A DNA stretch of 32,000 nt from Nitrosarchaeum sp. (GCA_965223865.1 OZ245020.1:1416000-1447999); one strand, 5' to 3'; positions 1 through 32,000 are shown, counted from the first letter of the stretch. A program made the numbers and translations. Notes: a model not told the origin generated them from the sequence alone.

Positions 1-563
1 CAGTATCTCCAAGTGCTGCAGGGCTTGAACAAAAAAAACCATACATATTTGAAGCATCAGTTAGCGGAGGAGACATTCAAAAACAATTTACTCATGTTAA
101 AGAATTATTAGGAAAAGAAATCAAAATTGATCAAATTTTTGAAACAGGCGCAAGTGTTGATGTTGCTGCAATCACAAAAGGAAAAGGATGGCAAGGAGTA
201 ATTCAAAGAATGGGTGCAAAAAGAAAGCAGCATAAATCCAGAAAGACAGTAAGAGAATTAGGTTCGCTAGGTCCAATTTCTCCTCAATATGTAATGTATA
301 CTGTTCCAAGAGCAGGACAGATGGGATTTCATCAAAGAATTGAATATGACAAAAGAATAATGATGATAGGAAACACAGAAGAAAATGAACTAAAAATCAA
401 CCCAGAGGGAGGCTACAAGCATTTTGGTTTAGTTAAAGGAGACTTTGTTATTCTAAAAGGTTCAGTTCCTGGAACATATAGAAGATTGATAAAACTAAGA
501 AGTCAAATTAGAAATGTACCAGCTAAAATTTCAAAACCAAACATTTTAGAGGTTGTAGTATAA
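1..563 (+). CDS. rpl3: 50S ribosomal protein L3, C-terminal part (5' end lies outside the window)
   Basis: The frame starting at nt 3 is open from the window edge. The translation (...KGKGWQGVIQRMGAKRKQHKSRKTVRELGSLGP...) looks like archaeal L3. The stop overlaps the rpl4 ATG (TAATG at 561-565). Confidence 0.93.
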   Translation, partial: VSPSAAGLEQKKPYIFEASVSGGDIQKQFTHVKELLGKEIKIDQIFETGASVDVAAITKGKGWQGVIQRMGAKRKQHKSRKTVRELGSLGPISPQYVMYTVPRAGQMGFHQRIEYDKRIMMIGNTEENELKINPEGGYKHFGLVKGDFVILKGSVPGTYRRLIKLRSQIRNVPAKISKPNILEVVV

Positions 564-1375
564 TGAAGACAACATCATTTTCAATTAGTGGTGCCAAAGA
601 AGGCGAAGTTGAATTGCCATTGATTTTCTCAACGCCATTTAGAAAAGAATTAATCCACAAGGCATTCACAAATTTAAATTCTCATAAGTTCCAACCACAA
701 GGAAGGCATCCAACTGCAGGTATGGATGTAGTTGCAAGATCAAATGATCCTCCAACAGGTCAACATCAGGCACGTATTGCCAAGATGAGAGGTGGAGGTG
801 GAGGAAGACAAGGCCAAGCTGGAGGTGTAGCATCGGTAAGAGGAGGAAGGCAAGCACATCCCCCAATAGTGGATAAAGTAATTTACAAAAAAATAAACAA
901 AAAAGAAAGTAAACTAGCCTTATGTTCTGCCATTGCAGCTACTGCATCAAAGAAATTAGTTCAATCAAGAGGTCACAAAGTTGATGATATAGAATCATTT
1001 CCAATTGTGGTGTCAAATGACATTGAATCAATCTCAAAAGCCACAGAGTTTTCCAAAGTTTTAGACTCATTGAAATTAATGAGTGATGTTAAACGACTAG
1101 AAACAAGAAAACCACGAACAGGAAAATCTTCACTAAGAGGCAGAAGTAAAAAAGTTGGAAAAAGCGTATTGTTTGTTACCAAGTATGCTTCAAATATCAG
1201 TAAAGCTTGTGGTGCACTACCAGGAGTCGAAGTAAGATCTGTAAAGGACCTAAGTGTATTAGATTTGGCTCCAGGTTCAGATCCAATTAGATTAACCGTT
1301 TATTCAAAGGCAGCCTTAGAAGAAATTGCAAAAATAAAATCAACACATCTTGAGGTAATGGTGAAAGTACAATGA
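563..1375 (+). CDS. rpl4: 50S ribosomal protein L4
   Basis: 270 aa with a Gly/Arg-rich loop (MRGGGGGRQGQAGGVASVRGGRQAHPP). Position between L3 and L23 fits. Confidence 0.93.
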   Translation: MKTTSFSISGAKEGEVELPLIFSTPFRKELIHKAFTNLNSHKFQPQGRHPTAGMDVVARSNDPPTGQHQARIAKMRGGGGGRQGQAGGVASVRGGRQAHPPIVDKVIYKKINKKESKLALCSAIAATASKKLVQSRGHKVDDIESFPIVVSNDIESISKATEFSKVLDSLKLMSDVKRLETRKPRTGKSSLRGRSKKVGKSVLFVTKYASNISKACGALPGVEVRSVKDLSVLDLAPGSDPIRLTVYSKAALEEIAKIKSTHLEVMVKVQ

Positions 1376-1638
1376 ATGTAGATCAAGCAACAAAAATTAT
1401 TTTGAAACCATACATTACCGAAAAAACGTTTGCGATGGTAGAAAATGAAAGTAAAATTTGTTTTATTGTGGAGAAAACAGCTAGTAAACCACAAATCGCT
1501 GAAGCTATAAACGCACTTTATAATCAAAAAGCAACTAATGTAAACACTGCAAGAACAATTTACGGAAAGAAAGCTTTCGTACAGTTTGAATCAACAGAAA
1601 AGGCGCGAGATTTAGCTACAAAGATAGGAATGCTATAA
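1372..1638 (+). CDS. rpl23: 50S ribosomal protein L23
   Basis: 88 aa with an L23-like sequence (ILKPYITEKTF...KKAFVQF). Overlaps the rpl4 stop by 4 nt. Confidence 0.9.
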   Translation: MNVDQATKIILKPYITEKTFAMVENESKICFIVEKTASKPQIAEAINALYNQKATNVNTARTIYGKKAFVQFESTEKARDLATKIGML

Positions 1639-1682
1639 TATGGACTGTAAAACTTTAACAACACTAACAGAGGAGATGCAAG

Positions 1683-2078
1683 ATGGTTAAAGAATTTTCA
1701 TACAGAGGAATCCCACAGGCAGAATTAGAAAGTATGTCACTGGAAAAATTATTCCAGTTGTTTAACTCAAGACAAAGACGTTCACTTACTAGAGGAATTA
1801 CTGATGGCAAAAGAAAACTAATTGAAGAAATCAAAGCAGCCAAAGCAGGTAAACTAAAGAATCCAATCAAAACTCATTGCAGAGATTTAATTATTCTGCC
1901 ATATATGGTAGGTGTTCCAGTAAACGTTTTCTCAGGAAAGGAGTTTGTTCCAGTCCACATCAAAACTGAAATGATTGGACATTATTTGGGAGAATATGTA
2001 ATAACTAATAGAAGAGTCTCACACGGTGCACCAGGTGTAGGAGCATCAAGATCCAGTCTCTATGTACCACTAAAGTGA
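1683..2078 (+). CDS. rps19: 30S ribosomal protein S19
   Basis: 131 aa ending ...GHYLGEYVITNRRVSHGAPGVGASRSS, typical of archaeal S19/eS15. Starts 44 nt after rpl23. Confidence 0.92.
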   Translation: MVKEFSYRGIPQAELESMSLEKLFQLFNSRQRRSLTRGITDGKRKLIEEIKAAKAGKLKNPIKTHCRDLIILPYMVGVPVNVFSGKEFVPVHIKTEMIGHYLGEYVITNRRVSHGAPGVGASRSSLYVPLK

Positions 2079-2083
2079 TCATT

Positions 2084-2542
2084 ATGGGAAGATTCGGATA
2101 CGCATTTCAAAATTATGACACAACAAAGCATGTCCGCTCTTCGTTAAGAGAAAAAGACATTTCACATAAACACGCTCGGGAAGTAGCTGTTGCAATTAAA
2201 GGACTAACAATTGAAAAAGCAAGAGATTATCTTCAGGCAATAATTAACAAAGAAAGAGCAGTTGCATTTAGAAGGTATAACAATCAAGTGGGCCATAGAT
2301 CAGATCCAGGTATGATGTCTGGACGTTATCCTCAAAAGACAGCAAATGAATTCATCAAGGTATTAGATAATTTAGAATCAAATGCAGAATACAAAGGAAT
2401 GGATTTAGATAGATTAAAAATTGTAAATGCAACTGTTCACAAAGGAGTTCTTGTAAAAAGATTCATTCCAAGAGCAATGGGAAGAGCAACTCCAAAGAAC
2501 AATGTATTAACACATGTAGAGTTGGTGGCTCAGGAGATTTAA
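2084..2542 (+). CDS. rpl22: 50S ribosomal protein L22
   Basis: The ORF track starts at GTG 2075; ATG 2084 (MGRFGYAF...) is the more likely start. L22/eL17-like sequence in the expected operon position. Confidence 0.9.
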
Positions 2543-2543
2543 A

Positions 2544-3299
2544 ATGTCATCAGTCAAAAATGTAATCAAAGATAACTACAACATGATGCTACTCAAAGAT
2601 TATCTTAGAGCAGCTATCAAAGAGGCAGGTTTTTCACATGCTGAAATTTCAAAAACACCAACAGGAACAAGAGTTGCATTACATGTAACAAGACCCGGAA
2701 TTGTAATTGGAAGAAAAGGTTCAGGAATTAGAGAGTTAACAGATAAACTTGCAGTAGATTTCGGATTAAAGAACCCACAAATTTCAGTTGTCGAAATTGA
2801 AAAACCAGAACTATCACCAAGTGTGATGTGTAACAGAATGGCATCACATATTGAGCGTGGAACAGCATTTAGAAGAGCAACAATGTGGACACTAAAACAA
2901 ATTATGGAAAATGGTGCAATGGGAGTACAAATTACAATTTCAGGTAAACTTCGCGGTGACCGTTCAGCTTTTGAAAAACACACTGCAGGAATATTACCAA
3001 GAGCTGGACATCATGCAGAAATAATTGTTGATGAGGACATTGCTCATGTAAAAACCCCAATGGGATTAATAGGAATTAGAATAAGAATAGCTAGAAAAGA
3101 AAAATACATTCCAGAATTTGAACTAAAGAAAGAAAAACCAAAAAAAGCACAGCAAGTAAGAGATGAAAAAACAGGAAAAATGAGAGATGAAACAGAAGCT
3201 GAAAGAAAAGCAAGAACAGAATCTGAACAAATCGCAATAGAGGAAGAGAAGATGAAAGAATTAGAAACACTAGAAGAAGAAGAGGCTAAATTGAAGTGA
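2544..3299 (+). CDS. rps3: 30S ribosomal protein S3 with a long Lys/Glu-rich C-terminal tail
   Basis: KH-domain region ([15 protein letters not shown]) and S3 C-domain. About 60 aa of charged tail ([15 protein letters not shown]...EEEEAKLK). Confidence 0.92.
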
Positions 3300-3310
3300 C
3301 TCGAATAAGC

Positions 3311-3499
3311 ATGAAAACAATTAGAGAGTTAAACGAAAAAGATCTTAAAAGTAAAATTCAAGAATCACGTAGTGAACTTGGAAAACTCAAAGTAGATGGT
3401 TCAAAAGGAACATTAAGAAAAGAAAGTGGAAAACTAAAACCATTAAGACACGATATTGCACGAATGCTTACAAGATTAAACGAGCTGAAAAAGAAATGA
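3311..3499 (+). CDS. rpl29: 50S ribosomal protein L29
   Basis: The track starts at GTG 3296; ATG 3311 (MKTIRELNEKDLKSKIQESRSEL...) fits the usual L29 N-terminus. Confidence 0.88.
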   Translation: MKTIRELNEKDLKSKIQESRSELGKLKVDGSKGTLRKESGKLKPLRHDIARMLTRLNELKKK

Positions 3500-3762
3500 T
3501 TACAACACAAAACATCCTAAATCACGAATTAATTGGATTACATGCAGAAATTGTTGAATCAACGAATTCACAAATCATAGGATTAAATGGAAGAATTATT
3601 GATGAAACAAAATCAATGATTACAATCAACACTGAAAAAGGAACTAAATCAATTGCAAAATCACAAAACAATTGGAAATTTTCAATTGACAACAAAGACA
3701 TTATTGTAAATGGTTTAAAAATTGCAAAAAGATCTTTTGATAGATTAGGAGTAAAAACATGA
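3496..3762 (+). CDS. rnp1: RNase P protein component 1 (Rpp29/Pop4 homolog)
   Basis: 88 aa. The sequence HELIGLHAEIVESTNSQIIGLNGRIIDETKSMITI matches the Sm-like Rpp29 core. It sits in the conserved archaeal position between rpl29 and rps17. Confidence 0.85.
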   Translation: MITTQNILNHELIGLHAEIVESTNSQIIGLNGRIIDETKSMITINTEKGTKSIAKSQNNWKFSIDNKDIIVNGLKIAKRSFDRLGVKT

Positions 3763-4082
3763 ACAAAAATATCGGATTAAAAGTAAAGGAACCTACAAGA
3801 GAATGTACTGATAAGCATTGTCCATTTCACGGAAATTTGTCAGTTAGAGGAAAACTATTTGATGGAAAAGTAACAAGCAGTAAAGCTAAACAAACAATCA
3901 CATTACAAAAAGAATCACCCGTTTACTTTAGTAAATTCAAGAGATATGCACGTAGTAAGAATACAATTCATGCTCACGTACCTGAATGCATAGATGTAGA
4001 GTCAGGCGATCACGTATTGACTGCTGAATGCAGACCAATCTCAAAGTCAATCTCATATGTAGTTGTGGAGGTTAGAGCTTAA
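3759..4082 (+). CDS. rps17: 30S ribosomal protein S17
   Basis: 107 aa with archaeal S17 features (CTDKHCPFHGNLSVRGK...). Confidence 0.92.
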   Translation: MNKNIGLKVKEPTRECTDKHCPFHGNLSVRGKLFDGKVTSSKAKQTITLQKESPVYFSKFKRYARSKNTIHAHVPECIDVESGDHVLTAECRPISKSISYVVVEVRA

Positions 4083-4504
4083 TGGCAAAGCAAGCTGGAA
4101 AGGGAGTAGCTGAATTTCGCCCATATGTTACAAGATCAATACCTATAGGAGCAAACATTGTTTGCGCTGATAATACTGGTGCAAAAATTTTAGAAATTGT
4201 AATGGTTCAAAAACATAAAACTAGAGTATCTAGACTTCCTGCAGCAGCAGTTGGTGACTTTTGTAATGTTGTAGTAAAGAAAGGACCGGCAGAATTAAGA
4301 AAGCAAGTTTATGGTGCAGTAATAATCAGACAAAAATATCCAGTTCGTAGATTAAACGGTGTAAGAGTGTCCTTTGAGGATAATGCAGCTGTTTTGATCA
4401 CTCCAGAAGGAGAAGTTAAAGGAACAGACATCAAAGGACCAGTGGCAGCAGAAGCTTCGGAGAAATGGCCAAGAGTAGCTAACTTGGCATCAATGGTGGT
4501 ATAA
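4082..4504 (+). CDS. rpl14: 50S ribosomal protein L14
   Basis: 140 aa. [12 protein letters not shown] is typical of L14. Confidence 0.94.
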
Positions 4505-4505
4505 A

Positions 4506-4931
4506 ATGAAACCAACAAAAATGAGAAATAATTTAATTTACCGTGCAACATTTAATGTGAAAAGTAAGCAATTAACAAGTCCTCTATCAAATGAATTAAG
4601 AAAAAAATATTCAAGGAAAAGTGTCAGAGTTGTTGAAGGAGACAGTGTAAAAATTGTCAGAGGAGAATTCAAAGGTGTAGATGGAAAAATATCTGAAATT
4701 TCAACTGCAAAAAATAGTGTAGCTATTGAAGGAATAAAAAAAGAAAAAACTAAAGGAGATAAATTTGATGTATACATACACACATCAAATCTTTTAGTTA
4801 CTGGTTTAAACACAGATGATAAATGGCGAATCAAAAAGCTAGAGAGAAAAAGGATTCAACCACAAGAAACTCCAGAGACAACCAAAGAAACAAAAGTAGA
4901 AAAAAGTGAAAGAAAGGAAGATGAGAATTAA
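4506..4931 (+). CDS. rpl24: 50S ribosomal protein L24 (KOW) with a charged C-terminal tail
   Basis: KOW motif ([21 protein letters not shown]). Operon position fits. Confidence 0.9.
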
Positions 4932-5647
4932 TGGTCAGTATTTCAGGTAGTAAAAAACTAAAAAGACAAATGGCCCCACAGTTTTGGGGAATCTCTAGAA
5001 AGGATAAGAGATTTGTAATTACTGTAAAACCAGGACCACATAAAAAAGCATATTCTATTCCAACAGCAGTATTTCTTAGAGATATGTTAAAAATTGTGAC
5101 TAGTCTTAGGGAGGCAAAAGCATCAATTTATTCAGGAAAGGTAAAGATTGACGGAATTGTTAGAAAATCTCTTCATCATTCAATTGGATTGATGGATGTA
5201 ATTGAGTTAGAAAATGTGCCTGAGGTATACAGACTAGTCCCAATGGAAGGAAAATTACTAAGACCACTAAAAATTAACGAATCAGAAAAAAACAAAAAAC
5301 TCGTTAGAGTTACCAGCAAATCGACTATCAGCAAAGGAAGAATGCAGATAGGATTTCATGATGGACGCTCAATAATATCAGACACCCAAGTAAGTGTCGG
5401 AGATACCTGCTTGATTCAAATTCCAGACCAAAAGATTCTCGAAGTAATCAAACTAGAAGCAGGTGTTCAGACCTTGGTAACAAGAGGAATTAATGCAGGA
5501 CAAATAGGAAAAGTAGAATCAATTGAAGAAGGAACCTTCATTCTGCCAAAGCGAGCAGTACTAGTTTTAGGAGAAAGGAAAATTGAAATTCCAGATGATA
5601 TTATCATGGCAATTGGAAAAGAGGAGCCAGCAATTCAGATAAAGTGA
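4931..5647 (+). CDS. rps4e: 30S ribosomal protein S4e
   Basis: 238 aa. N-terminus GSKKLKRQMAPQFWGISRKDKRFV is typical of S4e. Confidence 0.93.
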   Translation: MVSISGSKKLKRQMAPQFWGISRKDKRFVITVKPGPHKKAYSIPTAVFLRDMLKIVTSLREAKASIYSGKVKIDGIVRKSLHHSIGLMDVIELENVPEVYRLVPMEGKLLRPLKINESEKNKKLVRVTSKSTISKGRMQIGFHDGRSIISDTQVSVGDTCLIQIPDQKILEVIKLEAGVQTLVTRGINAGQIGKVESIEEGTFILPKRAVLVLGERKIEIPDDIIMAIGKEEPAIQIK

Positions 5648-5651
5648 TCAT

Positions 5652-6173
5652 ATGTCCCAAGTAACAGAATCCCCAATGAAGAAAATCTCATTAGAGAAAG
5701 TTGTTCTAAATATGGGAGTAGGAAGATCAGGTGATGCAATAGAAATTGCAAAAAAAGCACTAGATCAAATTTCAGGTAAAAAATCATGTGCAAGAGATGC
5801 AAAAGAAACACAAAGAGATTGGGGAGTACGAAAAGGAGAACCAATAGGAGTAGCTGTAACAGTTAGAGGAGAAGATGCCAAAGCATTACTCAAAAGATTG
5901 TTTGAAGCAAAAGGCAATCAAGTAAACGGTAGAGCTTTTGATGATTTTGGAAATTACTCTTTTGGAATTAGAGAACACATTGATATTCCAGGTGTAAAAT
6001 ATGATCCACAAATTGGAATTTTAGGTCTTGGAATTTCAGTGACATTAACTAGACCAGGGTATGGTATTAGAAAGAGAAGTAAACACAAAGCAAGTATTGG
6101 AAAAAAACACATTATCAAAAATCAAGAAGCAAAGGATTATCTAACAAAAAAATTTGGAGTGACAGTAGTATAA
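5652..6173 (+). CDS. rpl5: 50S ribosomal protein L5
   Basis: 173 aa, L5-like (FGIREHIDIPGVKYDPQIGILG). Confidence 0.93.
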   Translation: MSQVTESPMKKISLEKVVLNMGVGRSGDAIEIAKKALDQISGKKSCARDAKETQRDWGVRKGEPIGVAVTVRGEDAKALLKRLFEAKGNQVNGRAFDDFGNYSFGIREHIDIPGVKYDPQIGILGLGISVTLTRPGYGIRKRSKHKASIGKKHIIKNQEAKDYLTKKFGVTVV

Positions 6174-6352
6174 TGGCAAAAGACAGATCATACAAATTTA
6201 CAGGAAGAAAAAAGCATGACTTTGGAAGAGGTTCAAGATGGTGTAAGAGATGTGGGGACTATACTGCTGTTATTCAAAAATACGACTTGATGATTTGTAG
6301 AAGATGTTTCAGAGAAGTAGCAACATCTTTGGGATTTAGGAAGAATAGGTGA
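6173..6352 (+). CDS. rps14: 30S ribosomal protein S14 type Z (zinc-binding); absent from the ORF track because it is 59 aa
   Basis: Hand translation: MAKDRSYKFTGRKKHDFGRGSRWCKRCGDYTAVIQKYDLMICRRCFREVATSLGFRKNR. Contains a CxxC...CxxC pair. The ATG overlaps the rpl5 stop (TAATG). Position between rpl5 and rps8 is as expected. Confidence 0.9.
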   Translation: MAKDRSYKFTGRKKHDFGRGSRWCKRCGDYTAVIQKYDLMICRRCFREVATSLGFRKNR

Positions 6353-6357
6353 GAATA

Positions 6358-6750
6358 ATGCCAGCAACAAATGTTTTAGCAAATTTATTTAACACATTAT
6401 ACAATAATGAATCTAGAAGAAAAGGAGATTGTGTTATTCTTCCAACTTCAAAACTTGGAATTGAAGTTTTAAAGACTTTGCAAAAAGATGGATATATTGG
6501 AGAATTTGAGCATATAGATGATAAAAGAGGTGGAAAATTCAAAATTAAACTGCTAGCCAAAATCACAAAGTGTGGTGCAATTTCACCACGATTCAAGGTA
6601 AAAAGCGACCAGTATAATAACTGGGAACAGCAGTATTTACCAGCATACAACAGAGGAATGTTAGTAGTTACAACGAATCAAGGTGTGATGTCACATCATG
6701 AGGCAGTTAACAAAGGATTAGGAGGATTTTTGATAGGATATGTCTACTGA
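6358..6750 (+). CDS. rps8: 30S ribosomal protein S8
   Basis: The track starts at GTG 6349; ATG 6358 (MPATNVLANLFNTLYNNE...) is more likely. S8-like sequence. Confidence 0.9.
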   Translation: MPATNVLANLFNTLYNNESRRKGDCVILPTSKLGIEVLKTLQKDGYIGEFEHIDDKRGGKFKIKLLAKITKCGAISPRFKVKSDQYNNWEQQYLPAYNRGMLVVTTNQGVMSHHEAVNKGLGGFLIGYVY

Positions 6751-7297
6751 GCAATTAGAAAAATTGGAAGATGTTGTCGAGATTCCAGAAGGAGTCACAA
6801 TCACTCAAAAAAAACACATGTTGCAATTTCAAGGACCATTAGGCAAAACATACAAAAGTTTTAGAAGTATTCCTGTCAATTTGAAGATCAAAGATGACAA
6901 AGTACACCTTAAAGCACAAGGAAAAAGAAAAAGAGATTACTCTATCTTACATACTGCAAGATCAATTATTAGGAACATATGTGAAGGCCTAGTTAACGGA
7001 TACACAATTAAAATGAAAGTAGTTTTTGCACACTTTCCAATTACAGTTAAAGTTGAAGGAAAGACAGTAAAAATTGAAAACTTTCAAGGTGAAAGAGCAC
7101 CAAGAACAACTACAATAGTAGGAAACACCAAGGTAATTCCAAAAGGAGAAGATGTGATTTTAACTGGAGAGGTCTGGACAGACATTACTCAGACAGCTGC
7201 AAACATAGAATTACACACCAAAGTTAAAAATAAAGATCATAGAGTCTTCTTGGATGGAATTTATGTATACGAGAAGAAAAAAGGTATTGAAAAATAG
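6740..7297 (+). CDS. rpl6: 50S ribosomal protein L6
   Basis: 185 aa with the duplicated L6 fold pattern. It is the last gene of the operon in this window. Confidence 0.9.
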   Translation: MSTEQLEKLEDVVEIPEGVTITQKKHMLQFQGPLGKTYKSFRSIPVNLKIKDDKVHLKAQGKRKRDYSILHTARSIIRNICEGLVNGYTIKMKVVFAHFPITVKVEGKTVKIENFQGERAPRTTTIVGNTKVIPKGEDVILTGEVWTDITQTAANIELHTKVKNKDHRVFLDGIYVYEKKKGIEK

Positions 7298-7323
7298 AAC
7301 CTTTTTGATTTTGAGAAAAACTA

Positions 7324-7611
7324 ATGACTCTAGATCCTGAATTTACAAATCAAACAAAAGAACTCATTACCCAAACTCTTGAATTATACAAAAAAGCAGG
7401 CGCATCTCCAAGAGTAGGCCAGTTATGGGAATGTGAAAATGTTGGAGATTTCTTGTGCGGGTTTTTTGTAGGAGAAATGGTTGGTTCAGCACTCAGTGCT
7501 TTTCAAATAGTTCACAAACGAGAGCCAACAGCTGATGAACACATGGAAATAATCGAGTTAGTCGAGAGTTATTCAAAAGAAATCAAAGAATTTTTTGCAA
7601 AATTTAACTGA
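7324..7611 (+). CDS. hypothetical protein (95 aa)
   Basis: Clean ORF directly after rpl6. I recognise no family. Confidence 0.5.
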   Translation: MTLDPEFTNQTKELITQTLELYKKAGASPRVGQLWECENVGDFLCGFFVGEMVGSALSAFQIVHKREPTADEHMEIIELVESYSKEIKEFFAKFN

Positions 7612-7683
7612 CAGTATTTTACATTTACTTTAAAATAGATAGTCGCAAGGATTAAATCACTTTTACCTAGGTACAAATCTGTT

Positions 7684-7757
7684 GCCGCCCTAGCTCAGCG
7701 TGGTAGAGCATCCGACTGTTAATCGGACGGTCGTCAGTTCAAGTCTGATGGGCGGCG
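7684..7757 (+). tRNA. tRNA-Asn (anticodon GUU)
   Basis: Acceptor stem GCCGCCC / GGGCGGC, D-arm AGCTCAGCGTGGTAGAGC, anticodon stem-loop TCCGA-CTGTTAA-TCGGA, T-arm GTCAGTTCAAGTCTGAT. Discriminator is G and no CCA is encoded. A TATA-like TTTAAAATA lies about 40 nt upstream. Confidence 0.93.
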
Positions 7758-7763
7758 CTTCTT

Positions 7764-7789
7764 ATTTCTAAATTCGAAATTTGAAATAT
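7764..7789. repeat. TTCGAA-centred AT-rich palindrome, copy A (imperfect)
   Basis: ATTTCTAAATTCGAAATTTGAAATAT, that is ATTTC-N14-GAAAT around a central TTCGAA. Lies 7 nt after the tRNA-Asn 3' end and is followed by CTTTTTCC. Confidence 0.8.
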
Positions 7790-7830
7790 CTTTTTCCATT
7801 ACTGAAAATCAGGAGGATCATCAAATCAAA

Positions 7831-7858
7831 ATATTTCTAAACTCGAATATTGAAATAT
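7831..7858. repeat. TTCGAA-type palindrome, copy B (imperfect, centre CTCGAA)
   Basis: ATATTTCTAAACTCGAATATTGAAATAT with the same ATTTC-N14-GAAAT geometry. Confidence 0.75.
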
Positions 7859-7946
7859 TGATCGGTAACAACAATTTTGTTTAGACTATTAGACTAGATA
7901 GATCTAATAGATGATCGCATATCAGTAATAATGCAGGAGGTATACA

Positions 7947-8192
7947 TTGGTCAGAACTAGAAGGGCCAATAGGTATTGTGTTGATTGTGGTGCAAGACTT
8001 GTATATTATCCAAGATTATCAAATCCCAAAGCCCCAAATGAGCACAGAGTCTTAGTATATGCATGTCCAGATTGTACAGATGACTTTGAAAAACCAAAAA
8101 TGTTTTCAATTAGACGAAATCAAGTAGAAGATCCTTTAGAGACAGTTGAAATTGAAATTACTCAATTGCAGAAAAAATCAGTTGTAAAATGA
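7947..8192 (+). CDS. zinc-ribbon protein (81 aa)
   Basis: CVDCG...CPDC cysteine pairs. TTG start with AGGAGG 7 nt upstream. Confidence 0.6.
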   Translation: MVRTRRANRYCVDCGARLVYYPRLSNPKAPNEHRVLVYACPDCTDDFEKPKMFSIRRNQVEDPLETVEIEITQLQKKSVVK

Positions 8193-8226
8193 ATGAAATT
8201 TATTGATAAATCAGAGAAGAAAAAAC

Positions 8227-8451
8227 ATGTATCCTGAAAAACCAAGAAGTAACCTCTGGTTTCTTTTGCCGATATTTTTAGGATTAATAGGTGGAGTTAT
8301 TGCATATTTTGTTTTAAGAAACGATGATCCAAAAAAAGCGAAAAATTGTCTTTTTCTTGGTATTGTTTTGGCAATAATAGGAATACTCTTGAATCTACTA
8401 CTAGCATTTCAAATTCCAGGAATTGATCAAGGGTTTAACGTTAATGTCTAA
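8227..8451 (+). CDS. small membrane protein with two TM helices
   Basis: The track starts at TTG 8203; ATG 8227 (MYPEKPRSNLWFLLPIFLGLIGGVIAYFVLRNDDPKKAKN...) is the likely start. Two hydrophobic segments. Confidence 0.6.
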   Translation: MYPEKPRSNLWFLLPIFLGLIGGVIAYFVLRNDDPKKAKNCLFLGIVLAIIGILLNLLLAFQIPGIDQGFNVNV

Positions 8452-8496
8452 ACAAAGGTAAGAAAATTCATAGTAAACTAGGCGTTGATTTATAAT

Positions 8497-8520
8497 ATTT
8501 CAAATTTCGAAATTTGAAAT
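8497..8520. repeat. TTCGAA-centred palindrome, copy C (perfect 24 nt)
   Basis: ATTTCAAATTTCGAAATTTGAAAT equals its own reverse complement. Intergenic, about 70 nt upstream of the ORF at 8589. Confidence 0.9.
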
Positions 8521-8588
8521 GTAGAAAATTAACAATGTAAAACAACCAATAATTTAGAAACATATAACAGCAGAAAAAATAATTTTTC

Positions 8589-9038
8589 ATGAGCAATTCA
8601 AAACTCAGAGACAATATAGAAAGATGGTTGATTCACGAAAGTCTTTCATTTGAGGAAATAAAGAGTGGCGAAAACAGTTTCCATGTTTTGGTAAAGCATG
8701 CAGGCGAATTTGGAATTCCTGTAGAAATTTTTGAGCCAAAAGCACAACCAGGAGTAATAGTAATTGGAGCCAAGGTAATAATGAAGAATAATCAAATTGC
8801 AAGATATTTGGGATTTAATGATGATGAAAAAGCCAGATTTGAAAAAAAAGTGGGAGATTTTTGTTATTCCATTCAGGCAATCAACAAGATGATTGTAGAG
8901 GATGGAAAGCAAAAGGTAGGAGTTTTTGTCGTATTAGATGATAAAACAAACATCAATCAGCAGACAGTATTTGATGCAATTGATAGGGTTTCAGAAATGC
9001 ATGAAAAAACTTCACGTTTTCTTATGAAGACATTCTAA
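8589..9038 (+). CDS. hypothetical protein (149 aa)
   Basis: Clean ORF with a TATA-like CATATAAC about 27 nt upstream of the ATG. Family not recognised with confidence. Confidence 0.55.
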   Translation: MSNSKLRDNIERWLIHESLSFEEIKSGENSFHVLVKHAGEFGIPVEIFEPKAQPGVIVIGAKVIMKNNQIARYLGFNDDEKARFEKKVGDFCYSIQAINKMIVEDGKQKVGVFVVLDDKTNINQQTVFDAIDRVSEMHEKTSRFLMKTF

Positions 9039-9115
9039 AATATTGATGAATTATAACCTGTCAAGTCATCGGAGTTTTCCTCGAAAAAAGAGAGAAAAAA
9101 TTGAATTTCTAAAAA

Positions 9116-9310
9116 TTGTGCCTAGGGGTTAAACCCCCCTCGAAATTTAACTCATTTAGGCATGATATCGTTTTTTCAAAATTACCTATTTTGAGGGGGG
9201 GTTGAACACTTGTGCCTAATTATGAAATCCAACTGTCAAATCGCCAAGGTCTCCCAGCTAAACATGTATCAAGTTTTATTGTTGTGTGTAAAAGCTAAAC
9301 CCCCTTAAAT
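9116..9310. other. GC-rich structured island in a convergent intergenic region (candidate ncRNA or miniature repeat element)
   Basis: TTGTGCCTA occurs twice as a direct repeat (9116-9124, 9210-9218), with TAGGCA in inverted orientation at 9157-9162. C6 run at 9134-9139, G7 run at 9195-9201, C5 run at 9300-9304. Region 9131-9146 can pair with 9189-9203. Confidence 0.3.
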
Positions 9311-9341
9311 TATGATAAAAAAAGAAAAAAAGGACGTTTTT

Positions 9342-9956
9342 TTAAGCGGTTGGAACGATACAAACTGCTGCAAAGTCTGCAGGATCAGTTATAGTATTTC
9401 CATTTGCGTCAACAGGATCAAGGTCAAATGCCGCAGAACCACCGGGTTGTCCCACAGTGAAATCTTGTAGGTTGCCATTTAGTGCTCCAACAAATCCTTC
9501 AGTCCCAATATCAATACCTGTACCAATAAGGTTCTTTCCGGCAATAATTAGCCTCTCAGTGGGTTGATCGTATGTAAGTTCGCCAATTGCCATGAAGTCA
9601 CAAAGATCACTTTCTACAGGATGAACTAAATGAGCATGCCATTCATTTCCACAAGCGACATCTGTAACATTGCATATAGCTGCAATTGCGCCTACCTGGT
9701 TAGCCACTTGATCAGATGTTGGTGCCTGTTGTGCAGGACTGTCAAAGAATCCTTCATGTGAAGTGAATGCTATGACATGACCGCCATCAGTAAATAATGC
9801 ATAACCTCCAAACGGATGTTTTGGTACATTATCATCTAGTTGAAATCTTAGTTTTTTGATTTCATCACCAACCACTTTGGTTTGAATTTTGTTGATGCCT
9901 GTTATCGCATCGGCCACTGCAGGAACTGTAACTGCTAGGGTCAAAACTGCCATCAA
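9342..9956 (-). CDS. exported hypothetical protein; the true 5' end may be ATG 9985 with a frameshift
   Basis: N-terminus MAVLTLAVTVPAVADA is signal-peptide-like. Ala/Gly/Asp/Thr-rich and visibly more GC-rich than its neighbours. See the finding on the upstream out-of-frame MTRKLLLGLL. Confidence 0.6.
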   Translation of the reverse strand: MMAVLTLAVTVPAVADAITGINKIQTKVVGDEIKKLRFQLDDNVPKHPFGGYALFTDGGHVIAFTSHEGFFDSPAQQAPTSDQVANQVGAIAAICNVTDVACGNEWHAHLVHPVESDLCDFMAIGELTYDQPTERLIIAGKNLIGTGIDIGTEGFVGALNGNLQDFTVGQPGGSAAFDLDPVDANGNTITDPADFAAVCIVPTA

Positions 9957-10116
9957 AGTAGTCCTAAAAGGAGTTTTCTAGTCATTAGTACAAATCTCGA
10001 ATAAATTGAATTTAAAGTGATCTTTACACATGAAATTATGAATAACAATAATCGAATAGATAAGTAAACAAGAGAGATAATAGCATCAAGGAAATGGAAA
10101 ATTTTAGATATCAAAA

Positions 10117-10152
10117 TATAATATTTCTAAATTCGAATTTAGAAATATTATA
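10117..10152. repeat. TTCGAA-centred palindrome, copy D (perfect 36 nt)
   Basis: TATAATATTTCTAAATTCGAATTTAGAAATATTATA is self-complementary across all 36 nt, checked base by base. Intergenic. Confidence 0.9.
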
Positions 10153-10160
10153 AAATTCTA

Positions 10161-10568
10161 TCATTCATTCATCTTTAATTCAGGAAGAATAAAGACATGT
10201 TCAGGTTTAATTTTGAGAATAATTCTCTTTTCATCTTGTCTTTTGAAAGGATAATGATCACGGTTCATGTACTGCTTTGTTAGTTTATCAGCATGTTTGT
10301 ATTCATAGTCAGGAGTAATTTCTTCTACTTTACCTCTAATTGTTGTCATATCTAATGGATTCTCCTTAGAAACTACAGATACTGCAACACGAGGATCACG
10401 AAGAACATTTTTGTGTTTTATTCGTCCTTCTGCAGTGTTTATCAAAATGTGTTCATCTTCATAATTTGCCCACACGGGAGATAGTTGTGGGGAGCCATCC
10501 TTCATCACAGTTGCAATAAAAACCAAGTTTTTGGCGCCAAAAAGTTCAATTGCCTTTTGCTCCATCAT
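10161..10568 (-). CDS. pyridoxamine 5'-phosphate oxidase-like FMN/F420-binding split-barrel protein
   Basis: 135 aa. The pattern LVFIATVMKDGSPQLSPVWANYEDEHILINTAEGRIKHKNVLRDPRVAVSV is typical of the PPOX class. Confidence 0.7.
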   Translation of the reverse strand: MMEQKAIELFGAKNLVFIATVMKDGSPQLSPVWANYEDEHILINTAEGRIKHKNVLRDPRVAVSVVSKENPLDMTTIRGKVEEITPDYEYKHADKLTKQYMNRDHYPFKRQDEKRIILKIKPEHVFILPELKMNE

Positions 10569-10590
10569 ATTTTTCTATAATTTAGATAAT

Positions 10591-10914
10591 TTAAATTTCA
10601 TTTCTCCAAATAGTGTCAAGACTTTCTATTTTTTCAAGAATGTCAATTGCTGTCTGATTGTCTCGATTTTGCATAGCAACTGAGAATTCATAGCCAAGTC
10701 TTATTGCCTCAGGGCTCAGATCCTTTATCTTTGTCAAGTCTTTGCCCTCACGACGTATCCGCTCGCCTATAGCACAGGTCTTCCAGTTGTATGAAAGGTC
10801 CTGATGTTTCTGCTCTAGCCTTTGCTGGACAATCTCCCTCCATTGGGGCAACTCCATTTTTTTTAGTAATTGTTCGGTTTTTTGAGTATAGAATACCCTA
10901 ACCACACCGTACAA
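10591..10914 (-). CDS. hypothetical protein (an alternative ATG start at 10857 gives 88 aa)
   Basis: ORF with TTG start at 10914 and an in-frame ATG at 10857 (MELPQWREIV...). No family recognised. Confidence 0.45.
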   Translation of the reverse strand: MYGVVRVFYTQKTEQLLKKMELPQWREIVQQRLEQKHQDLSYNWKTCAIGERIRREGKDLTKIKDLSPEAIRLGYEFSVAMQNRDNQTAIDILEKIESLDTIWRNEI

Positions 10915-10950
10915 TCACTCTATGTGATATTTTAGCATTGCATCAAACTG

Positions 10951-11502
10951 TCAGGTGCGCAATTTTTTTGCCCGCAAACCGCTATTTTTGCCAGAATTTT
11001 TCGCTTTTGGTTTCTCCAGTAGTCTAGTCATGGCTCTGTTGACTATCTCCATTAGGATATACTGCGAGTATGACGGATCCAATCTTTGCTTTGATTTCAG
11101 AGTTGCCTTTGGGGCAAGGGTATCTAGAACGTCTTCGAGTTTTTTTGAGGTGTTTTTTATTACAGAAGAATATTTTGTATCAAAATCTTCTGGGACATTA
11201 TATCCAAGTAACTTAGTTGAGGTACTGTAGTATTTTGTGATGGCTCCTCGTGTCTCTTCAATTTTAGCAATCTCAATTAGACCTGCCTCTTTTAGTATGT
11301 CCAAGTGGTGCCTAACAGTGGTCAATGCTTTTACGTGTCCAGATTTTTTCAGATGATGACAAATTTGTGCAGCAGTTAACAATTTTTTGTACAGCAACTG
11401 AACTATCTTTATTCGCGCAGGATCATCCATAGCACGAGCTTGTTCAATATTTGTCGTAACGGTACGACTTACTATTACAGGCTTTTCTAACAGTGTTGAC
11501 AT
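10951..11502 (-). CDS. ArsR-family winged-helix transcriptional regulator with a C-terminal extension
   Basis: DPARIKIVQLLYKKLLTAAQICHHLKKSGH...TVRHHLDILKEAGLIE matches the ArsR/SmtB HTH pattern. Confidence 0.75.
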   Translation of the reverse strand: MSTLLEKPVIVSRTVTTNIEQARAMDDPARIKIVQLLYKKLLTAAQICHHLKKSGHVKALTTVRHHLDILKEAGLIEIAKIEETRGAITKYYSTSTKLLGYNVPEDFDTKYSSVIKNTSKKLEDVLDTLAPKATLKSKQRLDPSYSQYILMEIVNRAMTRLLEKPKAKNSGKNSGLRAKKLRT

Positions 11503-11891
11503 GCCAATTGATTATTCTGATACAAGCTAAAAGTTGACAGTATCATGTTTTTTGGCCAAATAGATCAATTTTTTTTAATGTCGATAATTTTGATATTACT
11601 TGTTTTAAACTACTATCATAATTATTGTAGAGGTTCCTATGTTTTTTGTATCATTATCAACAAACTAGTATTGATATCATCAACATCATTATAATATCAA
11701 AAAACCAAGTGGGAGCTTATTTTAGTAATAGCATTATCATGTCAATTAGAATTTGGAACAAAACGCCAAATTCTGAGAGGTTTTGTTAGAATATGAGTAA
11801 TAAAGGGACGGATTACACAGACATCAAAAATAAAATTCGAGTTGAAACTCTAGATTATGCTTGATTTTGTGGTAGGGTAATCAAGATAGAG

Positions 11892-12716
11892 TTAGAGCAT
11901 CCTGCCAGTTGTTTTTTCATATGCTGTAACGTAACGCATTGTCATCTTTTCAATTATTTCTTGAGGGATTAGAGGCGGGATTGGTTCTTTTCCCTCATTA
12001 CGAGAATCATCAAATTGTTTTTGGTAGCCATTTTCAGTTAACCAATCACGCAGAATTTGTTTGTCATAAGATTCCTGAGTCTTGCCAACTTTATAGGACT
12101 CTTTTGGCCAAAGGCGATATTCATCAGGTCCAATAGAGTCACCCAAAGTAATTTTGCCATCTAAAAGTCCAAACTCAAGTTTCAAATCAGCTAGAATAAA
12201 TCCTGCTTTGTCTGCAATCTCAGACATTTTGTTATAGATTTGAATCGAGGTCTTTTCTAACCACAAGTATTGTTCTTCAGTTACAAGGTTCATCGCAATT
12301 GCTTTTTGTTTGTTAATTGGAATGTCATGTTCAGATTTTGTTGTAGGATCAAAGACGGGGTTTGGGAGTTTTGCAGCTAGAGTTGCATCTGTTCCATCAG
12401 GAATTTTTATTTCTCCTTTTTTCCATCTATTTGCAAAGCTGCCATAAAAGTAACCTCTAACCACACATTCAATTGGAAGCATCTTCATCTTTTTTACTAT
12501 AATTTCAGTATCAGACTTTGTTTTTACAAAGTGGTTTGGAACATCAAGTCTTTCAAACCAAAACTCTGCAAATTTGCATAATACTTTGCCTTTGTTTGGT
12601 ATGTCTTCTTTGAATTTTACATCATAAGCAGAAACGCGATTAGAGAACTTGAAGAGAAAAGTACCATCTTCAAGATCATAGATGTCTTTTACCTTGCCTG
12701 AACCTACAAACTTCAA
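11892..12716 (-). CDS. purC: phosphoribosylaminoimidazole-succinocarboxamide (SAICAR) synthase
   Basis: 274 aa. GKVKDIY...SNRVSAYD...LADLKLEFG are hallmark PurC segments. Confidence 0.92.
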
Positions 12717-12745
12717 TGAAGTTTTGTTTTCTTGTTATAATTTAA

Positions 12746-12898
12746 TCATTTTTTATTAAAATAAATAATCAATTTAGGGCTGCAAAAAAGAAACTAAACG
12801 AGTTATCAAACTTGGATGGAGAAGATCTAGAAAAGTATGAAAGATTATTGAACTTGTTAATGGATTTTAATAGCGAAATTAGATTTGTAATGATTTGA
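12746..12898 (+). pseudogene. truncated remnant of a paralog of the 22755..23045 gene
   Basis: The open frame encodes ...DGEDLEKYERLLNLLMDFNSEIRFVMI followed by TGA. YERLLNLLMDFNSEIRF matches YEKLLNMLMDFNSSIRL at the N-terminus of the 96-aa protein in 13 of 17 positions. There is no in-frame ATG before the homology, and the frame stops after about 27 aa of it. Confidence 0.55.
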
Positions 12899-13117
12899 GA
12901 TAAAAATGAAGACTTTATGGAACAAAACATCCAATCCATGAACAGCACAAATTCATTTTTTATAATCCTGGACAGAATTATGAAAATCTGAGATTATGAG
13001 TATGTGTATAATATTGAAATTTGTTTATTTTTTCCCAAAATAGTAAACAAATACACATTATATGAAAATCATACTTTAATTTCTAGTACATAATAGGGAA
13101 TAAATGGAAGGGAAATA

Positions 13118-13750
13118 TTGATTGAGGAAAATTTAGATAATTCAGAATACAACATGTCTTCATCGGACTATTTAGTTGCATTTTCGGGTCAAACGCAGAA
13201 TTATTGTGTAGGAATGGTTGATATGGCAAATTCAACTAAAATGGCAGCAACTTTAGGTACTGCAAAAATTTCATCATATTACCAAATCTTTCTAAATTCA
13301 ATGTCAAAGATTTTGGGTAGATTTGGTGGTTTTGTGATAAAAAATATTGGAGATTGTTTGTTATATTATTTTCCTGAATCTTCAAAAGCAAATCGAAAAT
13401 TTGGATTTATGAGTTGTCTTGAATGTAGTTTAGCAATGATTGAAAATCATGATAATATCTGTAGCGCACTAAACCGAAGTGATCTTCCTTGTGTCGATTA
13501 TCGTATTAGCGTAGATTATGGTTCTGTGGTTTTAATGAGAGCAAACAATTCACAATCTCTGGATATGCTTGGCCCACCAGTGAACATGTGTTCTAAGATA
13601 AATCATGCAGCTACAACAAATGGAATAGCAATTGGAGGAGATTTGTATACTATGGTTAAAAATTTTAATGATTACAAATTCAAAAAAATTGAAGAGTTTT
13701 CACTTGGATTCAAGCATTCGTATCCCGTATACAGTATTGAGAGAAAATAA
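13118..13750 (+). CDS. stand-alone class III nucleotidyl cyclase (cyclase homology domain) protein
   Basis: Matches CHD landmarks: CVGMVDMANSTKMA (first metal Asp), GGFVIKNIGDCLLYYF (second metal Asp), YRISVDYGSVVL, and DMLGPPVNMCSKINHAATTNGIAIGGDLY (VN..[RK] segment). TTG start at 13118; the first in-frame ATG is at 13154. Confidence 0.6.
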   Translation: MIEENLDNSEYNMSSSDYLVAFSGQTQNYCVGMVDMANSTKMAATLGTAKISSYYQIFLNSMSKILGRFGGFVIKNIGDCLLYYFPESSKANRKFGFMSCLECSLAMIENHDNICSALNRSDLPCVDYRISVDYGSVVLMRANNSQSLDMLGPPVNMCSKINHAATTNGIAIGGDLYTMVKNFNDYKFKKIEEFSLGFKHSYPVYSIERK

Positions 13751-13908
13751 TGCCAGATGAACCAGTAAAAAAAGGAAAGGAGATTGAAGAACATTTGAAT
13801 AGTGTAAATATGGATCCTTGGTTTTATATTTATGAAAATTATGTCAAAAAAGAATCAAAAGAAGAATTAAACAAAATAAAACAAGATTCTAGTAATCAAA
13901 TTTCATAA
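13750..13908 (+). CDS. small acidic/lysine-rich ORF (52 aa) apparently translationally coupled to the cyclase
   Basis: The ATG overlaps the cyclase stop (TAATG at 13748-13752). Hand translation: MPDEPVKKGKEIEEHLNSVNMDPWFYIYENYVKKESKEELNKIKQDSSNQIS. Below the ORF-track cutoff. Confidence 0.4.
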   Translation: MPDEPVKKGKEIEEHLNSVNMDPWFYIYENYVKKESKEELNKIKQDSSNQIS

Positions 13909-14134
13909 CTCTATACAAATTCATAAAATATTGAGATTTGTTTCAAAATTTTTCTGCCATATGAAATGGTCTTTGTTGTAACTTAGTTTCCTTGCATTTA
14001 CAGGCACATCCTCAAGAATATTCCTGAATCATATAGATTAATGAAGTTCTATTTTGATTTATCTCATGCAAGAACCAAAATGGATTAAGTTAATTGAATA
14101 AATTTCAATAAAAATTAAATTTCACGTTATTAAA

Positions 14135-14770
14135 CTAAACAGGAGTCTTTGAATACAAAGAAGATACAACTGATTTAGCTATTTTTCTTCTAAAGGAAAT
14201 CTTGTAAAATATTAAAACACCGAAAAGCTCCAAATACTCTACAAAACCGACAGTGTAAAAATGCAAGAGCCATCCATCAAGCATTTGATCAATTGATGCA
14301 ATAGCTGCACTCATCTGTGGAAATGCTGTAAGAAAGGCCATAGGAATCATCAAAAAGCCAGAAAACCAATCAGAGGCATTCATATCCTTTGTAGATTCTA
14401 AGACTTGTTCGGTTGATTGTAAAGGAGTATTTTGAATATTTTGAATTTTTAAATCAGAATAAACTGTATTGCCTTGGTCTATTGCAAATATCATGCCACC
14501 TAATATCAAAAGAAGAAATACAGATTCTCCAAAAACTATCAGCCCACGTTTGCCTTTTTGGAATTTGTACATTTGTCTCTCCAACATGGGGCCAAAAAAG
14601 CCTAGCTTTTTCTTCTTTGCAAGTATGATTACTAGAATAGAGATTGCAGATATAACGCCTAGAGATCCCCACCAATTATCTGAAACATATTCAACAAAAA
14701 GAAGTCTTGCAGGTAATAGCAATCCAGCCATTACAGAAAATACAATTAAGGACTCAAAAATGCCTCTCAA
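14135..14770 (-). CDS. multi-pass membrane protein (about 5 TM); the 5' end may extend to ATG 14798 across a homopolymer frameshift
   Basis: 211 aa with five hydrophobic segments. The only in-frame starts are TTG 14770 or ATG 14731. Confidence 0.6.
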   Translation of the reverse strand: MRGIFESLIVFSVMAGLLLPARLLFVEYVSDNWWGSLGVISAISILVIILAKKKKLGFFGPMLERQMYKFQKGKRGLIVFGESVFLLLILGGMIFAIDQGNTVYSDLKIQNIQNTPLQSTEQVLESTKDMNASDWFSGFLMIPMAFLTAFPQMSAAIASIDQMLDGWLLHFYTVGFVEYLELFGVLIFYKISFRRKIAKSVVSSLYSKTPV

Positions 14771-14820
14771 AGGTATTTTCCTCGAAGAATTGTTTCATAA
14801 TTGGTAGGTGTGAGCAATGC

Positions 14821-14855
14821 ATATAACTATGGACACTAGATTTAACTAGTGCTAA
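14821..14855 (-). promoter_or_regulatory. bipartite CACTAG promoter element, copy 1
   Basis: Read on the - strand: TTAGCACTAG (14855-14846), 9 nt, GTGTCCATAG (14836-14827), then TTATAT (14826-14821). An ATG lies at 14798, 28 nt from the 5' end of the TATA-like box. On the + strand, CACTAG (14834-14839) and CTAGTG (14846-14851) also form an inverted repeat. Confidence 0.6.
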
Positions 14856-14972
14856 CTTTTTAGATTATGAAAATAAATTTTTCTTATATTGATGAATTTT
14901 TATGGATTTTTTTAGAAAAAAGCATCAACAATAATGTGGTTCTTTGAGTTCAAAAGCACCTAATTAGGATGA

Positions 14973-16361
14973 CTATTCCTTGTTTGATATTTTTTTGAAA
15001 ATTTCTTTACTGTATGATGATTCAGATTTATGTTCAATCATAGGTTTGGGATAATCTATATTTTCTGGATATTTTGTATCCAATGAATGAATTACTTGAG
15101 AGGGTAAATTTTCAAGTTCAGCAATCCATTTCTTTATGTAGATACAATCAGAATCAAATTTTTGTTGTTGGAGCCAAGGATTGAATATACGAAACCAGGG
15201 TTGGGCATCACATCCGGTAGATGCTGCCCATTGCCAATTTCCAATATTTACACTAGGATCATAATCCACTAGCTTTGAGGCAAAATACCAATCACCCCAT
15301 CTCCAATCAACATGCAGATCTTTAGTAAGAAATGAGGCAACTATCATTCGTACCCTATTATGCATAAAACCAGTGGCATTTAGCTCCCTCATTCCAGCAT
15401 CCACTATGGGAAATCCAGTTTTGCCCTCACACCATTTTGTAAATGCTTTTTTGTTTTTACTCCAAGGAATTTTCTGATATTTTTTATTAAATTCTTTTGA
15501 AATACTATATGGATAATGGTGCATTATGTAAGTGAAAAAATCTCTCCAATGAATCTCAGTTATCAGAGTATGTGTTGGTCCTAACTCTTGTAAAATTTTA
15601 TGATAAACTTCTCGTATAGAGCATGTTCCAAATCTATTATGGGCAGACAGCATAGATGTACCATTTATTGCTGGAAAATTTCTATCATTTTTGTAATTTT
15701 TTAGATTTTTTAGATTATTCATTAATCGTAGAGACGATTTTCTTCCTCCTCTAAAAGATAGTTTATCATTGTTTTTTCCAAGATACGTCTCTAATTTATC
15801 AATGGTAATCTCTGATTTTATTTTTTGATTTGAAAGATTAGAAAATTGAAAATTTTGTGGTTTTCTTACAGGTAATTCCTTAGCTTTTGAGAAGAATTGT
15901 GTAAAAATTTTGTAGGGTTGTCCTTTTAATGTCTTGATCTCCTCTACATCATGAAGAAGTAAATCATTTGTTGTAATAAAATCAACTTTGCATTTCTTAC
16001 AAACTTTCTTTATATTTTCGTCTCTTTTCTTGCTAAAAGGGGTATAATCAGCATTTACAAAAACTGCATCAAGTTTCAACAAGTTAATTAAATTTTCAAT
16101 AATTTTTTCAGGTAATCCAGAAAAAACATGCAAATACGATTTCCTGGTTTGCAATTGTTTGTTAAGGTCCATTAGACATTCATGAAGAAATTGAAGTCGA
16201 AACTTGCTAAATTTTGGATTAGATTTTTGTGATAATTTTGGATCAAGAATAAAACAAGGAATGGTTTGAATAGAAGATTTGTTTGCCTCAATCAATCCCG
16301 TATTATCAATCAGTCTGAGGTCACGTCTAAAAAGGAATAATGATTTTTGATATTTCTTCAT
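14973..16361 (-). CDS. phr: deoxyribodipyrimidine photolyase / cryptochrome family flavoprotein
   Basis: 462 aa. N-terminus LFLFRRDLRLIDNTGL, and FAD-binding C-terminal region TGFPIVDAGMRELNATGFMHNRVRMIVASFLTKDL...DYDPSVNIGNWQWAASTG. Confidence 0.92.
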   Translation of the reverse strand: MKKYQKSLFLFRRDLRLIDNTGLIEANKSSIQTIPCFILDPKLSQKSNPKFSKFRLQFLHECLMDLNKQLQTRKSYLHVFSGLPEKIIENLINLLKLDAVFVNADYTPFSKKRDENIKKVCKKCKVDFITTNDLLLHDVEEIKTLKGQPYKIFTQFFSKAKELPVRKPQNFQFSNLSNQKIKSEITIDKLETYLGKNNDKLSFRGGRKSSLRLMNNLKNLKNYKNDRNFPAINGTSMLSAHNRFGTCSIREVYHKILQELGPTHTLITEIHWRDFFTYIMHHYPYSISKEFNKKYQKIPWSKNKKAFTKWCEGKTGFPIVDAGMRELNATGFMHNRVRMIVASFLTKDLHVDWRWGDWYFASKLVDYDPSVNIGNWQWAASTGCDAQPWFRIFNPWLQQQKFDSDCIYIKKWIAELENLPSQVIHSLDTKYPENIDYPKPMIEHKSESSYSKEIFKKISNKE

Positions 16362-16369
16362 TGTTTTAA

Positions 16370-16804
16370 TTATAAAATAAGAATAGGACAGTGTGCATTT
16401 CTAAACACATTCTCAATGGTGCTATGATAATGCATTTTTTCATATGTAGAAGAAAGTTTTGTCTTTGTCATTATTATTAGATCTACGTTGTGCTTTTTAG
16501 CAAAATCAAGTATTAGCATAGATGCTAATCCATTTTTTACAGTTTTAGAACTAAAAGAAAGGTCATGCTTTTTGGCAAGTTTTTCTAATTCTAAATGCTG
16601 TTTTTCAACTAATTTGCGTTCTTTCTCAAACTCTTTTTTGCTTGTTTTTGTTTTGAAAAACCCAAACGTTGGTCGTTCTTCCAAACAGGTAAGAACAGTA
16701 ATCTGGGAATTGGTTGATTGTGATAAAACAAGGGCTTTTTTGAATGCCTTTTGGCTTCCTGATGTTCCATTATAAGGTACCAGTATATGTTCGAAAGTTT
16801 TCAT
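16370..16804 (-). CDS. universal stress protein (UspA family)
   Basis: 144 aa. The pattern ILVPYNGTSGSQKAFKKAL...DLIIMTKTK...ENVFRNAHCPILIL is Usp-like. It lies 8 nt upstream of phr, so the two are probably co-transcribed. Confidence 0.8.
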   Translation of the reverse strand: MKTFEHILVPYNGTSGSQKAFKKALVLSQSTNSQITVLTCLEERPTFGFFKTKTSKKEFEKERKLVEKQHLELEKLAKKHDLSFSSKTVKNGLASMLILDFAKKHNVDLIIMTKTKLSSTYEKMHYHSTIENVFRNAHCPILIL

Positions 16805-16956
16805 TGTCTCTTTTCTTTAAGCGCTAGTAAAATAGGATTTGATCTGTCATTTATTCCAATTTTATAATGGTATATAGATATTCACCATAATAGAACTGTT
16901 TAGAGATTTATCTAGAATAACAAATTATTTTACCACTGTAATATTTTTTTCAGAGA

Positions 16957-17232
16957 TTAGACAGTATCTTTATTCTGTTTGTCTCTTATGATTTTTGCAA
17001 GTGTTGATGCAATATTTTTTGCAACATGTTCAGTTGCAACACTGATTTTTTCATCATCTAACTCTTCTTCAATTCTTCCCATTACTGGCTTTAGAATTTT
17101 ATCAATAAAATCGGAACCATAAATTCTGACATATCTATCATAGACTTGGAATGAAGATTTGATGTCTCCCTGTGTTAACTTTTCATATAATTTATCCATG
17201 AACTGTTTTTCTTTGATTGTGTTTGACACCAT
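16957..17232 (-). CDS. stand-alone helical protein resembling the B12-binding N-terminal cap domain (B12-binding_2) of CarH/MetH-type proteins
   Basis: LYEKLTQGDIKSS...ILKPVMGRIEEELDDEKISVATEHVAKNIASTLAKII parallels the cap-domain pattern L..L..GD...(helix)...P....G..W..GEISVAEEH.A. No Rossmann-type B12-binding domain follows it. Confidence 0.5.
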   Translation of the reverse strand: MVSNTIKEKQFMDKLYEKLTQGDIKSSFQVYDRYVRIYGSDFIDKILKPVMGRIEEELDDEKISVATEHVAKNIASTLAKIIRDKQNKDTV

Positions 17233-17273
17233 TTTAACAAAATTTGCTTGATGTTGTTAAAGATGATCTTAAC

Positions 17274-17310
17274 AGGAATAATTTTCCTTTAAGAATAATG
17301 AATTATTCCT
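17274..17310. repeat. 10-bp inverted repeat in a divergent promoter region
   Basis: AGGAATAATT (17274-17283) and AATTATTCCT (17301-17310) separated by 17 nt. A third GAATAAT lies at 17293-17299. Followed by T6. Confidence 0.7.
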
Positions 17311-17450
17311 TTTTTATGACACAATTTTAAAATTAACATACTAGTTCTCATAATTTTCCTGAATTTGGATTCAATGAATAATTGTATATGAAGTAATGAA
17401 AAATTGAAAAAGTCAAAAATTCTTATTATACTGTAATTGGATGGTACTAT

Positions 17451-17885
17451 TTGTTGACAGAAAAACGAATAATGGTAGGTTTGGATGGCTCTAAAGATTC
17501 TATTCGTGGGCTAAGAACTGCAATTTTGTTTGCAAGACAATCAGACGCCATGATTGTTGGTGTTTATGTTGATACTTCACAAGGGGCAATAAGAGCAATG
17601 TCTGCTCCAAAAATAAAAGAAGAAAAATGGTCAAAGGAAACAAGGAAAGTAATAGAATCTGCCAAAGAAAAAGCCAATATCAGGGGCGTGAAATTTGAAG
17701 GGATAGTTATTGCAGGATATAAGCCTGGAAATGATTTAGCAAATTTTGCAAACAATCGAAAAAATAAGATCGAACAAATGGTTATAGGTTCAAGGGGTTC
17801 TGGATTTCCAAAAGAAAGGTTTTTGGGAAGTACGGCTAACTTTATTTTGCATAAAGCAAAAGTACCAGTTACCGTAGTAAAATAA
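17451..17885 (+). CDS. universal stress protein (UspA family)
   Basis: 144 aa. KRIMVGLDGSKDSIRGLRTAI...MVIGSRGSG...GSTANFILHKAKVPVTVV. TTG start. Confidence 0.8.
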   Translation: MLTEKRIMVGLDGSKDSIRGLRTAILFARQSDAMIVGVYVDTSQGAIRAMSAPKIKEEKWSKETRKVIESAKEKANIRGVKFEGIVIAGYKPGNDLANFANNRKNKIEQMVIGSRGSGFPKERFLGSTANFILHKAKVPVTVVK

Positions 17886-17952
17886 AATCAAAGCAAGAAA
17901 GTTTAACGAATCAAGATAAATAATACATACTCAAAAATATTAATCAAATTTT

Positions 17953-17962
17953 CTAGTGCTAA
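17953..17962. promoter_or_regulatory. isolated exact copy of the CTAGTGCTAA box
   Basis: Exact 10-mer, intergenic, 68 nt after the usp stop and 59 nt upstream of the small ORF at 18021. No clear partner box 19 nt away. Confidence 0.4.
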
Positions 17963-18020
17963 GAATAAGAAATGCAAATGATCCTTTTAACCAAAGAATT
18001 CCAAGTTAATTTGAAAAAAT

Positions 18021-18149
18021 ATGAAAATTAGAATTTCAAATAGATGCTCCACTTGTAAAAAAGAATTTCAAAACATGAAAAATCAGTATTGTTCTATAGT
18101 ATATGAAACGCTAGATATATCTTGTAAGATTTTTAAATATACAAAGTAA
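18021..18149 (+). CDS. small zinc-ribbon-like peptide (42 aa), paralog of 22073..22189
   Basis: Hand translation: MKIRISNRCSTCKKEFQNMKNQYCSIVYETLDISCKIFKYTK. Shares the motif C-S-x-C-K-K-E-[FY]-Q...YC with the 38-aa ORF at 22073. Confidence 0.45.
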   Translation: MKIRISNRCSTCKKEFQNMKNQYCSIVYETLDISCKIFKYTK

Positions 18150-18222
18150 TAAAAATTTGCATACAATTCAATTTTGCTTTGTTAGTTGATTCAAATAATA
18201 TTAGATAGAATTGATTTTTGTT

Positions 18223-18576
18223 TCAAGATTGAAACAAAAATTCTTTGATATTTGTTTTTGTAATTTGATAATCAGGATTGGCTTGTTGAATAAGTTTTGC
18301 AACTAGACCCAATGCCTTTTTTACACCATCAGTTTTCTCCGGATCCGTACCAGGATACAATCTTACCGTAGTTTTATCTTTTCTTGTAGAAAGTTCAATT
18401 AAAAATTGTTGATGCAGTTTGTCAATTACTACTGTTGGAATTAGAGCTGTTCTTTTTTCAGTATCTAGAAATACATTGAGCAATTTTATCAGATAGGGTT
18501 CTTTTAGCATAGTTTCCTCAAAGTCCCGCGAAAAAACTTCAAGATCAATTTTTTTATCAAATACTACATGTGGCAT
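18223..18576 (-). CDS. hypothetical protein (117 aa from ATG 18576)
   Basis: ATG 18576 (MPHVVFDKK...) is preceded by GGAGG 8 nt upstream. The track's longer 18627 start overlaps the zinc-ribbon ORF in another frame. Confidence 0.55.
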   Translation of the reverse strand: MPHVVFDKKIDLEVFSRDFEETMLKEPYLIKLLNVFLDTEKRTALIPTVVIDKLHQQFLIELSTRKDKTTVRLYPGTDPEKTDGVKKALGLVAKLIQQANPDYQITKTNIKEFLFQS

Positions 18577-18589
18577 GCTTATTCCTCCA

Positions 18590-18769
18590 TTAAACACTGA
18601 ATAGTTGTCTCTTGAAATCTTGCACAAAAATTGCCAATTTACAACTTTTGCAGGCTAACAAATCTTCATTTTTTGACTTTATTTTCGTAGTTACCAAGAC
18701 TAATTCAGGCCTTCTACAGTTAGGGCAATCTGCCACCAAATCTCTTCTGTTTGAGTATTCTAAGTTCAT
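18590..18769 (-). CDS. zinc-ribbon protein (59 aa), absent from the ORF track
   Basis: Hand translation: MNLEYSNRRDLVADCPNCRRPELVLVTTKIKSKNEDLLACKSCKLAIFVQDFKRQLFSV. Contains CPNC...CKSC. The ATG lies 28 nt from the TATA-like TTAAATA of CACTAG element copy 3. Confidence 0.6.
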   Translation of the reverse strand: MNLEYSNRRDLVADCPNCRRPELVLVTTKIKSKNEDLLACKSCKLAIFVQDFKRQLFSV

Positions 18770-18790
18770 AATTAGTATAGCTCAAAATAT

Positions 18791-18826
18791 TATTTAACTA
18801 GGGCCAATATTATTTTCTAGTGCTAA
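18791..18826 (-). promoter_or_regulatory. bipartite CACTAG promoter element, copy 3
   Basis: Read on the - strand: TTAGCACTAG (18826-18817), 9 nt, TTGGCCCTAG (18807-18798), then TTAAATA (18797-18791). ATG at 18769. Confidence 0.65.
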
Positions 18827-18886
18827 TTTACTATCAAAAAGATGAATTAAATTTAAAAAAAAATAAAATAGTTTGGCAATTAGTTT

Positions 18887-19471
18887 TCAGTAACTGCCGC
18901 TTTTTGAAGCCCACTCATTCTTTGAAAGGTCAATGCTGGTTCTCAAGGTTTCATTGATTGTTTGTACTGCCTTTCCTATCACCATGGGACTGATTGAGAA
19001 AAATCCCCTGAATCGAGCATCCCCAATATCTTCTGCAACTAGACCAAACGGACCGTATTGCCCTTTGGTTATTACCATCCACATATCTGAGATGTTTGTT
19101 CCAACGCAACTTATTACCTCAGCTGTTTCGGGGAGATTTTGAGCCAAGAAAGGATTGTTAAAATTCCCAACAATCCAAGTTTTCGGTAGATGTTTTAGAA
19201 TTTCGATGTAGCGATCCTCTACATATTTGTAGAGAGACTCAGTCTCAAATGTTGCAAGCAAGGGAGCATTATTTTTCATGGCATATTTTTCCAGCATAAT
19301 ACTTAGACGGTAAAGCGACTTCCTTCCTGTTTTGAAATTAACATATCCTGCGTTTATGAAGTCATCTAATGACCAATTCATCAAATCAGAATCATCAGTA
19401 GGATCTCTTTTTGCCAGTGCAGGAAATTTGCTCCAGACTTCATCTATGAAACTTGTGTACTTTAATTCCAT
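18887..19471 (-). CDS. DICT-like sensory domain protein (family assignment tentative), paralog of 23144..23689
   Basis: 194 aa. LLATFETESLYKYVEDRYIEILKHLPKTWIVGNF...DMWMVITKGQYGPFGLVAEDIGDARFRGFFSISP resembles my recollection of the DICT pattern (atFq...RY...vwv.g...W.vv...L.a.E....rF.G.wsf.P). Confidence 0.45.
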   Translation of the reverse strand: MELKYTSFIDEVWSKFPALAKRDPTDDSDLMNWSLDDFINAGYVNFKTGRKSLYRLSIMLEKYAMKNNAPLLATFETESLYKYVEDRYIEILKHLPKTWIVGNFNNPFLAQNLPETAEVISCVGTNISDMWMVITKGQYGPFGLVAEDIGDARFRGFFSISPMVIGKAVQTINETLRTSIDLSKNEWASKSGSY

Positions 19472-19487
19472 GACTTAATACCGTTTT

Positions 19488-19529
19488 TATTATATATATT
19501 ATAGTGATAAATCTCTAAACTAGTGCTAA
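19488..19529 (-). promoter_or_regulatory. bipartite CACTAG promoter element, copy 4
   Basis: Read on the - strand: TTAGCACTAG (19529-19520), 9 nt, TTATCACTAT (19510-19501), then AATATATATAATA (19500-19488). ATG at 19471, 29 nt from the 5' end of the TATA-like box. Confidence 0.65.
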
Positions 19530-19585
19530 ACAGTTAAACTGTGAGAATAAGGATACTATTTTACCAATAACAATCCAATTAGATC

Positions 19586-19849
19586 ATGAGACAAATTTTT
19601 GTTGCACTTGTAGTTTGCATTCCTTTAACATTGGCCGCATTATTTATTGTAAATAATGTACTCTCAGATACCTTTCCATTGTTTAGAGAAGATCCAATGA
19701 ATGAATTAGATTTTATCAAGCAAACCTATGAGGCAGGATTAGATCATTGTGAAAACAACTATGATAACGTTGAAAAAATAAATAAAATTGAAGAATATAG
19801 AGAATGTATTGATTCAGTAGAAATATGGTATTTGGAAAATTCAAAATAA
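19586..19849 (+). CDS. small N-terminally anchored or secreted protein (87 aa)
   Basis: Hydrophobic N-terminus (IFVALVVCIPLTLAALFIV) followed by an acidic, Cys-containing domain. Confidence 0.5.
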   Translation: MRQIFVALVVCIPLTLAALFIVNNVLSDTFPLFREDPMNELDFIKQTYEAGLDHCENNYDNVEKINKIEEYRECIDSVEIWYLENSK

Positions 19850-19906
19850 TCAATTTAAATTTCCAATAAAAAAAATTTACTTTAATCAAATTTCAAGTCA
19901 AATCTG

Positions 19907-21283
19907 TTAAATTGGTCTTCCTTTGTATTGATAGTCAATTACCTTATGAAAAGTATTGTGTGATGCTATAACCGCTAATGCAGCCAATGCAGCCCAAATA
20001 AAGTTTCTAATTGTAATCCATTCGTTTGGCTGATTAATTATTAGTGAAGTATCAAATATGACATAAAAGTTATCAAACAACCAAAAGGCCAAAGTTATCC
20101 AGGATAATACGCCAGCAATGAGAAACCCCAATCTTGTTTTGTTTCTAACAAAAATTATTGCAGCAATTATTGCAATGTACCAAATAACTCCTCCTAAAAT
20201 CCAAACAGGTTCAAATATCTCAGGACGGTCATCTAACCAGTAATAAGTAGTTCCAAGAATTGCCATTGCAAATAATGATGCACATAAAAGATTTTGATTG
20301 ATTTTAAACCCAGAACGTTCTTCTCTTGGTGGTGTGGAGGGAGGGTTTTCTAGTATTTCTTTTGTTGCAATATCAATGGCATCCTTAACGGATTTGAGTT
20401 TTAATGGAATGATTTTTGATATAGAATCATCTGTCACCACCGTATCATGAACAAGGCTATCAATTAATGGCCTAGCAAGAGAGGCTTTTACAGGAGTGAT
20501 TAAGTCGACCCAGTATGAAGAAAGTCGAGTGGTAAGAAAAGGAATTTGAATAACAAATAGTCTTTTATCTAGATATTTTGCATATACTCGCATTAGTTCT
20601 TCATATGTCATTTTGTCTGAGCCACCAATTTCATAGATATGTCCGGCTGTTTTTGAATTCTCCATACATCCTGTAAGATATTCTATAACATCATCTACTG
20701 CTATAGGTTGTGCAATAGACTTTACCCAGGAGGGACAAACCATCACTGGTAATCTTTCCACCAAATATCTCAACATTGCATAAGAACCCCCTTGAGCCCC
20801 TATAATCAGGGATGCTCGCAGTTCTGTTACGGGTATTTTTCCAGATGCGAGAATCTCGCCAACCTCCTTTCGACTTTTCATATGTGGGGATAATTCCAGA
20901 CTATCATTAACAAGGCCGCCAAGATAGATTATTCTTTTTACACCAGCTTTGGTTGCAGCCTCAAGAAAGTTTTCAGCCTGAATCATTTCTCGTGAGGCAA
21001 ATTCTTTCCAATTCTCCTTACTGCCTTCCATGGAATGAAGCAAGTAATATGCAATCTCAATTCCACTTAAAGCATCTTCAAGCTGTTTTGAATCAAAAAC
21101 GTCAGCCTTAACATATTTTACTTTTGCAGTATCAGGAATTTCTCTTCTAGACATCCCCTTTACATAATATCCTTTTTTTGAAAGATAAGATATTAAACGA
21201 GATCCAATAAAACCAGTTGCACCTGTAACTAAAATATTGTATTGTTTGTGTTTTTTACTAGTATCAGTTGACTGTTGGGACAT
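19907..21283 (-). CDS. NAD(P)-binding atypical SDR (NmrA/epimerase-like) fused to a C-terminal 4-TM domain
   Basis: ILVTGATGFIGSRLISYL Rossmann motif. The C-terminal ~130 aa contains four hydrophobic helices. Confidence 0.7.
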   Translation of the reverse strand: MSQQSTDTSKKHKQYNILVTGATGFIGSRLISYLSKKGYYVKGMSRREIPDTAKVKYVKADVFDSKQLEDALSGIEIAYYLLHSMEGSKENWKEFASREMIQAENFLEAATKAGVKRIIYLGGLVNDSLELSPHMKSRKEVGEILASGKIPVTELRASLIIGAQGGSYAMLRYLVERLPVMVCPSWVKSIAQPIAVDDVIEYLTGCMENSKTAGHIYEIGGSDKMTYEELMRVYAKYLDKRLFVIQIPFLTTRLSSYWVDLITPVKASLARPLIDSLVHDTVVTDDSISKIIPLKLKSVKDAIDIATKEILENPPSTPPREERSGFKINQNLLCASLFAMAILGTTYYWLDDRPEIFEPVWILGGVIWYIAIIAAIIFVRNKTRLGFLIAGVLSWITLAFWLFDNFYVIFDTSLIINQPNEWITIRNFIWAALAALAVIASHNTFHKVIDYQYKGRPI

Positions 21284-21971
21284 TTCTACTTAATCCTTTC
21301 ATTTTTCTTTTTCGTATTATAATTAGGAGGATAATTCCAGGTATTGCAATTAATATGCAGAAAAAGATTGCAATGGAGGAATAATCATTTACTAATATCT
21401 TTGTATCAAGCCATGCTTTAGGCAAAATTGAAAAAAAATCAGTTCCTGAAAAATCTTCTATTGTTCCTATCGCCAAGCTATACTTGCCTGCTTGATTTTT
21501 CTCATCTAACACTATAACAAAATATTTACCCTCAGTAGTAAGTGTGGTTTTTATCTCCTGCCTTTCCCAATATGTTACCTGGCCAAAAGGTTCATAGAAT
21601 TCTCTTCCTGGAAATTCTCCATCATACACAACTTTTTCCATGACTGCGTGACTATCCAGTAGAGAACTATCTTTTTCAAGATAACTACCATTTAACAAAA
21701 TGAGAGTGGGTGAATATTCTTCCAATCCTGAAATTTTTGGAACAACTATACTAGCATAAAATGAATCACCAGGTTTTGCATAAAATGAATAGAATTTTTT
21801 CTCAGTTGAGCCCAGATTTTCGTAGACGGCCCAGGAAATTTTATGGTCCGGAATCTCTAAGGCCATCTCTAAACTTCTGTGCGTATCATCGTGACTAATT
21901 AACTTGTGTCCATATGCGGGACCTATTGAAATAGTTAACAAAACAAAAAGTCCAATTATAATTTTTTTCAC
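21264..21971 (-). CDS. exported protein with a C-terminal membrane anchor
   Basis: The track ORF reaches 22037, but GTG 21971 yields a canonical signal peptide MKKIIIGLFVLLTISIGPAYG followed by HKLISHDDTH. C-terminal TM segment IAIFFCILIAIPGIILLIII followed by RKRK. Overlaps the downstream SDR gene by 20 nt. Confidence 0.55.
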   Translation of the reverse strand: MKKIIIGLFVLLTISIGPAYGHKLISHDDTHRSLEMALEIPDHKISWAVYENLGSTEKKFYSFYAKPGDSFYASIVVPKISGLEEYSPTLILLNGSYLEKDSSLLDSHAVMEKVVYDGEFPGREFYEPFGQVTYWERQEIKTTLTTEGKYFVIVLDEKNQAGKYSLAIGTIEDFSGTDFFSILPKAWLDTKILVNDYSSIAIFFCILIAIPGIILLIIIRKRKMKGLSRNVPTVN

Positions 21972-21999
21972 ATGAATAATATTCAGAAATAGTATTTTA

Positions 22000-22031
22000 A
22001 TACCACTAGAACCTTCGCTGGTTAGCACTAG
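22000..22031 (+). promoter_or_regulatory. CACTAG boxes, copy 5 (variant spacing)
   Basis: ATACCACTAG (22000-22009) and exact TTAGCACTAG (22022-22031) on the + strand. A TATA-like AAATATAAA follows at 22053-22061, then ATGs at 22073 and 22079. Confidence 0.45.
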
Positions 22032-22072
22032 TTTCAAACTAGAGTAGTGTTCAAATATAAAAAAAACAAAAC

Positions 22073-22189
22073 ATGATTATGAATTTAATTTCAGTCCAAA
22101 AATGCAGTAAATGTAAAAAAGAGTACCAAGATTGGTCCTGCGATTACTGTTACACAAAGTATATGATTAAACTAGTGGAAGTGAAATGA
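22073..22189 (+). CDS. small zinc-ribbon-like peptide (38 aa)
   Basis: Hand translation: MIMNLISVQKCSKCKKEYQDWSCDYCYTKYMIKLVEVK. The stop is 1 nt before the ATG of the next gene. Confidence 0.5.
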   Translation: MIMNLISVQKCSKCKKEYQDWSCDYCYTKYMIKLVEVK

Positions 22190-22190
22190 T

Positions 22191-22625
22191 ATGCAAAGAC
22201 TAGACAGTAAAAAAATAGATCATATCGTCCCAGATACTAAAATTCCCATAAGACTTGGTTACATTAAGCCTAACGGTAATCCAGCTATAATTTCTCTTTG
22301 GTATGTGTGTATTGAGGACATGATATATTGTGCTACCCAAAAAACAGCAAAAATTGTGTCATTCCTTGAAAAAAAACCAGTGTGCGGTTTTGAGATAGCA
22401 GGCGATAAACCTCCATACAAAGGAGTACGAGGTGAAGGAACAGTCAAAATTTTGGATGAGAAAGGCAAAGAGATACTTGATATTTTAATTGACAAATATC
22501 TTGGTAAAAAAGAATCAACGCTATCTCAATTTCTGAAAAATAACTCTAAAACAGAAGTGGCAATTGAAATCACCCCACAAAAAATTTTCAATTATGACTA
22601 TTCTAAAAGAATGAAAGATGTTTGA
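22191..22625 (+). CDS. PPOX-like split-barrel flavoprotein family protein
   Basis: 144 aa. The pattern IRLGYIKPNGNPAIISLWYVCIEDMIYCATQKTAKIVSFLEKKPVCGFEIAG...GVRGEGTVKIL fits the family. Confidence 0.5.
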   Translation: MQRLDSKKIDHIVPDTKIPIRLGYIKPNGNPAIISLWYVCIEDMIYCATQKTAKIVSFLEKKPVCGFEIAGDKPPYKGVRGEGTVKILDEKGKEILDILIDKYLGKKESTLSQFLKNNSKTEVAIEITPQKIFNYDYSKRMKDV

Positions 22626-22628
22626 AGC

Positions 22629-22760
22629 ATGAAAAAAGACCATGGCTGTCCCACTTGTGGTTCTAAAAACATTGGAAATTTAGAGATGCAAAAAAATAAA
22701 GACAATACTGTCACATGGAAAAACCAGTGTTATAATTGTAAAAAGTTTTGGTACTCATAA
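22629..22760 (+). CDS. zinc-ribbon peptide (43 aa)
   Basis: Hand translation: MKKDHGCPTCGSKNIGNLEMQKNKDNTVTWKNQCYNCKKFWYS. Contains CPxCG...CxxC. Starts 3 nt after the previous stop. Confidence 0.5.
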   Translation: MKKDHGCPTCGSKNIGNLEMQKNKDNTVTWKNQCYNCKKFWYS

Positions 22761-23045
22761 TAAAATCAAATTTCTTTCTAGTGCCAAAATTATTATTTTT
22801 TCAAATGATGTTATATGATACATTGCTCTTCCCAAGTTATTTCTATCTTCTAGTTTACATCTATCAATCCAATCATTTGCCTCACGCCTTAACGCTCGTT
22901 TAGTTTCGGATAATGGAACCTTAATTTTTGCGTCAGTCCTTTTGCTATGCCATAATATGTCTCCTGCAGTATTACTAATTGCTGTCAACCTGATCGAACT
23001 GTTAAAATCCATTAGCATGTTGAGAAGTTTCTCATACCGACCCAT
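22755..23045 (-). CDS. hypothetical protein (96 aa); possibly Roadblock/LC7-like (weak)
   Basis: Clean ORF with a TATA-like TTTTTATTC about 25 nt upstream of the ATG. Its N-terminus is repeated in the remnant at 12.8 kb. Confidence 0.5.
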   Translation of the reverse strand: MGRYEKLLNMLMDFNSSIRLTAISNTAGDILWHSKRTDAKIKVPLSETKRALRREANDWIDRCKLEDRNNLGRAMYHITSFEKIIILALERNLILL

Positions 23046-23143
23046 TAGTTAGAATATTCCCTCAGAGAATAAAAACAGTTTGGTAATTGCTGGAAAAAAA
23101 ATTTGAAAGATTAACTTAAATCTTATATTAAAAATAAGACATT

Positions 23144-23689
23144 ATGGAAATTCCTTATACTGGATTTGTTAAGCAAATATGGGACGAATTTCCACAACTT
23201 GCTGAATGGCACAGGTTTGATGATTCCAATCTTCCAATGTGGAATTTAGATAAATTTGTAGAAGCAGGATATCACAACTTTTTGGCAAATAGAAAACCGC
23301 TCTATCATCTTAGTAAATTAATTGAAAAATATGCCCAAGAAAACGGTGAGCCATTACTTGCAACATTTGAAGAAATTGCTAGGTACAAATTCGTAGAAAG
23401 GAGATACCAGAAAATGATTGAAAATATACCCAAAATTTAGATAGTCGCTGATTATGGGAAAACTGAAATCCAAGTACCTCCAAAAATGGAAATCCTAAAT
23501 TGTCGTAACACAGAACTATCAAATGTTTGGACTGTTTTTACAAGAGGACCCTATGGACCTTTTGGTTTAATTGCAGAGGAGTTTGAAGATGGAAAGTTTA
23601 GAGGATTTTTTACACTCAACCCAAATGTTTGCAGATACTCCCTAAAATTAATGGGCAAAATATTAGGCACTAAATTTACAATTCAATAA
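23144..23689 (+). pseudogene. DICT-like paralog interrupted by an in-frame TAG at 23438-23440
   Basis: ORFs 23144..23440 and 23486..23689 are in the same frame (342 nt apart). The whole span aligns to the 18887..19471 protein. The TAG aligns with Trp in ...LPKTWIVGNF... versus ...IPKI*IVADY.... Confidence 0.7.
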
Positions 23690-23786
23690 AGTTCTGCGCC
23701 AAGTCAAATATTTAAAAAACCTAAATCTGAAATTATTTCCAAATATTCGATATATCAGAAATTAAAAAATAATAAAAATAAAAAAA

Positions 23787-24170
23787 TTAGTTGTGTCGTG
23801 GAGTTGCTTTCCCTGTAACCTTTACAATATCAGGATCTGAGCAAATTGTTTGAACATTTTTGATGCTCATCAAGCCTGAAAAGATTACACCGTCACCCCA
23901 TCTGCTGGTAGTTACCTCTATTGGATATTTGTCTCTGCCTTCTTCTTGTTTTTGATGAAGGTCTACTCCATCTTTATAGTAGACATAGAGATTCACATGT
24001 GGAATATCTGGGCCTACATATTTTTTGAGACTTACCTGATACATCATTACTTTAATGAGAAGTTCAGGATCTACTTTGGGCATTGCCCGAACAACATCCT
24101 GGAAGAACTGATTAAAATAGGGTTCAACACTGACAGGTTGTTCTTTTATTTCTTGGACTAACGCGGTCAT
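23787..24170 (-). CDS. hypothetical protein (127 aa)
   Basis: Clean ORF. The ATG lies 29 nt from the TATA-like TTAAATAG of CACTAG element copy 7. Confidence 0.55.
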   Translation of the reverse strand: MTALVQEIKEQPVSVEPYFNQFFQDVVRAMPKVDPELLIKVMMYQVSLKKYVGPDIPHVNLYVYYKDGVDLHQKQEEGRDKYPIEVTTSRWGDGVIFSGLMSIKNVQTICSDPDIVKVTGKATPRHN

Positions 24171-24191
24171 GATATATAGTAGTCGGAAATA

Positions 24192-24228
24192 CTATTTAAC
24201 TAGTGATAAATTTGATAACTAGTGGTAA
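24192..24228 (-). promoter_or_regulatory. bipartite CACTAG promoter element, copy 7
   Basis: Read on the - strand: TTACCACTAG (24228-24219), 9 nt, TTATCACTAG (24209-24200), then TTAAATAG (24199-24192). ATG at 24170. Confidence 0.65.
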
Positions 24229-24247
24229 TTTTATTTACTTGTTACTA

Positions 24248-25125
24248 CTAATTCCTTACCCTATTTCTAATAGTAACAGCACTTATTCCAGAAGCCATTG
24301 AGATTTTCATTTGTGAAACTTTTTCATGATTTTTTTGAACAGCCAGATATATTGATGCAGCTGCCATGGCCATAGGATGCTTACCATCAGATATTCCTGC
24401 TTTTTGACCTAATTTCAAAATCTTTCTTGCATCGCGTTTTGTTTTTTCAGACACTGAAACTTCATTTGAGATACGTGTTATGAATTCAGTTGGATCATAA
24501 GACGTAGAATGTAGATCAAGGTCAGTAGCGAGAAGACGATAAAGGCGATATATTACCTTCTTTTTTACTCCTCCAACTCGGGCAACATCATTTATGGTTC
24601 TGGGGGTATCAGTAAGACGACAAGCAATGTAAACAACAGTACATAAAACAGCTTGATTTGAACGGCCAGGAAGAGTTTTTTTTGTTCAACTTTTCTGAAT
24701 AGATATGCAGATTTTTCTACCACATGTTCTGGCAATGCAAGTTTGGAACGTATACCATCAAGTAAAGTAAATGCCTTTATGAGTGACTGCTTAGTTATAG
24801 CATGTCTGCTGTTTCGGTCCCACATTCTCAGACGATAAAATGACCGCTTATTATCACCTGAAATTGGCTTGCCAGTAGAATCTTTGTCTTGAGCCTGAAT
24901 TAAAGTAGATAACCCCATATCTGCCATCTTTAAGGAGATTTTACGGCCAGTTCTTGTATTTGTAAGATATTCTTCTTTGGTCTGACCAGCTGGCTCTGGT
25001 CCAAAATCAATTATTTTTTCAGATATTACAACCCCACAATTATTACATGAAATTTCTCCTGTAATTGCATCGGTTACAAGTAAGGCATTTTTACAATTTT
25101 TCTGGTGCAGTGATTCATTTGTCAT
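24248..25125 (-). pseudogene. tfb: transcription initiation factor TFB paralog with a frameshift in an A8 run
   Basis: The 5' ORF (25125..24592) encodes the Zn ribbon (CKNALLVTDAITGEISCNNCG), the linker and the start of cyclin fold 1 (LPEHVVEKSAYLFRKVEQKK). After the A8 run (24676-24683) the homology continues in another frame: TLPGRSNQAVLCTVVYIACRLTDTPRTINDVARVGGVKKKVIYRLYRLL...HPMAMAAASIYLAVQ...SAVTIRNRVRN, ending at 24248. An A9 run would restore a 292-aa TFB. Confidence 0.8.
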
Positions 25126-25293
25126 CTTTTTTTCCCTACCAATAATTAGTATTCACAGAATTTTAACCACAAACCATTTTTTTTACATGATGCTAAGAAA
25201 ATATATAAAAAAATAAATGAGCATAATGCTATTTTTTCATTTAAAAGAAATAACTAAAGAAAATTGTAAAATAATTAAATATTTTTAAAATTA

Positions 25294-25656
25294 TTAAGAA
25301 TCAAGTTGTATGGAATATACAACATATTTTCCTTTTTTGGCACTAAAAATTCCAATTAGTTTTGCCATTATTCCATATTTTTTATTTCTAAGAGCAATTG
25401 CTTTTTCTGCTAAATCTCCTTGAATTAGTTTAGCTTTTCCTGAATGCCATTTGCTTTTTGGTTTTCCTGAAAAGTTGGATACGGCAACATTTACTTTATT
25501 GTTATTTGCTATTCGTTTCACTTTTCCAGTAAATTCTCTTGTAACAATCCAAATAAAATTATCAAACTCTACAAACCATACAGGAGTCTTTACAGAATTT
25601 CCTTTTTTTCTAAAAGTTTCCAGTACAATATATTTTTCATTTGGAAAAATATCCAC
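25294..25656 (-). CDS. PPOX-class (probable F420/FMN-dependent) split-barrel protein
   Basis: 120 aa, GTG start. YIVLETFRKKGNSVKTPVWFVEFDNFIWIVTREFTGKVKRIANNNKVNVAV fits the family pattern. Confidence 0.6.
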   Translation of the reverse strand: MDIFPNEKYIVLETFRKKGNSVKTPVWFVEFDNFIWIVTREFTGKVKRIANNNKVNVAVSNFSGKPKSKWHSGKAKLIQGDLAEKAIALRNKKYGIMAKLIGIFSAKKGKYVVYSIQLDS

Positions 25657-25716
25657 AAAATAATTTCATTTTAAAATAATGTAAAGGTTGCCAGGAATCA
25701 TAATTCCCTATTCAAA

Positions 25717-25754
25717 TTAGCACTAGTCTAGTTGTTATCACTAGGTTAAATATT
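25717..25754 (+). promoter_or_regulatory. bipartite CACTAG promoter element, copy 8
   Basis: On the + strand: TTAGCACTAG (25717-25726), 8 nt, TTATCACTAG (25735-25744), G, then TTAAATATT (25746-25754). ATG at 25774, 28 nt from the 5' end of the TATA-like box. Confidence 0.65.
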
Positions 25755-25773
25755 ATAAAGCCAACTAAAACAT

Positions 25774-25959
25774 ATGGCAGAAGAACAAGAATGGGCAAAT
25801 TTACTTGCCGAAGTCTTTGACAAGCTTACACAAAAGCATGCCTCAATCACTTATGATTTTGAAGATCTGGAGATGAAAGGCAAAGTCGAAAAAGAGGGCA
25901 AGATAATCCCAACAGGTACGGTTTCCTTAACTGGAAGGCTGACAATTACCGCAAAGTAG
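25774..25959 (+). CDS. hypothetical small protein (61 aa)
   Basis: ORF directly downstream of CACTAG element copy 8. No family recognised. Confidence 0.5.
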   Translation: MAEEQEWANLLAEVFDKLTQKHASITYDFEDLEMKGKVEKEGKIIPTGTVSLTGRLTITAK

Positions 25960-25969
25960 TGGGTGTGGA

Positions 25970-26335
25970 ATGAAAGAGATAAACTTCCCCGCTAATTTTT
26001 TAACTTTTCTGACAAGTGGAAGCATCAAGATAACAAATGATTGCGTCCCATCAATTAATTTTACAGCAACAAAAGACACTCGAATTATTGACATTATTCA
26101 TATTCCAGTCACAATTTCAGGCAAGCCTGGTTTAATTAAACAGCTATCTGAAGCAAAGAGTCTTGCAAAAAATCTGAAACAAGAAAATATTACACTTGAA
26201 ATCAGATTTCAAGGTAATCCCGTACTAAAACTAGGAGAAAAAGCAAATCCAAAACTTGCAAAAATTGTCACATTAAGTAGTGATATTGAAATTACAGATT
26301 TGAAGAAACTAAAAAAATTAAGTGATTTAATTTGA
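25970..26335 (+). CDS. hypothetical protein (121 aa)
   Basis: Starts 10 nt after the previous ORF, so the two are probably co-transcribed. No family recognised. Confidence 0.5.
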   Translation: MKEINFPANFLTFLTSGSIKITNDCVPSINFTATKDTRIIDIIHIPVTISGKPGLIKQLSEAKSLAKNLKQENITLEIRFQGNPVLKLGEKANPKLAKIVTLSSDIEITDLKKLKKLSDLI

Positions 26336-26446
26336 TTTGTGAAAAAACTATTCGATAAAACTCCTTGTAAATATTTGGTTGTTGAAGTAAATAAGACAAC
26401 AATCATATCGATTAAAAAATTTTAAAAAATATAATTTGTAAAATAG

Positions 26447-26833
26447 TTAAGACCCCATCATACCTACCATTTTTGGCAACTCACGATACGCTTTGTTTAC
26501 AAAAATACCATTATCAGCTTCAATCATTACAAACTCCATCGCATTTTCCGGAGGTGGAGAGATTATAATTTTCTGTCCTACATTGAGTTTCCCAATATCA
26601 AGTGTATCTCCTCCACCAAAATTAACGTGAATATTGGTTAATGGTTGTGAGCCAGTGTTTTGAATGGTAATTCTCCCAGTTACAAACAAATTTTGTTTAT
26701 CAATAATAGGATCAACAAAAATATCGTGATCTTGAGTAGAAACAGAAAGTTTCAATATGTCTAGGCCAAAAATTACAGCCATCAAACTAATAATCCCAAT
26801 ACCAAATCCAATAAGAATGGTGTATTGATTCAA
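26447..26833 (-). CDS. N-terminally anchored hypothetical protein, probably with a beta-rich ectodomain
   Basis: TM segment ILIGFGIGIISLMAVIFGL, followed by ...VTGRITIQNTGSQPLTNIHVNFGGGD.... Confidence 0.5.
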   Translation of the reverse strand: MNQYTILIGFGIGIISLMAVIFGLDILKLSVSTQDHDIFVDPIIDKQNLFVTGRITIQNTGSQPLTNIHVNFGGGDTLDIGKLNVGQKIIISPPPENAMEFVMIEADNGIFVNKAYRELPKMVGMMGS

Positions 26834-27144
26834 TGTAGCTTTATACCTTTTCTAATAATTAAGAATGATGAAATTTTAAAATAAACCGATCAATAATGCA
26901 AGTAAAAGAAAGGTGAGGCAATCATTTTTTACTTCAAAAAACATCTTTATCTAATGATTTTTTCAAAATAACATGACACTCTCAAAATATTGTCGCGCAA
27001 CATTACATGATACTTGTACTGGTTTTATTGATTTGAAAAAGGAATGTACTTGTGACTGTCATGAAAAAGAAGAATCTGATTCTTTTTGGAAAATCAAATA
27101 AATTTATTGATTGCATTTAGGATAGAATTTGTAAAAAAGATCTA

Positions 27145-27240
27145 TTATGAGTTGCAATGACAATCACAAGAGCAGCTTGAACTAGAAATATGTTCTATGA
27201 TGCAACTAGTACACGGAATTATTGCTGTTATTTCAGACAT
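27145..27240 (-). CDS. candidate Cys-rich mini-ORF (31 aa)
   Basis: Hand translation: MSEITAIIPCTSCIIEHISSSSCSCDCHCNS. Shares C-[TS]-C-D-C-H with the start-less open frame 26976..27101 on the + strand. An AT-rich TAATATT box begins 27 nt upstream. Confidence 0.3.
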   Translation of the reverse strand: MSEITAIIPCTSCIIEHISSSSCSCDCHCNS

Positions 27241-27330
27241 AATTTTACAGGCAGTTTTTGAATATTAGCAATTACTAAGAACTTATCTATTATCCATAAA
27301 ATCCATCCAAACAGTTATTTTGAATTTAAG

Positions 27331-27398
27331 GCCAAGGGAAATTCAATCATTTTAGGAGGATGATTAACAAGCAGTGGCATCTGCTTTTTCCCCTTGGC
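27331..27398. ncRNA. candidate small structured RNA (three-way-junction-like fold); strand unknown
   Basis: GCCAAGGG (27331-27338) pairs with CCCTTGGC (27391-27398). This stem encloses two hairpins: AATCAT/ATGATT (27345-50 / 27360-65) and AGCAG/CTGCT (27370-74 / 27381-85). It lies in a 740-nt region with no ORF of 60 aa or more. Confidence 0.2.
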
Positions 27399-27572
27399 TG
27401 ATTAGTCTTAGGCACGTTTTCAATATTTAGGGGTTCTTTTTTGTAGTAATTTTCAAATACTTGCGATCATAAGTAATAGTAGCGTCTTTTCAAGGGTTAG
27501 ACGTGGCCTAACGCTAGCTAATGGCAGAACAACAACCCTTTTGACTAGTTAAATTCCAGTTTTTCAGATTAA

Positions 27573-27851
27573 TCATATTACTTGAACACCGTTCCAGAAT
27601 GCCACCATTCCTTTGATTTTTTTGGCAGCATCATTGGGTTCAGCATAATACCATGCACAATCTTTGTTAGTTTTTCCATTGACTGTTACAGAATAGTAAT
27701 TTGCCATCCCTTTCCATCCACAAAATGTCGTAAGATCAGTTTTTTCAAAATATTCTGATTTTATAGAATCGATAGGAAAATAGTGATTACCTTCAACTAC
27801 AACGGTATCAGCACTTTCAGCAATTACAACCTCATTCCAAATGGCTTTCAT
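27573..27851 (-). CDS. DUF427 domain protein
   Basis: 92 aa. NHYFPIDSI...TFCGWKGMANYYSV...DCAWYYAEP matches the DUF427 signature as I recall it. Confidence 0.7.
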   Translation of the reverse strand: MKAIWNEVVIAESADTVVVEGNHYFPIDSIKSEYFEKTDLTTFCGWKGMANYYSVTVNGKTNKDCAWYYAEPNDAAKKIKGMVAFWNGVQVI

Positions 27852-27935
27852 AGATCATTTACCAAAAAACAATATTTAAAGAAATCCCAATCGGTTTTTT
27901 GAAAAGTCATACATTTCTTATTTTTTGATTGGAAA

Positions 27936-29369
27936 TTATTCGCCTTTCATCTCTTCGCGAGTTTTAAAGCTTGGTGTAATGCCAAGAGATTCATAGTTTC
28001 CAGAAGAGCAAGTAAAGCACATAGAATCTGTTGGCATGCCAACTGCTGCTGCAAGATTTTCTGCATCATTGTATCCTAAAAAGTCAGCTCCAATACTTTG
28101 TCGGACCATCTCAGTTAGTTCTTCATTTGTCATCTCTTTGCCATTTGAAAATGTTGCAAGTTCTTCTTGTGATGGAAAATCAATTCCAGCATAGCAAGGG
28201 AATTTAATTGGAGGATATGTAATGACCATGCTAATTTTTCTAGCACCTGCTCTTCTTAATGCCTTAATAATTGCCTTTGAGCTTGTACCACGAACCAAAC
28301 TATCATCAATCACAACAACATGTTTGTCCTCAATAATCTCTCTAATTGGAATAATCCATCTGTTAATTTCAATTCTGTCACTCTGATGAGGTTCAATAAA
28401 ACTACGAAGTGGACCTTTCTTGCTGTAACGATCTTTGAGGAGTCCTTCATCAAATGACACTCCCAATTCTTGTGCATAACCTAGTGCTGCAGGTCTTGCA
28501 GAATCCGGAACTGGAATTACAAGATCAGCATCTTTGAGGGGGAATTTTTTGGCCAAAAATTGGCCAATTCTTTTTCTTGATATGTAGATATTAGAGCCTT
28601 CCATATTGCTTGAAGGATGTGCAAAATAGGTAAATTCAAAAGAACAATGAGCTCGTGTCTTGTCTTCAGAAAATAATTCTGTCTGCAAACCCTCTGAGCT
28701 AAGTTTAATCAGTTCACCAGGGCTGACATCTCTTTGTAGTTTTGCACCAACTGCAGAAAGTGCAGAGGATTCGGATGCTACAACATAGGTGTTATCTGAT
28801 TCTTTATGTCCTAAAACCATAGGACGAAATCCTTTAGGGTCTCTAGCAGCATATACTGCATTATCATCAGAGATAAATGTAAAGCAGTAAGAACCTACCA
28901 TTTCGTTTTTCAGAATTGAAAGGGCTTTTCCCATTTGTCCTTTTTCAGATATTAATGAAACCAATCTTTGGGCTGCAACAAGCGTATCACTTGCATTTTG
29001 GGGGGTAAATGAACATCCCCCAACCATGTTTGCCAGTTCTTGGACATTTGCAATGGTTCCATTATGTGCAACACAAAGGTCTTTTACTTTGAGGGGTTGA
29101 GCATTTTCAAGATTGCTTTTACCTATAGTAGAATATCTCACATGTCCAATGACTGCAGAGGAGGCATAATCTTCGGAGATTTTTTTAAATTCAGAAGATG
29201 ATGCAGAAACAAGGCCAAGTTTTTTGAGAGGAGGTTTGTTTGGAATTGCAAGGCCCCATGCTTCTTGACCTCTATGTTGAAGCGCTCGTAATGCATCAAT
29301 TACCATCGGAACAACATTTGTTCCACTAAGACTGAAAATTCCAACAACACCACAATTTTCCTTAACCAT
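27936..29369 (-). CDS. purF: amidophosphoribosyltransferase
   Basis: 477 aa. N-terminal nucleophile in MVKENCGVVGIF, PRTase motif VVVIDDSLVRGTS, and C-terminal Cys residues. Confidence 0.93.
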   Translation of the reverse strand: MVKENCGVVGIFSLSGTNVVPMVIDALRALQHRGQEAWGLAIPNKPPLKKLGLVSASSSEFKKISEDYASSAVIGHVRYSTIGKSNLENAQPLKVKDLCVAHNGTIANVQELANMVGGCSFTPQNASDTLVAAQRLVSLISEKGQMGKALSILKNEMVGSYCFTFISDDNAVYAARDPKGFRPMVLGHKESDNTYVVASESSALSAVGAKLQRDVSPGELIKLSSEGLQTELFSEDKTRAHCSFEFTYFAHPSSNMEGSNIYISRKRIGQFLAKKFPLKDADLVIPVPDSARPAALGYAQELGVSFDEGLLKDRYSKKGPLRSFIEPHQSDRIEINRWIIPIREIIEDKHVVVIDDSLVRGTSSKAIIKALRRAGARKISMVITYPPIKFPCYAGIDFPSQEELATFSNGKEMTNEELTEMVRQSIGADFLGYNDAENLAAAVGMPTDSMCFTCSSGNYESLGITPSFKTREEMKGE

Positions 29370-31524
29370 GAACTACCAACTCCCTCAACGAATTAATCCA
29401 TGTTTTTTGTGCCTTATCAACTCTTAGATCTATGATATTCTCTGAGTTCTTACTAAATGAGATATTCTTTCCACCAAACTTACCTATCGGATTAAAAGAC
29501 ACGTTGTCTTTTTTTAGAATTTCTTTTAGTTTATCTAGATGATTTTTTTCTAAAACTAAAAGATATCTAGAGTGACTCTCAGAAAACAAAACTCTATCCA
29601 CATCGAGTTTTGGTCCTGGAACATTTTCCAATAAAACATCACAGCCAATTTGGCTAGTCATGCAAAGCTCAGATACGGCAACTGCCAACCCTCCTTTAGA
29701 GCAATCATGAACATTTTTGAGAATTCCTTTTTTGATTATTTGTAAAACTGTATTCATATTCTTTTTTGATTCACTAAAATCAACAACTGGGCATTTTCCA
29801 CCAATAAACTTGTGGATATACTCAAAGTATTCAGAACCACCCATCTCATCTTTGGTATTTCCAATAATCACTAGAACGTCACCTTCAGAAATTTTTTGAG
29901 GAATTTGGGGTTTTTTTGTTAAACCCAAAACTCCAATTAGAGGAGTTGGTTTTATTGGACCTGAAGGGGTTTCGTTGTAAAGGCTTACCTTTCCACCAAT
30001 GCATGGAATTTTGAAGTATTTTGCAAAGTCAGTCAATCCCTTGAGAGATTCTAAAAATGTCCAAAAGATTTCAGGGTCTTGTGGATTCCCAAATTGAAGA
30101 TGATCAAGCATTCCTATTGGTTTAGCTCCCGTACAGACAACATTTCTACATGCTTCCTCAAAACATCCTATTGCACCCTCTCGAGGGTTAAGAAAACAAT
30201 GTTTTGGATTGCCGTCAATTTTTGCAGATAGAAATTTACCATTATCTAATCTCAAAACGGCTGAATCATTTCCAGGTTTTACTACAGTTCGAATTCCTAC
30301 CTCATGATCATATTGTCCATAGACCCAGATTTTACTTGCAATATTTGGAGAAGCCAAAAATTTCATCATAATTTTAGAATAATTTGAAATTGGCTTGAGC
30401 TTTGTTTCTTTTTCTATAGTTTCAAGATATGCCGGTTTTTTTGAAGGTCTGTCTAATAGATCAGCGTTTGCAACAACATCTGTTGGAAGAGCAGCGTAAG
30501 TTTTTTTGCCTTTTTTTACATGCATTATACTATTTGATGTTACTGTACCAATAACTGAACAAACAATTCTGAATTTCTTGCATATTTCTTGAAGTTTTTT
30601 TAGTTTGGTCTTGTTTGTAACAATAAGCATTCTTTCTTGAGATTCAGATATCATAATTTCCTCTGGATGCATTCCAGGTTCTCGCGTATGCACCTTATCA
30701 ACATCCATTTCGATGCCAACAGATAACGCATCTGCAGTTTCAGAAACTGCACAAGATAATCCACCTCCTCCAAGATCTTTCATGGCATTTATGAGATTAT
30801 GATTTCTTGCCTCTAAAATTGCCTCTATGATTAATTTTTCAATAAAAGGATCAGGTATTTGAACAGCAGATCTATCCTCTGACTCTAAAGAGTCAGAGGC
30901 AAATTGTGAACCACCAATTCCATCCCTTCCTGTTGAACCACCAATTAAAACTACAAGATCACCCTTGTTAGCATGGTTTTTTATCAAATTTTCTTTTTTA
31001 CCAAATCCTATTGATGCAACATCAACAAGAGCATAGTTTGTATAGCATTTATCAAACTCTACTTCACCACCTATTGTTGGGATACCTAAACAATTTCCAT
31101 AATCTGCAATTCCAGTAACAGCATTTTTGAAGAGCCATCTTGCCTGTTGATCTTTTTCAATATCCCCAAATCTCAAGCCATCAAATAATGCAATAGGTCG
31201 GGTCCCGGCAGATAAGATATCACGAATTACTCCTCCAACACCTGTTGCAGCCCCACCATACGGTTCTACTGCAGAGGGGTGATTATGACTTTCAATGTGT
31301 GCAGTTACGACATAACCATCCCCGACGTCTAAGACACCTGAATCATATCCTTTTTCAGATATTACCAAAGGTCCTTTCATAGGTAGCATTTTGAGGTGCT
31401 TCTTTGATGATTTGTATGAGCAGTGTTCAGACCATTCAGCTGCTACAATGTGTAACTCTGTTGATGTAGGTTTTCGTCCAATCTTTGATGTAAGATCTTC
31501 GAGTTCTTGTCGCTCTAAACTCAA
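29362..31524 (-). CDS. purL: phosphoribosylformylglycinamidine synthase II
   Basis: 720 aa with duplicated AIR-synthase-like domains (EPYGGAATGVGGVIRD, DLGGGGLSCA). Overlaps purF by 8 nt. Confidence 0.93.
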   Translation of the reverse strand: MSLERQELEDLTSKIGRKPTSTELHIVAAEWSEHCSYKSSKKHLKMLPMKGPLVISEKGYDSGVLDVGDGYVVTAHIESHNHPSAVEPYGGAATGVGGVIRDILSAGTRPIALFDGLRFGDIEKDQQARWLFKNAVTGIADYGNCLGIPTIGGEVEFDKCYTNYALVDVASIGFGKKENLIKNHANKGDLVVLIGGSTGRDGIGGSQFASDSLESEDRSAVQIPDPFIEKLIIEAILEARNHNLINAMKDLGGGGLSCAVSETADALSVGIEMDVDKVHTREPGMHPEEIMISESQERMLIVTNKTKLKKLQEICKKFRIVCSVIGTVTSNSIMHVKKGKKTYAALPTDVVANADLLDRPSKKPAYLETIEKETKLKPISNYSKIMMKFLASPNIASKIWVYGQYDHEVGIRTVVKPGNDSAVLRLDNGKFLSAKIDGNPKHCFLNPREGAIGCFEEACRNVVCTGAKPIGMLDHLQFGNPQDPEIFWTFLESLKGLTDFAKYFKIPCIGGKVSLYNETPSGPIKPTPLIGVLGLTKKPQIPQKISEGDVLVIIGNTKDEMGGSEYFEYIHKFIGGKCPVVDFSESKKNMNTVLQIIKKGILKNVHDCSKGGLAVAVSELCMTSQIGCDVLLENVPGPKLDVDRVLFSESHSRYLLVLEKNHLDKLKEILKKDNVSFNPIGKFGGKNISFSKNSENIIDLRVDKAQKTWINSLRELVVHG

Positions 31525-32000
31525 TTTTCAACACCAATAGTGCTTAGAAGAGATTTAAAAATTAGAGAAGATGGTTTGTTATCAATTGGATTGATTTCTG
31601 ATTCTACTGCTCTTTCGGGATGAGGCATCATTCCAACTATGTTATAATCTTCATTACATACACCTGCAATATTATACGAAGATCCATTTACCACCTCAGC
31701 ATATCTAAAAACAATTTGATTGTTTTTCTTTATCTTTTCAAGGACAGATTCATCAACATAATATCTCCCCTCTCCATTTGCAATGGGAATTGGAATTTTT
31801 TGACCTAAAGTAAATTGATTTGTAAAAGGAGTTTTGTTATTTTCTACTATCAAATTCGTCCATTCACACATAAAATTAAGTGATGTATTTTTGAGCAAAA
31901 CTCCAGGCAGCAATCCTGCCTCTACAAGAATTTGAAATCCATTACATACACCCAAAATAGGAATGCCTTTTTCTGCTAATTTTTTTACGTCTTTAATAAC
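31521..32000 (-). CDS. purQ: phosphoribosylformylglycinamidine synthase I (glutaminase subunit); N-terminus lies outside the window
   Basis: The frame is open to the window edge (...VIKDVKKLAEKGIPILGVCNGFQIL...MMPHPER). Catalytic Cys in GVCNGFQ and His in HPER. Overlaps purL by 4 nt. Confidence 0.9.
   Translation of the reverse strand, partial: VIKDVKKLAEKGIPILGVCNGFQILVEAGLLPGVLLKNTSLNFMCEWTNLIVENNKTPFTNQFTLGQKIPIPIANGEGRYYVDESVLEKIKKNNQIVFRYAEVVNGSSYNIAGVCNEDYNIVGMMPHPERAVESEINPIDNKPSSLIFKSLLSTIGVEN

Follow-up and report, generated by a model that had tools for sequence, protein, structure and literature searches.

A bipartite CACTAG promoter element of ammonia-oxidising archaea as the candidate operator of a putative B12-dependent light-sensing repressor

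The analysed DNA, hereafter the window, is a 32,000-nucleotide stretch of Nitrosarchaeum sp. (GCA_965223865.1 OZ245020.1:1416000-1447999), in which the exact 10-mer TTAGCACTAG occurs six times compared with 0.01 copies expected from shuffles: at 14846-14855, 17953-17962, 18817-18826 and 19520-19529 on the minus strand, and at 22022-22031 and 25717-25726 on the plus strand. An exact-match search of the window found no copy outside 14.8-25.8 kb, and all copies are intergenic, in agreement with the sequence-only reading on number, confinement and position; the overlap of the copy at 22022-22031 with the mechanically called ORF 21264-22037 disappears because the real start of this ORF is GTG 21971. 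Six window promoters share a common layout of distal box, 8-9 nt, proximal box, TATA box and start codon, the latter 28-29 nt from the 5' end of the TATA box. The box has the consensus TTRSCACTAG and forms a direct repeat of 10-bp units with a period of 18-19 bp. The proximal unit falls on the BRE position, at 0-1 nt from the TATA box, and a near-identical distal box lies 18-19 bp upstream. A seventh promoter uses one of the operators in the opposite direction, and the intact box promoters of the window number six or seven. The geometry suggests leaderless mRNA starts at these promoters. The element is absent at the other approximately 25 promoters of the window. The relevant features are:

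14135-14770, minus strand: membrane-protein ORF with a TTG start at 14770, in a frame different from that of a 14-codon ORF opened by ATG 14798
14796-14855, minus strand: promoter P1, with distal box TTAGCACTAG at 14846-14855, weak proximal box GTGTCCATAG at 14827-14836, TATA box TTATAT at 14821-14826 and ATG at 14798
14973-16361, minus strand: photolyase, in a Usp-photolyase pair without boxes
16957-17232, minus strand: 91-aa helical-bundle-only relative of the B12PR protein described below, previously called 'B12-cap-like'
17953-17962, minus strand: orphan single box TTAGCACTAG between convergent genes
18767-18826, minus strand: promoter P2, with distal box at 18817-18826, proximal box TTGGCCCTAG at 18798-18807, TATA box TTAAATA at 18791-18797 and ATG at 18769
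19469-19529, minus strand: promoter P3, with distal box at 19520-19529, proximal box TTATCACTAT at 19501-19510, TATA box AATATATA at 19493-19500 and ATG at 19471
19907-21283, minus strand: f8 protein and SDR, forming the operon behind GTG 21971
21971-22081, both strands: shared divergent operator with boxes at 22000-22009 (ATACCACTAG) and 22022-22031 (TTAGCACTAG); plus side, TATA box at 22050-22059 and ATG at 22073/22079; minus side, TATA box TTAAAATA at 22000-21993, abutting the inverted 22000-22009 box, and GTG at 21971
22073-22189, plus strand: 38-aa Zn-ribbon ORF, followed by a PNPOx-like gene (22191-22625) and a Zn-ribbon gene (22629-22760)
22778-22787, minus strand: box TTGGCACTAG, standing alone at the 3' ends of convergent genes and kept in the relative L001
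24168-24228, minus strand: promoter P5, with distal box TTACCACTAG at 24219-24228, proximal box TTATCACTAG at 24200-24209, TATA box TTAAATA at 24193-24199 and ATG at 24170
24248-25125, minus strand: TFB paralog, frameshifted once within an A8 run near 24672-24680
25187-25196, minus strand: degenerate distal-type box TTAGCATCAT upstream of the TFB paralog, followed after 20 nt by TTAAAAT
25717-25776, plus strand: promoter P6, with distal box at 25717-25726, proximal box TTATCACTAG at 25735-25744, TATA box TTAAATA at 25746-25752 and ATG at 25774

All proximal boxes that had been pointed out beforehand (25735-25744, 24200-24209, 19501-19510, 18798-18807 and 14827-14836) are present, as are the variant distal box at 24219-24228, the extra box at 22000-22009 and the TATA-like boxes with the ATGs at 18769, 19471, 24170 and 25774. 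The ATG at 14798 previously given to the membrane protein exists, but it opens only the 14-codon ORF, out of frame with the membrane-protein ORF; the P1 box pair and this upstream ORF are kept in L001. No proximal box, TATA box, gene or ORF was found at the copy at 17953-17962, which probably remains from the amine-oxidase promoter found at this position in canonical clusters. Behind P2, which is conserved in L001, L035 and L085, lie the 59-aa Zn-ribbon ORF 18590-18769 and the 117-aa ORF 18223-18576; P3 serves a 194-aa protein (18887-19471, family 3) whose earlier label 'DICT-like' was not reproduced with Pfam; the element precedes 12 of 30 family 3 genes. The variant copy at 22000-22031, placed before a Zn-ribbon operon, does belong to a promoter there, but the start is that of the 38-aa Zn-ribbon ORF, and the copy also abuts the TATA box of the divergent f8-SDR operon, an arrangement kept in L001. 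P5 serves a 127-aa protein (23787-24170, family 27) and was found after the TFB gene in L001, L045, L051 and L074. P6 serves a 61-aa protein (MAEEQEW..., 25774-25959) and a 121-aa protein (25970-26335); the element precedes 14 of 14 family-14 genes. In other genomes, TTAGCACTAG occupies the position of the degenerate box at 25187-25196, and in canonical clusters photolyase follows DUF1722 behind a box-bearing promoter.

A scan of 185,579 species genomes (596 Gb) with a strict bipartite pattern returned 101 stretches, 96 of which came from ammonia-oxidising archaea (AOA); the five bacterial matches lack both the TT prefix and the ATG register. The positions before both boxes that the pattern left unspecified are T in 83-98 of 99 sites, and 77 of 112 matches have the ATG 21-22 nt downstream of TTAAATA. 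Across the aligned sites, no sequence conservation was seen beyond the boxes and the TATA box. An equal frequency in coding DNA, raised beforehand as an objection, was not observed: in AOA loci ascertained by the motif, 256 boxes are intergenic and 37 coding, with 81% of the DNA coding, which corresponds to an approximately 29-fold enrichment per base in loci that were themselves picked by the motif. Furthermore, the element is kept at orthologous promoters of unrelated genes in two AOA families, and cultured Nitrosarchaeum koreense MY1 carries the same cluster and boxes. The absence of the element from other window promoters, combined with scan matches that are almost all from AOA and show conserved flanks and ATG distance, supports its reading as a cis-regulatory signal specific to one dedicated regulon rather than as the generic promoter. 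This is what the sequence-only reading had proposed on both counts; its '11-kb island' was drawn too narrowly, as the regulon is AOA-wide and its sites may be scattered over chromosomes. No earlier description of the element or regulon was found in the literature.

The conserved gene set accompanying the element comprises photolyase, DUF1722, SDR-DUF2867, an FAD amine-oxidase-like protein, a pyrimidine-dimer glycosylase (Pyr_excise), NreA (Nre) and a TFB paralog. The previous guess at light or UV control fits this neighbourhood. Among the commonest neighbour families, represented 37 times across 34 of the 96 8-kb blocks, is a protein of about 280 aa, here named B12PR, that carries a CarH-type B12 light-sensing module (Wx9EH, ExHxxG). 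The TFB paralog has 28 members in these motif-ascertained blocks, and in 80 protein-ascertained loci the Zn61, TFB and f9 families occur 33, 33 and 30 times, respectively. The boxes could in fact be bound by one of the co-occurring TFB, roadblock-like or small Zn-finger proteins, which counts against B12PR in this role.

B12PR begins with a basic N-terminal domain of three long β-strands, continues with a four-helix bundle and ends in a B12-binding Rossmann domain of the type known from CarH/LitR photoreceptors. Pfam assigns B12-binding_2 and B12-binding to it, and Wx9EH and ExHxxG...SxT...GG, the signature motifs of CarH (PMC9304148), are nearly invariant in the family, although the few members without Wx9EH weaken the case for B12PR. 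The top PDB sequence matches are photocobilin, CarH and LitR. With an AF2 model (pLDDT 90.9), the best 50 Foldseek matches are solely B12 photoreceptors, with a TM of up to 0.86 against the CarH cobalamin-binding domain. The strands of the N-terminal domain span residues 2-9, 12-23 and 28-39 in this model, and R5, K7, Y14, Y16, V18, W22, Q31, Y36 and G38 are invariant. This three-stranded β-sheet domain is new and is also found joined to different C-terminal domains or duplicated in tandem; since no Pfam or PDB relative was found, its DNA-binding function is presumed.

The B12PR and SDR genes are divergently transcribed, and bipartite sites face both. In 76 metagenome loci selected by the B12PR protein alone, without use of the motif, the strict bipartite regex matched at a fixed position upstream of B12PR in 57, and nearly all the others carry the same boxes there with one or two changes. 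At this promoter the distal box is best kept, and the proximal box is systematically weaker. B12PR is the best candidate for the reader of the boxes, through which it would also regulate its own gene. The TFB paralog, previously suggested as the reader, is less likely: with no more than a distal box in its own promoter, it resembles a target and is a probable regulon member.

In the window, B12PR is represented by the 91-aa relic, which is 54% identical to B12PR residues 84-166, has Leu in place of the Trp of Wx9EH and lacks both the N-terminal domain and the Rossmann B12 domain; the homology to B12PR extends beyond its stop codon. No full-length B12PR was found in the window or in 21 kb of the syntenic L001, so the gene for the active regulator would have to lie at another place in the genome. 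The perfect preservation of the boxes in both stretches despite this speaks against B12PR as their reader.

CarH/LitR proteins of class I are MerR-type AdoB12-dependent photoreceptor repressors of Thermus, Myxococcus, Bacillus and Streptomyces. They are among the closest PDB relatives of B12PR by sequence and fold and share its sensor module, a four-helix bundle with Wx9EH and a Rossmann domain with ExHxxG...SxT...GG (PMC9304148), an operator whose direct repeats overlap a core promoter element, and autoregulation with a link to photoprotection genes, which for B12PR is predicted. In contrast to these bacterial proteins, B12PR has an archaeal host, a three-stranded β-sheet domain of about 45 aa instead of the MerR wHTH, and as putative target an archaeal BRE/TATA promoter rather than a sigma-70 -35/-10 promoter, and no carotenoid genes were seen in the AOA regulon. 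The CarH operator consists of tandem 11-bp nnnnTnnACAn repeats (PMC9304148), whereas the AOA boxes are 10 bp long and spaced 18-19 bp, a difference that counts against the B12PR model. Bacterial LitR clusters contain phrB together with genes for a short-chain dehydrogenase and an FAD oxidoreductase, and in the class II regulons of Pseudomonas (PplR/PmlR with short LOV proteins) light induces photolyase, short-chain dehydrogenase, FAD-dependent oxidoreductase and many unknowns adjoining the regulator gene (PMC9758184). The AOA cluster likewise has photolyase, SDR, an amine-oxidase-like flavoprotein and many unknowns, and class II LitR, like the window relic, keeps only the helical bundle; however, it has its own MerR DNA-binding domain and needs a LOV partner, whereas the relic has no DNA-binding domain. 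Archaeal repressors that block TBP/TFB over BRE/TATA (MDR1, LrpA, Phr and TrmB-type) use HTH or wHTH domains on mostly palindromic sites. The AOA proximal box similarly overlaps the BRE directly upstream of the TATA box, but the sites are asymmetric direct repeats with a presumed β-sheet reader and, as proposed here, a light signal received via B12.

That the motif is the ordinary BRE or promoter consensus of this genome, recurs by chance or belongs to a small mobile repeat might be argued from the AT-rich promoter-proximal setting of all copies and the sometimes odd distribution of CTAG-containing words in genomes, but it is refuted by the copy number, the lack of the element at other window promoters, conservation confined to boxes and TATA box, and retention at orthologous promoters of unrelated genes, and its probability is negligible. 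More weight, yet still a rather low probability, is given to a reading by another co-conserved protein, with B12PR merely a regulated member or a sensor acting via a partner. The 61-aa Zn-finger protein usually next to TFB, small Zn-ribbon proteins, the 'DICT-like' protein of about 190 aa and DUF6659/134-aa proteins are candidates, several of whose families themselves stand behind box promoters, and Zn61, TFB and f9 recur in the same clusters. The N-terminal domain of B12PR without known DNA-binding relative, the window boxes kept without a local full-length B12PR, and the precedent of a separate photoreceptor in class II LitR, the LOV-PmlR2 pair (PMC9758184), point the same way. However, no candidate family is linked to the bipartite site as tightly and invariantly as B12PR is through its own promoter, its sensor plus small basic N-domain is a layout typical of one-component regulators, and this N-terminal domain, in the manner of DNA-binding modules, is found in further fusions and as a tandem copy.

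It is doubtful that the cluster TFB paralog reads the proximal box as a specialised BRE and that the regulon is switched by TFB exchange, with no repressor. The exact BRE position of this box and the recurrence of the paralog would suit this, and TFB paralogs of other archaea drive programmes of their own, such as the cell-cycle programme of Sulfolobus TFB2 (preprint 10.64898/2026.09.06.749720), comparable to an AOA cluster that encodes a TFB paralog and has a conserved element at the BRE position. Unlike such TFB-paralog-specific promoters, AOA promoters have a second near-identical box 18-19 bp upstream, out of reach of a BRE-bound TFB; the TFB paralog promoter has only the distal box, with an unrelated sequence adjoining the TATA box; the B12PR promoter keeps the distal box best; and the window paralog is frameshifted while the boxes stay perfect. 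Equally improbable in our view is binding of B12PR as a light- or B12-dependent activator recruiting TBP/TFB. Binding just ahead of BRE/TATA is common among archaeal activators, and the distal box is better conserved than the proximal one at several promoters; yet the target TATA boxes are of consensus quality (TTAAATA) at standard distance and should be strong unaided, the proximal box overlaps the BRE itself, and all CarH/LitR proteins characterised so far are repressors released by light (PMC9304148; PMC9758184).

Taken as a whole, the model that the boxes are the operator of B12PR, an AOA-conserved putative B12 light-sensing repressor, appears moderately probable to us. The motif with its layout, conservation and neighbouring genes, the domain signatures and the autoregulatory site are shown; DNA binding by the N-terminal domain, dependence on B12 and light, and repression instead of activation are inferred. 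In the dark, an adenosylcobalamin-loaded B12PR oligomer would place one N-terminal domain on each 10-bp box. Because the proximal box overlaps the BRE position, promoter occlusion is implied: lying over the BRE and abutting the TATA box, it would exclude TFB/TBP and shut otherwise strong leaderless-type promoters. The inverted orientation of the TATA-adjoining box at 22000-22009 complicates a simple head-to-tail arrangement. Light would photolyse the cofactor, whereupon the oligomer would fall apart or lose affinity, and its release would derepress the regulon. The regulon would comprise B12PR itself, SDR-DUF2867, DUF1722-photolyase, the amine-oxidase-like flavoprotein, the TFB paralog, a secreted protein of about 300 aa, the 61- and 121-aa pair, the proteins of 127 and approximately 190 aa, and small Zn-ribbon and membrane proteins. 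Most likely, the box-bearing genes constitute a putative sun-protection and DNA-repair regulon of AOA under light control.

The 10-mer TTAGCACTAG occurs exactly six times in the window (G+C 33.5%, archaeal in style), against 0.01 copies predicted by shuffles, and no copy lies outside 14.8-25.8 kb. All six copies claimed by the sequence-only reading were found, and every one of the proximal and variant boxes it had listed was recovered once mismatches were allowed. Five promoters share one layout when read toward the downstream gene, in which a distal box is followed by an 8-9 nt spacer, a proximal box, a TATA-like box after 0-1 nt and an ATG located 28-29 nt from the 5' end of the TATA box. 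The copies and two further promoters are as follows.

14846-55 (-): copy of TTAGCACTAG
17953-62 (-): copy of TTAGCACTAG
18817-26 (-): copy of TTAGCACTAG
19520-29 (-): copy of TTAGCACTAG
22022-31 (+): copy of TTAGCACTAG
25717-26 (+): copy of TTAGCACTAG
22000-22081: sixth promoter, with a strong box at the distal position, a degenerate proximal box and an extra box 22 bp upstream
22000-21993 (-): TATA TTAAAATA of a seventh promoter, added here, abutted by the inverted 22000-09 box

The TATA box of the seventh promoter lies 29 nt ahead of the actual start codon, GTG 21971, of the protein encoded before the SDR gene. The copy at 17953-62 turned out to be an orphan box without proximal box, TATA or gene. 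The ATG at 14798, previously taken as the membrane-protein start, opens only a 14-codon ORF (MKQFFEENTFERHF*, 14757-14798 (-)) at the leaderless position, and this ORF overlaps, in another frame, the TTG (14770) at which the membrane-protein ORF begins. That layout recurs (at 13921) in L001, a syntenic relative with a 2.16-Mb Nitrosarchaeum MAG chromosome and an SDR protein 85% identical to that of the window; the small ORF is therefore not an assembly error, and it may be a uORF or serve some start-codon control. A single conserved TTGGCACTAG box without TATA or ORF was also seen at the 3' ends of convergent genes (22778-22787 (-); L001 8500 (+)), antisense-facing to a 43-aa Zn-ribbon gene.

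No CACTAG box was found at the other ~25 transcription-unit starts of the window, where TATA boxes are present at the usual distance, so that the motif does differ from the generic promoter, as had been argued. In L001, the boxes are kept at orthologous promoters and the surrounding intergenic DNA has diverged. Information content is limited to the two boxes and the TATA box, at a fixed position relative to start codons, and none of the marks of an interspersed repeat or MITE (extended similarity, terminal inverted repeats, arbitrary insertion) was observed. Combined with the 0.01 expected copies, this rules out the MITE, generic-promoter and chance readings. The element is likewise not one of the promoter motifs published for copper-limited Nitrososphaera viennensis, TTCSGSMTTTGWACYANT and RATTTAAABATAGATTTAAATAATAAS, which differ in sequence (PMC7785015).

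The pattern CACTAG-N12-14-CMCTAG-N0-1-TTAAATA was then applied to one genome per species from 185,579 species. It returned 101 stretches, 96 of which belong to Nitrosopumilaceae or Nitrososphaeraceae-type ammonia-oxidising archaea (AOA); the other five are bacterial and lack both the TT prefix and the ATG register. In the 99 non-redundant archaeal sites, the two bases preceding each CACTAG, left free by the pattern, are T in 83-98 cases, and the next two free positions are R and S. The box is therefore TTRSCACTAG, arranged as a direct repeat with an 18-19 bp period. The ATG follows 21-22 nt after TTAAATA in 77/112 pattern matches. Boxes of this form in the scan loci are intergenic in 256 cases versus coding in 37, with 81% of the DNA coding, in a motif-ascertained sample whose intergenic excess goes well past the sites used for ascertainment; the boxes are thus enriched in intergenic DNA, as the sequence-only reading required. 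On complete chromosomes, some strict matches form clusters and others are separated by hundreds of kb, suggesting that the element marks a regulon rather than the single 11-kb island envisaged before.

For the neighbourhood survey, the ORFs of the 96 archaeal blocks were clustered into families.

Families accompanying the element in the archaeal blocks
Secreted ~300-aa protein: directly behind the element in 28/28 members
61-aa MAEEQEW protein, with a 121-aa partner: directly behind the element in 14/14 members
SDR-DUF2867: directly behind the element
~190-aa family (window gene 18887-19471): directly behind the element
127-aa family (window gene 23787-24170): directly behind the element
Zn-ribbon ORFs: directly behind the element
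Small membrane proteins: directly behind the element
Amine-oxidase-like flavoprotein: directly behind the element
~280-aa B12-binding protein (B12PR): directly behind the element
DUF1722: frequent neighbour (Pfam), photolyase next in several clusters
Pyrimidine-dimer DNA glycosylase (Pyr_excise): frequent neighbour (Pfam)
NreA: frequent neighbour (Pfam)
SRPBCC protein: frequent neighbour (Pfam)
BtuF-like binding protein: frequent neighbour (Pfam)
TFB paralog: frequent neighbour (Pfam)

The canonical order runs from the secreted protein through the element, DUF1722-photolyase and SDR to elements pointing in both directions, and then to the B12-binding protein, amine oxidase and SRPBCC. This gene content mirrors that of bacterial LitR-controlled light-inducible clusters, which carry phrB, a short-chain dehydrogenase and an FAD oxidoreductase (PMC9758184). 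Pfam gave no match for most regulon proteins, including the ~190-aa protein that had been called 'DICT-like'. The NreA genes of these clusters have a different conserved upstream element (cttattagtcaagttaataggca...tttaggcacaaa; L002, L004, L005, L007, L008, L048, L069, L082), which suggests a second, perhaps DNA-damage-responsive, regulator. In at least eight Nitrosopumilus genomes, strict CACTAG promoters precede a predicted conserved noncoding transcript of ~150 nt (L023, L031, L032, L055, L064, L071, L077, L017, L068; e.g. L032 about 3915-3760, minus strand). It starts with a 7-codon pseudo-ORF (MKGLVVA*) and ends in a T-run. Its fold comprises two stem-loop modules that resemble each other (GTCGCCTG...CAGGCCTTAA), and some of the changes in it are compensatory. 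Rfam gave no match, and the window lacks this transcript.

The candidate regulator among these families is B12PR. Its only Pfam domains are B12-binding_2 (residues 84-152) and B12-binding (164-250; E=3.5e-13). The four-helix bundle contains the Wx9EH motif, with W128, E138 and H139 each kept by 90% or more of the 41 diverse members compared. The Rossmann motif D/ExHxxG-x41-SxT/V-x22-27-GG, whose His is the lower axial ligand, reads GEEHHLG, 41 residues, SIT, 25 residues, GG in a 280-aa member (L084:4137-4979), with the same spacing in the protein P0178, and G172, E173, H175, S220, G248 and G249 are nearly invariant across the 41 members. Wx9EH caps the 5'-deoxyadenosyl group and, together with the Rossmann motif, defines AdoB12-dependent CarH photoreceptors (PMC9304148). 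The best PDB sequence matches (phmmer) are photocobilin, CarH and LitR, above MetH and corrinoid proteins. An alignment-based AF2 model was used for structural comparison (pLDDT 90.9; a single-sequence model with pLDDT 55.6 was discarded). The top 50 Foldseek matches are all photocobilin, CarH, LitR or MerR-B12 structures (E about 1e-12), with a TM to target of up to 0.86 for the CarH cobalamin-binding domain. The modelled cobalamin module is closest in fold to known B12 photoreceptors, and B12PR would thereby share with LitR/CarH the Wx9EH bundle, the Rossmann motif and this fold.

In contrast to LitR/CarH, no N-terminal MerR-type winged HTH was found in B12PR. Its first ~45 residues are basic and form, in the AF2 model, a sheet of three long antiparallel strands (2-9, 12-23 and 28-39), with R5, K7, Y14, Y16, V18, W22, Q31, Y36 and G38 invariant. 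Residues 1-75 gave no Pfam match at E<=10 and no PDB sequence match; the domain may resemble Arm/AP2-type beta-sheet DNA binders. An exhaustive search located it mostly on B12PR-type proteins, but also on ~175-aa low-complexity-poor proteins with an unrelated C-terminal domain, and one 102-aa protein carries two tandem copies (non-B12PR settings, ~175-aa or tandem: P0335, P0347, P0357, P0359, P0360, P0362 and P0338). These other fusions and the tandem copy suggest that it behaves like a DNA-binding module.

The promoter of B12PR itself carries TTAGCACTA[GT], 9 nt, TTAGCATTAG or TTAGCACCAG, and then the TATA box. To this we can add an independent set of 80 metagenome loci collected by the B12PR protein alone, 76 of them with sufficient upstream DNA. 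The strict bipartite regex matched upstream of B12PR at one fixed position in 57 of the 76, and nearly all the remaining loci carry these boxes altered at one or two positions. Neighbours and targets were the same as in the motif-chosen set. A bipartite site upstream in nearly all 76 loci points to autoregulation, and the neighbours of B12PR (photolyase, DUF1722, Pyr_excise, Nre, SDR and the amine-oxidase-like flavoprotein) link it to photoprotection. The three or four tandem 11-bp repeats of a CarH operator (nnnnTnnACAn over -35/-10) were not found here. The logic is nevertheless analogous, with direct repeats over a core promoter element: the 11-bp tandem repeats of CarH/LitR overlap -35/-10, whereas the AOA element consists of two 10-bp TTRSCACTAG boxes with an 18-19 bp period, the proximal one on the BRE next to TATA.

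By analogy with CarH, we propose that in the dark putative B12PR would sit on the boxes and repress by occluding TFB/TBP, and that light would destroy an AdoCbl-dependent B12PR oligomer and thereby relieve repression. Dark repression by occlusion is favoured because of the place of the proximal box, on the BRE, and of the consensus-quality TATA boxes, and we rate B12PR as an activator lower. The proximal box may instead be a BRE specific to the TFB paralog. It does lie 0-1 nt before TTAAATA in 99/99 non-redundant sites, a distance partly imposed by the search pattern, and it also adjoins TATA in the window and B12PR promoters, neither of which was selected by that pattern. However, a BRE, which the C-terminal HTH of TFB contacts, is a single short element at most promoters, and here a second, equally conserved copy stands 18-19 bp upstream. 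The TFB paralog, which the earlier reading had put forward as a possible binder, has only a distal box at its own promoter; it therefore looks like a target, which would add a second regulatory tier, and its role as the reader of the boxes is less probable than dark repression by B12PR. Another co-conserved protein may bind the boxes, and this too is rated below B12PR.

In the window, the B12PR homolog is a 91-aa ORF (16957-17232), 54% identical to the helical bundle only, with neither the N-terminal nor the Rossmann domain. It has Leu in place of the Wx9EH Trp, and homology continues past the stop codon. With four metagenomic homologs (70-92 aa, 66-74% identical), it may be a retained short protein rather than fresh debris, possibly a B12-independent accessory protein and not a dead gene. 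A conserved upstream stretch ttaagatcatcttt... is common to window 16957-17300 and the two homolog contigs inspected (L183 1-130, L184 780-850). An apparent inverted N-terminal fragment beside the ORF ('DVVKDDL') was rejected as too short; the upstream sequence there is kept in the two related contigs. Other signs of decay in the island, besides the orphan box at 17953, are a single frameshift in an A8 run (24672-24680 (-)) that splits the TFB paralog, both halves of which are 85-89% identical to the intact L001 protein, and an in-frame TAG (23438-23440 (+), TGG-to-TAG, Trp in the paralog) in a second ~190-aa paralog (23144-23689). Either the assembly introduced this indel, or the gene was inactivated very recently. 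The L001 ortholog of window gene 18887-19471 has an early stop as well (about 11855), and members of the ~190-aa family are decaying in the clade of the window and L001. The boxes are nevertheless perfect, so that with only a relic B12PR at hand, the gene for a functional box-reading protein must presumably lie in another part of the genome.

The cluster is also present in the cultured Nitrosarchaeum koreense MY1 (L185, AFPU01000001.1 378567-399409), with boxes upstream of B12PR, a neighbouring 60-aa gene, the SDR side and the secreted protein. This soil isolate retains just a 46-aa remnant of the photolyase, along with intact B12PR, SDR and DUF1722 genes and intact boxes. The cluster adjoins tetrapyrrole genes, namely glutamyl-tRNA reductase, ALAD and a precorrin-2-dehydrogenase-like NAD_binding_7 protein.

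A B12 photoreceptor-repressor acting on direct repeats is already known from bacteria; new here are the presumed DNA-binding domain and the operator, together with an archaeal host and promoter context. Nothing relevant came up in literature searches on the CACTAG element in AOA or on AOA start-site or promoter maps, and the searchable literature gave no description of B12 photoreceptors in archaea or Nitrosopumilus, or of an AOA light regulon. Taken as a whole, we see evenly balanced chances that AOA sense light by a B12 photoreceptor whose new beta-sheet DNA-binding domain acts on CACTAG repeats over the BRE of a photoprotection and UV-repair regulon, with the TFB paralog and the ~150-nt structured RNA as a second tier.

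Nitrification in oceans and soils is driven by AOA. Light inhibits these archaea, which are also major cobalamin producers, and we know of no account of how they perceive and answer light. The analysis provides an operator that is conserved, a candidate sensor-regulator based on B12 whose putative DNA-binding domain is new, and a defined set of targets: genes linked to photolyase, a TFB paralog, a small RNA and many unknowns specific to AOA. A dozen families without known function thereby gain a physiological context. Light sensing becomes directly testable in cultured strains, as the whole system is present in N. koreense MY1, and synthetic biology would gain a compact archaeal light switch. 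If true, the proposal would extend B12 photoreceptors past bacteria and MerR-type output domains and would, as far as we have found, give archaea their first described photoreceptor based on B12 and their first described light-responsive transcription circuit. It would also connect the well-known sensitivity of AOA to light with their standing as major producers of B12.
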